DNA from: a virus
IMG/VR virus record: IMGVR_UViG_3300009026_000007
Span: 1 to 64,000 of that record
Direction: 5' to 3' (one strand)
DNA length: 64,000 bases
Shown here: in pieces, positions 1-64,000 of the stretch
How the letters are laid out: each line of letters opens with the position of its first letter
How positions within the stretch are numbered: position 1 is the stretch's first letter
Translations under genes and position numbers: made by a program
The notes under the pieces: generated by a model
The model's input: the letters and a program-made list of their open reading frames with translations, nothing else
Told to the model about the DNA's origin: nothing
Database searches by the model: none

Positions 1-2
1 CT

Positions 3-383
3 ACAACATCTACCCCAGAAGAATTTCTAGCTGTACTTAACCTTGTTTTCGGGACTGATACGACAGTATTAACAGAAGAGGGAGACGCCTCTATTACTGT
101 ATTGTTATCAAGAACCTTGACCGACTTTGAAAGAGCGCTCCTCTTCTACATCAGTAATGAACCAGGTTATCCATCAAGACTTATTCCAAAAACAGTTGGT
201 GTAAGAATAAACTTTGGTGAATATGATGGAGACAACTTCTTTGGTTTTGATGGAGTGCCTGGAGCTAAGGGTTTTGGAGAATTTACAGGCACATATGGGT
301 ATGGTCTTGGTTACGGCCTCCATTATGGTGATAGTGATTTTGTAGTAACTGGCAATGGCGGAACTTTCGCCACCTTATTTTAA
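3..383 (+). CDS. Baseplate protein (DUF2612-like), 5'-truncated by window edge
   Basis: Frame is open from nt 3 (TTSTPEEFLAVLNLVFG...); ends with FFGFDGVPGAKGFG motif typical of myovirus baseplate wedge; directly upstream of tail fibre. Confidence 0.6.
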   Translation, partial: TTSTPEEFLAVLNLVFGTDTTVLTEEGDASITVLLSRTLTDFERALLFYISNEPGYPSRLIPKTVGVRINFGEYDGDNFFGFDGVPGAKGFGEFTGTYGYGLGYGLHYGDSDFVVTGNGGTFATLF

Positions 384-415
384 AGATTTTATTAATTATC
401 TAGGATAATACTTTT

Positions 416-1309
416 ATGGCAGAAATTAACAAACCCTCAGATATTAATAAAATCTGGGCAGCAGCAGGTGATGTCTTAGCTCCCTCCGACTCTAAAATTG
501 CCACGGGTTGGCAGGTTGAGATTCCCCCAAGACAGTATTTCAACTATATTGATAACAAACAAGACCAAGCTATTGCACACATCAACCAGCATGGTATTCC
601 TGTATGGGACAATACTACAGAGTACCAGTACAGCGTAAGCGGTACTAAGTCAATTTGTATGGGCTCTGATGGGACTATTTATCGAACCAAGCAAGTGAGT
701 ATTAACCAGAACCCAGTGACAGACACTACTGACACTTACTGGGAAATTGCTTTTGCTAACGTTGCAGACTTTTATACTCAGACTCAGAGTGATGTCAGAT
801 ACCTTCAAAAATCTGCAAACCTGTCTGATCTGACAAATACAGCAACCGCCCGTACAAATCTATCTGTTTACTCACAAGCGCAGACATACAACCAATCCCA
901 AATTGATGCGAAAACTACTGTTGCTTCTGCCGCACAGGCACAGGCACAAACCAGTGATGTTGTTTTGCTATCCGCATTAAAACTTGCTGCTGCTTTCCAA
1001 GGTGCAAACCAGTCTATAACACCCGCCCCTGGATTTCAAAAAGTTCCAGGCGGTTTAATCGTTCAATGGGGGACAGTAGCTGTTGCAGGTGGTAGCACTC
1101 CTGTATCTTTCCCAGTAGTATTTCCAAACAAGTGTCTAAGCGTCTTACAAGGAGAGGGAAGTTCCTCTGGGTGGGGGACAACCAGCCCAACAATTCACGG
1201 GGCAGATGCTGTTACTGTATCTGGCTTTACAGCAAAAGTTGTAAGGTGGGGTGGATCATCGTGGGTTACGGGTAATGCCTCGGCCTTTTGGATTGCTGTG
1301 GGATATTAA
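416..1309 (+). CDS. Tail fibre protein
   Basis: N-terminal WA..GD...P.....GW....PP.QYFN anchor motif, LQKSANLSDL..TATARTNL repeat, C-terminal gp53-like GFQKVPGGLIVQWG...FP..FPN domain. Confidence 0.85.
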   Translation: MAEINKPSDINKIWAAAGDVLAPSDSKIATGWQVEIPPRQYFNYIDNKQDQAIAHINQHGIPVWDNTTEYQYSVSGTKSICMGSDGTIYRTKQVSINQNPVTDTTDTYWEIAFANVADFYTQTQSDVRYLQKSANLSDLTNTATARTNLSVYSQAQTYNQSQIDAKTTVASAAQAQAQTSDVVLLSALKLAAAFQGANQSITPAPGFQKVPGGLIVQWGTVAVAGGSTPVSFPVVFPNKCLSVLQGEGSSSGWGTTSPTIHGADAVTVSGFTAKVVRWGGSSWVTGNASAFWIAVGY

Positions 1310-1310
1310 T

Positions 1311-1724
1311 ATGAAAGACATTAAATTTTATATTAACCCTGAAAATAGTGGATTTTACCAAACAGATATAAATACTTCTATCCCTGATAAAGCCATAGAA
1401 ATTTCAGTAGAGGAAAGACATGAAATACTAAACTGCATTCTTTCTGGCGGTGTTGTCACATTCAATAAAGATAAGTACCAATTAAGTTTTATTGAACAAA
1501 AAGAAATTGACAAGAAATCTGCAATTTATGCTGAAAGGTGCTGGAGAGATTCTGAACTTTCTAAAGCGGATGTACAGATTTTTAAACTAGAAGACTCGCC
1601 TAAAGACTGTAATAAGGAAATCTCTGTGTGGAGAGGCTATAGAACACTTTTAAGGGATTACCCCTCCACAACAAGATTTCCTTATGGGAAACGTCCTTCA
1701 CTTAATAAGGATCTGTTAAAATGA
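1311..1724 (+). CDS. Tail fibre assembly chaperone
   Basis: Starts at ATG 1311; GFY...IP..AIEIS and ERxWRDxEL...WRxYRxxLRDxP motifs of Tfa/XkdW-like chaperones. Confidence 0.8.
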   Translation: MKDIKFYINPENSGFYQTDINTSIPDKAIEISVEERHEILNCILSGGVVTFNKDKYQLSFIEQKEIDKKSAIYAERCWRDSELSKADVQIFKLEDSPKDCNKEISVWRGYRTLLRDYPSTTRFPYGKRPSLNKDLLK

Positions 1725-3898
1725 CTCAGCAAACTTCTCCTTTTGTTGAAGTAAACTATGGGTGGGCCTATGGGGAGTCTGGGTGGAATGGTGGTATGGA
1801 TGAAAACTTACTTCAATTTTCCTACCTATTCGATAGAAATGTTGATGGTGTCGTCAGCTCTTTACCTCCAGCAATTTCAGGATCTTCATATTATCTAACT
1901 GCCGATAATAGGTTTTATTTTGCAGTTGGTACAACATATTATTCTTCTCCAGTACCAAAGTGGTTTACTTTCTACATTAAAAGTAATGGTAATCCTTATC
2001 AATTTAATGGTACAACGGCTGTTCTTGTTAACTCTGAATCTCAACTAAACACTCGTCTAACTGCTGTAGAACTTACTTTATCTACATTAGGAACAGCGGC
2101 CTTTAGACCTGAGACATATTTTGCAACCCAATCTGCGCTAGATGTGGCAAGTTCTCAAAGTGCTTCTTACACAGACAGCTTAAGATCTGACCTATCCTCC
2201 AGTACAGGGTCAAGTAGGGTAGGTTTTAAACTCTCATCTTTACTCTCTAGTCTTAGGACTGTACAAGATAAGTTAGCTGAGAGCGTTTCAGTAAAAGATT
2301 TTGGTGCTGTTGGGGATGGTGTTGCGGATGACACAGCAGCCATTCAAGCAGCACTGGACGCAAGTAACAGTGTGTATGTTCCTCCTGGCGTCTATCTTTT
2401 GTCTGCTACTTTACACTCACGCCCCAGAACAGAATTTTATGGGAGTGTTGCAGAGATTACCCAACTTAAAAGAAATGGCGCTGACTACGGCCATACTTTG
2501 GAGTTGGGCACAGAGTCAAGTAACCCGGCAAACAACGCCAATCTCTGTCACGTACACGGACTTTGGTTTCAAAGGAACTTCTCCTACACCCCAGGTGTCA
2601 CAACCACAATACCAGACCCTTTGTCAGCAGGAACCTCACATATTAAGTTAAATGGTGGTCAAAAAGCCATTATTGAAGATAATATGTTGTGGAACGCGCC
2701 TATTCTTATTGACGTAGTTACTAGCTCTTTGGTAACTATTAGAAATAATGGTCTACTCTCAATGATCTGGGACAATAGGGTTTCGGGGTTAAGGGAGGGT
2801 TTTGCTGCGATACAAATACGTAATAGCAGTTTAATGGCGGGGGCAACTCAACTTGTTAACGTCTATGGAAACCATATTAATGGTGGGTACTTTTCTGCAT
2901 CCCGTGCAGTAACCACAGGAAGTGTCAGTACACCAATGGTCGAGTGTATCGGCGCCTTGTATGGGTTAAACGTAGAGGCTTGTGAAGGGTTAAGTGTTTA
3001 TGATAACTACTTAGGTGCATTTAACCAAAACAATATGTATATTAATGCCATTGGCTTAGTAACTAATGTTAGGTTTTGGGGTAATTTTGTTGATGGTTCA
3101 CGAGATTATGCTATTGTAACAAACTGTACAAACGGTAATCCAACAGTAGGGTTGCAAATTTTTGGTAATGATTTTAACTTGCAGCTTATCAACATGGGAG
3201 CTATATACGCACTTGGTGCTGGTTGGACCACAGTTGTAAAACTTATCATAGCTGATAACAACATAGAAAACTCAATACAGACACCTATTCTTCTGTTCAG
3301 TGTTTCTGGTGCAAGCATCAATTCTAATATGATCAGTGCCTACAACGTAAGAAGGGGTGGTGATGCAAATAGTTTATATGCTGCCGGTATTCTTGTTGGA
3401 GGTACATCAGACAGGGTTTTTGCAAGTGGTAATAGCTATGGTGGGAATGTTAATACCTTAGATGCAACAGGTAATGGCTGCACTTGGGGTATTTACTTCG
3501 ATAACAATACTGCTGGTTATGCTTTAAACGAGTACGACTTAGGCAGGTCATTGGCTGGGAGTTTCCCCCTTGTTGTGGGGGGCACGGCTATTCCTTTGTC
3601 TCCCGTTCAGGCTACTCATGTTGCATCAACTGGTAACTTTCAACTTCTACCAAGCCATCTTGTCTATATTCGGACAGGGATGGCTACTGGCGCAACTGTG
3701 GCGGCACTTCCTGCAAATCCGATTATTGGACAAGAACATGTGATCAAAGATCAGAGTAACGCAAGTTCATTTCCTATTGTTATAAACCCAACAGGGTCTG
3801 GTATTACAATTGACGGCGCAAGTAATTTGAATATTACCACTACTTATGGATTTGTAAGACTTAGGTTCAATGGCTCTATGTGGAACAGAATAGGATAA
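1721..3898 (+). CDS. Tailspike / polysaccharide depolymerase (pectate-lyase-like beta-helix)
   Basis: VSVKDFGAVGDGVADDTAAIQAAL motif followed by Asn/Ile-rich beta-helix repeats. Confidence 0.85.
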   Translation: MTQQTSPFVEVNYGWAYGESGWNGGMDENLLQFSYLFDRNVDGVVSSLPPAISGSSYYLTADNRFYFAVGTTYYSSPVPKWFTFYIKSNGNPYQFNGTTAVLVNSESQLNTRLTAVELTLSTLGTAAFRPETYFATQSALDVASSQSASYTDSLRSDLSSSTGSSRVGFKLSSLLSSLRTVQDKLAESVSVKDFGAVGDGVADDTAAIQAALDASNSVYVPPGVYLLSATLHSRPRTEFYGSVAEITQLKRNGADYGHTLELGTESSNPANNANLCHVHGLWFQRNFSYTPGVTTTIPDPLSAGTSHIKLNGGQKAIIEDNMLWNAPILIDVVTSSLVTIRNNGLLSMIWDNRVSGLREGFAAIQIRNSSLMAGATQLVNVYGNHINGGYFSASRAVTTGSVSTPMVECIGALYGLNVEACEGLSVYDNYLGAFNQNNMYINAIGLVTNVRFWGNFVDGSRDYAIVTNCTNGNPTVGLQIFGNDFNLQLINMGAIYALGAGWTTVVKLIIADNNIENSIQTPILLFSVSGASINSNMISAYNVRRGGDANSLYAAGILVGGTSDRVFASGNSYGGNVNTLDATGNGCTWGIYFDNNTAGYALNEYDLGRSLAGSFPLVVGGTAIPLSPVQATHVASTGNFQLLPSHLVYIRTGMATGATVAALPANPIIGQEHVIKDQSNASSFPIVINPTGSGITIDGASNLNITTTYGFVRLRFNGSMWNRIG

Positions 3899-3900
3899 TC

Positions 3901-4014
3901 ATGACAAACTATTCAGAAGCTGCAAAGCTCTTGGGTGTAGAGGAGGCAGCCGTAAAGGCTGTCGCTTCTGTCGAGAGTCAAGGATTCATATTTTTCTTGG
4001 ATATTTTGATGTAA
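3901..4014 (+). pseudogene. Truncated N-acetylmuramidase (DUF3380-type) endolysin remnant, 37 aa
   Basis: Unlisted ORF MTNYSEAAKLLGVEEAAVKAVASVESQGFIFFLDILM*; AAxxLGVxxAAVKAVAxVESxG is the catalytic-Glu helix of DUF3380 muramidases; lies at the endolysin position. Confidence 0.75.
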
Positions 4015-4028
4015 CATGCTATTATTAT

Positions 4029-4049
4029 ACCTCAAATTAATTGTGAGGT
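4029..4049 (+). promoter_or_regulatory. Hairpin sequestering the RBS of the HNH gene
   Basis: ACCTCA (4029-4034) pairs with TGAGGT (4044-4049), which is the SD, ending 4 nt before ATG 4054. Confidence 0.55.
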
Positions 4050-4053
4050 TTTT

Positions 4054-4617
4054 ATGTGTAAGGTCAGTGAGTGTTTAAAAATAGACGGAAACAAAGAGAA
4101 ACTTGTTAAACGGATTTCTCAGCGCACTAAAATTAATCCCGAAACTAGGTGTATTGAGTGGACAGCAAGGTCAAGAACATCTTTTGGCTACGGGCAAATT
4201 GGGTTGAAAGATTTTACGGGTCTACGTGTTCACAGGGTTGTTTGGACTATAGCTAACGGGGAAATACCCGAAAACCTGTTGATTATGCACTCTTGTGATA
4301 ACCCACTTTGTTGTAATTTAGAACACCTTTCTCTAGGCACTCATAAAGATAATACTGCCGATATGTGGACTAAAGGGCGTCAATCAGAGCCACCAATTCA
4401 CAAAGGTTTAGAGGAATATAGAGAACGAAACCCCGGAAAATTTCGTGGTGAAGAAAATGCTACATCTAAACTAAAAGAATTTCAGGTTTTAGAAATTCTT
4501 ACTTCCCCAAAAAGCCCGAAGTATTTTTGTGAAAAATTCAATATTTCTAAGCATACTATTTCTTTAATCAGAAAACGAAAAATATGGAAACATGTTGAGG
4601 TTCCTAGTGAATATTAG
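4054..4617 (+). CDS. HNH homing endonuclease
   Basis: CIEW...GYG...RVHRVVW...GEIP...MHSCDNPLCCNLEHL..GT..DN motif plus C-terminal HTH. Confidence 0.9.
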   Translation: MCKVSECLKIDGNKEKLVKRISQRTKINPETRCIEWTARSRTSFGYGQIGLKDFTGLRVHRVVWTIANGEIPENLLIMHSCDNPLCCNLEHLSLGTHKDNTADMWTKGRQSEPPIHKGLEEYRERNPGKFRGEENATSKLKEFQVLEILTSPKSPKYFCEKFNISKHTISLIRKRKIWKHVEVPSEY

Positions 4618-5035
4618 TCAAAAAGGCATTAGCCTAATTAAAAGTTTTGAAGGCTTGTCTCTTAAAGCTTATAAAGACTCTGTTGGTGTTGTGACAATTG
4701 GCTATGGTTCCACTGGTCCTCATGTTTCAATGGGACAAACCATCACTGAGACTCAAGCAGAGTCTTTGCTTAAGAGCGACATTTCAAGGTTTGAGAAAGG
4801 GGTAAGTGACCTAGTTACTGCCCCTTTAAATCAAAATCAGTTCGATGCTCTTGTTAGTTTTAGTTTCAATCTTGGACTTGGTAATCTTAAGTCCTCAACA
4901 CTACTTAGAAAGCTTAATTCCCTAGACTATGCAGGGACATCTAAAGAGTTTGAACGTTGGAACAAAGCTGGTGGTAAAGTTTTGGCTGGACTAACCTGTA
5001 GACGAATTGCAGAGAGGGATTTGTTTCTCTCCTAG
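4607..5035 (+). CDS. Endolysin, GH24 lysozyme
   Basis: IKSFEG....Y.D.VGV.TIGYG catalytic triad (E-x8-D-x5-T), NQFDALVSF..NLG; probable GTG start at 4607 after GAGG. Confidence 0.93.
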   Translation: MNISQKGISLIKSFEGLSLKAYKDSVGVVTIGYGSTGPHVSMGQTITETQAESLLKSDISRFEKGVSDLVTAPLNQNQFDALVSFSFNLGLGNLKSSTLLRKLNSLDYAGTSKEFERWNKAGGKVLAGLTCRRIAERDLFLS

Positions 5036-5047
5036 GCAGATATAACA

Positions 5048-5389
5048 ATGACAGATGTAAAAGTTGAAGACCTTGTAACACCCATCACAAAAGATACAGC
5101 TGTTGAAGCAACAATCACTTCTACTCTGTCATCTACTCCTACTAAACTAACCCTCGTACCCAATTGGAAAAAAGTTCTCAAAACTTATTCCTTTTGGACC
5201 ACTGTATTGTCTGCTCTGTTGTCATTGGTTGAAATCATTCTTCCATTCTTCTCCCTTCTTGAGCCTACAATGTCTGTGGCTGCGTACGGCGTATCCATGT
5301 TCGTGCTCAACGTATCTGCTGCTGTCTTCAGGATGATCAAGCAACATAAGCTTTGGCAACCAGAAGAGGATAAGGACAATGTTCAGTAA
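5048..5389 (+). CDS. Putative holin
   Basis: LVPNWKKVLKTYSFW motif and two hydrophobic helices; lies between endolysin and spanins. Confidence 0.6.
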   Translation: MTDVKVEDLVTPITKDTAVEATITSTLSSTPTKLTLVPNWKKVLKTYSFWTTVLSALLSLVEIILPFFSLLEPTMSVAAYGVSMFVLNVSAAVFRMIKQHKLWQPEEDKDNVQ

Positions 5390-5822
5390 TATCTTCTCTG
5401 GTGCCACTCTGTACATCATCCTAGCTCTTCTGGCTTCAACAGCAGGGTTTGGCTACCTTTCGTATAAGCTGAGCAATGATAAGGCCGTAGCAGTAGCTCA
5501 GCTTAAGACTGCCAATGAAACGGCTGAAGGATATAAAAACTCCCTTAACTTAAAGGATTCTTCTTGTAAGATTGATGACACCTCAGTAGTTGAAGTTGAA
5601 ACAGACAAGAAAGACCTTCAAACTAAAGTTGATGCTGTATCTGATAAATTTGATAAGCTAAAAGTTATTACGGCTACTAAGCCTTCAGTCAAACAAGAGA
5701 TAATTAACCATGAAACTAATGTCTTGCCTGATGATGGGATTCTTAGTCCTAACATTACAAGCTTGCTCAAACTTGGGTGGTGTGACTCCTTCCCCACAGA
5801 TGACGTATGTCGGACCAAGTGA
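5379..5822 (+). CDS. Rz: Inner-membrane spanin (Rz-like)
   Basis: N-terminal TM helix plus coiled coil; overlapped in another frame by a lipoprotein gene. Confidence 0.75.
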   Translation: MFSNIFSGATLYIILALLASTAGFGYLSYKLSNDKAVAVAQLKTANETAEGYKNSLNLKDSSCKIDDTSVVEVETDKKDLQTKVDAVSDKFDKLKVITATKPSVKQEIINHETNVLPDDGILSPNITSLLKLGWCDSFPTDDVCRTK

Positions 5823-5994
5823 CGCATTGTTGATGCGACCATGTAAGGCAACCCCTGCTGGTGAGAGTCTTATTGATCTAGCTAAAGCTCAGAACAAAAA
5901 TGTGTCTTGCATCAGTATGTATCAGAAACAGTTAGACGCAATCAAAAAGAATAGAGACAAGCAAAAGGAATTGTATAATGTCAAACCCAAGTGA
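5710..5994 (+). CDS. Rz1: Outer-membrane lipoprotein spanin (Rz1-like)
   Basis: Signal peptide II with lipobox LQAC, Pro-rich mature part, overlaps the 3' end of Rz. Confidence 0.75.
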   Translation: MKLMSCLMMGFLVLTLQACSNLGGVTPSPQMTYVGPSDALLMRPCKATPAGESLIDLAKAQNKNVSCISMYQKQLDAIKKNRDKQKELYNVKPK

Positions 5995-6289
5995 TGCTGG
6001 GCATCGTATTAATAACTTAATGGAACGTTGTGCTATTGCATTGCTTGCGCTTCTGTTTTCTATCCTCTTCACTGTTTATCAGTATCAACGAGCCGACTTC
6101 AAAACTTTAGAAGAAAAAGTTTTAGTGATGCAGATGAATAAGGTAAACAAGGAAGATTTAAAAGATGTTGAGAGTAGGTTAAATTTGAAAATGGATGCAA
6201 TGGCTATCAACATGAGTCAAGAGGTAAGAAACACTCGTGCTGATATCATTGACAGGATTGAACTGCTGTTTGGGAAAATAAAGAAGTAG
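5978..6289 (+). CDS. Membrane-anchored coiled-coil protein (lysis region)
   Basis: Single TM helix followed by coiled coil. Confidence 0.6.
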   Translation: MSNPSDAGHRINNLMERCAIALLALLFSILFTVYQYQRADFKTLEEKVLVMQMNKVNKEDLKDVESRLNLKMDAMAINMSQEVRNTRADIIDRIELLFGKIKK

Positions 6290-6293
6290 GGGA

Positions 6294-6641
6294 ATGTCAA
6301 TGGGGTGGGTGATCATCAGAAGGGTTGCAGATTTATTGACGTTAGTACTGCTGATTATAATGATTTCCATCGTAATGACAAACAGTAAAAGCTCAGAAGA
6401 TTTTGGTAACTTTGCATTAAAGCTTGATAAGTACAAACAAGAATCAGCTAAAGTTATGTCTTCCAATATTGAGTACATGGACAAAAGAGTTAATGGATTA
6501 GCGGAAACTCAGGATAGATATCAAGTTAGTACAGATCAAAGAGTATATGTGTTAGAGCAAAGGATTATTCAATTATTATCTGAGAAGAAAACTAATCAGA
6601 AAGTTATCAACAATAATATAAATACCCTCACTACTAACTAG
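6294..6641 (+). CDS. Membrane-anchored coiled-coil protein (lysis region)
   Basis: Single TM helix followed by coiled coil. Confidence 0.6.
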   Translation: MSMGWVIIRRVADLLTLVLLIIMISIVMTNSKSSEDFGNFALKLDKYKQESAKVMSSNIEYMDKRVNGLAETQDRYQVSTDQRVYVLEQRIIQLLSEKKTNQKVINNNINTLTTN

Positions 6642-6708
6642 AAACAGAATAAATATAAGAAGCTCCCTAGAGCAAAGAGAGCTGCGCCATCAGCTTATCT
6701 CAGAATTT

Positions 6709-6745
6709 AGCCCAGCTATCCGTTTAGGACGCTGGGCTTTCTTTT
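6709..6745 (+). terminator. Rho-independent terminator ending the late operon
   Basis: AGCCCAGC...GCTGGGCT stem followed by TTCTTTT, at the convergence of + and - operons. Confidence 0.75.
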
Positions 6746-6757
6746 ACCTAAATTTTG

Positions 6758-7132
6758 TCAGATATAACTTTCAGAGTAAAGTGTGTCACCCCACTCATGC
6801 CTATCATTCAATTGACCAGCCGCTTTTGCAATTACATAAGCATCTTTACGATTGTGGAATGTACCGTATTGGTCAGTGAAGCCTTGAACCATATCATCAG
6901 GATTACACCATTCATCAAGCACATCATCACCAATAGCAATCATCTGTAGTTGCATAATAGGACAACTGTGGCGTGTTCCTGTAACAATGTAACCGTTAAA
7001 ATCATAAGCTGCTTGAGCAATACGGAGTTGAACACCATAGTATTCTGCACGGTGACGACCATCCCCCATGATATTTCCAGCAGTCATTTTCTTATAGACT
7101 TCAATAGCTTCTTTGATCCTCTCGATGCTCAC
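6758..7132 (-). CDS. Hypothetical protein
   Basis: ORF; G.RH...QGF.DQ.G.F..R..A..IA..AGQ...LYSE motif seen in phage proteins. Confidence 0.7.
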   Translation of the reverse strand: MSIERIKEAIEVYKKMTAGNIMGDGRHRAEYYGVQLRIAQAAYDFNGYIVTGTRHSCPIMQLQMIAIGDDVLDEWCNPDDMVQGFTDQYGTFHNRKDAYVIAKAAGQLNDRHEWGDTLYSESYI

Positions 7133-7265
7133 TTTGTATTCTCCACTTGTTTCTTAAAACAACCAAGAAAAATAGCCAACCGACTACGCAACTGTTGAGT
7201 ATCTTTGAACTTCAACACAAGCTCTTTAAGCTCATTCACTTGTTCTCTGAATTCATGGTCTTTCA

Positions 7266-7475
7266 TCATTCCTCCAAATTAGTCGTCTTAACGCTATTTT
7301 CAAAAGACTTTTCCAAATCTTTCAGACTCTTATTAATCGCTTGTTGCTTCTGTTTAATTACACTCACACCACCTTCAATCTGAGATTTTTTCCAGTCGAG
7401 CCAGAGATAACCACCTAGCAATACTGTGGCTAAGAGGAAGAGTGTGGCTGCAATGTCTACTAGAGGGCCTTTCAT
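7266..7475 (-). CDS. Small membrane protein
   Basis: ATG 7475 after AAGGAG; one TM helix. Confidence 0.6.
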   Translation of the reverse strand: MKGPLVDIAATLFLLATVLLGGYLWLDWKKSQIEGGVSVIKQKQQAINKSLKDLEKSFENSVKTTNLEE

Positions 7476-7485
7476 ATTGTTCTCC

Positions 7486-7950
7486 TTACCAATCCAATGT
7501 GCTGTAAATTTCACCAAAGAGCTTGTAGCCAGCTTCTTTACGTTTCTCATATTCTAAACAATCTCTATGATAACGGTCTCGTTCTTCTTGGCCTTGAATA
7601 TCAAACGTACAAGGAATATTACCCCGCTCATTAGGTTCACCGTTAATCATTTTGATAGTGAAGTCATAAGCTCGCATATCAGGTTCTTCTGTGCCAAATA
7701 CCCACAGAAGCTCTTCTAGATCTTTTAGTCGAAGTAAATCAGCAGCATCAACATCTGCGTTCCATCCATCATCCAACCCTTCAATCACTGCCTGTTTATT
7801 CATATAGTACATTGGTACGCCATGACACTCACTGGCTTTAAGACAACTGTACAGCCTCTGAATATAAGCACAGATAATTTTGTTCAGAGCGCTATCTACT
7901 GACCAAGTATCTCTGTTGGATGCAACCCACCTACCTTTTGTGTAACGCAT
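7486..7950 (-). CDS. Hypothetical protein
   Basis: ORF with GGAG SD in packed operon. Confidence 0.7.
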   Translation of the reverse strand: MRYTKGRWVASNRDTWSVDSALNKIICAYIQRLYSCLKASECHGVPMYYMNKQAVIEGLDDGWNADVDAADLLRLKDLEELLWVFGTEEPDMRAYDFTIKMINGEPNERGNIPCTFDIQGQEERDRYHRDCLEYEKRKEAGYKLFGEIYSTLDW

Positions 7951-7951
7951 C

Positions 7952-8161
7952 TTACTCTCCTAATACTTTTGTAGTATATTTAAGAAACTCATCAGATTTC
8001 ACAAGCTTCTCTTCGTATTTATCTTTATACTCTTCTGGGAACATCCAGTCAACAAGATTCTCTGCTGTCATTCTAGACATTTTGTGAATGATAAGCCTGA
8101 TACAATATTCCCTAAAATCTTCGTAAGACATATCAGTTCCTCCGAGGATCTTTACTGTCAT
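7952..8161 (-). CDS. Hypothetical protein
   Basis: ORF in packed operon. Confidence 0.55.
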   Translation of the reverse strand: MTVKILGGTDMSYEDFREYCIRLIIHKMSRMTAENLVDWMFPEEYKDKYEEKLVKSDEFLKYTTKVLGE

Positions 8162-8244
8162 TCGTAGTTAGTGCTATACAGATTATCATGAAAGGGTAGA
8201 GTAGTAAACAGAATAGTAAGAACATTTTTAAATTCCCCTCAAGA

Positions 8245-8478
8245 TTAAATATGTTTGAAAGTAGAGCACTCGTCTTTATCTAGATAAAATGATCTACCGT
8301 CCGTAATGTGTTCATGACTAAAGTAAGGATCACCACGTTGGTTGAATCCTCGTACAATAAGTTTATCACCTTTCTCAGCACAGATACAGTGTCCGTGACA
8401 ATCATTCCACTCTGTGAGCTGTTTGAGTGCATAGACAACGCTTCCTACTTCTAGGTGGTTCCAATCTTCTGTTAACAT
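8245..8478 (-). CDS. Hypothetical protein
   Basis: ORF with AGGAGAG SD. Confidence 0.65.
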   Translation of the reverse strand: MLTEDWNHLEVGSVVYALKQLTEWNDCHGHCICAEKGDKLIVRGFNQRGDPYFSHEHITDGRSFYLDKDECSTFKHI

Positions 8479-8542
8479 TTATTCTCTCCTAATAAAAAGG
8501 CCCTACGCCCCGAAGAGCATAAGGCCAATATATCACATTAGA

Positions 8543-9247
8543 TTATGTTGTCAAGCGAGCTTCGTAGAAATCTACAAAATCTTTCCAAATGCCTCCAGAC
8601 CTCAGCCTGGAAATACAGCTAGGTTCCATTTGGAGGGTGTCCGCAATCTTTTTATTTATAAGTCCTGCCTTGATCATTTCCCAAGCTTCTACTATTTTAA
8701 CAATAGAATACGCACCAACAGTAAACGACTTAGGAAAAACTTTACCTTCTCTCTTGTAAACGTGTTCCCATTTCTTGCCGTGACGAACTAGTGATATGTA
8801 ACGGGGGTGAAGATTAAACTTTTCACCTATGTAGTCGTTATTGTACCCCAGTTCAAACAGCTGGTACATCTCTAAAAGCTCTGCCTCAGTGATTTTACTG
8901 CCATGATTATCTTCTCCTCGCCTTCCTTTTGACAACCCCATATCATAGGCATGTTGGGTGTTATAACTCACGGTTACGACTTCAAGATTTGAAAGTATAT
9001 TATTTAATTTATTCCCGTCTTTATGGTTAACAACCAAATTCTCTGGTATAACTCCGAAGAACGCCTCCATCATTGCCCGATGCACACCTCTAGCCCTTGT
9101 TGTAACTCTTTTAGCAACGACCAGATAACCATGGGCATTAACAAAACACTTAATGAGTTTACCAGTTTTAGGGTTCTTTACACGCCCAATATTACTAATA
9201 AGGTAGTGAGTTAGTGGGTGCTTCTTCCAAATTTCAACATCTTCCAT
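8543..9247 (-). CDS. NUMOD4-HNH homing endonuclease
   Basis: EIWK...Y.ISN.GRVK (NUMOD4), VHR....FF...VNHKDGNKLNN...NLE...N..HA (HNH), two HTH repeats. Confidence 0.9.
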   Translation of the reverse strand: MEDVEIWKKHPLTHYLISNIGRVKNPKTGKLIKCFVNAHGYLVVAKRVTTRARGVHRAMMEAFFGVIPENLVVNHKDGNKLNNILSNLEVVTVSYNTQHAYDMGLSKGRRGEDNHGSKITEAELLEMYQLFELGYNNDYIGEKFNLHPRYISLVRHGKKWEHVYKREGKVFPKSFTVGAYSIVKIVEAWEMIKAGLINKKIADTLQMEPSCISRLRSGGIWKDFVDFYEARLTT

Positions 9248-9267
9248 AGTTTTCTCCAAATAGAAAC

Positions 9268-9285
9268 AGCCCCAATTAAGGGGCT
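9268..9285 (-). terminator. Hairpin/terminator between nrdA and HNH gene
   Basis: AGCCCC AATTAA GGGGCT inverted repeat followed on - strand by GTTTCTATTT. Confidence 0.55.
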
Positions 9286-9291
9286 TTAAAG

Positions 9292-10986
9292 CTACGCCTC
9301 ACATGAGACACAAACATTATTAACGATAATCCCTGAACGACTATAGATATAGTAGAGACTTAGGATATCTTCATCCAAGAAAGCTTTTGTGTGCAGTTCA
9401 GCAATCCGGTCTTCATCACCATCCTCTGAGACATAGAAGTTAATCGATTGTCCCTGACACAGATATTTCTGACGCTGTGATGCATAACGCAAGATTACAT
9501 TCTGATCAACTTCAAAAGCAGTTTTGAACACCATCTTTTCATGATCATCCAACCAAGTTACGTGCTGCACAGAACCAACATGAGAGATAATGTCATCCAG
9601 TGTTTCTTTGCTGTAAACACCACGTTCAACCATGATGTCATACATTTCAGGAACAATACGGAACATGCCTCCTGCTGCACTGCCTTGCTCAAACACCATA
9701 CCCGGATCAGGAGAAACAGACTCAGATACACCACCCATAATAAGGGCACTAGACTTATTAGGTGCAAGTGCTGTTCGGTGTGTCATCCGTTCACCATAAC
9801 CCCGTAACCATTCTGGTTCCCCAAACTCAGCCGCCAGCCACTGTGAAGCTTTCAAACTTTCGTCTTTAATCTTCTTAAAGATTTCCGAGTTAAGAAACTG
9901 AGCTTCAATACTTTCAAATGGAATACGTTTCTTTTGCAGCAGTGTACTAAACCCGAGCGCACCCAAACCTACGGCACGTCCCTTCTCTGTGAACTTACGA
10001 ACTTTAGTAAGTCCCGGAATGCCTTCACTGGCCTTCAAGAAATCACTTACTACACAATCCAAGAATACTGTTGCATCAAAGATTGCAGTTGTATCTTTCC
10101 ATTCTTCGTATTTCGAAAGATTCATACTACTCAGCACGCAAGAGTAAGAAAGATTCTCTGACGAATGAAGCATAATTTCCGAGCATAAATTTGAAGCTTT
10201 AATATCCAAATTCAAATCTTTGTACACTTGTGGACGGTGACGGTTTGCACGATCTACGAAGAAGTAATACCCTCGACCTGTAACCATCTTCACAAACAAA
10301 GCACGACTGAAACGACGATTAGCTTCTTCATCACCGGACTTCAGTTTAGCAATAAAACCATCAGAAACGACCCAGCCGATATTCAGGCCGTCGGGCGTTG
10401 CCTCAAGTGTGTCTACCAACTCATCAAAGTCTCCATGATCAATGGGCAAATAAGATGCTGTGCTGCCACGTCGTTGACTGCCTTGGCTAATCTCTGCTGC
10501 ATCTTGAGAGAACCCAAGGATAACAGGAACAACACCCGACGCTTGACCACCTACGCTAATACTTGTGCCACGAGAACGGATATCCCCAAAGTAGCCAGAA
10601 CAGCCAAACCCATACTTACCAAGCATTGCTGATTCATGGCGGTTCTTGTAGAAACTATCCACACTATCACCAACATACTGCCCAGAGCAACTAACTGTGA
10701 GGCCACGATCTGTCCCAGTATTTGCCAGCACCGGAGTGGCTGCGGACAGCCAACCCTTCCACAGAAGATTAAAGAACTTCTCTTCCCACTCTTGTTCAGC
10801 ACCTGCCATATATTGAGCAAGTGTCTTTGCAACTGTCTTGTGTCGTCCGTAAACCCCCAACTCTCCAGCAACAGCATACTTAGATTTAAACAACTGCCAT
10901 GAGTTAGTTGTGAACCAGTCTGGAATCAAACCTTTATCTTGTAACTCTTTACGTTCTGCACTAAGATCTTCAAAACCCTGTGTCAT
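9292..10986 (-). CDS. nrdA: Class I ribonucleotide reductase alpha subunit (short, no ATP cone)
   Basis: ATPVLAN...SC, SNLCSEI, GLGALG, APNKSS, QGQSINFY, SLYY, C-terminal CVSCEA. Confidence 0.95.
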   Translation of the reverse strand: MTQGFEDLSAERKELQDKGLIPDWFTTNSWQLFKSKYAVAGELGVYGRHKTVAKTLAQYMAGAEQEWEEKFFNLLWKGWLSAATPVLANTGTDRGLTVSCSGQYVGDSVDSFYKNRHESAMLGKYGFGCSGYFGDIRSRGTSISVGGQASGVVPVILGFSQDAAEISQGSQRRGSTASYLPIDHGDFDELVDTLEATPDGLNIGWVVSDGFIAKLKSGDEEANRRFSRALFVKMVTGRGYYFFVDRANRHRPQVYKDLNLDIKASNLCSEIMLHSSENLSYSCVLSSMNLSKYEEWKDTTAIFDATVFLDCVVSDFLKASEGIPGLTKVRKFTEKGRAVGLGALGFSTLLQKKRIPFESIEAQFLNSEIFKKIKDESLKASQWLAAEFGEPEWLRGYGERMTHRTALAPNKSSALIMGGVSESVSPDPGMVFEQGSAAGGMFRIVPEMYDIMVERGVYSKETLDDIISHVGSVQHVTWLDDHEKMVFKTAFEVDQNVILRYASQRQKYLCQGQSINFYVSEDGDEDRIAELHTKAFLDEDILSLYYIYSRSGIIVNNVCVSCEA

Positions 10987-11978
10987 GCAATCTCCCCAAT
11001 AAATTTAAGTTTAGCTTTGTTCCAATTACGTGTGTACTGAACTTGTGAATTGCTAAAAAAGTCTGCATATTTGAATGTGGACAGTTGGTTGTAGAACCAT
11101 TCACTCACTACCCCTTGACCGTCTTTAAATAGCAACTTAGCCTTCAAGTAAGTAAGGACTACATCGATACGGTTGCGTACAAAGTGCAGCATATCTTCTT
11201 TAGTTACTGTTCGAATACCACCTTTTTCAAAGATCATATCACAAATCCGTGACTCGTGAAGATAAACCTCTTCTGCCATAAGTTTAATGTCTTCGTATAG
11301 TGCTTTAACATCTTTCTTAGTAATCTCTTTTGCTTCTTGTTTCTCTGACAGCAGTTGGTTGAACAACCAAGCACTTGCCATGCTATGAAAGTCCTCATCC
11401 TTACTTGAGGCGTCAATACCAGAAGTAATGTGTGGGATCATATTATAACCACCACAGTTAAAGCTCTTCAAGAATGCAAAGTTTGAGAATAATACAGCAC
11501 CTTCCATGAAAGCAAATGCTGCTGTTACACGAAGCTTATCATCACTGTCTGCAAACCGATTAATGAAGGAGATGCGCTCACACAATACTGGATCTTCTTT
11601 CCAGGACAAGTAAAACTCATCAGTAGCAATACTTAGTGACTTATTAATCAAGTCGTAAAACGGCGCGTGGATTCCAATTTCAACAAAGGAAAAAGTTGTA
11701 GCCATCCTTTGGATATCCGGGCGCGGGAACATCTTCTGTACCTTACCACCCCAAAACTCTTCCCCACCAAGCATCAATTCATACTGTGTAAACAATTTCA
11801 GTACTGTTGTAATACCGTGACGCTCCCCTTCTGTACATTTAGTTCGAATATCGTTTTCATCCTTTTCTACCCCAAGCTCTTCAGCGAACCAAATAATACT
11901 TGTCTGCTTCTTAGCTGCCTCAATTGCTTGTGGGTAGTCTACCGTATAACTTTCTTTTACTTCTTCAATACGTGCCAA
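10983..11978 (-). CDS. nrdB: Class I ribonucleotide reductase beta subunit
   Basis: Di-metal ligands E..IH...Y, MEG..LFSNF, DEDFH; C-terminal DFF......Y. Confidence 0.93.
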   Translation of the reverse strand: MARIEEVKESYTVDYPQAIEAAKKQTSIIWFAEELGVEKDENDIRTKCTEGERHGITTVLKLFTQYELMLGGEEFWGGKVQKMFPRPDIQRMATTFSFVEIGIHAPFYDLINKSLSIATDEFYLSWKEDPVLCERISFINRFADSDDKLRVTAAFAFMEGAVLFSNFAFLKSFNCGGYNMIPHITSGIDASSKDEDFHSMASAWLFNQLLSEKQEAKEITKKDVKALYEDIKLMAEEVYLHESRICDMIFEKGGIRTVTKEDMLHFVRNRIDVVLTYLKAKLLFKDGQGVVSEWFYNQLSTFKYADFFSNSQVQYTRNWNKAKLKFIGEIA

Positions 11979-11992
11979 CCTATATCCCCTTA

Positions 11993-12361
11993 TTAATTAT
12001 CTGATTGAATCCCATGCTGTTGAGCATACTCGCAAAAATCACCAGTGTTCAGCATCTTACCCATTGTCTTTAGTTGGATACGTAAATCAAGACTTGAGTG
12101 TTCTAGAATATTTTCCCAACTCGCCGACCCTTGAGTTAGCCATTCACCAGTACGCTCATGACCCTGGTACATCAGACAGTCTACAACATTTCCACGAAGA
12201 TTACGATGCTTACAAACTACCTCATCAACCCCCATGCTAACATCCAGCCCGTTGTTAAAAAGAAACTTACTAATCTCTTCTTTATTATTTTCACCAAATG
12301 CTTGGGCAAAGCCTTCACAGAGAAGCAAGTCTGACAAACTCAAATTAAATCCTACGGCCAT
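11993..12361 (-). CDS. Hypothetical protein
   Basis: ORF in packed operon. Confidence 0.7.
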   Translation of the reverse strand: MAVGFNLSLSDLLLCEGFAQAFGENNKEEISKFLFNNGLDVSMGVDEVVCKHRNLRGNVVDCLMYQGHERTGEWLTQGSASWENILEHSSLDLRIQLKTMGKMLNTGDFCEYAQQHGIQSDN

Positions 12362-12362
12362 T

Positions 12363-12548
12363 TTATTCTTCCCCCTCTAGAAATGCAACTTCCATAACAC
12401 AACCCATCACATCATTCAAACAATCTTTATTGTCAATCAGACGCATTAGCTTAACTACTTGTTCGACCGTAAAACCACTCATTTGCAGTGAATCCATGAA
12501 TGACTCCCAAGCTATATTGTTTGCATCTTTAACTTGTTTGTAATTCAT
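12363..12548 (-). CDS. Hypothetical protein
   Basis: ORF with ATGA overlap. Confidence 0.6.
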   Translation of the reverse strand: MNYKQVKDANNIAWESFMDSLQMSGFTVEQVVKLMRLIDNKDCLNDVMGCVMEVAFLEGEE

Positions 12549-12742
12549 ACTTCTACCCCATTAGCCAAATCTTCTTGGAAGTACTCGAAAGCACTTACAT
12601 CATTATTAATTGCAATCTCAATATCTTCAATCGTGTCGATCAGATAGCGGCTGCTTTCACTGATACTCATACCCAAGCGAACCATGTAAAGATTTTGTAG
12701 CTCTTGGATGAAATTGGAAACTTTAAATTCTTCATTAATCAT
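12545..12742 (-). CDS. Hypothetical protein
   Basis: ORF with AGGAG SD. Confidence 0.6.
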   Translation of the reverse strand: MINEEFKVSNFIQELQNLYMVRLGMSISESSRYLIDTIEDIEIAINNDVSAFEYFQEDLANGVEV

Positions 12743-12751
12743 ATATTTCTC

Positions 12752-13384
12752 CTAAGCTCTTTTAGTTTCAATACCTTGTTTATAATCTTCTTCGAGCAAC
12801 TTTGCGTGCAAGTATAAGCCTTCAATCACACGCTCGTCAACCGAGTTCTTATATTTCTTTGCGGAGTCAATAATACAGTCTACCTTAGCTTTCTGCCAAG
12901 CTCTGTGTGCTTCTATTTGAGTATGATACAGTCCCAAATATAGTTGCTTTTCATTGTAGTTTAATCTCCCTTGGAACTTAGTATTTCTTCCCGGATTAGA
13001 TACACCTATTAGAAACTTACCACCTCTCTCATGCCTAAAATTTAATAGTTTGTTTAATTCATTAGGTACAAACGCACAATCAATATCTGTGTAGTTCTGA
13101 TTGTAAGGTGTGATAATATCTTTATCCAGTTGCCAATATTTTCCCGATGCCTCTATGTTCCTGTATCCAACCTGTGTTTGACACCACTCAGCGAACACCT
13201 GAAAGCTTGGAAACAGATTCCTACTACTAGCATATTTAGGATACCTCTTAACGAATGCGCTTTCTGGGTTTGTCCTTGTAGTTACATCACACCATATTTT
13301 ACCTGCTCGTGTATCCACTTGAACGTTATTACTTGAGTAACTTTTTAACCATATACCATCAATCTGTCTGTCAAACTTCTCCAT
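12752..13384 (-). CDS. Putative homing endonuclease (HNH-like, AP2-like C-terminus)
   Basis: F..FAEW.Q.Q.....LDKDI......Y....C.FVP..LN motif, then GV....YLGLY.T..EAH.AW; paralog of 47330 and 56596. Confidence 0.75.
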   Translation of the reverse strand: MEKFDRQIDGIWLKSYSSNNVQVDTRAGKIWCDVTTRTNPESAFVKRYPKYASSRNLFPSFQVFAEWCQTQVGYRNIEASGKYWQLDKDIITPYNQNYTDIDCAFVPNELNKLLNFRHERGGKFLIGVSNPGRNTKFQGRLNYNEKQLYLGLYHTQIEAHRAWQKAKVDCIIDSAKKYKNSVDERVIEGLYLHAKLLEEDYKQGIETKRA

Positions 13385-13396
13385 ACAAATTTCCTT

Positions 13397-14137
13397 TTAT
13401 TTCTCCACCAATGCTTTATAAGAAACTGGGAACAACTGTTTAACAATCTCTGCTACTTGCTGTGCAACCAGTCGTGTTTCATACTGAGTGTGTTCATCCA
13501 AACGCAACACTAGCATATCACAGAATGCCCCCAATGTGCCACTCCAAATCCATGTCGTCATCATTGACTGAGGAAGAACCATGCGGGCTTCTTCGGCACA
13601 CACACCTAGATCAAGAAGTGTATCATAAGTCTCAAGAGCAGCTTTATTTACTTCCTCTGGACGATAGATGCAATTACCTTCTTCGTTTGTCAGAGTATCA
13701 ATAATATCTAGGTTGACAGTCTCATCTTTACTACTACCCTGTTTCACATTTTCAGCAGCTTTACGCCAAGACTCAGGAGTATAGAACTCAGGCTCATCCT
13801 TTACATAGCGACGACTAACTTCATTCCAAGGCATAAACTTATGCTTTACAAGTTGACGTGCTACAAATACCGGAGCTTTTACACGGATGCTAATGAAGCT
13901 GTGATTGAATGGCGAAAGATGTTTGTGCATGGCAAGGTACTTAATTAGTTTAGAATCTGCTGGACTCAGTGTTTTGTAGACTCCAGCCCCAACATGTTTA
14001 CCACTCTCTGGCTTACCGTCTACTCGACCATCCACAATCAACCATTCGCTTTTCTTGTCAAAGCTGCAACGTGCCGCATCTACAACAGACAGGTCATCAC
14101 CACAATGATTGATGTACTCTACTTTAATCTCACTCAT
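13397..14137 (-). CDS. thyX: FAD-dependent thymidylate synthase
   Basis: DLSVVDAAR.SF, H.SPF, APVFVARQLVKH, NEVSRRY, EEARMVLPQ, TQYE.R. Confidence 0.95.
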   Translation of the reverse strand: MSEIKVEYINHCGDDLSVVDAARCSFDKKSEWLIVDGRVDGKPESGKHVGAGVYKTLSPADSKLIKYLAMHKHLSPFNHSFISIRVKAPVFVARQLVKHKFMPWNEVSRRYVKDEPEFYTPESWRKAAENVKQGSSKDETVNLDIIDTLTNEEGNCIYRPEEVNKAALETYDTLLDLGVCAEEARMVLPQSMMTTWIWSGTLGAFCDMLVLRLDEHTQYETRLVAQQVAEIVKQLFPVSYKALVEK

Positions 14138-14285
14138 CCCCACTTTCCTCCAATTCTTCCAAACACCCTTCCCAACTCAACGGAAGATCTTTATAAAGTT
14201 CCCAAGCTAACCCTGTAGCAACTAATTCATTATAGTATTCTTTTGTTCTTACATCAAGCTGCCATACCATTGTTTGTTTAGTCAT
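14130..14285 (-). CDS. Small hypothetical protein (51 aa)
   Basis: Unlisted ORF MTKQTMVWQLDVRTKEYYNELVATGLAWEL... filling the gap, overlapping both neighbours. Confidence 0.55.
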   Translation of the reverse strand: MTKQTMVWQLDVRTKEYYNELVATGLAWELYKDLPLSWEGCLEELEESGDE

Positions 14286-14767
14286 ACTTTAAACTCTTCT
14301 GGAATACAAACACTGAGGTCCGGACGTTCATGATTCAACAGCTTCATTACTTTGTTGTCTGAACAACGCTTGACAGTAAACATTTGCTCACCTTCAAAAG
14401 TTGTCTCGTCTACATAACATTCTTCGCCAATTTCATATTCCCGATGTCCTTTACTTTGTTTTGCATAACTCAGGCTGTTGGTAATCTTCTGTGCATTGTT
14501 TGAACAAACAGTTTCCCAAGCAAGTTTAGTCTTACAACCATAAGCTTCAAGCAAATGTTCCAAATAAGTGTTGAGGTACTTAATATCCATACAAGCATCC
14601 AACACTTCTAAAAGTTCTTCCTCTGAACAGGCATCCTCAAGTTCATTCACTTCTTCTAGGATAAGTTTGGATTGGGCTTTAACTTGCTTCCAGACTTCCC
14701 AATGATCACCCATAGCCGGTTGATTACCAATTGCATAACCAAACTTAATACATTCTTTCTTTGACAC
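14282..14767 (-). CDS. MazG-like / PRA-PH family NTP pyrophosphohydrolase
   Basis: LILEEVNEL...EVLDACMDIKY...WETVCSNN.QK; probable start near 14767 after AAGGAGA. Confidence 0.75.
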   Translation of the reverse strand: MSKKECIKFGYAIGNQPAMGDHWEVWKQVKAQSKLILEEVNELEDACSEEELLEVLDACMDIKYLNTYLEHLLEAYGCKTKLAWETVCSNNAQKITNSLSYAKQSKGHREYEIGEECYVDETTFEGEQMFTVKRCSDNKVMKLLNHERPDLSVCIPEEFKV

Positions 14768-14778
14768 CAAAACTCTCC

Positions 14779-15228
14779 TTAATTTAAATATTGATCGCAG
14801 AAATCTTTCACACTGAAGCTTTCCCAATCTTTATACTCACCTTTACCAAACAGTACACGTTTCTCAGAATCAAACTTAACTAAATTATCCTCCAAGTCAT
14901 CAACCATTGCAACAAGAGAATCATTTAAAATATACTTCTCGTGTGTTCCTACAAAGCCAGTCATAAAGGGAAAATGTTTCTTTAAGAAGTATACCTTACT
15001 CCGGTGATGATTTCCTTTCAGCCTTGAAACAAACACAATACTAAAATACTGACTCAATGCTTCTAGCTTCTCTACAGCACACTTCATTGGCTCTAGGTTG
15101 TCATAAAGAGTTTCATCACGCCAGAAGTCCAATGGATCATCTAGGAATGGTGAAGCCTTTTGGTAGAGGGCTAGAGTATCAACTACCACACCATCTACGT
15201 CAATTCCAATTTGGCGTTTGTTTGTCAT
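14779..15228 (-). CDS. HAD-family 5'(3')-deoxyribonucleotidase-like protein
   Basis: IGIDVDGVVVD (motif I), K..FL..HFPF, MVDD. Confidence 0.8.
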   Translation of the reverse strand: MTNKRQIGIDVDGVVVDTLALYQKASPFLDDPLDFWRDETLYDNLEPMKCAVEKLEALSQYFSIVFVSRLKGNHHRSKVYFLKKHFPFMTGFVGTHEKYILNDSLVAMVDDLEDNLVKFDSEKRVLFGKGEYKDWESFSVKDFCDQYLN

Positions 15229-15815
15229 TTGATTTTTCCTGTCAATACAAGCTCAAGCTCCGCTAAACAATTGAAGCAAGTGTGAGCCAGATGAACAATA
15301 TTACTCTCTTCATCTGTACGCTCAATAGCCGGAACACCTTGAGCTTTCTGAATAAACCCCTTCACTCGGTGACGACTAGCAGCAGCAGAGAATTCAGTTT
15401 CAGCATTAGGAAGATTTTTAAAGTCATTAGGTTTGTAACCTTTATTCTCTTCAGCCCAACCCATAACTCTAGCAATCTCTAGGATAGCGTTAGGGAAACC
15501 TTCATCAAAGAGTTGCATCTTTACCTTACCAACTTTACGTTCTTCTAGTACTGGTCGAGCTATGCTTTCTAGTTCAGGTTTATCAAAGATGTTGAAAAGA
15601 ACAACAGGATTTTCACCAAAAGATGTCTCTGTGATTCCATACAAGTCTTCAGTTTTTAGTGTGCAATCATAAGCTTCAACTTCCCATTCAAAATATGAAT
15701 CTTGAGTAATAAGCTTAACAACTTTACCTTCGTCATCAGGCAAGAAGCCCCAACCACCTTGCACAATAGCTAACACGTCTCCTGCTCTTAGACTATTCAT
15801 CAACCCTCTCCTCAT
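15225..15815 (-). CDS. dATP/dGTP diphosphohydrolase (DUF5664-like) domain protein
   Basis: GK..M.L...P.A...IARVM.W...K..Y..N......AA.RH...D.ES...HLAH..N motif in C-terminal half. Confidence 0.7.
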   Translation of the reverse strand: MRRGLMNSLRAGDVLAIVQGGWGFLPDDEGKVVKLITQDSYFEWEVEAYDCTLKTEDLYGITETSFGENPVVLFNIFDKPELESIARPVLEERKVGKVKMQLFDEGFPNAILEIARVMGWAEENKGYKPNDFKNLPNAETEFSAAASRHRVKGFIQKAQGVPAIERTDEESNIVHLAHTCFNCLAELELVLTGKIK

Positions 15816-15956
15816 TCTGTTTAGCAGTATTCTTCAATTTCTGTATTTGATCGAGCATATTTTCTTGTTGCTGTCTAAGTTTGAACCAATTTCATAGTGT
15901 TGTCAAGCTCTTGTTCAAGAGTTTTTATTCGCTTATAAAGTCTGAAATCGTTTATT

Positions 15957-16532
15957 TTAGTTCTCCTTGTTCATATGCCTATCAGTGTAACCAGCGCCTA
16001 GAGAGTTTAACTGTTCAATCATCTTTTGTCTGTACTCAACAGCTAATTTAAAAGCTTCTTCATCACCGTACTTTTTGATATTGAAAGCTTTACTTCTTTC
16101 TTTACCTTCCAAGTCAGTCCAGAAGGCTCTCCAGAGGAAGGCTTTATTACCACTTCTTAGCGTATTTATACATAGTGTGACGCCTACAGTCCCTGAAGTG
16201 TTGTCATGCCTTGGTGTACAGTTACGAGCGTTTCCAGACCTAGAAACAAGCCTCAAGTTGCTTAATTTGTTGTTTGTTCTATCACCGTCAACATGGTCAA
16301 TGAACTTCCCTTGTTCAATAGGTCCATAGTGTAGTTCCCAAATAACTCTGTGAACTAGTTGCAGTTTACGTTCTTTACGAACTTGATAATACCCACTGTT
16401 TCCTAGTCCACCAGCAACATCACCGATCCCTACGTTCTTAAAATTCTTCCAGCGTCCTGAGTAGATGTCTACAGCCCATCTAAGACAGGTAGGACTGGTT
16501 TCATCATAGACGTAAAGCTCGTTAATTTCCAT
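15957..16532 (-). CDS. HNH homing endonuclease with AP2 DNA-binding domain
   Basis: VHRVIWELHYG.I.....IDH.DGDRTNN..SNLR.V....N..N; NTSG.VGV...F.I.KYG.EEAF..A..YR. Confidence 0.9.
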   Translation of the reverse strand: MEINELYVYDETSPTCLRWAVDIYSGRWKNFKNVGIGDVAGGLGNSGYYQVRKERKLQLVHRVIWELHYGPIEQGKFIDHVDGDRTNNKLSNLRLVSRSGNARNCTPRHDNTSGTVGVTLCINTLRSGNKAFLWRAFWTDLEGKERSKAFNIKKYGDEEAFKLAVEYRQKMIEQLNSLGAGYTDRHMNKEN

Positions 16533-17304
16533 ACTTAGTCATAATATAATCAAGTGATACAAACGAAGGAAGTCCAAAGCCGTCTTTAACTTCATGTAGC
16601 ATGGTCAAACCACGAAAATGGAAGTTACCTTGATAACCCTTATAGGCTTCATCAAAAGGATAGCAAGCACCATTAATAATACCAATCTGCATCGTTCCGT
16701 CTAGTGTTGGTCGGATAGCGACATCGACCAATTGCTTATGTCCGACCACGAAGGATTTACCCACAGTTTTCAACTGACTAAGTGCGTTGCCCCCATAAGG
16801 CTTGCCAGTGAATGGGTTAGCTAAGTAATGGACATAATTAATACCATCTACCTCTGCTGGTTTAAGAAAGGGATAAACTTCCCAACCATACTGCTCTAGG
16901 TTCAGCAGTGCAGTGCCTACAACACCATCTAGCTCAGGCTGATCATTTGCCAAGCGATCAGCTCGGTATTCATGATTACCCGTGCAGAAGATCATTCGTG
17001 GATTGTAAGCTTTCTTCTTAGCCTTACGCTGATTTTCTTGAAGTTTCCAGATTGGCTCCATCATCAAGCGCATAGCCTCATGCCCAGCTTCAAGGTCTGC
17101 CTTCAAACGGCGTCCTTCAAAACTTTTCTTGCCCTTGTCATAACTAGAAAGTGATTCTAGGTCAAACGCATCCCCGATATGTACAATTACATCAGGTTTC
17201 TTTGCTGCAATGTAGTTACCAATTGCAGATAGATAACTCAAATCATGCCCAGGTTTCGCCTGAGTGTCTGCTACGATCAAATGTTTCAAACCAATTCCCC
17301 TCAA
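16522..17304 (-). CDS. Calcineurin-like metallophosphoesterase
   Basis: ADTQ, HIGDAFD, GNHE, GHKQ motifs. Confidence 0.88.
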   Translation of the reverse strand: MRGIGLKHLIVADTQAKPGHDLSYLSAIGNYIAAKKPDVIVHIGDAFDLESLSSYDKGKKSFEGRRLKADLEAGHEAMRLMMEPIWKLQENQRKAKKKAYNPRMIFCTGNHEYRADRLANDQPELDGVVGTALLNLEQYGWEVYPFLKPAEVDGINYVHYLANPFTGKPYGGNALSQLKTVGKSFVVGHKQLVDVAIRPTLDGTMQIGIINGACYPFDEAYKGYQGNFHFRGLTMLHEVKDGFGLPSFVSLDYIMTKYGN

Positions 17305-17540
17305 TTATTCAAATGAAATTCATGACGTTTACGTAAATCCATATACAATTTGAATAGATCCTTATTCATAACCGACAAGCTCTCTGCAACTTCGTACTTA
17401 TTTCTAACAGACAGTGTATTAAACTCATCCAGCACTTCGTCAAGTTTATTGTGGAAGTCTGTAATGATTTCCTGTGGTTCTCTGTTAGATGCAGCAGCTT
17501 GTACCACCTTCTTAGAAAATAACTCTCTAATCTCGCCCAT
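17301..17540 (-). CDS. Hypothetical protein
   Basis: ORF in packed operon. Confidence 0.6.
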   Translation of the reverse strand: MGEIRELFSKKVVQAAASNREPQEIITDFHNKLDEVLDEFNTLSVRNKYEVAESLSVMNKDLFKLYMDLRKRHEFHLNN

Positions 17541-17812
17541 CTTCTTTTCTCTCCAAGACTACTACAAGTTCATTGGTCAAAGAATCTATAGCTGTATCTT
17601 TAACAACATAATCATCGTTTTGGTAATCTTCAGTCCAATAATCAATAACAGTTTGAAGTTTAATCCTATGAACTAGACAAGGAAGTTTGTTAGTCATAGC
17701 TAAAACCCAAACACAGAGGTGTCGATACAAGTGAGCCATACATAAAAGAATGTATAGTATTGAACTGACATCTCAATATAGGTTGCAAGAGTGAATCGAT
17801 CTTTAAGCATGA

Positions 17813-17995
17813 TTATTTAAGCTCCTCACGAAAGGTTTCATCATCAAGAATATTAACAGTCTGGTTGATAGTGTAAGGTTTCTGTTCTTCAAGAAGAAGT
17901 TCCAAAATCTTATCCACTTTAGCAGTCAGTGAACCAATTTGAATACTTAATTCTGTATAAGCCGTGTTTCCAACTTTCAGTTTCTTGTCAGTCAT
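17813..17995 (-). CDS. Hypothetical protein
   Basis: ORF in packed operon. Confidence 0.55.
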   Translation of the reverse strand: MTDKKLKVGNTAYTELSIQIGSLTAKVDKILELLLEEQKPYTINQTVNILDDETFREELK

Positions 17996-18194
17996 TTTTA
18001 TAACTCCAGTGGGTAATACTTAAAAGCTCTAATTTACCATCTTCTGTAAACCAACGAGGTCCGGTTGTTGTTCTCGCTAGGAAACCAATACCCTGAAAAC
18101 CTGAATCTGAATTCTTAACATGAACATTGTCTGTTGTACAACCATATGCTTGTGTTTCTTCTGGAAGACCCTCTTCTACGCTAGTCCATTCCAC
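17988..18194 (-). CDS. DUF551-like small protein
   Basis: MEWTSVEEGLP...ITHW motif. Confidence 0.65.
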   Translation of the reverse strand: MEWTSVEEGLPEETQAYGCTTDNVHVKNSDSGFQGIGFLARTTTGPRWFTEDGKLELLSITHWSYKND

Positions 18195-18777
18195 GTTTCA
18201 TCTCCTCTTCTAGCACTTTACGAACAGCATCACGTCTGCTTTTCGGGTTCTTAGCTACTACAACATTACGCTCTTTTAGCCAAGAATCAATCTGTGATGC
18301 TTTCAGTTTACAGATTTTAATTACTTCACGTTCAATTTTAGCAGATTCGAAAGATATGTCAAGCTTTTCTGCCAAAGTCTTTGTGAGGTGGTCTTCTTTA
18401 CAAAGTACCTGTAAATCATCAAAACTAACCATGAGAATATTATCGAAGTAATCTTGAAAATGCTCAACCTTTGTAAATGGAAACTTATTACCTGTGTGTT
18501 TGTGGTCGATTTCAATATCAGATATCTTAAAGAATGCTTGACAAATCTCACACTGAACTAACCATTTGGTACGTGTTGTTTCATCCATATCAGGAATTGT
18601 CTTACTGTACAGATAAGCCAGTTTCACATCAGACCTCATCCATGCTTGTCTGATGGCTGAACGTACAACAGCTACAACATCCTTTTCTTGTGGTGAGCCG
18701 TCTTCATTGAGCTTCTTCATAAACTCTTTAAGCTTGTCTTCACGTTTCTTTATATCAGCTTGGGTTGGCAGTGTCAT
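18181..18777 (-). CDS. HNH-fold endonuclease (replication-module associated)
   Basis: RSAIR.AW, CEIC...EIDH...LQVLC...H..KT. Confidence 0.75.
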   Translation of the reverse strand: MTLPTQADIKKREDKLKEFMKKLNEDGSPQEKDVVAVVRSAIRQAWMRSDVKLAYLYSKTIPDMDETTRTKWLVQCEICQAFFKISDIEIDHKHTGNKFPFTKVEHFQDYFDNILMVSFDDLQVLCKEDHLTKTLAEKLDISFESAKIEREVIKICKLKASQIDSWLKERNVVVAKNPKSRRDAVRKVLEEEMKRGMD

Positions 18778-19025
18778 GTTTTGTCTTCCATGTACTTAAC
18801 ACAAGCTCCAGTCATTATGATCACATACCTATTGAAACATGGTGTGTGAGGTTTTACTCTCAAGTCTGAACCTAGGTATTCATAGCACCAGTTAATATAC
18901 TGATAAGGTAGGTAGATACACTGTGTATTGCCTTCTGAGCATTCCTTAATCCAGACTTCACTTGGTTTGATTATATCCTCGATCTTAGATTCAGGTTTCT
19001 TTTTGTTAAAAGGCCACTTAAACAT
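18774..19025 (-). CDS. Hypothetical protein
   Basis: ORF overlapping neighbours. Confidence 0.55.
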   Translation of the reverse strand: MFKWPFNKKKPESKIEDIIKPSEVWIKECSEGNTQCIYLPYQYINWCYEYLGSDLRVKPHTPCFNRYVIIMTGACVKYMEDKT

Positions 19026-20037
19026 AGGCTACTCCCAACTTATCCATCACATCATAAGCATTCAAGTTCTCACCCTCAAACCGTAGCATCCGGGCCATTA
19101 CAAACATCTCATTTAAGACATAATCCCAAGTAAGGTTGGTAGGGTCATTTCTCCACCCTAAAACAGTCTTTTCTTCGGGATAAAGGTACTGGAAAACCCC
19201 TTTAAGCTTCTCCCATGCCTCGTTGTCTGTCTTAGCTTCTACAAGGCTTTTGTAGGCTGATTTACCCGCCCACTTAATGTCTGAGAAGCAATTAGCTGCA
19301 TAGTTGTCAGAGGTGTCGTTTGAAGCTACTTGCCAATACAGGTGCATTCTGCCAATACCACGAACATCACCTTTGTCGTCTAACCACAAACTACCGAATT
19401 GATTACAATCTTGAATACCTTCATCTGGACGGTTGACGTTAAAGAACCTTACTGGAGCTGAATAATAGTCTTTATCGAGACCTTGAATTACAGCATTAGG
19501 GTTATTGTAAGCCTCAATCACACATCGGTCATCTGCCTCAATGCCTGTCACAATCTCAGCTTTAAACTTTCGTTCAAGATATTCTGTTACAGCATCCATA
19601 TGAAGAGGGCGTAACATATCCTTTCTGTTATCTTTGTACTTTTTAAGCGTAGATAGTTCAACACGAAAGCTATCACCTTTACCCAAGAATGCCTTGTATT
19701 TGTTTGTACCAAGTCGCTTTAGATCACCCTCAACTTGAGTCTTTGCAATCTGCAATACATGATCAATTGGTTCTGCAATCTGTTGATCTACAATCTCAAA
19801 CTCATCTACAGCAAAAGGACTATCTCTTTTAGAGTTTAGCTCACCAAGCCAACCACCTGTCTTAGCTTTGTCACGTCCGTAGAACTCTGTTCGTGTATTA
19901 AACTCTTTCTCACGTCCTGATGATTTGTGAGTGACGATGATAGAACGTTTTTCACCAACTGATGCAGAAGCATACTTTACGTAATCTAGGTCAATTATTG
20001 ATGTTAGTTTTGTCACTCCGTTCTCCCACTTAAACAA
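19018..20037 (-). CDS. 5'-3' exonuclease / RNase H (T7 gp6-like)
   Basis: IDLD, FR......YK.NR, EADD, DKD, D.SDNY motifs. Confidence 0.88.
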   Translation of the reverse strand: MFKWENGVTKLTSIIDLDYVKYASASVGEKRSIIVTHKSSGREKEFNTRTEFYGRDKAKTGGWLGELNSKRDSPFAVDEFEIVDQQIAEPIDHVLQIAKTQVEGDLKRLGTNKYKAFLGKGDSFRVELSTLKKYKDNRKDMLRPLHMDAVTEYLERKFKAEIVTGIEADDRCVIEAYNNPNAVIQGLDKDYYSAPVRFFNVNRPDEGIQDCNQFGSLWLDDKGDVRGIGRMHLYWQVASNDTSDNYAANCFSDIKWAGKSAYKSLVEAKTDNEAWEKLKGVFQYLYPEEKTVLGWRNDPTNLTWDYVLNEMFVMARMLRFEGENLNAYDVMDKLGVAYV

Positions 20038-20067
20038 AAGGGAGCAAAAAGCTCCCCTCAGTAAATC

Positions 20068-20340
20068 TTATTGATACTCACCAGAAAGCTCTTTGTAAAA
20101 TTCCAAGAATTCCTGATCCTTGACAATCTTCTCTTCTACTTTCTCTACATTGTTACGGACATATGTTTCAGCAGCTTTAAGGGTTGCTTTGACAATATCT
20201 TTCTTCAGGCCATTTACATTCTCATCTTTCTGGAAAGTAAATTCATCAGCAAGTGCTTCAAGGTCTTGTTCCAGAGTTACTACTTCGTTATACAGAGCTT
20301 TAGCTCTGGTGTAGAGTGCTTCTTTATTCAGTGCGGTCAT
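20068..20340 (-). CDS. Hypothetical coiled-coil protein
   Basis: ATG 20340 after AAGGAG; followed by terminator-like GGGGAGC..GCTCCC TTTT. Confidence 0.65.
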   Translation of the reverse strand: MTALNKEALYTRAKALYNEVVTLEQDLEALADEFTFQKDENVNGLKKDIVKATLKAAETYVRNNVEKVEEKIVKDQEFLEFYKELSGEYQ

Positions 20341-20845
20341 ATGTTTCTCCTTTGATTTGTTTGTCGGGATCACGTCCCAGTTCATTTAAGCGTTTGTGTT
20401 CTTTACCATGACAACTTGTACAGAGCCAAATAACATCGAACCAATGTTCGGGCAAATAAGACCAATGATGACCTTGTATTTCCTTTTCAGAAGTTCCGCA
20501 ATGTGCACAAGAATCTGGTCTTACTAAATCACCGTCCCTAAGCGCATTACTTATAGCATATTGGGCTTTACGTTTGTCTTGGTTTCTTTCAGCCCAAGCC
20601 CTTTTAGTCTCCTGAATCTTTTGCTTAAACTCAAGATCTTCAGAGTAATTCTTATTCACTCGTTGAATAGTCTGCTGGTTCCGTTCTTCTTTGTTTGGCC
20701 TGTTTCTGTCATATTCCTGATAATACGCTAACTTCTCTTGCCTATTACGTTTAGTCCGAGTCTTAACACACTCTTTACATTCAGACTTTATACCATTATA
20801 GAAAAGAGAAGGGTCTTTTTCAAGACCACAACTATTACACTTCAT
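20324..20845 (-). CDS. Zinc-binding HNH-like endonuclease
   Basis: CxxC...CxxC N-terminus; ALRDG.L.RP..C..CG...HH.SY.....V.WLC..CH..EH. Confidence 0.75.
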   Translation of the reverse strand: MKCNSCGLEKDPSLFYNGIKSECKECVKTRTKRNRQEKLAYYQEYDRNRPNKEERNQQTIQRVNKNYSEDLEFKQKIQETKRAWAERNQDKRKAQYAISNALRDGDLVRPDSCAHCGTSEKEIQGHHWSYLPEHWFDVIWLCTSCHGKEHKRLNELGRDPDKQIKGETYDRTE

Positions 20846-20860
20846 TTAAACTTTCTACTC

Positions 20861-21586
20861 CTAAAATGGGATTTCTGAATCAAAGCTGTCAAAGTCTTGT
20901 GCTGGTTGTGGAGCAGCTTTTGCTTTTGGCTTAGCTGCTGGAGTTGGAACTTCTTGTTCCTCTTCTTTTTCAGCAGGCTTAGCTTCAGTCTTCTTAACTT
21001 TGTAACTTACACCCAAAACATCATCATCTACCGAATCAGACGAACCTTTACCTTCATAAGCTACGTGCTCAATCACTTGAACAGTGTCCAGAGTCACAGT
21101 GAGTTGACCGTCCTGATTCTTGTACCCAAACAGCTTCAGGTTAACTACCGAGCCATTACCTACGTTCTCGGTGAATGCATTACCCTCGGTGTCAATCACG
21201 TTGACGTTCATGGGCAAACCTTTCTTTGAGAACTCAGGCTTGGCAATGTTAAAGCCCCACAGACCATCTACCAGATCATAATTTGCTTTACCTTCTTCAA
21301 CTTGCGAAGACAATGCGAATTTAATTTTTCGAGGTGGCTTACTGGTTTTTGTGATACCTACTTGGGAGAAGGACTTGTTAACCATCACTTCATCTAGCAA
21401 ACGATCCTTAGCTTCCTCATCCACAAAGACTGTTGCGCTGAATTCTTTGTCCACGCTTTGATATTTGAGCTTTGGTTCATGTACTGCTGCATAGAACACT
21501 ACAGCATTTTTAATGTATACGTTAGCCGTCTCTAGAGTGCCAGATTTAGGCAAGTCACGTACAATCACTTCAGTTTTGTTAGTCAT
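20861..21586 (-). CDS. Single-stranded DNA-binding protein (T7 gp2.5-like)
   Basis: ENVGNGSV...VQVIEHV.Y motif, acidic tail ending FDSEIPF. Confidence 0.8.
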   Translation of the reverse strand: MTNKTEVIVRDLPKSGTLETANVYIKNAVVFYAAVHEPKLKYQSVDKEFSATVFVDEEAKDRLLDEVMVNKSFSQVGITKTSKPPRKIKFALSSQVEEGKANYDLVDGLWGFNIAKPEFSKKGLPMNVNVIDTEGNAFTENVGNGSVVNLKLFGYKNQDGQLTVTLDTVQVIEHVAYEGKGSSDSVDDDVLGVSYKVKKTEAKPAEKEEEQEVPTPAAKPKAKAAPQPAQDFDSFDSEIPF

Positions 21587-21671
21587 TTATTTCTCTCTAT
21601 TAGTCGTGTATTTTATATGTTCACATTGTTGTGAGATATATGTTGCAACATCCTATCACTAGGAATTCTTC

Positions 21672-21983
21672 TTAGTGCCATTGTTCAAAAGATTCTACTT
21701 CGGCATCATCACCAGTAATCTCTTTAAACTTAGCAATCAATCCATCAAAATCTTTATAACTAAAGGGATGAGTCTCAAACCCTACGTAGTATCCTTGAGC
21801 TGAATAGTAACTAACAGCTTGAACTTGCAGAGGACAGCTAACCTCTTGCATAGCGTATTCAAAATCACCGTCATATTTATCATCAAGATCACCATCTTGA
21901 AGGATACCCTTCTTTACAAGATATGCTTCAGCATCATCTGCATAAACACCAACATAAGTCATCGAACTAACATCTACGCCCAT
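21672..21983 (-). CDS. Hypothetical protein
   Basis: ORF with AAGGAGAG SD. Confidence 0.65.
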   Translation of the reverse strand: MGVDVSSMTYVGVYADDAEAYLVKKGILQDGDLDDKYDGDFEYAMQEVSCPLQVQAVSYYSAQGYYVGFETHPFSYKDFDGLIAKFKEITGDDAEVESFEQWH

Positions 21984-21997
21984 AATACTCTCCTTAA

Positions 21998-22234
21998 TTA
22001 ATGTTTCGTTGGCTCAGTTTTCTTCTTCCCAACAGAAATATCTACAATCTCTGCCTGCTGTTCTTCCCCTGGAATCTCCCCAAGTCCACCAAAGATATCC
22101 ATCAGAGAATCTTTCAGTTGTTTACTTTGCAGGTTACGCCAAGAGATATAATCTTGGAAGTCACTGAATTCATATTCAACTGTGGAGGATAATCCTTGTG
22201 ACTGAGATGTTTCAGTGATCTTGATTGAGCCCAT
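21998..22234 (-). CDS. Hypothetical protein
   Basis: ORF in packed operon. Confidence 0.6.
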   Translation of the reverse strand: MGSIKITETSQSQGLSSTVEYEFSDFQDYISWRNLQSKQLKDSLMDIFGGLGEIPGEEQQAEIVDISVGKKKTEPTKH

Positions 22235-22237
22235 GAT

Positions 22238-22402
22238 TCAGCGTACTACCTTAGTCTGTACACATTGCACAATCTGGAAAGTATTACCAGAGTTATAACT
22301 TTCAAACTCCCGTTTAATTTCACGGGCATGTTCTCGTGTAGTGGTTGCTTCAAGAGTCAGACCAGTTGCTTTCTCGATTACTGCGTAGGTATATTTGCTC
22401 AT
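22238..22402 (-). CDS. Small hypothetical protein (54 aa)
   Basis: Unlisted ORF MSKYTYAVIEKATG... with GAGGAG SD. Confidence 0.6.
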   Translation of the reverse strand: MSKYTYAVIEKATGLTLEATTTREHAREIKREFESYNSGNTFQIVQCVQTKVVR

Positions 22403-22413
22403 TTTGTTTCTCC

Positions 22414-22659
22414 TCAGTGGTTATTGACATAAAATTTAATTGCTTCAAGAATGAATTCAGCATTCTCTTTACTACTTTCATCCAGTGGTACAAAAAATAG
22501 CTGACCACCTGTATCGCCAACACTCACAGTTTCAAATGTGAACAATTCAGGATTGATTTCTTTAACCCATGATTCATGATCTGTCTGTGGGATAGCTTCA
22601 TACTTCCCAACTCGTGGCGCGATAGAAGCTCCCGACATTCGTTCTGCTGACCAATTCAT
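22414..22659 (-). CDS. Hypothetical protein
   Basis: ORF with AAGGAGAGG SD. Confidence 0.6.
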   Translation of the reverse strand: MNWSAERMSGASIAPRVGKYEAIPQTDHESWVKEINPELFTFETVSVGDTGGQLFFVPLDESSKENAEFILEAIKFYVNNH

Positions 22660-22740
22660 AATTCCTCTCCTTCATTCAGCTTGATATTTAATTTACACGT
22701 ATATTATCGCATGATAAGAGTGTTGTGTAAAGCTTTTATT

Positions 22741-24894
22741 TTAGTGAATTTCAGAATATCTGTAACCTACCTGTGTGTCACAGCCAAGGTTTCGTCTTAC
22801 CTTAAATGTCACGTTCACCTTATCAATAGCATCTGTAATGATTTGTGCAAACTCATCTTGAAATTTATCTGTGTCTTTTACACACAAAATGCACTCATCG
22901 TGAAATGAGCCTGTCAAGGTTTTCTTGCCATATCGCTTTTCAGTCTCTGTCAGAATGTTATCAACCCACACATCAAAGAAATAGGAGCCTGTGCCCTGTG
23001 CTAATGTTGAAAACCTGTCAGCCTCAGAACGTAGAGCATAACACATACCGTTGATAGGGTTGATCAACCACTTACGTCCACGACTATCCTTAATCACAAC
23101 TTGCTCATCTGCAATAGCTTTTACAGACCAATTCAGTTTCCAGTAAGCCTCATGCAGAGTTTTACCTTTTTTAAGGTCTACACCTGCTGCCTGTGCAATC
23201 TTAGCTGGTCCAGCATTATATACAGATGCATAGTTTGTTGTTTTACCATCCTTACGACCTTTCTTAACGTGGGCCGGATGATGACCTTTAGGGTCTGCTT
23301 TGAAAGCTTCAAACTCTTTTTGAGTAACCATCCCCGCAGTGAGGGCCATCAAAATGTGAGCGTCATAATCTGGTGCCTGCATTGTAGCAACATACTCAGG
23401 GTCATGTGGAAGCATGAACATGTGTTTTACACGATCTTCCACGCCTTTGAGGTCAGAACCCAATAAAACCTTACCTTTACCTGCCACTAAACCTCCACGA
23501 ATCAGTTCACCATGTGGCTTGTCCACTCCAGGCAAATTTACAATTTCACGATGCATCACCCTTAAGGTATTAGTAAAGCCCCCAATACGCGCTTGCAGCC
23601 ACTTACCGTCTTTAAGGTCACGGATAAATCCCTTGATAACCCCTAAGCGGTGTTTAGCTACGTTATACTCTGCATACTTACGAATGGCAGGTACTTCTTC
23701 AGCCAATTCAAGTACAGACTCACATAGTTCTTTACCGTCATCCCCACCAACACTAATCTGAGGAATAGCCCGCTCTTCAGGTTTACCGTTCTTCCATTCA
23801 GTCCATTTACTATTATGGCTGCCTTCCTTCGGCTTTCTGTCAATCCATGCATTAAAGGCTTCTTCATCTTTCTCATAACGGAACGAAGTTGGAACCCAAC
23901 CATGCGAATAAAGTAGAGCTTTCACTTGGGCTGGTGATGATGCCTTTGGTTCCTCATAACCGTTTAATACCTTGAAAACTCCCTTAACTTCTGTGCTTTC
24001 AACCTTAAGAGTGCCGTACTCATCCACCTCTTTAGCATTGTATACATCCATAAGGGCGTTCCACTTAATTCCATAAGAATTTAAGGTGGTATCCTTCTTA
24101 TACATCTTCTTTGGAGCTTCTTTCTTTACATACTGAGGAACCTTTGGCATTACAGCCTCAAGCGCTACAGTTGTCTCATTCACAATAGATTCCAGTTTCT
24201 TTTCAGATTCCAGAAGCAGTTCTGTATCAACTTCCCAACGTGTTTTCTCTTGAAGACGTGCACAGTCCATCTTGAACATCAGGAATGTCAGAAGACGGTT
24301 AATATGTTCTTCTACAGACAAACCTTTTAACTCATCAATAGCCAGCACTTCATCATCAGAGATACGTTTGCCACCAACAGCCCCTGCATCAATTTCTGTC
24401 TTGGCTGTTGTGTAAAGTTCAATCATCCGTCGCTTAAGATCCTTCCACAAAGCTTGGTTAATCTTGACATCCTCGATTACCCGATTTTGGTACACTTCAT
24501 AAGGTTGCTCAGACCAATCGTCTACAGGAGGTTTTTCAATTCCATAATCTTCGTGGAATGTCCCAAGACCGTGGGCTTTACGTTCTGGATTGAGATACCA
24601 ACTCAAAGCCAATGTATCAATCAACATAAGCTTTGACAAATCTACACCAAACAGTTTTTCCATCAAAGATACGTCAAATGAGATACCGTTGTGCATAACA
24701 ATTGGTGTTTCGTTGTCAATGTGCCACTGAAAGAATTTAACAATCCTCTGTGATTCATCAGAACCTCGGAAAGTAAGAATATCTTTCATATCCATTTGAA
24801 AGCCAAGAACATGTAGCTTGGTAGCCTTATCAAGAAGGTTATCACTTTCCAAGTCAGCTACTGTTGCTTTCTTCCAATTGTAAATATTTTTCAA
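22741..24894 (-). CDS. polA: Family A DNA polymerase with 3'-5' exonuclease
   Basis: DLE, HNGISFD exo motifs; GSDLKGVEDR (A), RKDGKTTNYA (B; Tyr at the E. coli 762-equivalent position), FHDE (C); probable TTG start at 24894 after AGGAGA. Confidence 0.95.
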   Translation of the reverse strand: MKNIYNWKKATVADLESDNLLDKATKLHVLGFQMDMKDILTFRGSDESQRIVKFFQWHIDNETPIVMHNGISFDVSLMEKLFGVDLSKLMLIDTLALSWYLNPERKAHGLGTFHEDYGIEKPPVDDWSEQPYEVYQNRVIEDVKINQALWKDLKRRMIELYTTAKTEIDAGAVGGKRISDDEVLAIDELKGLSVEEHINRLLTFLMFKMDCARLQEKTRWEVDTELLLESEKKLESIVNETTVALEAVMPKVPQYVKKEAPKKMYKKDTTLNSYGIKWNALMDVYNAKEVDEYGTLKVESTEVKGVFKVLNGYEEPKASSPAQVKALLYSHGWVPTSFRYEKDEEAFNAWIDRKPKEGSHNSKWTEWKNGKPEERAIPQISVGGDDGKELCESVLELAEEVPAIRKYAEYNVAKHRLGVIKGFIRDLKDGKWLQARIGGFTNTLRVMHREIVNLPGVDKPHGELIRGGLVAGKGKVLLGSDLKGVEDRVKHMFMLPHDPEYVATMQAPDYDAHILMALTAGMVTQKEFEAFKADPKGHHPAHVKKGRKDGKTTNYASVYNAGPAKIAQAAGVDLKKGKTLHEAYWKLNWSVKAIADEQVVIKDSRGRKWLINPINGMCYALRSEADRFSTLAQGTGSYFFDVWVDNILTETEKRYGKKTLTGSFHDECILCVKDTDKFQDEFAQIITDAIDKVNVTFKVRRNLGCDTQVGYRYSEIH

Positions 24895-24905
24895 ACCATA
24901 TCTCC

Positions 24906-26624
24906 TTAAAGTGAATCTCCTTCCCATTCATACTGAAGGAGCAAACCTGTACTTTGTTGATACTGAGTCTTAAACTTGTCTTCGCCGCCAAACATTCGAT
25001 TCTTAATACAACTAATAAAGCTGTTTGCCTTAAGATCGCCAAGGGCATGCTTGTTACGTTGAAAACCCATTAGCAACGGGAATGCACGCATAATACCACG
25101 ACTACCTGTGAATTGTGAAGCAAATACTTCACCACCATTTTCGTGGTCCCGTGTGTCCTTTCCTTTTGGTGGGTTCAAGTGACTGTATACACCAATGTGA
25201 ATATCAAGCTCTGCTGCAAGGTTGGCAATCTCAGACGACCATTTGTTGATGAACTCGTTAGCTTCTGCACTTGACAAGTGATCGACAAGACGTGTCATGT
25301 TGTCGATCTCAACAAAGCGTACACCATACTCCATAGCATTATATCGAATAGCTTTTACAATCTCTTCAATATCAAAGCGGTTCTGTGCAGCTTGTCCATC
25401 GCTCTCCCAAAGAAATAGCTTGCCTTCAAGGCTATAGGCTGTCTCTAGATATTGTTCTCGGTTTTCTTGATGAATGCTTGGTACATGATAAGGTACACCA
25501 TCAATCTTACCAGCAATATTGTACAAGGTTGAACGGTTAGGTTCCTCCAACAACACAGAAAACACTTTCTCTTTGTGTTCAATAATGTTGTGTGCAGACT
25601 TCATATGTGATAACAGAGTTTTACCTAGGCCAACACCAGCACCAGTACACGTAGCTTCACCCATTCGCTGAGTGCAGTTCATATCTGTCAGTGCTTGCCA
25701 AGGATAGGCAAAACCTGGAGTAGGTGGTGTGTCATCACGGGACAGTACAGTACTTACCCCAACAACGCCCTCTGAAGTTGGCTTAGCACTTTTCCAAATA
25801 CAGAAGTCTGCAAACAAATCCCCATCACCCTTCAACAAAGCTTCGTTAGCATCCTTAGCGTTTGTTGGGTATGTAGCAACTTTAATGTCTGGAATAATCT
25901 TCTGTACATCTTTTACAGCCTTTTTGCCAGCCTCATCGTTATCAAATACCAAAACTATTTCAGTAAAGAATTTGTCAATCTCTTTACGCATACGGCCAAG
26001 GGTAGTTACAGCACTGCCTACACCATGTGGCAAACTTGTTACCGCAAACTTGTTATACTGGTTATTACGTTTCTTGGCATGCGCTTCTAGCATCATCTCA
26101 AGGGCTCGTGAGTCAAACTCTCCCTCTGTAATATACAATCTTGGCTTTGGTCCATTAGCAGATTTCTTTGCAATCTCCCAGTTAAAAAGATCAGCACCTT
26201 TAATATCACCATGTGACCACATAGCTTTCTTATCAAGCATGATAGATTTATAGCCAAGAAGTTTTCCCTCAAGTGTGTAAGGGAAATTCAAGGTAAAAGG
26301 TGTTTTACCGTCATACTCACTGTACGCAAGTTTTACACCAGCTTTAGCAAAGTAAGTTGGATCAATACCTCGGTGTACAAAAGTAGGAGATTTTAGGTTA
26401 CGAATCTCTTGTACTTCTTCGTAAATTTCGTCTTCTGACTTACGTACTGGTGGCTTAGGTTTAGCTCCGTTGTAAGGGTCTAGGACATAAGCTTCCAATC
26501 CTTTTGAAGCACAACTGAAACAGTAACCAGTGAATAGGTTCTTCCCGTCATCATAGAATACTTGCAAACCTTTATCAGATGTGCAGTGTGGTACATCATG
26601 TTTAATTCGTTCTACGCAGCTCAA
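24906..26624 (-). CDS. DNA primase-helicase (T7 gp4-like)
   Basis: N-terminal Zn finger, TOPRIM ITEGEFD / FDNDEAG / KDANE, Walker A GAGVGLGKT, SHL, GSR. Confidence 0.93.
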   Translation of the reverse strand: MSCVERIKHDVPHCTSDKGLQVFYDDGKNLFTGYCFSCASKGLEAYVLDPYNGAKPKPPVRKSEDEIYEEVQEIRNLKSPTFVHRGIDPTYFAKAGVKLAYSEYDGKTPFTLNFPYTLEGKLLGYKSIMLDKKAMWSHGDIKGADLFNWEIAKKSANGPKPRLYITEGEFDSRALEMMLEAHAKKRNNQYNKFAVTSLPHGVGSAVTTLGRMRKEIDKFFTEIVLVFDNDEAGKKAVKDVQKIIPDIKVATYPTNAKDANEALLKGDGDLFADFCIWKSAKPTSEGVVGVSTVLSRDDTPPTPGFAYPWQALTDMNCTQRMGEATCTGAGVGLGKTLLSHMKSAHNIIEHKEKVFSVLLEEPNRSTLYNIAGKIDGVPYHVPSIHQENREQYLETAYSLEGKLFLWESDGQAAQNRFDIEEIVKAIRYNAMEYGVRFVEIDNMTRLVDHLSSAEANEFINKWSSEIANLAAELDIHIGVYSHLNPPKGKDTRDHENGGEVFASQFTGSRGIMRAFPLLMGFQRNKHALGDLKANSFISCIKNRMFGGEDKFKTQYQQSTGLLLQYEWEGDSL

Positions 26625-26659
26625 ATCATCTCTCCCATAATCTCTAATCCCACCTTAAT

Positions 26660-26914
26660 TCAAATGCTTTCAAGAATAGCTAATGCTTCCTTAACACGCT
26701 CACGTACATTCTCAAGAGTGTCTTCTGCATCTTGCCCTTCCTCAATAGCCCTGTCTAATTCCTCTTGACTATACATACCCTCCATAATCTTACTGACAAA
26801 CTCAGTCAAATCCATATTCCCACAAAACAGAATACCAGAATTAGAGAAACTTAGCAACTCATCTTTGGAATAAATGTTTAGGTTAATTTGTGAGATGTCA
26901 ATCATTTTCTTCAT
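26660..26914 (-). CDS. Hypothetical protein
   Basis: ORF in packed operon. Confidence 0.6.
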   Translation of the reverse strand: MKKMIDISQINLNIYSKDELLSFSNSGILFCGNMDLTEFVSKIMEGMYSQEELDRAIEEGQDAEDTLENVRERVKEALAILESI

Positions 26915-27296
26915 ACCAACTCATAGCCTGTTCAAACAATTTCTCTGCATCATAGAATATAGACCCAGCTTCGTCAACACTGTCAATCGAATTGTAATAA
27001 CTGTCACCATCATGATTGTAATCCCAACCAAGCTGATAGTTGCATACTTCACCAGTCTTGAAAGCGATATGAGCATTAAAATAACTCACATAGCTGTGAC
27101 AATCAAAGTGTGGTTGATCCCACATTGTACCATCTCGATTGAATCGTGCAAATGCTGGATGTTTAGGATAGATGTATAGGTAGACACACCACTTGTTCTC
27201 ACCAACATAGCCAATGTGTTTAGTCACAGACACTAGAAAGTTCTTACCCTCTTTCTTCCACTCTTGCTTTGGTTTCCATCCTTCTAGATTTGCCAT
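26898..27296 (-). CDS. Hypothetical protein
   Basis: ATG 27296 after GAGGAGAG; LGWDYNH..D motif. Confidence 0.65.
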   Translation of the reverse strand: MANLEGWKPKQEWKKEGKNFLVSVTKHIGYVGENKWCVYLYIYPKHPAFARFNRDGTMWDQPHFDCHSYVSYFNAHIAFKTGEVCNYQLGWDYNHDGDSYYNSIDSVDEAGSIFYDAEKLFEQAMSWYEEND

Positions 27297-27358
27297 CACA
27301 TCTCTCCTCATCAATTAATTTCAATACGATAAAATAATACTCGTAAAATTCTGTGCAG

Positions 27359-27773
27359 TCAAGGCATTTTGATTTCAAGACCGTTGTCTGTCAGGTAGTA
27401 CATTGTAGGCTCATCGTCCTCTTCATAAAGTTCATAGCCAATGAATTGTTTATCTGAATTCTTCTCAGCATATGGAGCAACCCAGTCAAAGAAAGATTCA
27501 ATTTCACCCTCGTAATTTTTAAGATCACTCCGGTTCAACAGAAACCATTGCTTTGTAATATCATCATACCAGAATTTACCCACACATCGGCATATGATAG
27601 AATGAGCTGCAACGTAGCATAAAGTACCAGCGACCTTTTGTGAATAATTCATGATCCGGTAATGTTTCAGGGGCTTCTTTCTCACCCATCATTGCAGCAA
27701 TTGTGTCAATTACGCTTTGTGGAGTCTCTGGTTTAAAGCTAATTTTTACATAGATTTCTGTGTACATGCCCAT
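27359..27773 (-). pseudogene. Frameshifted phage protein (MGMYTE... family)
   Basis: ORFs 27576-27773 and 27359-27685 read as one protein (..SSFYHMP / VGKFWYDD..RSDLKNYEGEIESFFDWVAPY) with a frame change at ATGTGTGGGTAAA near 27580. Confidence 0.65.
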
Positions 27774-27807
27774 ATTGTCTCTCCCACCTATTGATTAACG
27801 TAGACCA

Positions 27808-27836
27808 AGATTACACCCCATCCTCAGACCTGTCAA
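27808..27836 (-). promoter_or_regulatory. sigma70-type promoter (leftward, replication operon)
   Basis: TTGACA-17-TAATCT. Confidence 0.7.
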
Positions 27837-27871
27837 GCTTCTTATGCAAAATAATTTCTCTAAATTTCCTC

Positions 27872-27900
27872 TTGACTCCTGTGGATTTGTTGGATAGGAT
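27872..27900 (+). promoter_or_regulatory. sigma70-type promoter (rightward, divergent)
   Basis: TTGACT-17-TAGGAT. Confidence 0.65.
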
Positions 27901-27935
27901 GAGGGCTGTTGGATAAATTGATGAGGAGAAAGGCC

Positions 27936-28085
27936 ATGAACATTACAACCGAGCAAGCTAAAGAAATTCTAGAGCTTTTGTCATACGTAGCTGATGAGGT
28001 TTGGGGTAAAACTCGCAAAGAGCTAGAACTACGTACAGCTAAGATTGAACATGTAATTAAAGAAGGCTTGGAGGATGAGAAATGA
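27936..28085 (+). CDS. Small hypothetical protein (49 aa)
   Basis: Unlisted ORF MNITTEQAKEILELLSYV... with GAGGAG SD, ATGA overlap with next gene. Confidence 0.6.
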   Translation: MNITTEQAKEILELLSYVADEVWGKTRKELELRTAKIEHVIKEGLEDEK

Positions 28086-28315
28086 CACCAACATTTGATT
28101 CGGAACACTATAACGAAGACTTGACACCAAAGAAGTGTTATGAATGTGGTTGTACGACTTTCCACAAGAAAGTGATAGACACCCTAGACGGACACGTTAT
28201 GGCTTTCAAGCTTTCGTGCTTGGACTGTGGTATTTTGCTACAATATTGGGATACAGGACATTACGATCCAGAAATGGCTTGGTTGTCTAATGGTAGTAAG
28301 GAGTTTGGTAGATGA
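28082..28315 (+). CDS. Zinc-ribbon protein
   Basis: CYECG...CLDCG. Confidence 0.6.
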   Translation: MTPTFDSEHYNEDLTPKKCYECGCTTFHKKVIDTLDGHVMAFKLSCLDCGILLQYWDTGHYDPEMAWLSNGSKEFGR

Positions 28316-29628
28316 AAAAGAAATTCAAAATCATTGACGCGGGCTCTGGCGAGAAATTCAAGCTTAAAGATGGGCAAATGCTTGTCATGAATAATCAAGG
28401 AGTGTTCTTCTTGGTTGGTAATTTTAGAGATTATGACACTTATGTGCATAGGCTGTCTGATGTGTGTCCTAAGTATGAGGTGATTTGGAATGAATAATCT
28501 TAAAGCATACACGGTGCATCACTTAGTTGGTAAAGGTTCGTGGCAACGTGAGGACACATCTGTTATCATTGCTTCGTCCAAATATGAAGCCAGCACCTTT
28601 GTAGAGGGAACTGTACTGAATGTTTATGATGGCAGAAGCTTACGTAAAGGCGAGTGCCTAAGTCATTCCAGTTGGAGCCTAGATGGATGGGCTAACAAGA
28701 AGACTCCACAAGTGAGTGAAGAGTGGAGACAATATTTGATTCGTAGGCATTTTGATGATGGGATTGAGGATTAAATTGATGATGAGATTTTTATGAAACT
28801 TAGTGCTTGGGTTATGCAAGATCACTGTTCTCTGCGGTATGTGTTGGGCACAGACAAGGAAGCTATTGGTAATCGAGTAGCTTTTATTGAGAAGACTCCA
28901 CGTGTACGTGTTGCTGAGTTTAATGGTAATTGGGCAGAGGATCAGAATAATTGGTTACAAGGTCCAAAAGGCTGTGCTCCAGAATACGGGCAGTATCAAC
29001 CTAGCAGAGATTGGTGTGATATGCAATTGATTGAAATGGGCTACATTTTGACGGAAGAAGAATAAATGAACGTTAAAGAACTTAAAGAGTTTCTAGAAAA
29101 TTTGCCAGATGATGCTGAATGTTTGGCTTATGAAAGTCATTGCACCTATACAGGTAAAATTTACTATGAGGAATTGAGTGTTGGTTATGACAAAGAACAC
29201 AAGGAGGTTAAATTTTCATGATTGAAGCAATCGTAGAAGTATGGTGTTCACCTCTTCGCCAAGAAGATTATTCTGTAAAGATCATCCCGCTTTGTGCTGG
29301 AGATTTGTTCAACGTAGAGGATGACATTAGAGACTATATAAATTGGGATTTCTACCTGAATACTTTTGGTGTGGATTATCTTGAGGTTAAAGGATTGTGG
29401 AAGGTTGTCTTTAAGATTTCTGTAAGCTATTCAACTTACTACACCTATGATGGCCCTGATGATGACGTAGATATTGGGCAAGAAGTTTTGTTCAAAGGTC
29501 AGTGTCAAGAGTGGTCTGAAATGAAATACATTTGGCTTGAGTTGAACGGTAAGATTGATGAGTATTTCAAGAAGCCTTGGAAGAAACACTTAGGCTTATA
29601 TCAAGATAATTTGTTAGTTAGTGATTGA
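28312..29628 (+). other. Run of small hypothetical CDSs (28312-28497, 28490-28774, 28793-29065, 29066-29221, 29218-29628)
   Basis: Co-oriented, abutting or overlapping ORFs with SD sequences. Confidence 0.6.
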
Positions 29629-29756
29629 CAATCTCGGAAGAGTAGTGTCCGAAAAAATTCCGAAAAGTTTTCTGCAGGCCACGATTTACAAGGGCTGTAG
29701 AGATTTGCCCTTAGGACTAGGTACTATCTAAATAACACAGAAAAAGAGAAGAAAAT

Positions 29757-30998
29757 ATGGCAACTAAAATTGAAGTTTTAGATAAGATTATGGGCAGCGG
29801 TAAGACTACAGCGATCTTAAAATGGTGTGAACAAAACCCCACTACTGCGTTCCTGTATGTGACACCTTTGTTAAGTGAAAGTGAGAAACGTGTAGTTGAT
29901 GCTTGTGTAGAAGCTAAGTTCATTGCACCTAATACAGAAGAATTTGAAACTAAAGGGGAACATCTTTTAGATTTGTTACAATCTGGTGTTAACATCTCTA
30001 TTACTCATGCTCTTTACTCTAGTTTAAAAGAAACACATTTACAGTGGATCACACTAAATAAATATACTATCATTCTTGATGAAGAAGTTAGTTTTATTGA
30101 ACCATTTACAAGCAGCTATAAAAAACAAGATTTTGATTATCTCCGTTCTTTGAAACAAATTGAAGTTGCAGAAGATGGTAAACTTCTATGGTTGAATGAT
30201 GATATTGATAATGGTGCTAAGTACTCTAAACTTGCTAATATGTGCCGCCTAGGCATGATTTATCAAGCTAAGCGCAGTGAGAATATGTTTGTAACCCAAC
30301 TGCCTATGGGATTGATTCATTCTGCTAATCGTGTAATCTTGTTAACTTATTTGTTTAAGGGAAGCATTCTTTCTTCTTTCTTGCAACTAAAAGGAATTCA
30401 TGTTGTTGATTTTAAAGATGTGGAAGTAAAAGAGGTTTCTAAGAAGTCTTTAATTCCTTTGATTGAGTATGTAGGAGAAAAGCAAGTTAAAGACTGGGCT
30501 GGTGAATCTCTATCTTCTTCATGGTATTCTAAGAAGAACCAGAAAGATTTAACACAACTTAGTAACTCAATTAGATATATTGGAGATGCAAATAAGGCTA
30601 AAAGTACAGACTTAGTTTGGTGTGTACCATCTACACTTGTTAACCCTACAAAGAAGGGAGCTAACAAAATTAGTCCTAAAGGTTATAGTGCAGGTACTGG
30701 TGAGATTGATGAAGATGGGATTGCTCACGGTTGTTTCCTAGCCTGTACAGCTCGTGCTACTAACGCCTATCGTGATCGTTCTGTATTGGTGCATGCTTAT
30801 AACCGTTTTCCTCATGTCTCTGTTTCTTCATTCCTACAAGATTATGGTGTGGATGTTGACAACAATCAATTTGCATTGTCTGAGCTAGTCCAGTTTGTGT
30901 GGCGATCACAGATTCGTGATGGAAAACCAATTAAGATTTGCATTTTGTCAAAAAGGATGCGATCATTGTTTCAGAACTGGTTAGCTCAAGAGGACTAA
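29757..30998 (+). CDS. Superfamily 2 helicase-like protein
   Basis: Walker A MGSGKTT, YVTP, Walker B IILDEE, motif VI QFVWRSQIRDG. Confidence 0.8.
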   Translation: MATKIEVLDKIMGSGKTTAILKWCEQNPTTAFLYVTPLLSESEKRVVDACVEAKFIAPNTEEFETKGEHLLDLLQSGVNISITHALYSSLKETHLQWITLNKYTIILDEEVSFIEPFTSSYKKQDFDYLRSLKQIEVAEDGKLLWLNDDIDNGAKYSKLANMCRLGMIYQAKRSENMFVTQLPMGLIHSANRVILLTYLFKGSILSSFLQLKGIHVVDFKDVEVKEVSKKSLIPLIEYVGEKQVKDWAGESLSSSWYSKKNQKDLTQLSNSIRYIGDANKAKSTDLVWCVPSTLVNPTKKGANKISPKGYSAGTGEIDEDGIAHGCFLACTARATNAYRDRSVLVHAYNRFPHVSVSSFLQDYGVDVDNNQFALSELVQFVWRSQIRDGKPIKICILSKRMRSLFQNWLAQED

Positions 30999-31001
30999 GA
31001 A

Positions 31002-34000
31002 ATGAACACCCAACAACTAAAACAATTTGATGAATCCTATCAATGGTGGGCTGACTTTCTAGCTGCTCGGCGGGAGGCTATACATGCTATGCATCGTCTA
31101 GGTAAATCGTTTGAGGATATTCAATCCACTTTAGGTTTTACCTATCCAGATCACGCTAAGGCTATTTGGACTGGTACACGTTCTATTTATGAGGAAAAAT
31201 AAATGAAAGTTTGGATAGTGACATACGAAGTGAATGCTTATGACCAAGAAGGTGAATACTTCCAGTGTGGTTTTGTAAATAAACCGACCTACGAACAAGC
31301 TTTAAACTTGCTTGATGGTCTTGGTGTGATTAATAAAAACTATTCTGGCTATGCCGGGGATTACATTGAGAAATGTGTTAATAAATTCCTAGATGGTGGT
31401 GGACGTATTAGTACAGAGCATTGTTGGTACAATCTGAGAGAAGAGGATTTTAAATAGTGCACAACCTAACAACAAACCATATTATCGTCAGAAGGAGAGG
31501 TACTGATGAAAGTAGAAAAATTCACAGATGAAGTTGTAAAGATAGGGGATGCTTTTCTAGCTTTATCTACGATCCATTCTATTAGCCCCGTGTACTTGAA
31601 TGGTATACGTGGATATGGATCTGTTTGGTATTCATTTGATGTACAAAGTGCATTAGGTGGTAGTATAGGTACAAAAATAGGTGGTGAAGCGATTGAGTAT
31701 TGGGAGCTGCCATCAGAGACTTTTAGACAGATTGATCAAGAAGAGCATGAGATGTTTATTAATAAGAAGATTGAACTACTTGTTGTCAGAGATGAGTTAG
31801 TACAGTTATGGTGTGAGTATTTGGAGAATAATAAATGAAAATGAAACAAGTCTCACAAAAAGACTGTGAACACATTATGAATTTATGTGGAGCTTACAAG
31901 TATGGTAATCAATATTATCGAAATGTCAGCGACTGGAGATTAGATACTCTTGTAGGAGAATATAAACAAGGTCAGTGGGAAGTTCCAAACTACCTCTACG
32001 AAGCCTACATTAGGCCGGGTTATGCAGTAAAAAGTACCCCAGAAACCTTGCAAAGCTATTCTCTATGGGATAGACTGTGTTGGTCAATTAAACGTATTTG
32101 GGAGGTATGAAATGCTGGTATATAAAAACATTACCCTTGTAAAATCATCTGATGGTGATTGGGAAGGGTTGTATCTTGATAACCAACTGTACACAGAAAA
32201 TCACAGCCTACGTCTAGAAGATGTGTTTGAAATTATTAATGATCACCACATCTCAGAAGCTGTGTCATTTGAGATTGATTGTGATTGGTTAGTTGAGGAC
32301 CAGGGCGGACTCTTACCAAATTTTCTTAGTGATATTCCTGAAGGTGCAAGGGTGTAATGTCTCTATCAAAATGTGACGGCACATCCTGCCCTGTAAAACA
32401 CAAATGTCAACGCTTCCTACAAACCCCTCTTGTGAAATATCAGAGTTATTTATGCATGATTATAGCTTGTAAGGATATGGACGAAGATGGGTGTAAATTC
32501 TTTATAGAGAGTGAGGAGAAAGAGAATGAATTGGTATAATGAGATTTGTGCTAATGGACTTACTGAGAAACCCCCTAAAGATATACCTAAACCTAAATGG
32601 GCAACACACTCATTTAAAAGAATGGGAAGGATTCTTTATGGCAACCTTTACGGTGAAAGTTTGATTTGGGTTAATGAAGAAAGAACCTTGTATTATACAA
32701 ATGAAGATATAGACCAAGGGTCTTTGTTAAAATTCTAAGAAAATGCCTTGACACACCTCTAAAAACCACCTAAGCTATCCCTACACACAGAATATTGAGG
32801 AGAGATGTTATGAAGAGTCAATTTAACCTACGTCTGAATGAGAGATGTGAATCTCACTCTTGCTCAGAAGGTGATCATGCTAACCGCTGCCCCAAAGATG
32901 GTAAGTTATATGCTGTGTGGGGAATTGGTATTGAGTACAATGATCGGCACGAGTATTATCTTTGCGAAGAGGGTGTCAGTATTGATGTAAATCATGGGTT
33001 TACAGTTCAGGAGATTACAGAATGAAGCAACCAAAGAAATCAGCCACTGTATCGGTGAAAGCATCCCAACAACAAATCCTAGACGCACAGAAATGGCTAC
33101 AGTTTGTAGCCCATTGCCAAATCAAGTGGGAATGTCTCTCACCAGATTGGCAAGAGTTCTATTACAATATGGGTGATACGGGCTCTTCTAGTGAACTGTT
33201 GAATGAGTCTATTAGTAAAGCTATTGAAGGAGATAAAGAATGAGTAAAATTAAGCTGTTATACTTCAAACCAAGTGGTAAGTGGGGTTATGAAGGTGAAC
33301 TTGAATGGGTTGATCATAGTTCTATGTTTTCGCTAAGGGAGCATGTAAGAAATCTAACTGCTACTAATAATCTTCCAGGCTTATCTTCTGGTTCTTGGGA
33401 AGGGCCAATTTACATTGATGCATCTGAACACCCTCTAGGGTTTCCGCAATTAATTATTTAAGGTCAATTAAACATGAACATCCTACAATTACGTGACACA
33501 CTCCGCCAAGCAGAACAAGCTTACACTAAAGCTAAAACTAGCTTGGACGGGAGTATTGAATTAATCCAAGCAAAGTCAGCTTTGAAAGATGCAAGGTTTA
33601 ATTATGCAGAGGCTTGCCAAGATCTTGTTGAGGAAATGATAATGATGGGAGAATTGAAATGAATCCTAAATATTCACAAGGTGAATCTATTATTTTGCAA
33701 AGTCTCTCTTCACCAGAAAGTAATGGTGAGTATACAATTCGTCAGGTAGTAAAACAGGGTGAAATGTATAAGTGTAGACATGCTGGCTGGGATGTTATAA
33801 ACGTTGAAGGATTGGGATATATTCTTGAGGAAATTGTAACACTTTCAGAAGCTGACGACGACACACCGATTGAAGGCATGTGGGCAGAATCAGCCTTACG
33901 TAAACGTCATGAACCTTCCCAAATGTCTTTCCAATCCCTTATCCAAAGTATCAATAGTCCAGTGAAACAAGAGAGTTAGCCATGAAACTCCTAAAAGATA

Positions 34001-34092
34001 TAACAACAATATTCATTATTCTATTCACATCTATCATAGCCTTTGGAGCAATTATTGTTCTCTTCAAGGCGATCTTTGGTTCAATGGCTAAT
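31002..34092 (+). other. Run of small early hypothetical CDSs (31002-31202, 31203-31457, 31506-31838, 31835-32110, 32112-32357, 32357-32539, 32526-32738, 32810-33025, 33022-33243, 33240-33461, 33474-33662, 33659-33979)
   Basis: Co-oriented, tightly packed ORFs with SD sequences and ATGA overlaps. Confidence 0.6.
32748..32776 (+). promoter_or_regulatory. sigma70-type early promoter
   Basis: TTGACA-17-TAAGCT. Confidence 0.65.
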
Positions 34093-34188
34093 TTATTTGG
34101 GTGTATTGTCCAGCCCTTGCCAAGAATGGGTAGAGTCTGTAAAAGTACCTAAGCTTGAAAATATCTGAATAATCTTACCAGAAACCTC

Positions 34189-34217
34189 TTGACGGCTTGA
34201 GAGGTTTCGATTAAGAT
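34189..34217 (+). promoter_or_regulatory. sigma70-type early promoter
   Basis: TTGACG-17-TAAGAT. Confidence 0.65.
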
Positions 34218-34274
34218 TATGCTTGTATCCGAGCACACATAAGAAGTAAGACAAACAGATATTGGAGAGATAAC

Positions 34275-34526
34275 ATGAAATACCCAATTGCAAATATCCC
34301 TTATGCTGGTGATGCTGGTTATCGAGTAGTGGGCTTCAAGATTCAAGAAGGTGATGAGGCTTATGGTCTTTATGGCCTATCAGAACCTGCAACATGGTTC
34401 AATAAATTTATCAAACAAGGCATCAAAAATCATGACGGACAAAAGCTTTTGGTTGAGCATATACTGAATACAGACAAGGGTATCTCTGACACAACACGTC
34501 AAATTCTTGAGGGGTTTTTGAAATGA
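34275..34526 (+). CDS. Hypothetical protein
   Basis: ORF with GGAGA SD after promoter. Confidence 0.65.
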   Translation: MKYPIANIPYAGDAGYRVVGFKIQEGDEAYGLYGLSEPATWFNKFIKQGIKNHDGQKLLVEHILNTDKGISDTTRQILEGFLK

Positions 34527-34810
34527 AATATTCAATTGAACAAAAGCGTCAACTACTCGATTCCTTCGCTGGTAAATATTACAGCATTGATTGGGTAAAA
34601 TCTAACGGTGAGTCCCGTCAAGCAACAGTTCAACACATGCAACACAAGATGTTTGTAGGTGGTCACGCAACCAAGGCTAATGTCAGCACTGTTGCACACA
34701 AAATCGAGATGTATACGGCAGTGGATGTGGTTAAACAGGGCTGGATTAATGTGAATTTAAACACACTGAAACGTGTAAAGTGTGGTAATTTAGAAGTGGA
34801 ATTTGAGTAA
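34523..34810 (+). CDS. Hypothetical protein (SH3-like beta fold suspected)
   Basis: GK.YSI.W.K.NG..R...D....W..VNL.T pattern. Confidence 0.6.
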   Translation: MKYSIEQKRQLLDSFAGKYYSIDWVKSNGESRQATVQHMQHKMFVGGHATKANVSTVAHKIEMYTAVDVVKQGWINVNLNTLKRVKCGNLEVEFE

Positions 34811-34875
34811 AATTACTTATGCCGGTTGCCTACAGAGGCCGTCGGTCGTGATTTCTGATTATTTGGAGTTGGGTC

Positions 34876-35439
34876 ATGAATGAAGTGAAGCGGTATGACG
34901 AATATGAGTGCGGCGTGCGTGAATGTGCAGAATATGGCGAGTACGTTAAATCAGAAGACTTCGACCGGGTAACCGCCGAGCGTGACGCGGCGCTGGGGCG
35001 CGAGGATGCGTTGACCTTTGCATGTAACTCGTGCGCCCTAGAGGTAACCCAAATCAAAGAAAGCATGGCCTATCGCGGAAGCCTGCTATGCCGAGTTCAA
35101 GCTGAGCGTGACGCCCTGCAACAGCACCTGACCGCTGCGGATGAGCGGGCGGATGTGCTGGAGGGGTTGTTGCGTGAGGTTCAGAAGTCCGCGCGCAAGC
35201 AAGACTGGGCAAGTGGCTATCCGACACTGTTCGCAAGTGTTGATGCCGCACTCAAGCCAGCAGAGGCCAAGCTGTGCAAGACCTGCAACGGTACGGGCAT
35301 TGTGAGTGAAGGCGCCATGTACTGCTCTTCTGGCGGAATCCCTTTTGAGTGCGGCCCCATTGAGTGCGTGAAGGACTGCCCGGAGTGCACAAAACCATGG
35401 CCCAACTCCCCGCCTACTGCCAGTGCCTACTGGCAGTAG
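34876..35439 (+). CDS. Prophage-type hypothetical protein (Ead/Ea22-like region)
   Basis: EVKRYD...G.YV...DFDRVTAERDA...LQQ.LTAADER.DVLEGLLRE and C-terminal CxxC zinc motifs; GC-rich codon usage. Confidence 0.7.
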   Translation: MNEVKRYDEYECGVRECAEYGEYVKSEDFDRVTAERDAALGREDALTFACNSCALEVTQIKESMAYRGSLLCRVQAERDALQQHLTAADERADVLEGLLREVQKSARKQDWASGYPTLFASVDAALKPAEAKLCKTCNGTGIVSEGAMYCSSGGIPFECGPIECVKDCPECTKPWPNSPPTASAYWQ

Positions 35440-35465
35440 GCACAACTGATTTGCTGAGGTGATTT

Positions 35466-35612
35466 ATGAATAAGCCGGTCTGGTATTACGAGAGGGGGGC
35501 GCTTCGCGTCCTAATCGGAAATCTTGAGGTTATATGCCCCGATATAGGTCTGCCTCTAGTCAGGATGGTCGCCCTGACTATCCAGCACTGCAAGGAGTCG
35601 AAACTGTTATGA
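35466..35612 (+). CDS. Small hypothetical protein (48 aa) in GC-rich insert
   Basis: Unlisted ORF MNKPVWYYERGALRVLIG... with GAGGTG SD and ATGA overlap with next gene. Confidence 0.55.
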   Translation: MNKPVWYYERGALRVLIGNLEVICPDIGLPLVRMVALTIQHCKESKLL

Positions 35613-36036
35613 CCACCAACCAAACGATTGACGGCGTGCCGCGTGAGGCATTCAAGTGGGCGTTAGAGCAGCTTGAGGAAGACGGGAACAAAGGCTGCGG
35701 CTACTTCGACAGTCTGCGCGCCCTGCTGGATTCGCCTGCCGTGCATCCTGATTTGGGCTCTAGTCCAGCCAACCACATGGCATGGCTACTGGACAAGGTA
35801 GTTAACCCTGGCGAATACCCGGTCCATGTTCTGCATGAGCAGATACGCTCAACATTGGAAGTTCTCGGTAAGCCAGCCGCCCAGCCCCAGGGCGAGCCGG
35901 TAGAACTGGCGGTGCTGCCAGAAAGAGCTGATCACAAAAGCGACAATGCCCCAACCCGGCATTCTGCGAAGATGAAGATTTCGCACATGGCTGGAACGCC
36001 TGCCTCGACGAAGTAAAGAGGCTGAATACCAAGTAA
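35609..36036 (+). pseudogene. Prophage-type protein MTTNQTIDGVPRE..., frameshifted near 35935-35955
   Basis: The typical C-terminal GWNACLDEVKRLN motif lies in the -1 frame, ending at TAA 36036. Confidence 0.6.
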
Positions 36037-36039
36037 CCG

Positions 36040-36067
36040 TTGACAACACCTAAATCTATGCTAATAT
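36040..36067 (+). promoter_or_regulatory. sigma70-type early promoter
   Basis: TTGACA-16-TAATAT with TGn extension. Confidence 0.6.
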
Positions 36068-36132
36068 CTACACAAAGGAGAAGGAAATAAGTCTTTCTCT
36101 GTTTGTTGATAATATAGGTTTAGGAGGTTTTT

Positions 36133-36333
36133 GTGTCACTTAAAATGTGTAAGTGCAAATCATGTGGGGTGCAGATTGGCGTTAAGTCTGGGTTGTCTGG
36201 TGGTGGGCATTGTGTTGCCTTGTTGCTTACATTGTTCACTGGGTTGCTATTTGCTCCAGTGTATTTGTTGATGATTCTGGTTAGTGGCAACACTCGTTGT
36301 TCACAATGTGGCAGTGTTGCTAAAGCTATTTAA
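36133..36333 (+). CDS. Small membrane protein with split zinc ribbon
   Basis: CxxCG - hydrophobic hairpin - CxxCG; AGGAGG SD with GTG start. Confidence 0.65.
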   Translation: MSLKMCKCKSCGVQIGVKSGLSGGGHCVALLLTLFTGLLFAPVYLLMILVSGNTRCSQCGSVAKAI

Positions 36334-36344
36334 AGGAGAAATAT

Positions 36345-36788
36345 ATGGAATGGTTTTTGATTTATCTATTTGTAATGGTTGAACGCGTTGGTTCAATGCT
36401 TATGTTTGGTTGGCTGTTTTTCTGGCTAGGCATTGGTTTGATTGTATTTGCTTGTATTGTTTCAGCTTGTTTAACTGAAGGTTGGGATAATAAAACAACG
36501 TTTAAAGATCATTGGACAGAGCACGCTTTCATTAAGTTACTCAAACGAAGCGCTAAGATTCTTATTCCCTTTGGTTTTCTCATTGGAACAATTGGTTTTC
36601 TCATGCCAAGCCAGAAGGACGCAGCTATCATTGTAGGCAGTGGAGTCACTTACAATGTTTTGACAAGTGAAACAGGTAAACGCCTTGGCGGGAAGGCTGT
36701 TGAATTGCTGGAGCAGAAGATTGACAATGCTTTGAATGATAAACCTATAGAGCCAGAAAAACCTAAGACCAAGGGTCAATCACTATAA
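36345..36788 (+). CDS. Membrane protein
   Basis: Two to three TM helices; PSQKDAAII motif. Confidence 0.7.
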   Translation: MEWFLIYLFVMVERVGSMLMFGWLFFWLGIGLIVFACIVSACLTEGWDNKTTFKDHWTEHAFIKLLKRSAKILIPFGFLIGTIGFLMPSQKDAAIIVGSGVTYNVLTSETGKRLGGKAVELLEQKIDNALNDKPIEPEKPKTKGQSL

Positions 36789-36807
36789 ATAATCTGAAAT
36801 TTCTTTC

Positions 36808-36834
36808 AAAGGCCCTTGACGGGCCTTTTCTTTT
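36808..36834 (+). terminator. Rho-independent terminator
   Basis: AAAGGCCC TTGAC GGGCCTTT TCTTTT. Confidence 0.7.
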
Positions 36835-36881
36835 GCCTTAGAATTGACCTAACGAAACAGATAAAGCCTTTGAGGTGTATC

Positions 36882-39608
36882 ATGAGAAATTACATTGTAG
36901 CAAGCTGGAACGACGCTGATCAATATGACTACTCTGGTCAGATGGTCGGTAATCGCCAGTCTAAATCTCAGAAGGTACACTTCAATCCTGATGGATCAGC
37001 TTGTACAGCCTCTTATGCTGATCCTACAGATAAAGTAGCCCGCAAAACATCTATCCCACTTCGTCAACGTATCCTCCCACAAGAAGTGCGTTTGAACACT
37101 CTTGACACTCAAATAGAAGAACTCAATCAAGAGTATAATTCTAATAGAATGTCTTATGGTGAATATGTACAACTCAAGACAATCCTTGACAAAAAGAGAG
37201 CAAGGGCTTGGGAGTTGTATGTAAAAGCTGGTGGGGTTGTCCAAGAATCAATTGAAGAGGATGAATTATCGATAGAATCAGCCTATGAAATCAACGATAG
37301 TTATTCAGCTAACTCCGTGTGTGGGGTAGGGATTATCGACGATTTGAGTGATGAAAATTGCCTGAAAGTATTTTTACAAAAGGCTTGCACGATAGCTAAA
37401 AGTTTAGTAAAGTTGTCTCAACGGGCAAAAGCCTATTACCAAGAATTAAAAGAGGTGTAAGATGATTACTGTAAATGAAAAACAAGCAAACGTAGAAGAG
37501 TTTGAAGTTGGTACAGTTATTTACGATTCAAAAGCGGGAAAAGATCCTAAAGATTGTCTTATTCTGATTGTAGAGGGTTACGACACAATCAACGAAGGTT
37601 GCTTTGCTGGTATTTACTTGAAAAGTCTTCGATACAGCGATGGACTAAGTAAAACCCACGCCGACTGGAAACTTTTTACTGGTAGTATCACAATTCAAAA
37701 CGATTAGGTGATATCATGAACATCCTCCCAAATGACATTGTATACGTCTTAAATAAATCCTCTACAGCTATTGTATTGTGTACGTATGGGCGTGACATCA
37801 AGTCGTCATCACCTTACAGTAAGCATAACAAGACACAAGCTTGCCTTAAGAGTCCAATTGAAGGTAAGCGTTATTGGAGCATTAACGATTTGAATAAGGT
37901 GGTGTGAGATGGACAAATACCAAGCTTTGTTTGTACGAGCAATTAAAAGTAAATCTCCCGATTTTCGTGTTAAACGTCTTTACTCTAGGTTTTATTGTTC
38001 ACAGGTAGCTGAAATCCACATCTGTCGAGTAGTAAGTAAAATCGTAGAACATAACAACTTAATGTCTACTAAAGATTGGATTGATGGACTTAACCCCATT
38101 AATGGTTGGATGTACGGTATTGATGAGAATACAAGCTACTACGAACGCTGCAACAAGTTAATGTATAGCTTTATTCGATTAACCGAAATCAGCAAGTTTG
38201 ATAAATTTCCTCTACCAGCATTCTGGAGAAACAAATGACAAACACACAAGCATTCACTAAAGCTTTCTCCTTGCTTGAGAAGGGGATTAAGGCTAAGCTG
38301 TATAAATCTAATGGAATGTGGGTTTGTGAGGAAGTGAAATGAATAAGTATGATGACAGTGTAATAAGCCAAGCTTACTTAAATGGCTATCAAGACTTTGA
38401 GAATCATGGTTATGATGTACCTTGTCCATATCACCCTGAGACAAAAGAATCAAGTTATTGGACTATCGGTTTTAACGATGCTGTTAAAGACCATTCTGAA
38501 TATAAGAGTAGCTACTAATGAAACATATCCAACAACACAATGAACAAACATCTTTCCAGAAATTCGTTAAGACATCTAAGCGAGAAGTCTTTGAGGGATT
38601 GTATCCTAAAGAAGATAACCCTAAGAAAAGTTATAGTAAGCAACGATCATTTAAACGAGATATGTGGAGTGTTGAGTGATGGAAAGTTTTGAGGTTCTTA
38701 AATTTCATGTCGCCAAGTTTAATTACTCGCTTGATGACTACGAACAAATGTCTAATTCCATGAACTTAACAGCTTGCAGACTCTTTATTAAAAATTGTCG
38801 AGAGAAGTACCCCAACGCAGAATATGTTATTATTGCTGTCCTTGACGAGTGATTAAATATGAACCCTTTTAATGTTGGTGCAAAGGTATTGTGTGTCCAA
38901 GGTACTGCTGATCTTAAGTCTGGAGATTATTACACTGTTAAGGTTATCTATGAAAGTGTCTATAATTATACATATGAACTAGAAGAACTTCCAGATATGT
39001 ATTGGAGTCATTTACGTTTCGTAGAGGTTGATTAGACATGAAATTCATTGAAAACAATACATACACTCTACAAACTGACTATTACAACAGTGTTAAAGTA
39101 GTGTGTACTTATATTGAGGATAATACTGTTTGGTTAGTTCAACACTCATCATTCAGTTTTGTAGGTAATCTGTCAGAGTATAAGCTTGATAGGAAGACTG
39201 ATAAGCTGTATAAATGGGACTGTAAGTTTCCGGGTTGGGAAGCTATTGAGAACACGTTGTCTGAAGAGACAGTGGAGGATGTGTGGTCTAAAGAATGGGC
39301 AATAGCTCTGACTATTATTCTGGGGTTGGTCAGGATTGAATATGAATAATTGGATTGATGTAAACCATAAGCTACCATTTACACCTAAAGATCTAGAAGA
39401 ATCAAAAACATTAGGGATGAACTGGTATAGCAGTGATCCTGTTCTTTGTGTAGTAGATTCTCCGTTTACACCTAAGCTTGTAATAGCTATCTTACAGTTT
39501 GATGGTTATGCAAAGAAGTGGGGAGATATAGACAGAGACGAATATCGAGGAACAGCGAAGGTCACTCACTGGCAACCGCTGCCAGGGCTACCAAACAAGT
39601 CAAAATAA
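36882..39608 (+). other. Run of small early hypothetical CDSs (36882-37460, 37462-37707, 37716-37907, 37909-38238, 38679-38852, 39038-39349, 39336-39608 DUF551-like, plus several under 60 aa)
   Basis: Co-oriented ORFs with SD sequences; 39336-39608 has WIDV...LP...VTHWQPLP. Confidence 0.6.
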
Positions 39609-39612
39609 ACCC

Positions 39613-39641
39613 TTGACGGGATACTAACAACCCTGTAAACT
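39613..39641 (+). promoter_or_regulatory. sigma70-type early promoter
   Basis: TTGACG-17-TAAACT. Confidence 0.65.
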
Positions 39642-39678
39642 CAATCCTAACAGAACGACATTCTCTAGGAACACAGCC

Positions 39679-39822
39679 ATGAAGCAATTAAGAACACCAA
39701 TGTTTACAATGCTTGATGGATCAGAGGTTGTTTTGTTACAGCCCTATTGGAATGCTTATACACATAAGCTGTTCTTGGTGCTTGGTGACCATGGGATGTA
39801 TTGTCCTGTGGTTTTTGATTAA
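39679..39822 (+). CDS. 47-aa protein, copy 1 of a duplicated gene
   Basis: Unlisted ORF MKQLRTPMFTMLDGSEVVLLQPYWNAYTHKLFLVLGDHGMYCPVVFD*. Confidence 0.7.
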   Translation: MKQLRTPMFTMLDGSEVVLLQPYWNAYTHKLFLVLGDHGMYCPVVFD

Positions 39823-39832
39823 GGTGAATGTT

Positions 39833-40279
39833 ATGTCTACTTGGCAAACAAGCATAGTGAAAGCCAGAGCCTATGCCAAAGAGTTGGGTGTATCTCACAT
39901 TAAAGACAGAAGTCACATATCATTAATAAATGCGATTAATGATTGCTTGAATGATGAAGTAGATGTAGAATCAATTAAACGCAATATGCTTGATGTTGAT
40001 TACACACAAAACCTTATGTCAAACATCCTCAATGAAGTTAGCCTTCAGACAGGAATTTCTGTAGATAACCTAAAAGGATAATTAAATATGAAAGGTGAAG
40101 ATCTTAAAAAGCTTCTGTGTTATGTTTATAACAATGGTTACCAGGCAGGACATTACGATACTGTTGAAGGGGGCTACACAGATGTTATGTTTGTTGACTT
40201 TACAGATTATTACGAAAAGGAAACTCAAGAGTTATTGGCTGAATTCCTTAGTGCTTACGTTTATTGCAAAGTTACATAA
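39833..40279 (+). other. Two small hypothetical CDSs (about 39833-40081 and 40088-40279)
   Basis: Co-oriented ORFs with SD sequences. Confidence 0.55.
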
Positions 40280-40293
40280 TTAAGGAATATTAT

Positions 40294-40833
40294 ATGCATT
40301 CTGGATTAGATAATATAAGTCTGCAAAAACAAACAGCAGAACTGTTATATAAGCAAATAACCATCATTGACCCAGAATGCATTCTGGTAGGAGGTGCCCC
40401 AAGAGATTGGTACTTTAACCAAGAAGCCACCGATCTAGATTTTTTCTTTGTTCCTAGTGCAGAAATTTCTATCCAGTATTTAATGTCACTATTAGGAATA
40501 TCCTTAGTTAGTCGTAGAGGAACAACAGCACACCATCTCTGTGAGAAAATGCCAGGACCACTAAAGATATGGGAAGCTGTGTTTAACAGTATTAAGATAC
40601 AGTTGGTTGAAATATCTTCCAAAGAGATTATGAGTGTTGCTGTTGATGAACTTCATTTATCAATATCTAAGATTGTCTGGTTGCCCTCAGATAACTTCAA
40701 AATCCATAAAGATTTTAGTAAGACACTTGAAACAAGTATTATCTATGGTAAGAGTGGCTATGATTTAAATAGCCCATACGCACAGAAAATACTAGCTAAA
40801 TATAGCCCTTTAGGGTATTCTCTAGACTTATAA
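40294..40833 (+). CDS. Nucleotidyltransferase (tRNA nucleotidyltransferase / poly(A) polymerase head-like)
   Basis: LVGGAPRDW......DLDFF class II NTase motif A. Confidence 0.75.
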   Translation: MHSGLDNISLQKQTAELLYKQITIIDPECILVGGAPRDWYFNQEATDLDFFFVPSAEISIQYLMSLLGISLVSRRGTTAHHLCEKMPGPLKIWEAVFNSIKIQLVEISSKEIMSVAVDELHLSISKIVWLPSDNFKIHKDFSKTLETSIIYGKSGYDLNSPYAQKILAKYSPLGYSLDL

Positions 40834-40856
40834 ACTCTAAATTGAAAAGGTGTAAA

Positions 40857-41030
40857 ATGAATAGAGATAATTTTGAAGTTATGCGCTATCTGGTTGTTGA
40901 GTACGTGGGTGACTCCATGGTTCAGATTAGCCCGTCTTTGAGTTTGGAAAATGCACGTAATTTTATCAAAAATAGTCGTGAATGCGAACCAAAGGTAGAG
41001 TTTTACATTATCGCAGTTCTTGAGGAATAA
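40857..41030 (+). CDS. Small protein, paralog of 38679-38852
   Basis: Shared FEV......Q.S....L...R.FIKN.RE..P..E..IIAVL.E pattern. Confidence 0.65.
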   Translation: MNRDNFEVMRYLVVEYVGDSMVQISPSLSLENARNFIKNSRECEPKVEFYIIAVLEE

Positions 41031-41033
41031 CCT

Positions 41034-41135
41034 ATGTACTCCCTAAAAGACATTGTACGAATCAATGATATCCTTTCTGAATATCATGGTGTTAAATGTG
41101 TTGTTGTGAAGAAAGGAAGAGAAAAACTCTTCTAA
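41034..41135 (+). pseudogene. Truncated copy of the 42605-42799 gene
   Basis: About 80 nt nearly identical to 42605 onward (MYSLKDIVRINDILSEYH.VKCVVVKKG), then diverges and stops. Confidence 0.65.
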
Positions 41136-41153
41136 AGACAAAGAGTAGCATAC

Positions 41154-41585
41154 ATGAACGCAAACATCGGCAAACTGAACAGCGGTAAATGCTATGTCTA
41201 CCTGAACGGTTACAAAGATGAACCCTTCTATGGTACTGAACAAGAATGTGAACAAGCAATTATTGAGTATGGTGTTGCTGATCCAATCCCTGTCTTTTGT
41301 GATGGTGTAGACCTAACTACCAGCAAAACAGGTACAAAGCAAGCTCAAGCTGAAAAGATCAATACACCTACAAAAGCTGTCTATAAGATTGTAGAGACTT
41401 TCCGATACACCTTGACAAGTAAAGAGTGGTATGGTGGCGATCAGTATGGTGTAATCGAAGCTTACAACAAAACAGAAGCTCGTAAGTTGATTGCGGAAGC
41501 TTATCGTCAGGATACACCGCGTAATGCTAAAGCTTGTGGGTTTGTTCCTTGGAGTCAAGTTAAAATTATATGGGAAGAGGAGTAA
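41154..41585 (+). CDS. Hypothetical protein
   Basis: ORF. Confidence 0.65.
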   Translation: MNANIGKLNSGKCYVYLNGYKDEPFYGTEQECEQAIIEYGVADPIPVFCDGVDLTTSKTGTKQAQAEKINTPTKAVYKIVETFRYTLTSKEWYGGDQYGVIEAYNKTEARKLIAEAYRQDTPRNAKACGFVPWSQVKIIWEEE

Positions 41586-41602
41586 TTTTACAGAATCTCT
41601 TC

Positions 41603-41631
41603 TTGACACATTGAGGAGACTCCAATAATAT
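41603..41631 (+). promoter_or_regulatory. sigma70-type early promoter
   Basis: TTGACA-17-TAATAT. Confidence 0.7.
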
Positions 41632-41665
41632 TGTTATATAGACAAAGCAAAAGAGAACAATAACC

Positions 41666-41809
41666 ATGAAGCAATTAAGAACCCCAATGTTTACAATGCT
41701 TGATGGCTCAGTAGTTGTTCTGTTCCAACCCTATTGGAATGCTTATACACATAAGCTGTTCTTAGTGTTAGGCGATTATAGGATGTATTGTCCAGTGGTT
41801 TTTGATTAA
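41666..41809 (+). CDS. 47-aa protein, copy 2 of a duplicated gene
   Basis: Unlisted ORF MKQLRTPMFTMLDGSVVVLFQPYWNAYTHKLFLVLGDYRMYCPVVFD*. Confidence 0.7.
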   Translation: MKQLRTPMFTMLDGSVVVLFQPYWNAYTHKLFLVLGDYRMYCPVVFD

Positions 41810-41823
41810 CTAGGAGAGACAAA

Positions 41824-43989
41824 ATGAAAGTATCAATGTCAGCAGGCGGTACAGTTAAGTGGTTTGCAGTGACTGTAGCCTCTAGTGAAGGTGAAACCAC
41901 ACATCTTCCAGGTTCTAAGTTCAACCAACTTATTGAGCACCCTGATTGGGATTCTGATAACATTGAGCTTAAGATTAGTCTAAACGGTGTTGAATTTGAA
42001 AATCTTGACGATATCTTTGAACGTTTAGACAAACACATTGAAAAAGAAGCTCAGCAAATGAGTGAAGATAATACATTGATTTTGGCTAAACTTCATGCTA
42101 TTCAGGATATAATCAATAAATCCTCTATTGAAGAGTTTGAGTAATAATCCAATGAAAGTAGTAGACCTCCATTCAGCAGAGAAACCCTTGATGACTCTAA
42201 AGCAAATAAATGATGCTATTGAAGGCTTTAAAGTGTTTGCACAATTGAATCATGGCTATTATACTAGTCTTATTGAGCAAGGGTTTACAGAAGCCCAAGC
42301 GTTAGAGATTGTTAAGGCTTATAAATTCTAACTTGAGGTGTGATTATGGCTTGGCAAGAGATTGAAGATAAGATACAGGCTTTAGGTTTTGCTCTTTTTA
42401 AAGATTCTAAACCAGATGTTGGTAAGACTTTTGAAGGTGTACGCATGTGGCAACCAAAGGGTTTTGGTGGGGTTATCTTGAGGACTGAATATCTATCAGT
42501 AGATGCTCTACGTGATTCTGAATTTAATTACACTGACCTTACTAATAAAGACAAAGGTTTAGCTTCTTCTGAATGGGTTGGTTGGAAATATAAGGAATAA
42601 GCCCATGTACTCCCTAAAAGACATTGTACGAATCAATGACATCCTTTCTGAATATCATAGTGTTAAATGTGTTGTTGTGAAGAAAGGGAAGAAGTATTAT
42701 GATGTAGAGACATTGAACACAAAGACTAGAATTCGAGTGGTGCAAGAACAGATTATTGGGATGGTCCGTACTAACGTACTTGGGAGTGTTAACAAATGAG
42801 GTATAAGTATGAATACGCCTGTCTTCAAAGCCATCTAGGGGATAATGGCACTTGGTTCGATGCTTGGAGTTTTATTGAAACGTCTGATCCATTAAAGGCT
42901 GTTTTATTGGCACAAGAAAAGACTTACAATAAAACACTACTTGGTAAAGTCAAGAAAATTGAACTTTATTCAACACCAATTCTGGAGAACAATCATGACA
43001 CACAATAGAGAAGACGTTACAGATTATGGGATCTTGTTTATCATTGGCTTTATTGCTTTGTGTGTGCTGTTGTAAGCATAAACAATATCTATAAGGAAAT
43101 ACAAGATGATAGCTTTAGTGTGCTTTACAGTCTTTATGACAAGGGATGCTAAAAGTCCTAAATTGCTAGACGTTTATGGTGTTACCAGTTACGAGAAGCT
43201 GAAATAAATCAAAATAAACAGTTGACACACAAAGCCATTAATGTAGAATAGACACATAGGAAGCAGAAAGCTTCTACAGAGGGAGATTAAAACCATGATT
43301 TACTTCTACCACATTCGACTTGGTAATGCAACCTTAAACAAAATGGATTCCCAAGGTAATGATCTTGATAAAAAGCCTAAACTGATTGGTAAATTCAAGA
43401 GTGAAGAGGAAGCCAAAAAAGCTTGTCTTGAGCACTTCAATAAATCTGTCACATTAGCTCAGCGTGTTGGTCGCGAAATTCCTACAATGGTGTTTAATTG
43501 AATTTTTAAAGGTGGGTGTCTAATGAGTGTTTGGAGTAGCCTAGAGGGGACATTAGTTATTCACCCTCGTGAAAGCTTTTCAATAAAGAAATATACACAT
43601 GCTATGTTTGATGAGCATAGCCTGTCAATTGTAGACAGAGTGGTATCAAAAGATAATGAGATTTTCTATAAGATCGAGCTTTCAGTTTGCCTAGATGGTG
43701 ATGAGGCTTATAGGATGCTTTCTTATTGGCTTTCCGGTATCCCCGGACGTGCCGATGTTGAAATTATTGTTAGGAAGTTAAAATGAAAATTGACAATTTA
43801 ATCTTGATGGATTATAAAATTCTTAAGTGTCCTTGTTGTGATGGTGTTGCTAAACTGATAGAAAATAAATGTGATTATCATGTCGGTCCAACGTATTACT
43901 ATGTAGAGTGCTCAGAATGTTGGTTGGCTACTCACACAAATCAAGACTCATCTGAATCTATAGAAAATTGGAACAGGCGGGTAAAATAG
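41824..43989 (+). other. Run of small early hypothetical CDSs (41824-42144, 42128-42331, 42340-42600, 42605-42799, 42796-43008, 43295-43501, 43523-43786, 43783-43989 Lar-like zinc ribbon)
   Basis: Co-oriented ORFs; 43783-43989 has LKCPCC...VEC..C......IENWNRR resembling the Lar restriction-alleviation family. Confidence 0.6.
43222..43249 (+). promoter_or_regulatory. sigma70-type early promoter
   Basis: TTGACA-16-TAGAAT with upstream A-rich UP element. Confidence 0.65.
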
Positions 43990-44002
43990 TTTAAGTAAAT
44001 TC

Positions 44003-44031
44003 TTGACAAAACTTTCTGATAAATTTATACT
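44003..44031 (+). promoter_or_regulatory. sigma70-type promoter
   Basis: TTGACA-17-TATACT. Confidence 0.7.
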
Positions 44032-44163
44032 GAAAGATTGTCTTTTATCTCAGGCACACTGCTTAACATTTACTTTCATTAATTTGAATCTAGCTGTTGT
44101 CAGTGTGCTTTTATTTGTGTAAAATAAACTCATTGAAACGAACAACACACAGGAAGAAAGAAC

Positions 44164-44352
44164 ATGACTACTAACATATTGAACGATCAATTCAAAATTA
44201 TCCGCCGAGAAGGTAAGATCCTAGAACGCTTTGACTGGGAGAATGACAAAGGATCTAACAGTGGATTCTATGTTGAATGGCAAGGTTATGAGTATAGAGC
44301 CACTATGAGGAATGGTGAAGTGGTTAGTCTCAGGAAGCTTTGGGAAGTATAA
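44164..44352 (+). CDS. Hypothetical protein
   Basis: ORF with AGGA SD. Confidence 0.6.
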   Translation: MTTNILNDQFKIIRREGKILERFDWENDKGSNSGFYVEWQGYEYRATMRNGEVVSLRKLWEV

Positions 44353-44496
44353 TCTAAGCAGGCTGCATAATGCCCATCAAATGATGGGCATAAGTGTATC
44401 AACAAGATTAATAGATTGGGAAATAAATCATCTTCTGGTTAATAGTATAATTTCCTATGGAAGCCTTATAGAATCTAGTCAAAATGACTACAGGGA

Positions 44497-44640
44497 GTAA
44501 ACTGATTAGTGTACTTTTAGGTGATGTGAGAGTGGGTGAAGATATGTGTTATGGCTAAGCTCACACACTTTTCCCTCCAATCTTCACCCACAAACTGCCC
44601 CAACACAATCATTTAGTGCACTAAACATTAGCTTCTTTAC
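44497..44640 (+). ncRNA. Putative long rod-shaped structured RNA
   Basis: Nested stems GTAAA/TTTAC, TTAGTGTACT/AGTGCACTAA and GTGGGTGAAGAT/ATCTTCACCCAC in a region with no credible ORF. Confidence 0.4.
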
Positions 44641-44831
44641 ACTCTAGCTACAAATAATCCTGTACAACACACTGAAAGTGTGAACTCTGAACACGATAGG
44701 TTTTCTCTACTTGTAGCCAAAGGTCTGATAGAAATCTTTGTTAGGGAATGTTGGAAATAAATGGAGACAGGCGTACTGAAAGTGTTATACTAACCACACA
44801 GAACGAAACACTACTTACAGGAAGAATGATC

Positions 44832-45050
44832 ATGGCTAACATGAAGACAGTAAACCAGTACATCAAGACTAACTTCCCACAATGGGATATCAAAGCTTAT
44901 CGTGGTGACTGCTACGTCTACTTTGAGTTTGGTGCTCATGAGATTGATATCCTATATGTACACCCTGTCAGCACAGACACCAACACACTGACTGACCTTG
45001 TGTTGGAACAGATTCAAGACTACTTAATCTCTAATGATATGGTTGTCTAA
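44832..45050 (+). CDS. Hypothetical protein
   Basis: MANMKTVNQYIK... with AGGA SD; last + strand gene of the early block. Confidence 0.6.
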   Translation: MANMKTVNQYIKTNFPQWDIKAYRGDCYVYFEFGAHEIDILYVHPVSTDTNTLTDLVLEQIQDYLISNDMVV

Positions 45051-45121
45051 GATAGGCTAGTATCAGACCATCTGAGCAACGTTAGCTGTCTACCCATACA
45101 CGCTGTTAGCTTGACCAATAG

Positions 45122-45142
45122 AGCCCCTTAAGTGGGGCTTTT
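45122..45142 (+). terminator. Rho-independent terminator
   Basis: AGCCCC TTAAGT GGGGCT TTT. Confidence 0.65.
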
Positions 45143-45619
45143 CTGTGCCTGTTGTTTATCTAATCTTATTACCATTGACATATACTCCATCTTATGAGTT
45201 AGCCTATAAACTACATTACGCATAATAGCCATTATGTTAAATGGCTGATCTAGATAGTGTTTAGATGGTGTTGTCAAGTGCATTATTTGATGAGGGTGTG
45301 GGCTAGACCATTGGTCAGAGTATTGTCAGATATTTTGATATTATAGTTGACATATTAGGGTGGGTATCTTAGAGTGTTAAACCCCTCAGATACCGAGACA
45401 GTATTATTTGAAACTAGCTTTTAGCCTACACCCCTCACAAATAAAGGCTTTCACATATTTCCAGACATAAAAATAGACACCTACTAATACAAGCTAAGTG
45501 TCTTTCTAGAGGGTTGGGGAATTATTATACCCAGAACTCACTCTTATATTATATATGTCTATTTGCTCTGTCACAGAATACGTGGCTTACAGACACTTTA
45601 GGGGATTTTCAAAATCCCT

Positions 45620-46261
45620 TTAGCTCATTTCTATATCCTCCCCATATTCGTAACTGAGACCAATAGCCACAGCCCATGCACTGTATCTACCTTTCCAGTA
45701 AAGCTTTGGGTGTACTTTAATCAAAGACTTCCATGCGCCGCCTAAGTCAAACCTGTCATGGAGCAATTTGACAAGTCCTTTTTCTTCAAGGGATTTAAAT
45801 ACTCTACCTGCATGTTTCTTACTCTTAAGCTTTAGTGCATCTTTGAAGGATTCTTGGTCCACCACAGAGTAGTTCCAAACAATAACATTCTCACACAGAT
45901 ATTTGAACAGCTTAGTTTCAGTTAGAGTGCAGTCTTCATTCCACAAGAAGTCCAGAAGGAATCCATCATCACCTTTACGATGTCTAGTCTTATCCGAACA
46001 CAGCTTGTGTAACTCAGGTAAATCTTTAGCTGTATCCGGATGATTCTTTGGGATTGAATACCCTTGCGTATAAAAGTCTCTAAACGTTGTATTATTGTTC
46101 CACTCATAATCCCATATTTCTATGTATTCATCTAGGGTAACTTTCTTATATATTTCACCTGTGTGTTTATCAGTTACGAATAGAAAATCCCCATCTCTGA
46201 TATAGAGTATGGGGTAATTTGGTATATCGTCTGTTATAAATTCTATCTTGTATCTGGTCAC
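45620..46261 (-). CDS. Winged-helix protein (RepL-like)
   Basis: HTGEI motif; C-terminal HTH RVFKSLEEKGLV...VHPKLYWKG similar to RepL-type domains. Confidence 0.5.
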   Translation of the reverse strand: MTRYKIEFITDDIPNYPILYIRDGDFLFVTDKHTGEIYKKVTLDEYIEIWDYEWNNNTTFRDFYTQGYSIPKNHPDTAKDLPELHKLCSDKTRHRKGDDGFLLDFLWNEDCTLTETKLFKYLCENVIVWNYSVVDQESFKDALKLKSKKHAGRVFKSLEEKGLVKLLHDRFDLGGAWKSLIKVHPKLYWKGRYSAWAVAIGLSYEYGEDIEMS

Positions 46262-46695
46262 TCATAGTCCTCTTCACTGTACATCATTGATATTTTAATC
46301 TCCCAGTCAAGTATAGTTTCTTTAGAAGGGTAGCGGTTGTACATATCCATGAAATCATCAATCCACTGTTGCATTAATTCTTGTGGTCCGCTCATTCAGA
46401 CCACTCCACAGTAGTGAATAAGAACCCATCTTCAATGTAAAGAGACTGTTCATCTTCATATGCAATAGCATCTTCAACTTTATCAAAGCTTGCCAAAACA
46501 TCCCAACGTTCATCATCGTAATCTTTTCGATAGCAGTGTGTCACCACATATCTAATGTCCATCATTCTTCTCTCCTAGAAAACCTAACATTATATTTCAT
46601 ACCAAAAGATTCTACTTGTAGAACAGTATTCCCAACCATGAACATAGTGTAGGCAATAGGCATCTTGAGGATGTTCTTTCTCAATGTCAATTCAC

Positions 46696-47286
46696 TTAAC
46701 TTGTCTCATGCTCATATCTACCCCCCCATAAAGCCTTTCTTTCTAAATATTTAGAAAAGTCTTTCTCAACAAAAACCTTATACCAATTACCGGAACAATA
46801 ACCTTCAGTAAACGCATCATTATTTTTTAACCAAAACTCAACCCCTTCAAGATCATTAAAATATAGAATGTTTTCATAGTTATCACCACTACCACTAAGT
46901 AGAAGTATAGTTTTATTCATATTTATACTCCTCTTCTTCATTTTCTATGCCTAAGGCATCAAGTAGTTCTGGCACATCACTTAGGAAATTAAAATCCCAG
47001 TAATTACCCTCTGCCCAACATTTACCGTTGATCCAAATTTCTAACATTTCACAAGATTCATCATTTTTGAACACCACTTTATTCTTTTTAGCACTCATCA
47101 CTTAACTCCTATGTTTTCAATCATATTCCACACTTTTTCGTAAATAGGCCAATCAGACTCTACTACAACACATTCTCTTTGTTCAATACTTCTACTTTCT
47201 ATGTAGCTATCAATATAATCATACTCGTCATCAGATAGATCAGATAATTTTAATACGATGTAACGTTCTTCTCTCTTAAAATTCAT
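46696..47286 (-). other. Small hypothetical CDSs (46696-46920, 46913-47101, 47098-47286)
   Basis: Packed co-oriented ORFs. Confidence 0.6.
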
Positions 47287-47329
47287 AGTCTTTCCTCAAC
47301 AATAAGCCGAACACTTGTTATTTTATAGG

Positions 47330-48055
47330 TCACATACTTTTTGTAACGTCAAATAACCTAAACTTTTCAATTACTCGGTACTCCATATTTTCATGGTACC
47401 TTTCAATTAGGACTTTGACACATTCAATTTTCCAATCTCGGTAGATGGTAAAAGCTTCTTCTGGCGTTTCACAAGCTTTCGCTCTAACCTTATCCGTCAA
47501 TTTGTAATTAATCCTAGGAATATATTTATTACAATGTTCGTATATTCCTAGAAAATTCATTCCACGTTGCTTTGTATTTACATTTAGAAAAGTGTTGATA
47601 TCTTTGTGGACAAAGCAACAAGTACTGGGCGAATAAGATTTAATATCTAATGAAAGAATGTCTTTGTCTAGGTGGTAATCTTTTTCTTTGAACCCTTTCT
47701 GCCACTGACACCATTCAGCAAATTCCTGAAAATTGTGCCATTGTTCATCTACTGAACATCCAATGTAGGTTGGGAATTTTCCCTGGTATGCTGCTGAATA
47801 ACACCTTTCCAGCATACCAGTCCACAGCCTATATTCTTTAGTATGTTTTTGATTATCGGATACTTTGTGTGGGCCTGCGCCTACAAAACCAACACCATAC
47901 ACAGATGGATTGAACAAATCCTTAACTGAACCTGTTTTTATATTACCGTTTGAGGCAATACATTCATAACCTGTCTCAATAAAACGAATATAAGACCTTT
48001 TACCCTTTTCTTTCGAAATTATTACAAATTCCTGACCTGCATTATTATAAGGCAT
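47330..48055 (-). CDS. Putative homing endonuclease (HNH-like)
   Basis: YRLW.GMLERCY...PTY.GCSV...WHNFQ.FAEW...LDKDIL......YSP.TCCFV...IN. Confidence 0.8.
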   Translation of the reverse strand: MPYNNAGQEFVIISKEKGKRSYIRFIETGYECIASNGNIKTGSVKDLFNPSVYGVGFVGAGPHKVSDNQKHTKEYRLWTGMLERCYSAAYQGKFPTYIGCSVDEQWHNFQEFAEWCQWQKGFKEKDYHLDKDILSLDIKSYSPSTCCFVHKDINTFLNVNTKQRGMNFLGIYEHCNKYIPRINYKLTDKVRAKACETPEEAFTIYRDWKIECVKVLIERYHENMEYRVIEKFRLFDVTKSM

Positions 48056-48293
48056 ATGGTGTACACCTCCGACATCCACACGATAAACCCATAGGCTTCA
48101 TACGGTCTTCTGGAGATAGATTCTCCATGCTCTCCCACAGACACTTAGTTTCACGAGTAATATCATACTTAGGTTGTTCTTGACTCAACCACCCAAATCT
48201 TTTATACCGTGCAATACTTTCTTCCGTCTCTTTGCGAAGTTGTTTTAGTTCATCTTCTACGTTCTGCATACGATCTTCTAGTGTAATGTTCAT
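48045..48293 (-). CDS. Hypothetical protein
   Basis: ORF; C-terminal C.C.RC.P. Confidence 0.6.
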   Translation of the reverse strand: MNITLEDRMQNVEDELKQLRKETEESIARYKRFGWLSQEQPKYDITRETKCLWESMENLSPEDRMKPMGLSCGCRRCTPYAL

Positions 48294-48781
48294 TTCAATT
48301 CCTTCGGTAATCCATCATAAACCTCTTTAAAGTGTCCGCGTATCACCATCCTACGTAGAGCACTATACATATAATCACATTCACCCTGTTTGTCACCTGT
48401 AAAGGGCTTACCACTTATCCAATCTGTGTTTGTAGGCCATCCTACCATTTTCTTAACACGTTTGCCATCAGTTTCAAGTAACCCCCAACCATTAGGCAAT
48501 TCATATGGTGTAATTAGTCCGCTGGGTGTAAGAAAAAACCTCCAATCGCCTAGTCCTATACTTGGATCAAGCCTAAACTTCTTTCTACGATCTACAAGGA
48601 AATCACTTCTAGATGTTTTACACTCGATCAGACACGACACCCTGTTACGAAAACCTAAACAGTCTGGTTGTTCTCCAGACGTAGTAGATGCTTTGAATTT
48701 ATCATGGAAGACAACACCAAATCCATTTTTAAATAAGAATTTTTCTGCAATTAGGCAAAGCTCTGAGTGTGTGATAGTCAT
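48290..48781 (-). CDS. PD-(D/E)XK nuclease-like protein (MmcB-like)
   Basis: E.PD..G......IECKTSRSDF..D..K...G..RFF.TP..LI...ELP.GWGL. Confidence 0.7.
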   Translation of the reverse strand: MTITHSELCLIAEKFLFKNGFGVVFHDKFKASTTSGEQPDCLGFRNRVSCLIECKTSRSDFLVDRRKKFRLDPSIGLGDWRFFLTPSGLITPYELPNGWGLLETDGKRVKKMVGWPTNTDWISGKPFTGDKQGECDYMYSALRRMVIRGHFKEVYDGLPKELK

Positions 48782-48932
48782 TCTTCATCCTTTAAGTCTT
48801 CCACGTAAGCTTTCAGAACCCTTTGCTGCTGTTCTGGTGTCAAGTATTTAGGTAAAAGTTCTACACGTAACTCTTCTCGTAGTTTCTTAAGTTCTTTGTC
48901 AACATTAGACATGCGATCTTCAATTGATTGTT

Positions 48933-51735
48933 TCATTTTTCACTAAGCTCCTTTAAAGCATGTTGGTATCTACCAAACATAATATCAAAAGTATCTTCAA
49001 CAATCAAGTTGTTCGGTTTAGGTTCTCCACGAAGGCACATTTTCCCACTCCCATGCTCATTCTCCTCATAGCATTTATGTTTAGGTCTTTTACCACATGT
49101 GCATAAGTAGGCATGTCCATTATCCATTGATTATCTTCTCCATCCAACAAAAGAGTTGATAAATCAGGTAGCAAGTTAAGCCTAAAGGCCAAATTAAGGA
49201 ACCAAAAGTTATGAAAAATAAATCCTCTTTATTAACATAACCCCAATCCTTCTTACCTTTCTTTACGAGAAACAGAAAAGAGCCTAGACAAGACACCAGA
49301 TATAAGATAATTGCTAATGTAATCATTTATTCCTCCAATAATTCTCACACTCAGATTGATAACAACCTTTTGATTTAAAGAATAGCCAATTGTGCTTCAT
49401 CCCACTACCACATAGCGGACATGGATCACCATTGCAGCCTACACGCATTAGTGGTGGCTTAGGCGGTGCAGATGGAGCTTTAGGTCTAATAATACCCTCT
49501 GGCATGGGTGTAACTGCTTTAGCTGTCATTTTATAACACTCCTTTTGTCAATACAAATTTCTTGCTCACCTCGTGCATGGTATAAAACACCACCTTTCTT
49601 TTCACAATCCGTATGTTCCTTCTCTACTTGTCTAATATTCCAAGGCAACCAAATACAAAATAAGATTATAGCGCAAATAATAGCAAATGTTTTCATAAAT
49701 CCGTCCTATTTAAATTTCTTTCCACGATTATAACTAGCCTTCTTCCACTTGTACAGTAATCTTTCCTCTTCTTTCTGATAATCGTCAGCATATTTTAAAT
49801 ATTGACTTGCTAGAAGGGTCGTATCTGGAGATTCTGGGTTAAGGGAGGCTGCTAGCTTTCTGTAGTAGGCTGGAACACTTGGTTGTGGTAGGTCTCTTTT
49901 ACCGCTCAATGTCCAAAACCTCCAACACCCAACATGGATTAATTAATCCTCGTGTTTCTTTCATAACAAGGCTCATAGCTTCTTCTTTGGATGTGTATGT
50001 TTGAGACTGTAGGTACTTACCAATCCAATCTTTCCAGTTCTGTGCATACTCTTTATCATGCAAAGCGGTAGTAGGCTTTTCAAGATCCATATCAACTCAC
50101 CTTGTAAATCAAGTAACCCTTCTCGATAGCCTCAGCAAGCTTTACAAGCTGCATATTTCGCTGTGGAAGGTATGTGTAATACTCACCATCTTTCTTAACG
50201 ATACTAAATACAGCATTCTCAACATCTGCAAAGCGAATAGATGAGATTGATTTCAATACAACTCCATCTTGTGCTGTGTAGAACGATGTTACTCCGTTAA
50301 TTGTACGTACTTTGATGTGATTACTCATTTGTATAACTCCATTAGTCGATCACGCTCTCTTTGTTTAGTTAATTGTGCAAATTTGTTTTGCTGATTAAGT
50401 TGACGATCTTTACGGTACTCAATAAGTTCAACATATCTCTCACAGCGTTTTTTATAGTAAGGTAAGATGTTATTTTCTAGGTATTCAACTTCAGCATCAG
50501 TCATCCAAGATGGAGTTGACTTCAAAATATATCCCAAGCATACATAAAGCCCATGGTCCCCAAACTTAGGTTTGAATAGAAGCGATGAATAATCCTTTAC
50601 AGCGGTATGTTGTATATGAACACCAAACTCAAAAGTCTCTCCTGAAACAACATCATAAAACTCTGATTGTACCAGACTTTGGTTTGGTCTGTTAACATTA
50701 ACATAAATACTTTCAAAATTATGTTCTTCTGAAAATATAAACCTCTTTGGATCTTCTTTCCAAGCTTTCAAGATTGCGTATACTGGTTCAGAGATATTAG
50801 GAAGTTTCACAACTAAATGCTCTGGGTGGTACTCTTCTGATGATCTATCACCAAACAAACTCTCTTTAATCCATTTAAACATAATAAATCCCCTTCTCTC
50901 GTCGTTCAGTGTCAGCATCTATAACACCCTTCCAATAAGCATTGGTGAACATCATCCAGCTTGTTTGGGTATTCAAGTCTTGGAAATATTTATCCAGTGT
51001 AGGGTGTAGCTTCACATTCATCAATGTGGTATCCATTCCCCAAGACTGCGCAAGAGATACGAATGTCTGGAATTGATCTTCGTGTGATTTAACCATTATG
51101 GCTTGTCCTGCATCTTGTACACTGAAAGAATTGTAAGAGGAACACTGACAGGAAAGAACAAAGCTGCAATAAAGCTACCTTTTAGACTAAATTTATGCTT
51201 GGCTGCATAGCAACACAAAGCATCATTGTGAATTGTTAACAGAACACCTACAACATAGATTATAAATAACATATTCCTCTCCTAAAACAATCGGTAAAAT
51301 TCATATAACAAACATAGCTTATCATATGAACCTATGCAATGCAACCCCTTTACTAATAAAACGTCTCCAGCATGCTAAAACACCGCATAACTATTCACTT
51401 TTCTGCGAGAATTCAAGTACAAGCCCCACCATAGCTACAGCAGTCCATGTACAATTAGCATTTACAAGCTGATTTAGGTTACTAAAACCCGTTGACTCAA
51501 TAAATGCCTCCATGTCTACTCCAGTCTTCTTGCAAGCTCGACGGATGTACTTTGTAGCTGATGCTGGAATGTACCAATGTGGCATAGTTAGCTTGTACTT
51601 TGAGGCAATTTCACGCCAATATGGTTCATCTGCATAATCTGTTTTGAGGTTAGCTTTAGCATATTCTTGAGCTTCCAGTCGTTTCTGTTTAGCTTGCTCT
51701 CGTTGTTCTTCAGTCATCGGAACTAGATGTGTCAT
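48933..51735 (-). other. Run of small hypothetical CDSs (48933-49127, 49120-49326 membrane, 49323-49529, 49706-49909, 49899-50090, 50092-50328, 50325-50883, 50875-51096, 51391-51735)
   Basis: Packed co-oriented ORFs with SD sequences. Confidence 0.6.
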
Positions 51736-51803
51736 TTTGTCTCCTTACGCATTCTTTTGCAGACCTTAGACGATTTTAGCCGAAGATCTGCACTATATTT
51801 CAC

Positions 51804-52091
51804 TTATATGGTGATACCGCTGTTCATAGAACATTTCTTAACCAAATAACTATGAATATCTTTAATGGTTTCTTCTGTAAAGCTATACCCTTCCTTAGAT
51901 TTCTCAATCACAAGCTCTCGTGTAACATCCCAAGCTTTAGATTGACATTCCTTGAACACAGCATCATGCCAATTGTTATACATTGTACCACTTCCCACAA
52001 TAACGTTCTGCTTTGGTGGGCTAATTGTACAGCCTGTTATCACAACAGTCAATGATATTGTCAGGATAAGCTTTACAGAAGAAATATTCAT
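51804..52091 (-). CDS. Putative lipoprotein
   Basis: Hydrophobic signal ending in lipobox ITGC. Confidence 0.6.
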   Translation of the reverse strand: MNISSVKLILTISLTVVITGCTISPPKQNVIVGSGTMYNNWHDAVFKECQSKAWDVTRELVIEKSKEGYSFTEETIKDIHSYLVKKCSMNSGITI

Positions 52092-52127
52092 TTTGGTTTG
52101 TCCTTGAGGGGCTTCCTCAGTGAGACT

Positions 52128-52550
52128 TTATGGAAACATATATTCAAATTCCTGAATTATAATTTTCTTACGTTTTACAAATTGATCAAAGATAGTGTCT
52201 TCTAGTTTTGGTGTACCCCAATCAAATTCATCTGGAACATTCAAAACAGAAATGATTTTATCTAAATCTGAAATCAAGACTTTCTCCTCTCCGTCTAATT
52301 CAATAAGATTATCAGCATTCACAAACACAATCTCATCTGCCCATGTGATAAGGGCTTCACTGATAGGGATGAGTGCAAAATCCTTACAGCTACCACACGC
52401 ACGAGTGTTTAGACCAAGGCGTTTATGGATTACATTGGCAGCAGTAGGTGAACGAAGAAGTCCCGCACTACAAACACACAGAATCTTCTTGGTGGTCCCT
52501 TGGAACTGGTTTCCAACGTTTACTAGCTGGTTTCTGTTAGCCTTGATCAT
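52128..52550 (-). CDS. Low-molecular-weight protein tyrosine phosphatase-like protein
   Basis: ILCVCSAGLLRSPTA (CX5R P-loop), WADEI, VPD. Confidence 0.8.
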   Translation of the reverse strand: MIKANRNQLVNVGNQFQGTTKKILCVCSAGLLRSPTAANVIHKRLGLNTRACGSCKDFALIPISEALITWADEIVFVNADNLIELDGEEKVLISDLDKIISVLNVPDEFDWGTPKLEDTIFDQFVKRKKIIIQEFEYMFP

Positions 52551-53572
52551 TTTCTTTCTCCTTTATTGATTCAATGTACTCTAATACATCTTGAGTCTGT
52601 TGTACGGCATAGGAAATAAGTTCATTTGGCTCAACACCACAAGCTTTAGATATGCGCTTGCAACGACGATCACATTTATCAAGATCACGTTTAAGGAATT
52701 CAAGTTCTTTTACCAACTTATCTTTAGTCATTAATCACCTTTATTTTCTTACGTTCATATTTTTTAGCTTTCCATTCTTTACAAACGTAATCACTAGAAC
52801 ATCTTAACTCTTTAGCTTCACAGAGGCCATCTTCAGGCCACTTAAACCAGAATTTACAACCGCCACAAGATTTATTCACTGAAGATCCTCCTAATTAATT
52901 TATAAATCCATAATAACAAAAAGAGCAACCAATCACAAGGACTGGCTGCTCTATAAATATCTATCAACTCTTATCTTGAAATAGGGTCTCGCTATTTTCC
53001 TCATAGTACTCTCTGATCATCTGATTAATATCTCTGTCAGACCAGTTCGTTCCTACAATAATCTTGACTGCATTTGTAGGGCTTCCAGATTGCCAATCAA
53101 ACATGTCAACCCAGCACCAATTGCCATTTGGGAATAAGAATACTCTGTCCATAAATACTCCTCACAGATATTTAGAGTAAAGCATGTATTCATAAGCCTT
53201 GTCTACAAAGTTTACAAGATTACTTGTAGTGCGAATATGTCCAGTTTTCTTGTTTAGTTGGATATTGACAATGTTTACAATCTTAGCAGCTTTAGCTTTA
53301 CGGATTTTGTAGTGGGTGAAGTCAAAGGGAGCTTTGAAGTCTTTACCATGCCAATCTGTGTAAGCACCATTGTGCAGAAGACAAGCAGTGTGCACAGAAA
53401 TACTCTTACGAGCTTTGTTCTCGTAGTCGTAGCTTACGAAATGTGGTGAACCGAACAGACGCCCTTCGTATTCATAATTAAGTCCACGCATGAATTCTAT
53501 CAAAGATTTGAACTGAAGCTTATATGTGTCAATGATTTCTTCTGGTAGAAGGATATTTTCTGTAGCTGTCAT
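52537..53572 (-). other. Hypothetical CDSs (52537-52731, 52964-53152, 53162-53572)
   Basis: ORFs with SD sequences. Confidence 0.6.
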
Positions 53573-53584
53573 TTAGTTTCTCCT

Positions 53585-53989
53585 TTAAATTTTAATTACT
53601 TCAACATTATTCGCACGAAGGTAGTCAAGACCCTCTGTGCTACGATATTCGTTACGATAGTAAACTTTGGTGATCCCTGCGTCAATAATATCAATTGAAC
53701 AAAACTTGCAACATCCATGCGTGCAGAATAGCACGCTTCCAATAGAACTTTCATTGCTTTTTACTAAGGCAAGTAGCGCATTCTTTTCACTGTGACGTGT
53801 CTCAGGTTTAGTATTACCACTCTCATCCTCAAGAGGACCACTAAGGAAAGCTGGCAGAGCATTATACCCTGTAGCAATAATGTTGTTATTCTTTACAATA
53901 ACACTACCAACCTTAAGCCTTTGTGCAGAAGAGGTTTCAGCAACAGCTTCTGCAATCCTCATATACATAAGCTGATGTTTTAGTTTCAT
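53585..53989 (-). CDS. dCMP deaminase
   Basis: KVG.VIVK.N.IIATGYN, HSEKNA, CTH.CC..C, I..AGI..VYY. Confidence 0.9.
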   Translation of the reverse strand: MKLKHQLMYMRIAEAVAETSSAQRLKVGSVIVKNNNIIATGYNALPAFLSGPLEDESGNTKPETRHSEKNALLALVKSNESSIGSVLFCTHGCCKFCSIDIIDAGITKVYYRNEYRSTEGLDYLRANNVEVIKI

Positions 53990-54396
53990 TAAATCTCCCC
54001 TTCCAAATAAACCCTTGCTGCAAATGTCACAAATCTTCTAGGTCCATCTTTGTAATCATACACCACCCCATCTTTAACACAAAGTGCATGACCCCTGACT
54101 AGGATGTAATATCTCCCTTTATTATGCTTCTCACAGAAGGCTTTAAGATTTATCCTCTCAGTAGTACCATATGGACCAACCTTAATCTTAGCTTTCTTGC
54201 AACTGTCTAAAGCCTTTTCAATATCTTTAAGCAGCATACCTCTACGGTTTATTCTACCATGTTTCTTCAACCAAGCATGCGCAGCTTCATAAGAACAATC
54301 GAAAGTATTAACCCAAGCTTTCACGGTACAGTCATTATGCTCTTTAAGAGATTTACTTTTACTTATAAGTTCCTCCGAGTATTTTATATGTTCCAT
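53989..54396 (-). CDS. Hypothetical protein (papain-like/C39 peptidase-like motif)
   Basis: NDCTVKA...Y...H...GHA..V.DG..YD. Confidence 0.55.
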   Translation of the reverse strand: MEHIKYSEELISKSKSLKEHNDCTVKAWVNTFDCSYEAAHAWLKKHGRINRRGMLLKDIEKALDSCKKAKIKVGPYGTTERINLKAFCEKHNKGRYYILVRGHALCVKDGVVYDYKDGPRRFVTFAARVYLEGEI

Positions 54397-54406
54397 TAAG
54401 TCTCTC

Positions 54407-54700
54407 CTAATTTGGTGCCTTTTGACCTTTTCGACAAGAAGTTCCCGTAGCTGATAGGCCGCCAGACTCAAGCTTCGACTTGCTTACAATATTCTTAGAT
54501 GTCTTCACAACATACCTACCAACACCAAATAGCTCATCACACTTATCTTGCGCTAACTTCCTATCACTTGTCTTATAGAAATAATAGTCTTGCATAGCAC
54601 TCATTGAAAAGAAACTTCCAGGCTCAACGAAGTCATATGACGTGTAGTCGGTGAATGAGACGATAACCACTTCGATATCTTTAGGTTTCTTTTCAGTCAC
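54407..54700 (-). CDS. Hypothetical protein
   Basis: ORF with GTG start and GAGGG SD. Confidence 0.6.
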   Translation of the reverse strand: MTEKKPKDIEVVIVSFTDYTSYDFVEPGSFFSMSAMQDYYFYKTSDRKLAQDKCDELFGVGRYVVKTSKNIVSKSKLESGGLSATGTSCRKGQKAPN

Positions 54701-55050
54701 TCTACTTCCCTCTTGCTAACTGAAATAAATGCAAAACCTTCTGTTAAATAACAATCTGAATCTTTAAACTCCTCAGCTTTTTCTTCTGTATTAAATACAC
54801 CTAGGATATCTGTACCACCTGAATCAAAACCTTGCACAATCCATACATAACTCATTGCCAATCCCCTTGAGCGTATTCCAAGTCTACTTCTTGATTCCAG
54901 AAAGGATCTACATCAAAATTGTGCTCATGTATACACAAAAAATCTTCGTAGTCATCACCAAGCTCATAAACCAAATCATTCAAATTCATTTTAGTCTCCT
55001 TTGTGTTAATCTGTCGCTATTGTAAGCCGACAGATTGTTTAAGTCAACAA

Positions 55051-55842
55051 CTATTTTACAATTACTTCGTCAGCATCGTCTACTTTGACTGGTTTTGGTT
55101 TAGATTTCCGGGCTAACTTCTTAGCAGCTTCGTCTTTTTGTTTGTCGTATGCAATTAGAGCTTTTGTCACAGCTTGTTCAACGATTTCATCAATTGTAGG
55201 CATGTCGTCAAAGCTTTCTTCTTCCTCAAGAGCAGCTAGGCGTTGATTCTGGGGGCAGTCAGATGATCCGCAATCACAAGGTTGTGACTTTTGGTACTCA
55301 TAGAAGTTTTCCATTCGCCGCTCAAGTTCTTTAGCGCCAAACCAGAACTCCTTGCCTTCATTACAGAGTTCTAACTCACGATCATCCAGTAGGCCACTAT
55401 AGGTTGAGATAATTTCCTCTTCCATTTGTTTCAAACCAAACTCAGTCTGACTCTTGATATCAGGATTTTTACCAATTGCACCCCACCATGCGCAATGTGC
55501 CATAAACTGAATGTGTGGTGCCCAACCATGCTGTTTACAAGCCAAAAAGATACCTGTTGCAGCGCTCATGCAGTCATACTCAATGAAACCTACAACATTC
55601 GCTTCTGATTCTTGAACTGCGTTTACGATCATCCGTTCCGATGCAACAGATCCACCTCTTGAATTTATACGGATCAAAATTTCGTCTTGTGAACCTGAGC
55701 TACGAAGGATATTGCACAAGTCTACATAGTTTTCTGGTTCGGTAATTGGACCTGTCAAATAGTAAGTATGCTGTGAGCCTCGAACCTCTGTTGTAAAGAT
55801 GTTCTTAGGTGAGAACATTGGGATAAAACTTTCTTCACTCAT
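55051..55842 (-). CDS. clpP: ClpP-like serine protease
   Basis: INSRGGSV, CMSAAT (catalytic Ser), FMAH (His), EFWF. Confidence 0.85.
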   Translation of the reverse strand: MSEESFIPMFSPKNIFTTEVRGSQHTYYLTGPITEPENYVDLCNILRSSGSQDEILIRINSRGGSVASERMIVNAVQESEANVVGFIEYDCMSAATGIFLACKQHGWAPHIQFMAHCAWWGAIGKNPDIKSQTEFGLKQMEEEIISTYSGLLDDRELELCNEGKEFWFGAKELERRMENFYEYQKSQPCDCGSSDCPQNQRLAALEEEESFDDMPTIDEIVEQAVTKALIAYDKQKDEAAKKLARKSKPKPVKVDDADEVIVK

Positions 55843-55843
55843 A

Positions 55844-56584
55844 TTATTTATTCTCCCGTTCTTTAGCTTTAACCATGGCTTTACAAAGGCCCGACCTAAC
55901 AATATCGTTACTGTCTGCTTTGATCACTTTAATATGTTTGGTGAGTTCAGGGTTATTTTCAACAAACCCCTCTAGCCAATCAATTGCATTCAATCCACGA
56001 ATATCGCTCTGGTTGGGGTCTCCGATGACTATGAGTTTTGAGCCAGTCTCCATTCGAGTAAGTAGTGTGTAAAGCTCATCTGGATGCAAGCTTTGTCCTT
56101 CATCGATAATCATCACCCCTTCAACACTACGACCACGGCTATATTCCGGGGCCAGAAGCTCAATTGAACCATTTGCAAGGCAGTTCTCGTAGTAACTTTT
56201 ACCGTAACGCTTCCACAGCACCTCCAGAAGAGGCATTAAGTACGGTTCAAACTTTTGCTGAAGTGTAGAAGGAAGCATACCAAGGCTACGACCCATAGGA
56301 ATTACAGCCCGAGTTAATGTAATCTTGTCATAAACACCTTTCTTCAACCAATCAGCAGCTTCACTCATGGTCAGATAGCTTTTACCTACGCCTGCGGGAG
56401 CTGAGAAGACAACAACATCAAACTCCTTAAGCGCGTTTAAGAACAACTTCTGTACATCTGTCTTTGCAGTTACTGGAACAGCAAGATAACTTTCATCTTG
56501 AAACTTACTCTTAATAACACGACCAACTTCTGATTTCTTTTCCCAGCGTTGTTGTACAGTTTGTTCCAAGCTGCGCTTAGCCAT
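55844..56584 (-). CDS. phoH: PhoH-family ATPase
   Basis: PAGVGKS, LGMLP, RGRS, IIDEGQ, LLTR, GDPNQSD, DIVRSGL. Confidence 0.93.
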   Translation of the reverse strand: MAKRSLEQTVQQRWEKKSEVGRVIKSKFQDESYLAVPVTAKTDVQKLFLNALKEFDVVVFSAPAGVGKSYLTMSEAADWLKKGVYDKITLTRAVIPMGRSLGMLPSTLQQKFEPYLMPLLEVLWKRYGKSYYENCLANGSIELLAPEYSRGRSVEGVMIIDEGQSLHPDELYTLLTRMETGSKLIVIGDPNQSDIRGLNAIDWLEGFVENNPELTKHIKVIKADSNDIVRSGLCKAMVKAKERENK

Positions 56585-56595
56585 AATTTAATTCC

Positions 56596-57270
56596 TTACA
56601 GTGATTTAGTTTCTACGCCGTTTGCATTTTCCAGCCTCAAATTCCAAACTCTTTTCATTAAAGCCTCAGCAACATCTGTACGAAAACACTCCTCCTGTGC
56701 GTATTTTGAGATATATTTTTCTAGCTCTCTAGTCCTTGCAAGCTGCCAAACAGCGTGTGCTTCTTTTTCAGTATGAAACTGACCTAAGAATTCTCTTTTA
56801 CCATTTAACAAATTAACATCAGAACGAAACTTTTTAGATTTTTCTTTCTTGACACGTTTGTCTATTTGTACACCAAAAGCAAGACCATTGTTGTTTCCAT
56901 TGTTCACAGAAAGACAAGTGTTTAACCATGCTGGCACAAATGCACAAGTGTTAGGTCCATACTGTTTGTTACCCTTCACCAATATATCCTTGTCTAAATG
57001 TAGACCTTTCCAGTTCTGTGTTTCCATCCAACCTTTGAAATTGGAAGCATATAGCCAAGACTCGTGAACACTAGAACCTAAATAGTTATTACCAGATTTT
57101 CGTGTGTAGTCTGGGTGGGTTCTTGTTAAAACATCTTTCCATCTATTGTAAAATGGACATAGCTTTTGCTTATTTTTGCCATTAACTTGTTCATAAATTC
57201 CTACTGGGTAAGGTAAATCATTTACTCCTACACCAGCAACCAATTTATTTGAACTTTTCTTCCCTCCCAA
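56596..57270 (-). CDS. Putative homing endonuclease (HNH-like, AP2-like C-terminus)
   Basis: LV.GVGVND...Y.RW...L.R...W...SNF..WM..Q...G.HLDKDIL..GNK.Y.P.TC.FVP..LN. Confidence 0.8.
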   Translation of the reverse strand: MGGKKSSNKLVAGVGVNDLPYPVGIYEQVNGKNKQKLCPFYNRWKDVLTRTHPDYTRKSGNNYLGSSVHESWLYASNFKGWMETQNWKGLHLDKDILVKGNKQYGPNTCAFVPAWLNTCLSVNNGNNNGLAFGVQIDKRVKKEKSKKFRSDVNLLNGKREFLGQFHTEKEAHAVWQLARTRELEKYISKYAQEECFRTDVAEALMKRVWNLRLENANGVETKSL

Positions 57271-57310
57271 GATACCACCTCACTACGTTAATTAATATTA
57301 CCAACCACTC

Positions 57311-59553
57311 CTACCCTACCACAAACACAATCTCACCACTTTCCTCTACACTATCCCACCAACTCTGCCTTTCCTTGTGTTTCTCAGTACACCTCATCTC
57401 GGTCTCAATCGTCGCAATAGCCTTCTCAAAAGAGACATCACCTTCCACTAGTATAGCAACAGTTGCAATTATATTCAAGAGATATTCTTTACCACCGCCA
57501 ACATAATACACTAAACCAGATTCTGATGTGTATACTCCGTTTGATAGGGTTCCTCGTACTGTGTCCATTATTTGTTCTCCTTGATCAACTCAAGAGACTT
57601 CTTAGCAGCTTTAAGAGATTCTTCAGCTTTCTTTACAGCTTCAGTAGCAGCAAGCTCTTCTTTGGTTGGGATTTTAACAACATCAAGCTTCACTAATCTG
57701 GTTTCCCAGTATACTCCCTCATAACCTTGAAAATATGTTTCACCTATAATATAATATTTACAGATTTTATCTGATGCTATCATTCCTTCATATACACCAT
57801 TACGACTAGGTAAACGTTCTTCTGTTTGTATCACATTGGTCAGTTGCTTTTGTGGCCTAAACATTTATCTCTCCTTAAAAGTCTTCAACAATCTGCTGAT
57901 AACTAGCAGCACTCTTCAACACAGATTCTAGCACTTTCCCTTGATAAGTCAAGCCATTGTGAATAATCACTAAGAATTCTTTTTCAAAAGGTACTTGCAA
58001 GCAATTACCTGTGTACTTAAGCTTCTTCAAAGGAAGCCCTTCAATATTCCCATACTTTGCATCAAAGGCTATGACACCCGATACGCTGCGGATATTACCT
58101 TCGTAGAAATAGAGAAATCCAGAGGTCGTTCTGAAGACAAGTGATGTACGCTCATCGTTGATGATGAGGCTGTCTAGTGTTTCTCGTTTAAGTTCTTTGA
58201 AATCTGTCACTCTTGTTCTCCGTGAAGTTCTGCATAATACTCATCTGCAAGAGAACAAACAACCTCTACATGAGTAAGTGGTTTAGTGCAAGCACCACCA
58301 GTCACATGTTCAAAGATACGTGGGACATTTTGAATGAGACGATGGAAGTCATGAAGCTCTTTCTTTATTTGGTCAAAGTCAATTATCCCATCCACCTCAA
58401 CTAAATCTTTCCAAAAGTCTTCATACGTTTGTTCGTAATCTTTAAGCATCTTACTTCTCCTCATGATTTGGTAGGACATTATCTCTATGGTATAAATTAT
58501 TCGCTTTCAAGACTGAGGATAGCACACGATTCTCTTCTGTCAAAGCTTTCTTTTCCTCTAATGTCTGTTTGACCAAATACTCCAATGCTTTGTGGTAAGG
58601 CATATTCAGGATATTTGGGCGCATAAGTAGTTCCTGAATCGTTCCCGAGAGGCGATCTGGATCAAGACCAACAAGGAAGCGTATCTCGTTTTCTTTCATG
58701 TGTTTTCCTCGGTAACTCTGGATTTATTCATACTTCCCTGCCATGTACACGAATGCACCCATCAATGAAACTCTGATACTCAGCCTGATCTACTGAAACA
58801 AGCTCTGCTTGAGAAACAGCATATTCAACATCACCACGAATATAGTCATTAAACCATTGAGTAAGGTGATGTTCATCATTAATGATTTTATGCTTAAGTT
58901 GTTCATGAGTTTGAGGCTCAGCGATGTCATCTTCATCCTGCCACTGAATAGCTGTATCTGCATAATCCTCAGCAATCCGTTCAGGAGACCACCGATAGGT
59001 GTGTCCGAAATTAGTCTTAACAATAAATTCTTTCATCAAACCCTCCAGCAGCTATTCATATTGTACGGTGGTACAAGGTAAATTTCAGCAAATGCGTTAG
59101 CAGACTCTCTTGTAGAGAACTCGGCTAGCTTCTCACGTTTATAGAATATTGCAAAGCGTTTCTTGCCATAGGGTTTTTCTATTAGCTTTAGTTTGGTCAT
59201 TTTGATACTTCCAGAAGATCTGTCAACCAAGATAGTTTAGATTCTTCTGTCTCTCCACACAAATCCATCCAAACGTTGACAATTTCTTCTGTTGTCATGT
59301 CACAGAAATCTTTTGGTGGGGAAATGATCAGAGTCTTGTCAGTCCAGTTAAGAATTCCACCCTCATAACAGTCTGGCCAATAAAACATCTTACCTTCACT
59401 ATAATCCGCGATACCGTGGCAGTGATAACCATCCATACTCAGATAAGTAAGTTTAGGATATTTCTGGTTTAGAATAAGGTATGCCATCCACTGTGGTTTG
59501 TCTTGATCAGGAAATAATGTTTGTTGTATAAGGTGCGTTGCCAGATTACTCAT
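57311..59553 (-). other. Run of small hypothetical CDSs (57311-57568, 57568-57864, 57875-58210, 58207-58479, 58451-58699, 58728-59039, 59036-59200, 59197-59553)
   Basis: Packed co-oriented ORFs with SD sequences. Confidence 0.6.
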
Positions 59554-59720
59554 TTTCTATATCTCCTTCTGTATTTGATATAAGAATCATAGCATAGTGA
59601 TCGATAGATTGCAAGGGTATTTTTGAGTAATTTATGTGTGGTTAGATTTTATTGGAATAGGTGGTTGACATGGGGATATTTTAGGAGTAGTCTTGTTGGT
59701 GTGGATTAAAGCTACTTAAT

Positions 59721-59989
59721 TTGTCCTATAGTATGGGACATTTGAGGTCATATGTATAGGACAAAAGGTCTCTTTATATAGAATGATTGAGATAGAAAGA
59801 AAATATAGATTTTAAAAGCTTTATAGGTCTTAACATCCTATACTTGACAAACAGAGAAGCGAAGCGTAAGATTGTAGTATTCAGCAAGCTTTTGATTTGA
59901 GAGTGCAGGGCTTTTGTTCTTTTATCATGCTTGGTGCAAGAACGAAGTGATAGAGAAAGAAACGAGTATGGGATCTTTTGTCCTATACT
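59721..59989 (+). repeat. Iteron-like repeats (CCTATA / TAT(A/G)GG, about 7 copies in inverted pairs), candidate replication origin
   Basis: Copies near 59725, 59732, 59755, 59822, 59837, 59967, 59982, with an AT-rich tract between and promoters at 59665 and 59844. Confidence 0.5.
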
Positions 59990-60018
59990 AATGAGATAAA
60001 TAACGTAGGAGATACAAA

Positions 60019-60144
60019 ATGAGTCTGATTATCCCTCGACCACTGCTTTCTTGGATTGATGAGAATCGTGGCGAGATGAGCCGACAATCCTTTATTCTGA
60101 AATGTATGTTCAAACTAAAGGAGATTCAAGACATGAATAAGTAA
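60019..60144 (+). CDS. Ribbon-helix-helix (CopG-like) DNA-binding protein, 41 aa
   Basis: Unlisted ORF MSLIIPRPLLSWIDENRGEMSRQSFILKCM... (beta strand, helix, SR..FI helix) with AGGAG SD. Confidence 0.55.
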   Translation: MSLIIPRPLLSWIDENRGEMSRQSFILKCMFKLKEIQDMNK

Positions 60145-60203
60145 AAGCAAAGCTTCATAAAAACTATAGATTTACAAGACTAAATAACTAAAGGTGTACA
60201 AAT

Positions 60204-60686
60204 GTGAACACAGATGAATTCTACAAGCTACCCAAGAGCCTAGCATTGGCAGATGGGTATATCAGCAAGAAGACAGGAGAAGCTGTAAAGCTGTCCGCAA
60301 GCAGTAAGATTATCTATGCTTACATGCTAAGTAAAAATGAGTTCTTTACTGAAACTCTGAAAGGTCAGCACTACGAAGCACAATCTACTATTGCTAAATG
60401 TTGTGGTGTGGAATACAAAGCAGCAGGAAAAATCCTAAGATCCTTTCTTGATCATAATATTATGGAAGGTAGAAAGTTGAGACCCGATTCTGGTCAATGG
60501 CGATGGTTTTATTACAAGGTGCATTCTGATTTAGTGTTGTGGGAAGGTAGTGTTGCAGACTTCAATATACTTGAGGAAGAAAAGCCTAAGTATTCGGAGA
60601 AAGTAGTGCCTAAAGCTACGCAAACAAATAAACCATATCACCATCAACCCATTGATGATTGGGATGATTCACAACTACCTTTTTAG
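60204..60686 (+). CDS. Winged-helix replication-initiator-like protein (DUF6945-like)
   Basis: FYKLPK.L...TGE...L....KIIYAYM......F.....YEAQ.TIA..CG; ends DDWDDSQLPF. Confidence 0.55.
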   Translation: MNTDEFYKLPKSLALADGYISKKTGEAVKLSASSKIIYAYMLSKNEFFTETLKGQHYEAQSTIAKCCGVEYKAAGKILRSFLDHNIMEGRKLRPDSGQWRWFYYKVHSDLVLWEGSVADFNILEEEKPKYSEKVVPKATQTNKPYHHQPIDDWDDSQLPF

Positions 60687-60694
60687 GATAAAAT

Positions 60695-61225
60695 ATGAAA
60701 TTTGTAGAGTATATGAAAATCAGAAATACCAACCCCAAGAAAAAGAATAGTCTTAGTACAGCCGAGGCAAACATTTTGGGAGTTGATATGAGTATCAGAG
60801 GCTGGATGACCAAAGATACCAATCTAACAGACGATCAGGTAGAGAGGGCAGTTGACTTCGCACTTAAGTCTAAATTTATGAGGCAAGGTGTTAAAGATAA
60901 CCTGCGTCCACTGTATATGAAACAACTTGACGGTATGGACTCACAGTGCGTGTATCTCATGGAAAATGAACTAGGTATGTTGAAAATTGGCATTAGTAAT
61001 AATCCAATAAAACGTGCAAGGTCACTAAGCACAGGCAGTGGATTATCTGTAAATCTGCTTTGTTATTGGCAGATAGCTAATCCGGCAAGAAGTACAGAGG
61101 CAAAACTTCATAGACTATTCAATCAATTCAAAGTAAGTGGTGAATGGTTTAAGAGGGATAGTTTCGACAAAGAAGACATTGAATCAAACTTTAATTTTTC
61201 TTTTATTAGAAAAGATTTTGATTGA
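60695..61225 (+). CDS. GIY-YIG (T5orf172/MUG113-like) endonuclease
   Basis: VYLM.....LKIGISNNP.KR...L.TG...E..LH..F......GEWF. Confidence 0.85.
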   Translation: MKFVEYMKIRNTNPKKKNSLSTAEANILGVDMSIRGWMTKDTNLTDDQVERAVDFALKSKFMRQGVKDNLRPLYMKQLDGMDSQCVYLMENELGMLKIGISNNPIKRARSLSTGSGLSVNLLCYWQIANPARSTEAKLHRLFNQFKVSGEWFKRDSFDKEDIESNFNFSFIRKDFD

Positions 61226-61472
61226 TGCTTGACAAATAGCATTTGAGTATGTTTTACTAACAACTTGAACTTAAACAACGGAGTCCACATTATGGGCGAG
61301 ATTTGCTTTTGCTCACAATGTGGGCGTATTAATAACTATTGTGTATGTGATATCATTGTTGAGTATTTGGAAGATAATGACCCCGACTTCAAATTTGAGT
61401 GGGCTCATGAGTCAACGACAGAATTGAAGTCAACATCATTTAGAATTATTTTACCAATCTATGAATAAATAC

Positions 61473-61501
61473 TTGACAAATAACTATTATTCATATAAAC
61501 T
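61473..61501 (+). promoter_or_regulatory. sigma70-type promoter of the ncRNA/tRNA locus
   Basis: TTGACA-17-TAAACT followed by ORF-free structured sequence. Confidence 0.7.
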
Positions 61502-61524
61502 AAAAGAACTGAATCAGAAAAGAT

Positions 61525-61885
61525 TTATGAGAAGTCAGATAGCCTTCCCCTCTTAGACATACGAGCTTTGAGATTCGTGAGGTTATCGAAAGGTCAGAAC
61601 ACCACTGACGGAAGCCACCGGTGTAGATGTATTTATACATACTATCTGGTCTGTCGCTGACACAGCCTCTCACTTAACACATTCAATCTTGACGAAGATT
61701 GTCTAATTCCCTTAAAGGGGCTTGAAGAATTCTGACGAGAGTTTAAAGTCTTCCCTTTGTGTGACGGGGAGCAATGAATTATGGGCTGCGCAACAGCCAT
61801 TAAAAACAAGTAACGGTAAGACCTTTTCAGCAAGTCTCCCTTTGTGGGGTTTGTTACATTGTCCCTGTTGCGACATCCGGCGACT
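61525..61885 (+). ncRNA. Putative structured RNA(s)
   Basis: Many nested stems: TGAGA/TCTCA, CAGATAG/CTATCTG, CTTCC/GGAAG, GTCAG/CTGAC, CAATCTT/AAGATTG, GGCTG-CGCAA-CAGCC, GTAAC/GTTAC. Confidence 0.45.
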
Positions 61886-61905
61886 TGACTAAAGAGGTCT
61901 TATTT

Positions 61906-62472
61906 ATGAAAATTGAGCTAAAAGAGCCTTATTCTTCTGATTGGAAACTTGGTTATTTGAGAATTTCTAGTTTAGATGGAAGAAAAAGATTAGATTTATT
62001 TAATTCAAGTACAGAAAGAACGACTACAGCTTTTGCTAGATATTTAATGTCAGTTAAAATTGGAAGGTATTTGACAGAAGATGAAGAAGCTGATCACATA
62101 GATAATGATGCAACAAATGATTCAATAGAAAATCTACAAGTACTTAGTGTAGAGGAACATAAAGCTAAGACTAAAAGATTCGTTGAGGGTCGAATATTTA
62201 AAACCTGTGTTTGTAGTTATTGTGGTATAGAATTTGAAAGGGAAGTCAGACAAATTAAGTCTGATAAAACCTTGTGTTCAAGGTCTTGTAATGCAAAATA
62301 CAACAGGGAGTTTGGGTCTTGGACCGGAAAGCTCAAAAAGCACACCCAAGAAGAAGTAGATAAAATAGTGGAGCTAAGAGCTTCGGGTTTATCAGACTAT
62401 AAAATATCCGATATAATTGGTATTCATAGGTCTAAAATACAAAGACTTCGTATTGAGCTTGGTATTAAATAG
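61906..62472 (+). CDS. HNH homing endonuclease with zinc finger and HTH
   Basis: ARYLMS..IGRYL...E.ADHIDND.TND.IENLQVL....H..KT; CSYCG...CSRSC; C-terminal HTH. Confidence 0.88.
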   Translation: MKIELKEPYSSDWKLGYLRISSLDGRKRLDLFNSSTERTTTAFARYLMSVKIGRYLTEDEEADHIDNDATNDSIENLQVLSVEEHKAKTKRFVEGRIFKTCVCSYCGIEFEREVRQIKSDKTLCSRSCNAKYNREFGSWTGKLKKHTQEEVDKIVELRASGLSDYKISDIIGIHRSKIQRLRIELGIK

Positions 62473-62558
62473 TCTCTGTCCCTCACGAGGTCTTCTAAGC
62501 CTTTGACATTAAACTAGAGGATGGATGTCACGGAGTTCGATACTTCCAGAGACTACCA
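62471..62558 (+). tRNA. Non-canonical tRNA-Arg(UCU)-like RNA: 8-bp acceptor, 4-bp T-stem, no local D-arm, long variable arm, encoded CCA
   Basis: AGTCTCTG/CAGAGACT-A-CCA; GAGGT-CTTCTAA-GCCTT anticodon arm; TGACATT/GATGTCA variable stem; GGAG-TTCGATA-CTTC T-arm. Confidence 0.7.
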
Positions 62559-62608
62559 GTTTCACCCACAATCACTAAGATTAACTCTAAAAAGATTGTG
62601 GTATTCAC

Positions 62609-62746
62609 GCTGTCATTTTCCTCTCCTAAGACAGCACTTAAGATATTCTCTGTTCCTCCTCTCTCTCCTCGCAGAGAATATCTTCTGGCCTTGGATAGAT
62701 TATACTAGTACTCTCCTTCTAGTGTAATCTTCGCTAACAGGGCCAT
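62609..62746 (+). ncRNA. Triple-hairpin RNA with anti-Shine-Dalgarno (CUCUCCU) loops
   Basis: Stems 62609-62635, 62640-62684 and 62697-62730, each with a loop containing CTCTCCT. Confidence 0.6.
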
Positions 62747-62817
62747 TTCTAAATAATCTTGTTGTTCTTTAACGATAATGTCAGTGGTCTGATCAGGATT
62801 ATTTAGAAATTAATAGT

Positions 62818-63088
62818 AAGTAATATTTCTCATGTGTTTTAAAACCTAGAGCTAACTAGGAAGTTCGAATACTTATCTCCGCAAGCGGCTTCTGATGACT
62901 AAAGTAGGATTAATTACCCGAAAAGGTTGGTAGGAAGCTCTATTCATTAGAATTGAAGACAATAGCCAGAGTTAATCACTGTGCCGTACTGGAGTTGTGA
63001 AGCTAATGTAGGTTGGGGACGGTTGATTACCTAAAAGAGATAGAGTTGGAGATGAGCACCAACTAAAACACAGCAGAAATATTATTTA
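62818..63088 (+). ncRNA. Putative structured RNA of about 270 nt
   Basis: Closing stems AAGTAATATTTCT/AGAAATATTATTT and TGTGTTTTA/TAAAACACA enclose several hairpins. Confidence 0.45.
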
Positions 63089-63102
63089 TAGGAATATATG
63101 AC

Positions 63103-63510
63103 ATGGCTAATAAGCAGCCCCATACAGATAAACAAAAAGCAACACGCTTTGATGGTGAAAAAAGTAATAGAAATAACAAAGGCAATTCTTCTACTCGTAT
63201 CAAGAAAAGTAAGTTGCGTGAACTGGCTGACAAACTTATTGAACGTCAGGATATTGCCTTGCAATTGATTGACAAGAGTTTAAAGAGCGAAGAAGTTAAC
63301 CCGGACGCTGTAGCAAGTGCTAAGTGGATCATTACTTCAATCAATTCCGTTGTCAAGAGTGCTTCAGCAGAAGAGCTTGGTAGCTTCAATGCTCGCTTGA
63401 AAGGTAAGCGGGATGATGAAGAAGCTGAACAAACTCCTACTGAAATCAGTAAAGAATTGAAACCCCGTTTGAGTTTGGTTTATGTTGACCCCGGCGAAGA
63501 CGATGATTAA
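63103..63510 (+). CDS. Probable terminase small subunit
   Basis: ATRF.G..SN.NNKG N-terminal motif, helical core, position in the RNA-gene region that precedes packaging genes in related myoviruses. Confidence 0.5.
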   Translation: MANKQPHTDKQKATRFDGEKSNRNNKGNSSTRIKKSKLRELADKLIERQDIALQLIDKSLKSEEVNPDAVASAKWIITSINSVVKSASAEELGSFNARLKGKRDDEEAEQTPTEISKELKPRLSLVYVDPGEDDD

Positions 63511-63524
63511 GATTTAAAGAACGT

Positions 63525-64000
63525 CCTACAGAGCGAGTGAATATCGAAACTGGACCTTAGAGGTCGTTCTCTGTAAGAAATAGGTAAATACCTTTGGTTT
63601 GTGAGGAGCCACCACTAAAGTACAGAAAGCCCTAGACGTGAGTTTAGGCGAGCTACTGATACATACTTAAATGGGTAACTTTTCACGCTAAGCCCTAGGC
63701 TGAAGCCACTTTATGTGGGGGTGGTTTAGAGTTGTTTACCGACCTTATTAATTCCTTGTGTGTGCAGACGTACCCCAGCAATTTCTGCATGTTTGTTGCT
63801 GTAGGGTGAGAGCAAGGAAACCTAACTAGATCGCAAGGTCTGGTATCTCAGCTAGTTCCTGAGACCCCGGCATTCTGGCGGATGCCTGTTGTAAGACACT
63901 ACGGACAGACGTGTAGGGTTGTGAATCCCGTCATGAATCTGAGTAGGGCACTCATACTAATTTCACCTCAGAAAATGCCCACCTATTCCAAGGGTCTATA
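63525..64000 (+). ncRNA. Putative large structured RNA (may extend beyond window)
   Basis: No long ORF; GNRA-capped hairpins CCTAGAC-GTGA-GTTTAGG and CTAGATC-GCAA-GGTCTGG, plus TTCCTTG/CAAGGAA, CTCAG/CTGAG, GGCATTC/GGATGCC. Confidence 0.45.

What the first reader, a model, noticed from the sequence alone, without database searches (positions are those of the whole stretch)
3901..5035. Endolysin replacement: DUF3380 muramidase cut after its catalytic motif, followed by an HNH + GH24 lysozyme cassette
Seen: right after the tailspike, an unlisted 37-codon ORF reads MTNYSEAAKLLGVEEAAVKAVASVESQG and then decays into AT-rich sequence (FIFFLDILM*). Established: AAxxLGVxxAAxKAVAxVES is the catalytic-glutamate helix of DUF3380 N-acetylmuramidase endolysins. 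The break falls a few codons after VES, the kind of conserved site homing endonucleases target. An HNH gene follows and overlaps a complete, unrelated GH24 lysozyme. No 3' half of the muramidase and no intron core are visible. Inference: a selfish cut-and-complement element that destroys an essential gene at its active site and supplies a non-homologous replacement, so it can home without splicing.
Basis: partly seen in the sequence, partly recalled or inferred. Interest (0 to 1): 0.8.

Follow-up and report, generated by a model that had tools for sequence, protein, structure and literature searches.

The report
Endonuclease-linked swap of phage endolysins
A selfish DNA-cutting-enzyme gene sits where this phage's cell-wall-degrading enzyme gene was cut off just after its active-site codon, followed by a complete, unrelated replacement enzyme gene, and related phages show the same layout with several other enzyme types.

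Summary
Window 3901-3985 is the first 28 codons of a PF11860/DUF3380 muramidase, including the catalytic Glu. It is followed by a promoter-bearing HNH_3 endonuclease gene (4054-4617) and a complete GH24 lysozyme (4592/4607-5035). No 3' half of the muramidase and no intron core exist in the 88.5-kb genome.

Seven HNH-less relatives carry an intact DUF3380 endolysin at this locus. The HNH belongs to one clade of 8 elements (7 distinct rows among 129 homologues, SH-aLRT 95). Every member lies between an endolysin 5' stub and another endolysin: GH24, SAR-GH24, DUF3380, GH19 or lambda-type. In four diverged members a GH24 stub ends at the same codon (T-I-G|), directly at the cassette's promoter.

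The window's stub breaks at a 13-nt G-Y-G-coding core that the DUF3380 and GH24 genes share. A near-identical block (stub, HNH, first 163 nt of GH24) has moved into a different backbone (L009).

Best reading (0.6): intronless homing that co-converts a resistant replacement endolysin, much like yeast WHO elements. Cleavage is untested. Four HNH-less relatives also carry stubs, with other breakpoints. This scan has noted similar layouts on other DNA. I found no phage description in print.

The parts
1721..3898 (+). Tailspike (725 aa). This is the left neighbour. Its body is not homologous between relatives, so left-hand homology with relatives starts only a few nt before, or at, the stub.
   Evidence: Pfam Pect-lyase_RHGA_epim 8e-16. 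blastn homology with L009 starts at 3901, with L002 at 3892 and with L003 at 3889.
3901..3985 (+). 5' stub of a PF11860/DUF3380 muramidase endolysin: 28 codons including the catalytic Glu (E25), plus 1 nt. It is the proposed left homology arm.
   Evidence: Catalytic Glu plus PMC5674055 passages.
3901..4014 (+). 37-codon ORF formed by the stub plus a 9-codon out-of-context tail. The tail is not conserved as protein: L009 has a 1-nt insertion at 3990 that changes it.
3986..4053 (+). 5' leader of the HNH cassette. It holds a sigma-70-like promoter (TTGGAT 3997-4002, 17-nt spacer, TATTAT 4020-4025) and a GAGG ribosome-binding site at 4045-4048. It is homologous to the leaders in L005, L059, L156, L160, L159 and L060.
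   Evidence: One search finds 1 promoter-like site in this stretch, read as TGGATA-16-TATTAT with 9 of 12 matches. That is not above the shuffle expectation of 3.6. Aligned junctions.
4054..4617 (+). Free-standing HNH_3 endonuclease gene (187 aa): an N-terminal His-Me finger and a C-terminal helix-turn-helix-like tail. All nine invariant family residues are present.
   Evidence: Pfam 1.1e-14. Alignment invariants C33 H79 C81 D82 N83 C86 N88 H91 N100. AlphaFold pLDDT 90.8. Best PDB fold match is I-HmuI 1u3e, E 9.5e-3, prob 0.98.
4592..5035 (+). Complete GH24 (T4-lysozyme-type) endolysin with the Glu-8aa-Asp-5aa-Thr triad. The probable true start is GTG 4607, which corresponds to the ATG of the L001 and L147 genes, with the GAGG inside the HNH 3' end as ribosome-binding site.
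   Evidence: Pfam PF00959 1.6e-50, profile 1-125 of 125. Start-codon comparison. The triad spacing was read and compared with the rule quoted in PMC5674055.
4700..4712 (+). GGCTATGGTTCCA, coding G-Y-G-S. It lies at the position in GH24 where the GH24 stubs of relatives break. It is 11 of 13 identical to the DUF3380 sequence at which the window's own stub breaks.
   Evidence: Only match to GGNTATGGTTYCA in 64 kb, against 0.02 expected. Codon tables.
4769..4771 (+). Recombination crossover seen in L009. To the left L009 matches the window (8 differences in 3901-4769). To the right it matches the L147/L001 GH24 type.
5048..5389 (+). Holin-like membrane protein (DUF7940). This is the proposed right homology arm shared with DUF3380-bearing relatives.
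   Evidence: Pfam 2.5e-9. 92-95% amino-acid identity to L001-L003.
5379..5994 (+). i-spanin (5379-5822) and embedded o-spanin (5710-5994) candidates.
   Evidence: Weak Pfam LysC hit at 0.0086 for 5710-5991. Conserved order in relatives. The spanin naming is inference.

Best explanation
This is a free-standing (intronless) homing element whose unit has four parts: a 5' stub of the resident endolysin, a promoter-bearing HNH endonuclease gene, a complete endolysin that the enzyme does not cut, and the holin gene.

Proposed steps, all inferred:
1. In a mixed infection the HNH cuts or nicks the intact DUF3380 allele of a related phage at or next to the G-Y-G codons, 3 codons after the catalytic Glu.
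2. The broken 3' part has no partner in the donor and is resected as far as the holin gene.
3. Repair uses the 84-nt stub and the holin as homology arms. It copies the HNH and the GH24 gene into the recipient.
4. The recipient's muramidase is thereby reduced to a fresh stub, and lysis is kept by a non-homologous enzyme, with no splicing needed.

The same clade of HNH genes does this to GH24 genes at the T-I-G|Y-G codons. The window's lineage probably switched from GH24 to DUF3380 through the shared G-Y-G-coding core.

Shown here: the anatomy, the clade-wide association, the recurrent breakpoint and the recombinant block in L009. Inferred: the cleavage itself, its site, the donor's immunity and any inheritance bias.
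For: 1. Stub and neighbours are as described, with no 3' half and no intron.
2. Seven of 16 HNH-less loci have an intact PF11860 gene at the same place, with the same upstream ribosome-binding site and overlapping the same holin.
3. All 8 HNH-bearing loci of 24 distinct loci have a lysin stub upstream and another lysin downstream:
   - window and L009: DUF3380 stub, then GH24
   - L005: GH24 stub, then DUF3380
   - L059: GH24 stub, then GH19
   - L156: GH24 stub, then lambda-type lysozyme (cut by the contig end)
   - L160: GH24 stub, then another GH24
   - L159 and L060: SAR-type stub, then SAR-GH24
4. These HNHs form one clade among 129 distinct homologues (SH-aLRT 95; 0 of 500 shuffles as clustered). 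Among 100 non-clade HNHs, only 1 has a cell-wall hydrolase as its downstream ORF.
5. In L005, L059, L156 and L160 the HNHs are only about 45-67% identical. Yet each GH24 stub ends after T-I-G, directly at the -35 hexamer of the cassette.
6. All four of those stubs keep an open frame and the E, D and T residues. They are about as close to functional GH24 genes (up to 0.76 nt identity) as to each other (up to 0.73). This fits stubs that are renewed by repeated invasions.
7. The window's stub breaks at GGA|TATGGTTTC of the L002/L003 allele. The GH24 stubs break at GG|TATGG.
8. L009 carries a block about 99% identical to window 3901-4769 in an otherwise different backbone: different tailspike, L147/L001-like GH24 3' part, holin 53% identical.
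9. The first 84 nt and the remainder of DUF3380 genes give discordant similarities, for example L002-L005 0.83 against 0.70 and L002-L145 0.63 against 0.77.
10. The model follows known homing biology (PMC2988022 passages) and the WHO-element model, in which the gene fragment is the homology arm (PMC7282813 section 10).
Against: - No cleavage, nicking or inheritance data exist.
- Four HNH-less loci have DUF3380 stubs with other breakpoints: codon 23 in L001, L147 and L237, and about codon 12 in L154. L237 has a different downstream lysin behind a similar linker. Stubs can therefore form or persist without an HNH and away from the proposed cut site.
- My attempt to derive the codon-23 form from the window form by deletions was not significant: 66 of 500 shuffles matched as well.
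- The window's own GH24 contains the 13-nt core, so immunity must depend on flanking bases that I cannot identify.
- L060's stub breaks elsewhere, inside the SAR helix.
- The same GH24-stub junction precedes three or four different lysins, which requires extra recombination events.
- Only two nearly identical DUF3380-stub copies exist (window and L009), so DUF3380-directed homing rests on one event.
- The promoter-like site in the window is not above chance on its own.
- The fold match to I-HmuI is weak: E 9.5e-3, TM 0.33.
Confidence: 0.6

Rival explanations
1. Ordinary module shuffling, with the HNH as a later passenger. The endolysin slot between the tail-fibre genes and the holin is a recombination hotspot. 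Illegitimate or short-homology recombination replaced DUF3380 by GH24 and left a stub. A free-standing HNH gene then settled in the dead spacer, where insertion costs nothing.
For: - Stubs without an HNH, and with three different breakpoints, occur in L001, L147, L237 and L154.
- Lysin types are also exchanged cleanly at the start codon behind a shared upstream hairpin region, for example L144 (GH24) and L007 (DUF3380).
- Tailspikes and holins are mosaic too.
Against: - This does not explain why 8 of 8 members of one HNH clade, against 1 of 100 other homologues, sit before a lysin.
- It does not explain why four diverged elements share the exact GH24 break at T-I-G| fused to the cassette promoter while the stubs still look like recent functional genes.
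- It does not explain why the window's break falls on the same G-Y-G core.
Confidence: 0.25
2. The HNH homes by cutting its neighbour GH24, not DUF3380. The enzyme's present target would be the 5' part of GH24 alleles of the L001/L147 type, and the window's GH24 allele would be the resistant variant. The DUF3380 stub would be an older scar that now only serves as the left homology arm.
For: - L009's converted block ends at 4769-4771, about 60 nt past the G-Y-G site of GH24. Its remainder matches the HNH-less L147/L001 type.
- The window type is nested among GH24-targeting elements in the tree.
- The HNH-less L001 allele reads GGATATGGTTCCA, while the window and L009 read GGC and carry other nearby changes.
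Against: - The window's stub ends exactly at the core in DUF3380. That is most simply the footprint of a cut there.
- A single recombinant (L009) could arise by plain homologous recombination.
Confidence: 0.1
3. The 37-codon ORF is a working small gene or an expression leader kept by selection, and the resemblance to an endolysin start is incidental to its present role.
For: - The first 63-84 nt are 0.94-0.99 identical among the window, L001, L147, L002 and L003. The adjacent GH24 of the window and L001/L147 is only about 0.72-0.90 identical per 60-nt window.
- The stub's stop lies just before the next gene's ribosome-binding site in L001, L147 and L237.
Against: - The tail after codon 28 is frameshifted in L009.
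- Stub lengths differ: 28, 23 and about 12 codons.
- L159's stub is frameshifted.
- High identity at all codon positions points to recent shared DNA and not to selection on the peptide.
Confidence: 0.05

Closest known systems
Free-standing homing endonucleases of T4-type phages (seg and mob genes): 'intronless homing' and localized marker exclusion (review PMC2988022, passages read; Belle et al. 2002 seen only in its reference list)
   Same: - The endonuclease gene lies outside any intron or intein.
- It is sporadic among close relatives.
- The expected mechanism is a cut in the endonuclease-less genome, followed by recombinational repair with co-conversion of flanking DNA, in effect lateral transfer of neighbouring genes.
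- It overlaps tightly with the neighbouring gene.
   Different: - Here the displaced and incoming genes are not homologous (muramidase against GH24).
- The insertion point lies inside the target gene at its active-site region and leaves a stub. It is not in an intergenic spacer hundreds of bp from the cut.
- The cassette carries its own sigma-70-like promoter, whereas seven T4 endonuclease genes are promoter-less.
- No enzyme activity has been shown.
WHO elements at the aldolase gene FBA1 of Torulaspora and Lachancea yeasts (Coughlan et al. 2020, PMC7282813; abstract and section 10 read)
   Same: - Homing into an essential gene without splicing.
- Each integration replaces part of the gene with a resistant version.
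- It leaves a gene fragment that serves as the recombination arm and need not stay open.
- The two sides of the cut site evolve discordantly.
   Different: - WHO replaces the 3' end with a homologous, resistant 3' end. Here the whole enzyme is replaced, often by a different fold family, and the fragment left behind is the 5' end.
- The nuclease is an HNH, not an intein-like WHO protein.
- The host is a phage, and the exchange would occur during co-infection, not meiosis.
Group I intron-borne HNH endonucleases such as I-HmuI of Bacillus phage SPO1 (PDB 1u3e)
   Same: - Best structural match of the modelled protein.
- Similar size and layout: an N-terminal His-Me finger and a C-terminal DNA-binding helices.
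- Insertion at a conserved catalytic-site sequence of an essential gene.
   Different: - No intron core (Rfam) and no 3' exon.
- Gene function is rescued by a second gene, not by RNA splicing.
- Sequence similarity is too low for phmmer to detect.

Membership tests
PF11860 / DUF3380 N-acetylmuramidase (the 37-aa fragment) | Significant match of the fragment itself to the family profile | tested here: not met
   hmmscan at E<=1 lists only Sigma70_r4_2 (0.16) and a NUMOD-like domain (0.29). The family search of the own genome found 0 candidates, and that search also rang in no control genome. The profile starts at residue 13-15 of full-length relatives.
PF11860 / DUF3380 N-acetylmuramidase (the 37-aa fragment) | Homology to bona fide family members at the orthologous locus | tested here: met
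   85% identity over 34 aa to L002. L002, L004 and L005 proteins hit PF11860 at 1e-56 to 1e-59. Own-genome search with L002 gives E 4.4e-12 at 3901-4005. 0.98 nt identity over 84 nt.
PF11860 / DUF3380 N-acetylmuramidase (the 37-aa fragment) | Catalytic glutamate (Glu101 of AP3gp15) present, and a complete catalytic domain | tested here: inconclusive
   The Glu is present as E25. The alignment to 7q4s is shown, and the match ranges to 5nm7 place E25 at residue 101. The mutagenesis result comes from PMC5674055 passages. The domain is not complete: only 28 of about 190 codons remain. It is therefore a family remnant, not a working member.
Free-standing (intronless) homing endonuclease | Nuclease domain with intact catalytic residues, not inside an intron or intein | tested here: met
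   HNH_3 at 1.1e-14. Nine invariant residues kept. No Rfam family in 3700-5200. Top fold hit is I-HmuI.
Free-standing (intronless) homing endonuclease | Present or absent among close relatives at one locus, with a recombination tract around it | tested here: met
   8 of 24 distinct loci carry it. L009 shares about 99% identity over 3901-4769 only.
Free-standing (intronless) homing endonuclease | Site-specific cleavage of the endonuclease-less allele and over-inheritance in mixed infection | not testable with these tools
   This needs enzyme assays and phage crosses.
WHO-like 'replace part of the target gene' homing elements | Endonuclease gene flanked by a fragment of the target gene (the homology arm) and by a functional resistant copy | tested here: met
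   Stub, then HNH, then complete lysin in 8 of 8 clade members, with L156's lysin cut by the contig end. Resistance itself is inferred.
WHO-like 'replace part of the target gene' homing elements | The replacement is a homologous, recoded part of the same gene, and the nuclease belongs to the WHO/HO family | tested here: not met
   The replacement is a whole gene of another Pfam family (PF00959 against PF11860). The nuclease is HNH_3. This element works like a WHO element but is not a member of that family.
Group I intron with an HNH ORF | Ribozyme core and a 3' exon that completes the interrupted gene | tested here: not met
   No Rfam match. No 3' part of the muramidase anywhere in the genome.
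GH24 / PF00959 phage lysozyme (4592-5035) | Full-length domain match and the Glu-8aa-Asp-5aa-Thr triad | tested here: met
   Profile 1-125 of 125, E 1.6e-50. E20, D29 and T35 in ATG-4592 numbering, read, have the spacing quoted for T4 and P21 lysozymes in PMC5674055.

The most novel reading that the evidence does not exclude
One clade of HNH endonucleases is a dedicated 'endolysin swapper'. It invades phage lysin genes at a short G-Y-G-coding core next to the catalytic residues and always brings along a lysin it cannot cut.

Because non-homologous lysin families (GH24 and some DUF3380 alleles) happen to share that core, the clade could jump from one enzyme family to another. The stub is regenerated at every invasion and is a working part of the element, serving as its left homology arm.

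The element would then be a main driver of the well-known patchwork of lysis enzymes among related phages. It would also be the first phage counterpart of yeast WHO elements in which the rescue copy is a functional analogue and not a homologue.
Probability: 0.3. Interest if true: 0.8.

Novelty: new variant of a known kind. Interest (0 to 1): 0.62.

Why it matters
Three reasons, if the reading is right:
- It shows that a homing endonuclease can invade the active-site region of an essential gene without an intron or intein. It does so by carrying a non-homologous enzyme of the same function.
- It gives a concrete, testable mechanism for why closely related phages carry unrelated endolysins in the same slot.
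- It gives a defined candidate target, the G-Y-G core, for a small I-HmuI-like enzyme.

It also warns annotators that short ORFs ahead of lysis genes can be gene stubs with a history.

Tried and rejected
- **Near-identical DNA search** of 3000-6000 against the phage collection: no match.
- **tblastn of the 37-aa peptide** against phages: no match.
- **phmmer of the HNH against PDB sequences**: only noise at E about 0.9.
- **Foldseek**: no match at E<=0.001. The best was I-HmuI at 9.5e-3. I did not run the VIA-align libraries.
- **Group I intron reading**: rejected.
- **Tandem-lysin reading** (the HNH only invades where a second lysin already exists): rejected. Each of the 16 HNH-less loci shows a single lysin before the holin or spanins.
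- **Deriving the codon-23 stub form (L001, L147) from the window form by deletions**:
  - The linker's second half matches the HNH ribosome-binding site plus ATG at 4045 with one mismatch, but 66 of 500 shuffles do as well at two errors or fewer.
  - The first half matches nothing meaningful (429 of 500 shuffles). The result is inconclusive.
- **A possible 6-nt (TATGGT) deletion inside the window's stub**, which would extend homology by TTCAT: seen by eye, with no statistic computed. I treat it as a lead only.
- **Literature**: searches for a phage description of an endonuclease-linked lysin stub found none in the listings. Searches served for DUF3380 and for homing background.
  - These searches cover only the held library. 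Supplementary files were not consulted.
  - PMC7685451 was opened (passages) and was not relevant.
- **Limits of the controls**:
  - The control lists only the first 25 of 30 families.
  - 22 of the 122 non-clade rows had no downstream ORF of 60 aa or more starting within -60 to +250 nt, several of them because the contig ended.
  - Stub detection in HNH-less loci used tblastn at E<0.5 plus reading of upstream DNA. L154's stub was seen only by eye, so short stubs may have been missed elsewhere.
Full report
**What is in the window.**
- Right after the tailspike (1721-3898; pectate-lyase-type domain) lies an ORF at 3901-4014. It reads MTNYSEAAKLLGVEEAAVKAVASVESQG followed by FIFFLDILM*.
- An HNH_3 endonuclease gene follows at 4054-4617 (E 1.1e-14).
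- A complete GH24 lysozyme follows at 4592-5035 (E 1.6e-50, full profile) and overlaps the HNH 3' end.
- Next come a DUF7940 holin-like gene (5048-5389) and two nested spanin-like genes.
- The window is part of an 88.5-kb IMG/VR virus record rated complete. It has no close relative among deposited phages.
- Its tail-fibre protein finds mostly Pseudomonas phages of 93-101 kb, at about 45% identity over half its length.

**Is the short ORF a muramidase remnant?**
- Pfam alone says no. The 37-aa peptide gives only HTH-type noise.
- The comparative evidence is clear. A scan of viral contigs with the holin gave eight related loci. In L002, L003, L004, L007 and L008 a 189-194-aa gene begins with the same residues at the same place and overlaps the holin start. 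These proteins hit PF11860 at 1e-56 to 1e-59, with the profile starting only at residue 13-15. That explains the failure of the fragment alone.
- The window's first 84 nt are 0.98 identical to L002 and L003. Homology stops at 3985.
- Searching the whole genome with the L002 protein finds only 3901-4005. Rfam finds nothing in 3700-5200. There is thus no 3' half and no intron.
- The L002 protein matches solved DUF3380 endolysins: 7q4s at 3.8e-55 and AP3gp15 (5nm7) at 3.5e-46. The match ranges place E25 of the stub at AP3gp15 Glu101. The Glu101Ala mutant lost 99.4% of activity (PMC5674055, passages).

**The same layout elsewhere, with the roles exchanged.** Further scans used the two HNH proteins, a holin alignment, an HNH alignment against metagenomes and a 23-nt stub pattern. 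Together they gave 24 distinct versions of this locus. Eight carry an HNH of this kind, and all eight have a lysin stub before it and another lysin after it:
- the window and L009: DUF3380 stub, then GH24;
- L005 (several identical contigs): 32-codon GH24 stub, then intact DUF3380;
- L059: 32-codon GH24 stub, then GH19;
- L156: 32-codon GH24 stub, then a lambda-type lysozyme (PDB 1am7, 1.2e-26; cut by the contig end);
- L160: 32-codon GH24 stub, then a different GH24;
- L159: a frameshifted SAR-GH24 stub broken at the homologous T-S-C| position, then SAR-GH24;
- L060: a 30-codon SAR-like stub broken elsewhere, then SAR-GH24.

Of the 16 HNH-less loci:
- seven have intact DUF3380;
- four have GH24 with no stub detected;
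- one has GH19;
- four have a DUF3380 stub without an HNH. L001 and L147 (then GH24) and L237 (then SAR-GH24) share a break after codon 23 and a similar linker. L154 (then GH24) breaks after about codon 12.

**Is the association specific?**
Support is SH-aLRT 95, and 0 of 500 label shuffles were as clustered.
- The window type is sister to L156 and nested among elements with GH24 stubs. This was a quick tree with a midpoint root.
- As a control, I scanned the ORF just downstream of 100 non-clade HNH genes against Pfam. One is a cell-wall hydrolase (GH108 with PG_binding_3). The others are unrelated phage functions (25 of 30 families were listed).

**The junctions.**
- In L005, L059, L156, L160 and L159 the stub ends directly at a TTGAC(A/T)/TTGATT hexamer. 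About 17-18 nt later comes a TAAAAT-like hexamer, about 30 nt before the HNH start. The window, L009 and L060 have the same leader with 9-11 extra nt.
- In the window the promoter-like site (3997-4025) is the only one found in 3700-5200, and it is not above chance on its own. Its weight comes from conservation across the clade.
- The HNH 3' end abuts or overlaps the next gene's start, and its GAGG serves as that gene's likely ribosome-binding site. Comparison with L001 and L147 suggests that the window's GH24 starts at GTG 4607.
- The four 32-codon GH24 stubs belong to HNHs only about 45-67% identical. Yet all keep an open frame and the Glu, Asp and Thr of the catalytic triad. They are about as similar to functional GH24 genes (up to 0.76) as to each other (up to 0.73).
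- The stubs are therefore much younger than the endonuclease lineages. That is what repeated invasions at one site would produce.

**A shared core.**
- The GH24 stubs break at ...ATT GG|N TAT GG.... The window's DUF3380 stub breaks at ...CAA GGA T|AT GGT TTC of the L002/L003 allele.
- The two unrelated genes share GGNTATGGTTYCA in the same register relative to the breaks. The match is 11 of 13 for the window's GH24 and 12 of 13 for L001's.
- The pattern occurs once in the 64-kb window, at 4700-4712 in GH24, against 0.02 expected.
- The other DUF3380 alleles (L004, L005, L007, L008, L145, L152) lack the Tyr codon. L005's own DUF3380, which sits behind an HNH, reads GGT GAT GGC CTG. L160's GH24, which also sits behind an HNH, reads GGT CAT GGC.
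- I infer that the clade's target is centred here, and that the window's lineage switched from GH24 to DUF3380 through this chance similarity. The window's own GH24 keeps the core, so flanking bases must decide immunity. I cannot resolve this point.

**Signs of movement.**
- L009 is about 99% identical to the window from 3901 to 4769: seven differences in 3901-4606 and one in 4607-4769.
- Its tailspike body is unrelated. From 4771 onward its GH24 matches the HNH-less L147/L001 type, and its holin is 53% identical.
- The block of stub, HNH and first 163 nt of GH24 has thus been placed in another backbone. Its right edge lies about 60 nt past the G-Y-G site.
- Among intact DUF3380 genes, the first 84 nt and the remainder give discordant similarities. 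This resembles the chimeric FBA1 alleles described for WHO elements (PMC7282813 section 10). With only 84 nt the signal is moderate.

**The enzyme.**
- All nine residues that are invariant across 67 homologues are present.
- The AlphaFold model is confident (pLDDT 90.8).
- Its best PDB match is the homing endonuclease I-HmuI, followed by I-PpoI, but at E 9.5e-3 and low TM. Sequence search of the PDB finds nothing.

**Interpretation.**
- The best-supported reading is intronless homing with obligatory co-conversion of a resistant replacement lysin. The stub and the holin would serve as homology arms. This is standard homing biology (PMC2988022 passages) combined with the WHO logic.
- The difference is that the rescue copy is a functional analogue from another enzyme family.
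- The main rival is plain module shuffling with a passenger HNH. It is kept alive by the four HNH-less stubs with other breakpoints. I could not show that these derive from HNH-bearing forms.
- A second rival is that the present target is the neighbouring GH24 and not DUF3380.

**Novelty.**
- My searches of the held library found no phage description of this layout.
- Notes from this same scan describe similar layouts on other DNA. One appears to be the reciprocal L005-type arrangement, and some of those notes pointed me to the WHO paper, which I then read.
- I rate this a new variant of a known kind: free-standing homing endonucleases and WHO-like gene-part replacement.

Noticed in passing
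window 8543-9259 (-): A second, larger HNH-type gene (238 aa). Its C-terminal helix-turn-helix part is 41% identical over 54 aa to that of the HNH at 4054-4617. Its neighbours were not examined for gene stubs.
   Followed up: no
L005 about 6690-6715, L059 about 565-585, L144, L153, and L007 upstream of the endolysin start: A conserved inverted repeat, GCACAAGGAYGTGC, lies about 25-40 nt before the endolysin start, whichever lysin type follows. L144 (GH24) and L007 (DUF3380) share the whole upstream stretch up to the ATG. It may be a terminator or late-promoter region that also serves as a recombination arm. The window lacks it.
   Followed up: partly
L001 2855-5134 and 5206-7464: Two tandem tailspike genes share the N-terminal ~160-180 aa of the window's tailspike but have different bodies. 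Across relatives, only the N-terminal part of the tailspike is conserved.
   Followed up: no
L237 7067-7160: The 23-codon DUF3380 stub and a linker similar to that of L001 and L147 precede a SAR-type GH24. The locus has no holin homologue of the window type. The stub plus linker may act as a reusable upstream arm.
   Followed up: partly
L155 2739-3432: About 700 nt lie between the GH24 stop and the holin start, with no long same-strand ORF. The stretch was not examined.
   Followed up: no
One of the 100 non-clade HNH loci (not identified individually): One distant HNH homologue is followed by a GH108 plus PG_binding_3 protein. It may be an independent endonuclease-lysin pairing.
   Followed up: no
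window 34811-36036 and 39613-41809: Earlier notes on this genome mention a GC-rich three-gene insert and a duplicated promoter-plus-leader gene (one search's companion look-up). I did not look at either.
   Followed up: no

What the first reader, a model, noticed from the sequence alone, without database searches (positions are those of the whole stretch)
62471..62558. tRNA-Arg(UCU)-like RNA with 8/4 fold, no local D-arm, and a D-stem possibly rebuilt as a pseudoknot with the variable loop
Seen: 8-bp acceptor AGTCTCTG/CAGAGACT + A + CCA; 4-bp T-stem with TTCGATA loop (8+4 = 12 bp, as in the 8/4 allo-tRNAs of Mukai et al.); a 7-nt anticodon loop CT-TCT-AA; and a 7-bp variable stem with a 13-nt loop. 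Only 8 nt (TCCCTCAC) separate the acceptor and anticodon arms, so there is no D-loop. However, CCTC (62481-62484) is complementary to GAGG (62517-62520) in the variable loop, in the context TAGAGGA that looks like a displaced D-arm 3' strand. The 5' end overlaps the HNH stop codon. Inference: a topologically rearranged tRNA or tRNA mimic that standard scanners may miss. It might decode AGA (rare in GC-rich hosts, common in this phage), or act as a decoy for anticodon nucleases or synthetases. It lacks the normal A20 ArgRS identity position, so its charging identity is open. I cannot exclude that similar RNAs are already catalogued.
Basis: partly seen in the sequence, partly recalled or inferred. 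Interest (0 to 1): 0.85.

Follow-up and report, generated by a model that had tools for sequence, protein, structure and literature searches.

The report
Rewired arginine tRNA behind HNH gene
This 88-base phage gene belongs to a widespread, unannotated family that looks like an arginine tRNA but has no D hairpin, because its D-stem is rebuilt by pairing across the anticodon arm; here it sits directly behind a mobile endonuclease gene.

Summary
A descriptor for this layout hits the 88.5-kb phage genome once and 40 shuffles never.

It is a member of a large family, not a one-off or a decayed pseudogene. A covariance model built without the window (R2) scores it 82.5 bits over its full length.

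ARAGORN of 82, and Rfam's tRNA model gives nothing here. Members lie in tRNA arrays (37 of 82). A canonical tRNA-Arg(UCU) lies nearby in only 1 of 82. Sister copies carry CCU or GUA anticodons.

In the window, an HNH gene plus this element replaces a second D-hairpin-less UCU type that fills the same slot in a close relative (L169). A soil metagenome holds the same cassette with no differences in the element.

Most likely it is a working AGA-reading tRNA-Arg with a pseudoknotted core. Charging and decoding are untested.

This scan found the family at least nine times before on other DNA. I found no paper describing it.

The parts
61906..62472 (+). HNH homing-endonuclease gene (188 aa from ATG 61906; stop TAG 62470-62472). 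Together with the element it forms a cassette.
   Evidence: It matches phrog_14913 at E = 7e-56 and Pfam HNH_3 weakly. Homologues in many phages lie beside tRNA genes. 14 of its 16 Arg codons are AGA or AGG.
62471..62558 (+). Rewired (D-hairpin-less, pseudoknotted) tRNA-Arg(UCU)-like gene, type A, with an 8/4 acceptor/T branch.
   Evidence: Model R2, built without the window, scores it 82.5 bits, E = 1.9e-22, over positions 1-88 of 88. ARAGORN and Rfam find nothing here.
62471..62478 (+). Acceptor stem 5' strand. It pairs with 62547-62554.
   Evidence: 8 of 8 Watson-Crick pairs. In the family this helix is 99.1% paired and all 8 pairs change on both sides.
62479..62486 (+). 8-nt connector that takes the place of the D arm. 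Bases 62481-62484 (CCTC) are the 5' strand of the rebuilt D-stem.
   Evidence: It pairs with GAGG at 62517-62520. The family helix is 96.3% paired and 4 of 5 pairs change on both sides. In the window the fifth pair is an A-A mismatch.
62487..62503 (+). Anticodon arm with loop CTTCTAA and anticodon TCT at 62494-62496.
   Evidence: Read. The family helix is 98.9% paired and 5 of 5 pairs change on both sides.
62504..62531 (+). Variable region. It holds a short stem (core 62505-62507 with 62527-62529), an AAA run (62511-62513), the 3' strand of the rebuilt D-stem (62517-62520) and a GGA motif (62523-62525).
   Evidence: The core pairs covary, for example pair 37-60 appears as AU 18, GC 16, UA 8. 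The outer pairs 40-57 and 41-56 never change on both sides.
62532..62546 (+). T arm: a 4-bp stem and the loop TTCGATA.
   Evidence: Read. The family helix is 98.2% paired and 3 of 4 pairs change on both sides.
62547..62558 (+). Acceptor 3' strand, discriminator A62555 and encoded CCA at 62556-62558.
   Evidence: Read. Homology with the relatives L006, L002 and L169 resumes directly after the CCA.
61780..62557 (+). Segment that differs from the close relative L169. It contains a leader, the HNH gene and the type-A element. L169 instead has 214 nt that end in a type-B element.
   Evidence: By blastn, window 61581-61779 matches L169 3251-3438 and window 62558-62753 matches L169 3653-3847. The type-B element is at L169 3569-3651.

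Best explanation
Bases 62471-62558 encode a member of a widespread phage family of tRNA-Arg(UCU) genes whose core is wired differently from the cloverleaf.

What is shown: the acceptor/T branch is 8+4 bp and the anticodon arm is ordinary. There is no D hairpin. Instead, the strand right after the acceptor stem pairs with a strand in the loop of the variable region. That helix encloses the anticodon arm and crosses a short variable stem, which makes it a pseudoknot.

What is inferred:
- This helix stacks on the anticodon stem to rebuild the anticodon limb, and a displaced GGA takes the role of the D-loop.
- The RNA is cut out by RNase P. That cut would fall inside the HNH stop codon.
- It is charged with arginine and reads AGA (and perhaps AGG) for the phage.
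- In this phage the gene came in as cargo of an HNH homing-endonuclease cassette. The cassette replaced a different D-hairpin-less UCU gene (type B) that closely related phages carry in exactly this slot.
For: - Family membership is independent of the window: R2 gives 82.5 bits at full length.
- In 82 members (56 distinct), 94.1% of cells pair against 65.3% in shuffles (0 of 500 shuffles reach it). The covariation score is 0.761 against 0.209, and sliding the partners drops pairing to 38-52%.
- The long-range helix is 96.3% paired, with pair types CG/UA/AU/GC at three positions.
- tRNA-like behaviour: 37 of 82 members have a same-strand ARAGORN tRNA within 300 nt, often 2-12 nt away.
- A canonical Arg(UCU) lies within 2.5 kb of only 1 of 82.
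- The same scaffold carries CCU (L099) and GUA (L109, L070). The GUA copy sits in a 24-tRNA array that has no Tyr gene.
- The window genome has no other Arg tRNA, only tRNA-Met.
- AGA and AGG make up 23.4% and 16.5% of Arg codons in 50 long ORFs, and 14 of 16 in the HNH gene.
- Slot swap: relative L169 carries a type-B UCU element that ends at the same junction.
- A soil-metagenome contig (run X2) carries HNH plus the element. It has no listed difference between 62375 and 62584, while the flanks differ by about 5-10%.
- HNH homologues sit directly beside canonical tRNAs. In phage Bas91 a tRNA-Arg(UCU) overlaps the HNH 3' end by 10 nt.
Against: - There is no evidence of expression, processing or aminoacylation. 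The one RNA run I laid covers only 62856-63073.
- The folding energy of the window copy alone is ordinary (z = -0.9).
- Its long-range helix has 4 of 5 pairs.
- The CTTCTAA, AAA, GGWWGG and GTTCGA motifs are invariant in most of the alignment partly by construction, because 73 loci were fetched with a pattern that requires them. The stem covariation is not affected by this.
- Aeromonas phage Aszh-1 has both a canonical Arg(UCU) and this type. So the rewired type is not always a replacement.
- From recalled knowledge, not tested here: E. coli ArgRS uses A20 and A/G73. Many members have U before the CCA.
- An earlier check inside this scan of a similar claim on other DNA reported that 'part of it fell'. 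I could not see which part.
Confidence: 0.62

Rival explanations
1. It is a tRNA mimic or decoy, not an adaptor. The RNA presents an Arg(UCU) anticodon loop and a tRNA-like acceptor/T domain to soak up or deflect a host factor. That factor could be an anticodon nuclease or another tRNA-targeting defence, a modification enzyme or a synthetase. The RNA is not used on the ribosome.
For: The core is non-canonical and there are no charging data. One phage (Aszh-1) keeps a canonical tRNA-Arg(UCU) 1.2 kb away from the rewired copy, which would make the two redundant as adaptors. The anticodon loop is the most conserved part, though that is partly by construction.
Against: A decoy for an anticodon nuclease has no evident need for a covarying 12-bp acceptor/T branch, an encoded CCA and a consensus T loop. 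The near-exclusive distribution against canonical Arg(UCU) (1 of 82 nearby) and the GUA copy filling the Tyr gap in a 24-tRNA array fit substitution better than addition.
Confidence: 0.2
2. It is a cis-acting processing or stability element of the HNH transcript. A tRNA-like fold would recruit RNase P, RNase Z or the CCA-adding enzyme. That would cut the HNH mRNA at its stop codon, separate it from the downstream hairpin RNA, or protect a 3' end. The element would have no role in decoding.
For: The 5' end lies inside the HNH stop codon. The same overlap is seen for the rewired copy in Pseudomonas phage Ty (L012 1427-1509 against CDS 1001-1453) and for the canonical tRNA in Bas91. No terminator-like site on the + strand separates the element from its neighbours.
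Against: Only 6 of 76 family members fetched without reference to HNH have an HNH of this family within the flanks read. Most lie in tRNA arrays or stand alone. A mere processing signal would not need a conserved 7-nt anticodon loop, nor anticodon variants that match codon families.
Confidence: 0.1
3. It is a decaying tRNA pseudogene, a chance fold, or a sequence conserved only as the DNA target of the endonuclease.
For: ARAGORN and Rfam reject it. With ARAGORN's threshold lowered to 80% the genome gives 48 mostly spurious calls, one of them at exactly these coordinates with a different, poor fold. No differences were listed in the element in run X2, but the neighbouring HNH gene differs by only about 1% (5 substitutions in 564 nt), so this says nothing about selection.
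Against: There are 0 descriptor hits in 40 shuffles. The element scores 82.5 bits against a model built from other genomes. Compensatory changes occur in every helix across 56 distinct sequences, which is selection on RNA pairing, not on a DNA site or on nothing.
Confidence: 0.03

Closest known systems
Canonical bacterial and phage tRNA-Arg(UCU), for example the gene overlapping the HNH homologue in Escherichia phage Bas91 (PQ850614; L013 1414-1489)
   Same: Both have the anticodon loop CUUCUAA, a 12-bp acceptor/T branch, a TTCRA-type T loop and an encoded CCA. Both sit directly behind, and overlap, an HNH gene that is 59% identical over 133 aa.
   Different: Bas91's gene is a 7/5 cloverleaf with a normal D hairpin and a 5-nt variable loop, and ARAGORN calls it. 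The window's gene is 8/4 with no D hairpin. Its D-stem strands lie on either side of the anticodon arm, and its variable region is 28 nt.
Allo-tRNAs and (8/4) tRNA-Ser / tRNA-His of bacteria and phages (Mukai et al. 2017, PMC5389517; passages read)
   Same: Both have an 8/4 split of the 12-bp acceptor/T branch, an enlarged variable region, and occurrence in phage tRNA clusters.
   Different: Per the passages read, allo-tRNAs keep a D stem-loop like that of tRNA-Sec, with a long stem and a tetraloop. This family has none and uses a pseudoknot. The term UCU does not occur in that paper's main text. Its supplementary figures were not available.
D-armless mitochondrial tRNAs of animals (e.g. human mt-tRNA-Ser(AGY); PMC9427863 and PMC12221289, seen in a search listing only)
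   Same: A short connector stands where the D arm should be, and these are nevertheless working tRNAs.
   Different: Those are shrunken molecules served by co-adapted mitochondrial factors. This family is longer than a normal tRNA (85-89 nt), rebuilds the D-stem through a long-range helix, and occurs in viruses of bacteria.
Type-B D-hairpin-less UCU elements in this phage's own relatives (L169 3569-3651, L017 2289-2371, L006 75-157, and others)
   Same: They have the same anticodon loop, an 8-nt connector containing CCC that faces GGG in a long variable region, no D hairpin, and the same genomic slot in L169.
   Different: Type B has a 7/5 branch, is about 83 nt long and has no separate variable stem. 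RNAfold pairs its connector with the variable region in a nested way. It scores only 30-42 bits with R2. Its connector and variable motifs were fixed by my search pattern, so their covariation is untested.

Membership tests
Rewired D-hairpin-less phage tRNA-Arg(UCU) family, type A (unpublished; defined here by model R2) | Full-length match to a covariance model built from other genomes only | tested here: met
   82.5 bits, E = 1.9e-22, model positions 1-88 of 88.
Rewired D-hairpin-less phage tRNA-Arg(UCU) family, type A (unpublished; defined here by model R2) | 8-bp acceptor stem plus 4-bp T stem | tested here: met
   Read. The family pair 8-81 appears as GC 44, CG 5, AU 4, UA 1, UG 1.
Rewired D-hairpin-less phage tRNA-Arg(UCU) family, type A (unpublished; defined here by model R2) | 5-bp helix between the connector and the variable loop, enclosing the anticodon arm | tested here: met
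   4 of 5 pairs form in the window (62481-62484 with 62517-62520); the fifth is A-A. The family helix is 96.3% paired.
Rewired D-hairpin-less phage tRNA-Arg(UCU) family, type A (unpublished; defined here by model R2) | Anticodon loop CUUCUAA, an AAA run, a GGA motif after the long-range strand, a GTTCGA T loop and NCCA | tested here: met
   All are present.
Canonical cloverleaf tRNA (Rfam RF00005; ARAGORN) | D stem-loop between the acceptor and anticodon stems | tested here: not met
   Only 8 nt lie there.
Canonical cloverleaf tRNA (Rfam RF00005; ARAGORN) | Score at or above the RF00005 gathering score of 29 bits, or an ARAGORN call | tested here: not met
   No tRNA match up to E = 10. ARAGORN at default finds nothing. 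ARAGORN of 82 family members.
Canonical cloverleaf tRNA (Rfam RF00005; ARAGORN) | Aminoacylation and use on the ribosome | not testable with these tools
   This needs acid-urea Northern blots or tRNA sequencing, and reporter assays.
Allo-tRNA (Mukai et al. 2017) | 8/4 or 9/3 acceptor/T branch | tested here: met
   8/4.
Allo-tRNA (Mukai et al. 2017) | tRNA-Sec-like D stem-loop (long stem, tetraloop) | tested here: not met
   There is no D hairpin. The feature is as described in passages of PMC5389517.
Viral tRNA-like structures with a pseudoknotted acceptor stem (plant-virus TLS; recalled) | The pseudoknot forms the acceptor stem at a genomic RNA 3' end | tested here: not met
   The acceptor stem here is an ordinary 8-bp helix, the pseudoknot is in the core, and this is a DNA phage.
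HNH_3 / phrog_14913 homing endonuclease (the neighbouring gene) | Profile match, and a position beside tRNA genes | tested here: met
   phrog_14913 at E = 7e-56. Pfam HNH_3 scores 22.1 bits, below its 24.8 cut-off. tRNA neighbours of homologues are shown.

The most novel reading that the evidence does not exclude
A natural elongator tRNA family that works on bacterial ribosomes without a cloverleaf. The D-stem is assembled from strands on either side of the anticodon arm and crosses a small variable stem as a pseudoknot. The same scaffold serves Arg(UCU), Arg(CCU) and a GUA (Tyr-type) anticodon. In this phage the gene is the cargo of a homing-endonuclease cassette that overwrote a second non-cloverleaf allele. 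On this reading, selfish endonucleases spread rewired tRNA genes between phages, and RNase P processing of the tRNA would clip the endonuclease mRNA inside its stop codon.
Probability: 0.5. Interest if true: 0.92.

Novelty: new variant of a known kind. Interest (0 to 1): 0.85.

Why it matters
[quoted passage not shown] If these genes are charged and decode, that rule fails for tRNAs used in bacterial cells. It would mean ArgRS, EF-Tu, RNase P, modification enzymes and the ribosome all accept a pseudoknotted core.

The family is also invisible to ARAGORN (1 of 82 called) and to Rfam's tRNA model. Phage tRNA inventories and codon-supply analyses therefore undercount AGA decoders.

The family occurs in cultured phages of Acinetobacter, Vibrio, Aeromonas and Pseudomonas, so the question can be tested directly. 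The window adds a natural allele swap (type A with HNH against type B) at one slot in near-identical phages.

Tried and rejected
- An exact 27-mer of the T arm and acceptor end found nothing in IMG/VR. blastn of the element against GenBank phages found nothing even at E = 10. Sequence similarity alone does not find relatives.
- The search for related loci with the single HNH protein found no relative. The alignment A1 did.
- MAFFT misaligned the window element with L017's element (A2). I dropped A2 and built R1 from the window element entered twice (A3).
- ARAGORN's reading at an 80% threshold ('tRNA-Stop tta' at the same coordinates) is rejected. It needs a poor stem, and it is one of 48 mostly spurious calls.
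- A normal D arm in another register: the only local option is a 3-bp stem with a 4-nt loop, which destroys the anticodon stem. Rejected by eye.
- Group I intron or other known RNA around the HNH gene: Rfam has no such hit.
- Weak ar14 matches at 62601-62734 (23.6 bits against a gathering score of 58.8) concern the neighbouring hairpin region, not this element.
- Promoter scan: a TTATCA-17-TATAAT site lies at 62389-62417, but the region has 7 promoter-like sites against 6.6 expected. This is no evidence.
- RNA evidence: the single RNA run laid (X11) has one 218-nt contig at 62856-63073 and nothing on the element. Runs X3 and X5 cover only parts. No conclusion on expression can be drawn.
- 6 of the 21 genome contigs pattern hits (L143, L144, L146, L150, L158, L159) do not reach E = 0.001 with R2 and are taken as chance pattern matches.
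- L113 was left out because it is the same contig as L022.
- The outer two pairs of the 7-bp variable stem are not supported in the family.
- I did not use the metagenome-contig scan, the structure-prediction tools or the protein atlas.
- Supplementary files of papers are closed. Supplementary figures S1-S3 of PMC5389517, which show phage 8/4 tRNAs, could bear on novelty and were not seen.
- Literature searches that returned no description of this fold: 0 or irrelevant papers; allo-tRNA papers; review PMC7609411: no occurrence of 'phage' or 'pseudoknot' in its main text.
Full report
**The observation.**
- an 8-bp Watson-Crick acceptor stem followed by A and CCA;
- a 4-bp T stem around TTCGATA;
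- a 5-bp anticodon stem around CTTCTAA;
- a 7-bp stem with a 13-nt loop;
- only 8 nt where a D arm should be;
- CCTC (62481-62484) complementary to GAGG (62517-62520);
- a 5' end inside the TAG stop (62470-62472) of an HNH gene.

ARAGORN at default settings and Rfam find nothing. A descriptor for the layout hits the genome once, at this element, and 40 shuffles never. The genome's only conventional tRNA is a tRNA-Met at 63992-64067.

**Local context.** The ORF 61906-62472 is an HNH homing endonuclease (phrog_14913, E = 7e-56). Five related phage contigs were found through the downstream 135-aa ORF.
- In L006 and L002, homology to the window resumes at 62559/62560, directly after the stop codon of a different upstream gene. 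The 88 nt are absent there.
- In L017, an HNH 63% identical to the window's sits at the same place with no such element behind it.

So HNH plus element is a lineage-specific insert.

A soil-metagenome contig (run X2, a different study from the likely source sample) covers 61847-62750 with 16 substitutions and 4 indels. None of them lies between 62375 and 62584. The cassette is therefore present elsewhere, with no differences listed in the element, while the flanks differ by roughly 5-10%. The adjacent HNH gene differs by only 5 substitutions in 564 nt. The element's identity is thus not in itself evidence of selection.

**The HNH family lives beside tRNA genes.** tblastn against GenBank phages found 58 records. 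In those I opened, a tRNA starts 0-9 nt after the HNH stop in KissB (Phe) and in Turkey5 and RaK2 (Asn). In Bas91 a canonical tRNA-Arg(UCU) overlaps the HNH 3' end by 10 nt. Most of the 28 IMG/VR loci found with the HNH alignment show tRNAs directly before or after the gene.

**The element is a member of a large family.**
- A model built from the window element alone (R1) found full-length matches beside HNH homologues in Vibrio phage 1.084.O, Acinetobacter phages KissB and AbaM_B9, Aeromonas phage Aszh-1 and an IMG/VR contig.
- A degenerate pattern drawn from these found 73 IMG/VR loci. R1 then aligned 82 full-length matches, 56 of them distinct.
- A second model built without the window (R2) scores the window element 82.5 bits, E = 1.9e-22, over all 88 positions, with a single A-A mismatch.
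- The same pattern found 21 places in bacterial genomes and MAGs. Of these, 15 are full-length R2 matches of at least 70 bits, including Vibrio injensis, Spirabiliibacterium pneumoniae and many Verrucomicrobia MAG contigs. Whether those are prophages was not examined.

**Structure.** On the 56 distinct sequences, 94.1% of cells pair against 65.3% in shuffles (0 of 500). The covariation score is 0.761 against 0.209. Sliding the partners by 1-3 columns drops pairing to 38-52%.

| Helix | Cells paired | Pairs changing on both sides |
|---|---|---|
| Acceptor | 99.1% | 8 of 8 |
| Anticodon stem | 98.9% | 5 of 5 |
| T stem | 98.2% | 3 of 4 |
| Connector / variable-loop helix | 96.3% | 4 of 5 |

In the connector/variable-loop helix, pair 13-49 appears as CG 26, UA 10, AU 8, GC 4, and pair 14-48 as AU 17, GC 15, CG 10, UA 4. 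That region was not part of R1's structure, so the alignment was not fitted to it.

This helix encloses the anticodon arm and crosses a short variable stem. The stem's inner pairs covary (pair 37-60: AU 18, GC 16, UA 8), but its outer two pairs do not. The 8th acceptor pair covaries too, which supports an 8/4 branch.

My inference is that the long-range helix stacks on the anticodon stem to remake the anticodon limb. The GGA that follows its 3' strand (62523-62525) would stand in for G18-G19-A20. Neither point has been tested.

One caveat applies. The invariance of CTTCTAA, AAA, GGWWGG and GTTCGA in most rows is imposed by the search pattern. The six rows found through HNH share these motifs without that bias.

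**Does it behave like a tRNA gene?**
- Of 82 elements, 51 have an ARAGORN tRNA within 2.5 kb, and 37 have one on the same strand within 300 nt, often 2-12 nt away.
- Only 1 (Aszh-1) has a canonical Arg(UCU) within 2.5 kb, and ARAGORN itself calls only 1 of the 82.
- Loci fetched for the UCU pattern also hold copies of the same scaffold with CCU (L099 1449-1536) and GUA (L109 7508-7596, L070 3908-3997) anticodons.
- The L070 GUA copy lies inside an array of 24 conventional tRNAs that has no Tyr gene.
- The window phage uses AGA for 23.4% and AGG for 16.5% of Arg codons in 50 long ORFs. The HNH gene uses AGA or AGG for 14 of its 16.

**HNH linkage is facultative.** Of the 76 elements found without reference to HNH, 6 have an HNH of this family in the flanks read (up to 2.5 kb, some much shorter). 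Five of these lie downstream of the element and one upstream. The window's order, HNH then element, recurs in L083 and in Pseudomonas phage Ty, where the element (L012 1427-1509, 39.7 bits) overlaps the HNH 3' end.

**A second type in the window's own relatives.** Rfam's tRNA model matched three sequences that ARAGORN had missed, just upstream of L017's HNH. One of them (L017 2289-2371) has the same anticodon loop, an 8-nt connector and a 23-nt variable region, but a 7/5 branch. RNAfold pairs its connector with the variable region (z = -2.4). A pattern for this 'type B' found 11 IMG/VR loci, mostly contigs of 84-113 kb. R2 scores them 24-42 bits.

In L169, a close relative of the window phage (85-95% identity in shared segments), the type-B element ends exactly where the window's type-A element ends, directly before the shared downstream sequence. 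Window 61780-62557 (leader, HNH and type A) corresponds to 214 nt of L169 that end in type B. The sequence that run X2's contig continues into after 62750 occurs in L169 just after that point. The population is therefore a mosaic at this locus.

Two different D-hairpin-less UCU genes filling one slot in near-identical phages argues that the slot's function is to supply tRNA-Arg(UCU). It also suggests that the endonuclease cassette overwrote the resident allele. Both points are inferences.

**Comparison with what is known.**
- Allo-tRNAs share the 8/4 branch but keep a D stem-loop like that of tRNA-Sec (passages of PMC5389517).
- The 2020 review of non-canonical tRNAs has no occurrence of 'phage' or 'pseudoknot' in its main text (PMC7609411).
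- Four further full-text searches found no description of this fold.
- A 2024 abstract states that all known bacterial tRNAs are cloverleaves (PMC11551756, from the listing).
- Rfam 15 has no family for it.

Within this scan the same family has been reported at least nine times on other DNA with the same reading. I reached the family before reading those notes. One note says that a later check of a similar claim found that 'part of it fell', and another priced the bold reading at 55 in 100.

**Verdict.** The observation and the proposed long-range pairing are confirmed. Membership in a conserved, non-cloverleaf tRNA-Arg(UCU) family is close to certain. Whether it is a working AGA decoder is the best-supported reading (about 0.6) but remains untested. 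A decoy or a processing role are the live rivals.

Noticed in passing
window 62559-62810: The hairpin region with CU-rich loops right after the element is conserved in relatives (L006 546-800 at 78%, L169 3653-3847 at 87%, partly in L002 and L005). It gives only weak matches to Rfam ar14 (23.6 bits against a gathering score of 58.8). L017 has a similar ar14-like stretch upstream of its tRNAs (1915-2040, 27.9 bits).
   Followed up: partly
L017 2082-2156 and 2165-2235: Two more tRNA-model matches (28.6 and 48.7 bits) that ARAGORN misses. The second has a UGU anticodon loop and a T loop without the TTC consensus. A free-standing D-arm-like sequence lies at about L017 2248-2270, just upstream of the type-B element.
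   Followed up: no
L169 3569-3651; L017 2289-2371; L006 75-157; L162-L172: This is a second, 7/5 'type B' family of D-hairpin-less UCU elements (about 83 nt). Its acceptor, anticodon and T stems differ between copies while still pairing. In L169 it occupies exactly the slot of the window's element. L006, L169 and L170 have an unusual T loop (ATCGTAC).
   Followed up: partly
L099 1449-1536; L109 7508-7596; L070 3908-3997: The same rewired scaffold appears with CCU and GUA anticodons. The GUA copy in L070 lies in a 24-tRNA array that lacks a Tyr gene.
   Followed up: partly
window 61906-62472: The HNH gene uses AGA or AGG for 14 of its 16 Arg codons, against 40% in the phage's long ORFs. The endonuclease would gain most from the tRNA it travels with.
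   Followed up: partly
L002 3225-3761: A different endonuclease-like ORF occupies the same slot in relative L002, preceded by the same conserved leader (window 61773-61902 matches L002 3092-3221 at 83%).
   Followed up: no
window 63992-64000 (genome 63992-64067): A conventional tRNA-Met (70.3 bits) crosses the window's end. That is why ARAGORN reports no tRNA in the window.
   Followed up: yes
window 62856-63073: A metatranscriptome run (X11, estuary) holds a 218-nt contig identical to this non-coding stretch upstream of the 135-aa ORF. DNA carry-over cannot be excluded.
   Followed up: no
window 61525-61770 and 63525-64000: These are ORF-free, apparently structured stretches flanking the locus. 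Window 61581-61779 is 85% identical to L169 3251-3438. Neither stretch matched any Rfam family.
   Followed up: no

Follow-up and report, generated by a model that had tools for sequence, protein, structure and literature searches.

A conserved hairpin-array RNA with loops complementary to Shine-Dalgarno sequences adjoins the tRNAs of uncultured ~90-kb phages

Genomic context and parts of the element

The window analysed is a 64,000-nucleotide stretch of viral DNA (positions 1 to 64,000 of IMG/VR record IMGVR_UViG_3300009026_000007). Within a tRNA cluster whose tRNAs and flanking genes all lie on the + strand, a tRNA-like element is followed on that strand by a conserved RNA unit of ~250 nt (62559-62810). 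A sequence-only reading had placed a triple-hairpin RNA at 62609-62746; the folded RNA is real, and that stretch is only the core of the conserved unit. From 5' to 3' the unit comprises a GUUUCACC motif, hairpin H0, three CU-loop hairpins (H1-H3) and a Y-shaped hairpin (H4):

62471..62558, +, tRNA-like element, ending in CCA at 62556-62558 and adjoining the 5' side of the RNA; genuine tRNAs lie here in relatives
62559..62566, +, 5' boundary motif GUUUCACC; members carry the motif behind unrelated upstream sequence
62566..62601, +, H0, an 8-bp hairpin with a small inner stem (single-sequence fold)
62609..62635, +, H1, a 6-bp stem with a 15-nt loop (CUCUCCU at 62621-62627)
62640..62684, +, H2, a 14-bp stem with a 17-nt all-pyrimidine loop (CUCUCCU at 62663-62669)
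62686..62746, +, H3 domain, an 8-bp outer stem, an inner 12-bp hairpin and, on the 3' side, the conserved internal loop UUCGCUAACA
62747..62810, +, H4, Y-shaped, with an AU-rich lower stem of 16-17 bp and two small arms, lacking a U tract

The outer stem of the H3 domain joins 62686-62693 to 62739-62746 over 8 bp, including the G-U pairs that had been described for an enclosing stem. Its inner hairpin (62697-62730) has 12 bp and a 10-nt loop with CUCUCCU at 62711-62717. The internal loop appears as AacAggG in the covariance-model consensus. This AACAGGG loop and the linker ACUUAAAGA are the other conserved single-stranded pieces of the RNA, and Shine-Dalgarno (SD) pairing does not explain them.

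At the 5' side, 40 of the 52 distinct members have a GTTTCACC-like motif 42-66 nt ahead of the core, and the sequences preceding the motif are unrelated. Contigs from three sequencing runs end or switch context at 62558. The GUUUCACC motif is likely to mark the 5' end or a processing site of the RNA, as well as a mosaic breakpoint. H4 may serve as a 3' processing site, for example for RNase III.

The tRNA-like element itself was not called a tRNA by ARAGORN or Rfam. In 9/52 distinct members, a tRNA called by ARAGORN (for Thr, Arg, Gly, Leu or Pro) ends one base before GTTTCACC, CCA stands immediately 5' of the motif in 13 of the 40 motif-bearing members, and Rfam tRNAs occupy the position of the tRNA-like element in three loci (L014, L056 and L020). 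The placement behind a tRNA-like RNA was thus borne out, since the RNA directly follows a tRNA or tRNA-like gene (0 nt in 9/52). Downstream, H4 ends ~20-30 nt before the ATG of a 135-aa gene in many relatives; the distance ranges from ~25 nt to >2.7 kb. The 135-aa protein had no Pfam or PHROG family match, no similarity to the DUF5681 protein of phage PAK_P3 and no tblastn match in phage records, and a 'terS' label for the gene was not confirmed.

A promoter and terminator scan found neither belonging to the element, and no terminator-like site on either strand within 62558-62811. An intrinsic terminator array, in which a G+C-rich hairpin precedes a U tract, was accordingly rejected. A sigma-70-like promoter at 61473-61501 would be compatible with both early and late transcription. 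The element is covered by contigs of two RNA libraries, one contig being 4.4 kb of the genome of a relative, and such contigs give neither ends nor strand and may be DNA. Because all runs consist of assembled contigs, the cover of 62558-62750 by X21, X22 and X18 was not taken as evidence of transcription. No habitat is claimed from the sequencing runs because the shares of words were small.

Folding and strand

The + strand of 62600-62760 folded with a minimum free energy of -50.9 kcal/mol, compared with -25.7 +/- 3.5 kcal/mol for 200 dinucleotide shuffles (z = -7.2); 0/200 shuffles were as stable. The CUCUCCU copies at 62621, 62663 and 62711 each had P(unpaired) >= 0.99. The triple-hairpin RNA with CUCUCCU loops was therefore confirmed. 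Of the stem lengths originally given (6, 13 and 12 bp) only that of H2 needed correction, to 14 bp.

The reverse strand of the same region gave z = -3.0. Across 45 distinct members, G-U cells outnumbered A-C cells by 113 to 15, which favours the + strand, and this strand was the more stable in 39/45. Pairing falls from 96.0% to 88.9% if the other strand is taken as the RNA. Together with the abutting, co-oriented tRNAs, these results uphold the earlier choice of the CU-rich strand.

Conservation and covariation

Of 80 syntenic loci, a covariance model built here matched 69 (E <= 0.01), in every case on the gene strand, and it detected one copy in each of 13 of the 14 complete related genomes. 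Members all lie on phage contigs of ~80-93 kb. Identical sequences were counted once, which reduced 61 sequences to 45 (set A5) and 71 to 52 (set A6).

In the 45 distinct sequences, 96% of cells were paired and 38/39 pairs had changed on both sides. This core pairing and covariation was matched by 0/500 shuffles, and slid controls reached 35-47%. Helix 1 (H1) was 96.4% paired with 6/6 pairs changed on both sides; the corresponding counts were all 14 pairs for helices 2 and 3 (H2) and 18/19 for helices 4-6 (H3 domain). The sequence-only reading had made its case depend on loop conservation in relatives, and the stems indeed covary around CU loops that stay constant in the 45 members. The element is thus a real RNA structure, conserved, with covarying stems. 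Some relatives carry 4-6 adjacent hairpins rather than three.

The flanking hairpins were analysed in sets that exclude the minus-strand match L097 and loci with too little flank (L025, L078 and L045 lack most or all of the upstream DNA). The 48 nt 5' of H1 fold into at least 6 bp in 43/48 distinct members (mean z = -2.3), with 21 different stem starts among members. On a plain MAFFT alignment with the window's own fold supplied, H0 covariation was not significant (50% vs 48%) because the alignment is out of register; support for H0 therefore comes from single-sequence folds. H4 is seen in single-sequence folds of most of 45 members, with differing stem sequences. When 46 distinct sequences were aligned with plain MAFFT and given the window's fold, H4 was 78.4% paired compared with 66.7% for shuffles (0/500 reach this value), and 20/27 pairs had changed on both sides (best slid control 60.7%). 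RNAalifold predicted 0 pairs on the plain MAFFT alignments of H4 and H0.

Comparison with known RNAs

Rfam returned nothing in the window at gathering scores, and with permissive filters only sub-threshold, chance-level matches. The single Rfam family that aligned over the whole core was ar14 (RF02344), which belongs to the cuckoo RNAs of Alphaproteobacteria (RSs0680/CcsR, SmelC397/NfeR1). These RNAs have 2-4 hairpins with anti-SD-like loops and very variable stems (PMC4615179), and are likewise hairpin arrays with a constant pyrimidine loop. The phage RNA shares the array of adjacent, variable-stem hairpins (three here, 4-6 in some relatives). Membership in ar14 was rejected: the window scored 23.6 bits (E = 0.22, permissive filters) against a gathering cut-off of 58.8 bits, ten other members gave no ar14 match at E <= 1, and all members lie on phage contigs rather than on an alphaproteobacterial chromosome or plasmid. 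The loops differ as well, with CCUCCUCCC in cuckoo RNAs (PMC4615179) and (C)CUCUCCU in the phage RNA; CCUCCUCCC occurs in 0/52 distinct members, as do CCTCCTCCC and even CCTCCTCC. Unlike cuckoo RNAs, the phage RNA sits on lytic-type genomes, is fused to a tRNA 3' end and is flanked by H0 and H4. Of the cuckoo/CcsR-type likeness proposed at the outset, the design was retained and the family membership was not: the phage RNA is cuckoo-like in design only, and the sequences give no sign of common descent.

In the distant Pseudomonas phage PAK_P3 (~88 kb), sRNA1/ncRNA1 and sRNA2/ncRNA2 occupy an equivalent neighbourhood. They are reported to be abundant, late, processed RNAs located between the tRNAs and the terminase gene (PMC4933390, PMC10914365). 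In contrast to the element described here, they have no CU-rich loops, and their likeness to it is limited to a short 5' stretch similar to H0 of some members. The covariance model found no match in the whole PAK_P3 record, nor in any of the five cultured relatives searched (PAK_P3, vB_PsaM_M1, VCM, 16Q and Amme-3); the positive control G000 matched. With blastn, positions 61000-64000 matched phage records only at the HNH gene and a tRNA-like piece.

A search of IMG/VR with a triple CTCTCCT pattern gave at least 80 loci. Among the matches listed, four fit the model at E <= 0.1, and three of these are real members (two contigs already known, plus L097). L091 and five other inspected loci were rejected as low-complexity or tandem repeats. 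Scanning 185,579 species genomes with a pattern yielded 80 matches, roughly what chance was estimated to give, and 0 of them fit the model; the pattern used would catch only 14/52 members. A literature search, whose scope did not extend to the PAK_P3 supplementary tables, found no published description of this RNA.

Loop motif and Shine-Dalgarno complementarity

UCUCC is present in the loop of H1 in 37/45 members and of H2 and H3 in 40/45 each, while the stems vary. CCUCC occurs in 15, 12 and 1 of the 45 (H1, H2 and H3). The conserved loop motif is therefore UCUCC(U) and not the canonical CCUCC. UCUCCU forms a perfect duplex with AGGAGA, to which the CCUCCU of the ribosome pairs with a mismatch; to pair with AGGAGG it needs a G-U wobble. 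With its loops unpaired, the RNA has the accessible C/U-rich segment complementary to SDs that characterises SD-masking small RNAs.

The two strands of the 88.5-kb genome together contain 21 copies of AGGAGAG. Three copies are the antisense of the loops, and at least 15 of the other 18 lie 2-8 nt 5' of an ATG or GTG. The sites at 31493, 32798 and 41812, which had been cited as SDs complementary to CUCUCCU, all precede ATG or GTG and stand as described. Among 166 crude gene calls in this genome, AGGAGA precedes 27 genes and AGGAGG three. Loop pairing at <= -10 kcal/mol was predicted for 62/166 start regions compared with 12/141 internal control windows. Both the gene calls and the start choices are crude, and start choice itself uses SD presence.

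Over 13 further complete genomes, AGGAGA is the SD of 28 of the 414 structural-gene homologues and AGGAGG that of 23; for all other genes the numbers are 261 of 1615 and 48. The A:G ratio differs between the two classes (Fisher p = 6e-6), in a test pooled over related genomes; because the genomes are related, pooled tests overstate independence. The AGGAGA share is lower for structural genes in 11/14 genomes, and core structural groups pair with the loops more weakly (-7.5 vs -9.0 kcal/mol, Mann-Whitney p = 0.008). A simpler cause of this bias is possible, namely that highly expressed late genes are selected for the ribosome's best SD and other genes drift to A in a genome of 40% G+C.

Loop motif and SD usage also appear to shift together. 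G001, the sole genome with UUCCUCCUA loops, has AGGAGG 13 times and AGGAGA 19 times, compared with 13 and 77 in three genomes with CUCUCCU loops (p = 0.005). This co-variation rests on one lineage, and a search for further G001-like phages with CCUCC loops found none. G003 departs from this at the seventh position, combining CUCUCCU loops with AGGAGAA as its commonest 7-mer.

No clear conserved target emerged among the orthologous groups of the 14 genomes. The best group was a primase/helicase gene (24906-26624 in the window), whose mean rank across the 14 genomes was just the 15th percentile. The start region of the 135-aa gene was the poorest loop complement among conserved genes (mean percentile 0.85).

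Proposed function and alternatives

To our knowledge, hardly any regulatory RNA from a virulent phage has been assigned a role; lytic phages reprogramme translation with proteins. The present RNA is a family absent from Rfam 15 and not found in print, carried by a clade of uncultured ~90-kb phages, and its design points straight at ribosome-binding sites. Our tentative reading, to which we assign a probability of roughly 0.42, is that it is a phage noncoding RNA of ~250 nt, expressed from the + strand with the tRNA cluster, that pairs in trans with AGGAGA(G) SDs and lowers translation initiation. That the RNA damps translation is probable; the anti-SD function is suggested by the complementarity of the loops.

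Under this proposal the RNA and the tRNA cluster would share one longer transcript, where the structural gene block begins, and the RNA would be cut from it as a discrete species. The RNA would start with the G next to the CCA that closes the upstream tRNA or tRNA-like element, and would end within the long H4 hairpin or beyond it. The three central hairpins are computed to expose single-stranded (C)CUCUCCU loops, which would pair in trans with AGGAGA(G)-type SDs in competition with the 16S rRNA tail and so reduce translation initiation. Since UCUCCU pairs perfectly with AGGAGA and only by wobble with AGGAGG, the non-structural (early or middle) genes of the phage would be hit preferentially and the structural genes spared. 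The result would be an RNA-based class switch with a logic like that of T4 RegB. RegB inactivates early mRNAs at GGAG SDs and spares most middle and all late ones (PMC3014915); it is likewise a phage factor recognising the SD motif of one temporal class. RegB differs in being a protein nuclease that needs S1 and cuts, whereas the phage RNA would mask SDs.

A stronger version, which we regard as doubtful, makes the RNA a phage stand-in for the anti-SD tail, with a single SD position separating gene classes in a switch from early/middle to late expression. UCUCCU loops would then beat the 16S tail on AGGAGA sites, and the ribosome would win on AGGAGG and weak sites. SD usage and loop motif would evolve together, as the CCUCC-loop variant G001 hints, and one tRNA-linked, processed RNA would be the RNA counterpart of T4 RegB.

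It is unlikely that the RNA instead titrates, as a decoy or sponge, a protein with affinity for pyrimidine-rich single strands, its loops being protein sites and not pairing sites. The protein could be a phage product, a cold-shock protein, ribosomal protein S1, Rho (which loads at YC-rich sites) or a factor acting on the 16S 3' tail. The presence of several pyrimidine loops, regularly spaced and invariant although their stems vary, fits such a multi-site design, which is like that of the RsmY/RsmZ protein sponges, and the conserved ACUUAAAGA linker and AACAGGG loop, left over by SD pairing, would also be accommodated. The neighbouring 135-aa gene, however, has no family match, the loop motif exactly complements the SD used most often in the genome, and its shift with SD usage in G001 is not expected of a protein site.

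A purely cis role is quite unlikely in our estimate. Here the RNA would be part of a polycistronic transcript, as processing or stability hairpins of the tRNA cluster or as a leader of the 135-aa gene. It abuts tRNAs with no spacer, H4 often ends close to the ATG of that gene, and the scan showed neither promoter nor terminator specific to it; the PAK_P3 small RNAs are reported to have no start sites of their own and to arise by processing (PMC10914365). Against this, the distance to the 135-aa gene varies (~25 nt to >2.7 kb), and plain processing hairpins need no invariant loop motif. The start of that gene is the poorest loop complement, so SD sequestration in cis is unlikely.

The same anti-SD pairing could be directed mainly at host mRNAs, an abundant RNA masking host SDs during shut-off; this we consider improbable. 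The loops would pair with any AGGAG-containing SD (AGGAGG through G-U wobble), and three to six redundant loops fit broad titration. The phage's own SDs are nonetheless the best complements and are not avoided, so a host-masking RNA would inhibit the phage itself. The nearest cultured relatives infect Pseudomonas, with a TerL identity of only 39-47%.

Very improbable is the antisense alternative of the sequence-only reading, in which the opposite strand is the RNA and its AGGAGAG (GGA) loops sponge CsrA/RsmA like RsmY/RsmZ: the reverse complement does put A-GGA motifs into three hairpin loops, and the equivalent PAK_P3 region has annotated antisense RNAs, but the GGA-loop strand is disfavoured by fold stability, by the G-U and A-C counts, by the loss of pairing and by the orientation of all tRNAs and flanking genes, and the Rfam search with permissive filters placed neither RsmY nor RsmZ on the element (the lone RsmY match, of 16.8 bits, lies at 62138-62288).

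If pairing with the phage's own AGGAGA(G) SDs is the function, the RNA would be an RNA-based temporal switch of translation and would explain the preference of these phages for AGGAGA over AGGAGG; the structural result holds independent of function. Such a function would also give a further reason for extra RNAs in phage tRNA clusters. The leuZ 3' external transcribed spacer of E. coli is released from a tRNA precursor and sponges other small RNAs. Both this spacer and the T4 band C/D RNAs come from tRNA precursor transcripts and are not known to have an anti-SD loop array. The T4 RNAs are named in PMC4933390. The present RNA shares with such tRNA-precursor small RNAs its position directly 3' of a tRNA on the same strand.

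Predicted fold and genomic setting

The + strand of 62600-62760 was predicted to fold into three hairpins in succession (H1 to H3). They lie in a chiefly non-coding region (61.5-64.1 kb) upstream of the structural block of the virus record (88.5 kb and 39.6% G+C in IMG/VR, its first 64 kb forming the window). The structural block runs from approximately 64 kb to the genome end, plus 1-6.6 kb, and its products are tail fibre, large terminase, portal, protease, major head, sheath, tape measure, and tail proteins.

Features of the hairpin RNA core and its surroundings
61473-61501: sigma-70-like promoter match
61885-62472: HNH endonuclease ORF (Pfam HNH_3)
62471-62558: tRNA-like element, 8-bp acceptor-like stem, encoded CCA at 62556-62558
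62609-62635, + strand: H1, 6-bp stem, 15-nt loop, CUCUCCU at 62621
62640-62684, + strand: H2, 14-bp stem, 17-nt loop all pyrimidine, CUCUCCU at 62663
62686-62693 with 62739-62746, + strand: H3 outer stem, 8 bp, enclosing H3
62697-62730, + strand: H3, 12-bp stem, 10-nt loop, CUCUCCU at 62711
3' of the hairpin RNA, within 61.5-64.1 kb: 135-aa ORF
63992-64067: tRNA-Met (CAU), crossing the window end
68349-69824: large terminase, structural block

The minimum free energy of the core was -50.9 kcal/mol, compared with -25.7 ± 3.5 kcal/mol for shuffled sequences (z = -7.2; 0 of 200 shuffles as stable), and the reverse strand gave z = -3.0. In the ensemble fold, all three CUCUCCU motifs were unpaired with a probability of at least 0.99. 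The triple hairpin described by the sequence-only reading was borne out, and enlarged by the larger conserved unit described below; its hairpin anatomy held throughout except for the H2 stem, which was off by one base pair.

Neither ARAGORN nor Rfam called a tRNA at the tRNA-like element, which occupies the site of ordinary tRNAs in relatives. Because the tRNA-Met crosses the window end, ARAGORN found no tRNA on the window alone. The 135-aa ORF had no protein family match. The HNH ORF is flanked by RNA genes and looks like a mobile insertion; in a relative without it, the contig joins 61780 to 62467 with 162 different letters in between. The closest cultured phages infect Pseudomonas, yet are distant (TerL 47% identical with that of vB_PsaM_M1 and 39% with that of PAK_P3-type phages; 73% DNA identity of the DNA polymerase gene to VCM).

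Distribution and covariation

Using homologues of the 135-aa protein, 80 loci (59 non-redundant) were collected from IMG/VR and JGI metagenomes. A crude hairpin scan detected at least three clustered CU-loop hairpins in 62 of 81 loci, the window's own copy (L001) included. A covariance model built from five close sequences (R1) returned 61 matches, one per source and every one on the gene strand. With a model rebuilt from these matches (R2) and a limit of E ≤ 0.01, 69 of the 80 loci were positive, as were the window itself and a contig outside the collection (L097). Among the 11 loci unmatched by R2, upstream DNA is scant or absent in L025, L078, and L045, the RNA of L059 sits further upstream in its genome, L010 and L033 are six-hairpin variants with weak R1 matches, and L062 is a loop variant; in the other four, no RNA was found within the available flank. 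Five or six consecutive CU-loop hairpins, not three, were seen in L010, L033, L074, and L075. Of 14 complete genomes, 13 carried a single copy (E ≤ 0.01), the exception being G001, the genome of L062.

A limited scan of cellular genomes (185,579 species), whose pattern would recover 14 of 52 known members, yielded chance-level matches only, none of which fit the model. Literature searches turned up no account of the RNA described here. The RNA belongs to no catalogued family and would be a regulator of a known kind.

Covariation was assessed in 45 distinct sequences (A5). In this alignment, which was fitted to the model and therefore favours structure, 96.0% of 1387 cells were standard pairs versus 60.9% in shuffles, a very large margin. 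Both-side changes occurred in 38 of 39 pairs, the observed values were reached by 0 of 500 shuffles, and sliding the partners by 1-3 columns left 35-47% paired. G-U/U-G cells outnumbered A-C/C-A cells (113 vs 15), so that the same helices were 88.9% paired on the opposite strand; the + strand was the more stable in 39 of 45 members.

Extent of the unit and link to tRNAs

The conserved unit extends beyond the core. A GTTTCACC-like motif was located 42-66 nt 5' of H1 in 40 of 52 distinct members, with unrelated sequence further upstream. After this motif, 43 of 48 members formed a 5' hairpin (H0), with 21 different stem starts among them (mean z = -2.3); its covariation count in a MAFFT alignment was not significant. 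A Y-shaped hairpin 3' of H3 (H4) was 78.4% paired versus 66.7% in shuffles (reached by 0 of 500), with both-side changes in 20 of 27 pairs.

In nine of the 52 members, ARAGORN calls a tRNA (Thr, Arg, Gly, Leu, or Pro) whose last base immediately precedes the G of GTTTCACC, and CCA lies directly 5' of the motif in 13 of 40, the window's tRNA-like element among them. Rfam also finds tRNAs at this junction in relatives, contigs from other samples switch context precisely at 62558, and no terminator-like site was found within the unit. Given the tRNA junction, the breakpoint, and the lack of a terminator, the RNA looks like a cassette that would be co-transcribed with a tRNA and then released from the longer transcript by processing. 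The junction sequence (A-G then U-U-U) resembles the preference of RNase E and may be an RNase E-like site, and the long AU-rich stem of H4 is suggestive of phage RNase III sites. Soil and wastewater RNA-library contigs of near relatives cover 62558-62668 and 62558-62750, as assemblies without ends or strand; one of them is a 4.4-kb genome piece that may be DNA, and this coverage was not counted as evidence of transcription. On structural grounds, we consider it very nearly certain that this is a real, conserved phage RNA, on the + strand and linked to a tRNA.

Loops and phage Shine-Dalgarno sequences

The stems vary freely, yet 37, 40, and 40 of 45 members have UCUCC in loops 1, 2, and 3, respectively (CUCUCCU in 30, 29, and 35). 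CCUCC, the canonical core, occurs far less often (15, 12, and 1 of 45). With U and not C as its first base, UCUCCU is a full complement of AGGAGA and pairs by G-U wobble with AGGAGG; ribosomal CCUCCU is a full complement of AGGAGG only.

Among 166 crude gene calls in the window's genome, AGGAGA precedes 27 starts, AGGAGAG 12, and AGGAGG 3. AGGAGAG has 21 genome sites, three of which are the antisense of the loops, and at least 15 of the 18 others lie just 5' of a start codon, in agreement with the earlier claim that the loops are complementary to phage Shine-Dalgarno (SD) sequences. Duplex energies were computed in a simple way, leaving target structure out of account. At a threshold of -10 kcal/mol, pairing with a loop was at least this strong in 62 of 166 start regions, compared with 12 of 141 internal control windows and, for the 16S-tail motif, 27 of 166 start regions.

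In the window, AGGAGAG SDs serve, among others, MazG-like and other nucleotide-metabolism genes and small ORFs without assigned function. AGGAGA precedes 2 of 41 structural-block genes versus 25 of 125 elsewhere. In 13 further complete genomes, with genes classed by homology to the window's genome, structural homologues (414 genes) had 28 AGGAGA and 23 AGGAGG, and all other genes (1615) had 261 and 48. Fisher tests gave p = 2e-7 when the share of AGGAGA was compared and p = 6e-6 for the A:G ratio, values that overstate the evidence, the genomes being related and the gene calls crude. Of the 14 genomes, 11 had a lower AGGAGA share in structural genes than in the others, one an equal share, and two a higher one. 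Conserved structural groups also paired more weakly with the loops of their own genome than other conserved groups did (-7.5 vs -9.0 kcal/mol; p = 0.008, overstated for the same reasons). Selection favouring the SD best suited to the ribosome in late genes could produce this class bias as well.

The loop variant G001 (L062 2540-2760) has hairpins with UUCCUCCUA loops, no tRNA, and a promoter-like TTGACA-17-TATATT immediately upstream. Its SDs comprise 13 AGGAGG and 19 AGGAGA, versus 13 and 77 in three CUCUCCU genomes of the same G+C (p = 0.005). Such co-variation, in one lineage, would be expected of loops that read the SDs of their own phage; a search for a second G001-like lineage found none.

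From these sequence comparisons, anti-SD pairing of some kind by the loops has a slightly better than even chance. Masking of SDs is the best-supported reading of RNA function; to the version in which the CU loops would pair in trans with SDs of the phage's own non-structural genes, we give a probability of roughly 0.4. No single conserved target stands out across 14 genomes, the best-ranked group being the primase/helicase gene (24906-26624, - strand; mean rank 15th percentile). The start region of the 135-aa gene is the poorest loop complement of all (85th percentile), which speaks against a role of the loops in sequestering the SD of this gene in cis.

Comparison with known systems

For the silencing of one gene class through its SDs, the nearest functional precedent is T4 RegB (PMC3014915). 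Cuckoo RNAs consist of two to four adjacent hairpins whose stems vary and whose loops share one anti-SD-like motif (PMC4615179), the same design as the phage RNA, and the Rfam model ar14 was the sole one aligning across the core. The window scored 23.6 bits against a cut-off of 58.8, ten other members gave no match at E ≤ 1, and the cuckoo loop motif CCUCCUCCC was found in 0 of 52 members; cuckoo hosts are Alphaproteobacteria and these members sit in phage genomes. Every membership test made came out negative, despite the matching design.

As an analogy only for expression, phage PAK_P3 is reported to make two abundant small RNAs between the tRNAs and the terminase gene, up 91-fold and 12-fold late in infection and without their own start sites (PMC4933390, PMC10914365). 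They occupy the equivalent region, but have no CU loops and no model match, including at L082 1349-1431. That interval, the 5' part of sRNA1, holds a TTCACCACAC..ACGAA stretch in common with the 5' motif and H0 of L002-type members, which may reflect remote kinship or chance.

Neighbouring elements

An adjoining structured non-coding stretch (62821-63084), with no Rfam match, may be a stable transcript; a stand-alone 218-nt contig identical to window 62856-63073 is present in a metatranscriptome run from an estuary. Approximately 2.1 kb 3' of the 135-aa gene homologue, L075 5528-5810 carries a group I intron (Rfam RF00028, 93.1 bits). Another conserved non-coding element, 76-83% alike, was observed at window 61773-61903, L002 3092-3221, L004 4432-4534, and L005 4406-4534. 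It lies 3' of the 135-aa gene in L004 and L005 and 5' of it otherwise, so relatives differ in the order of the RNA modules of this region, which are shuffled between them.
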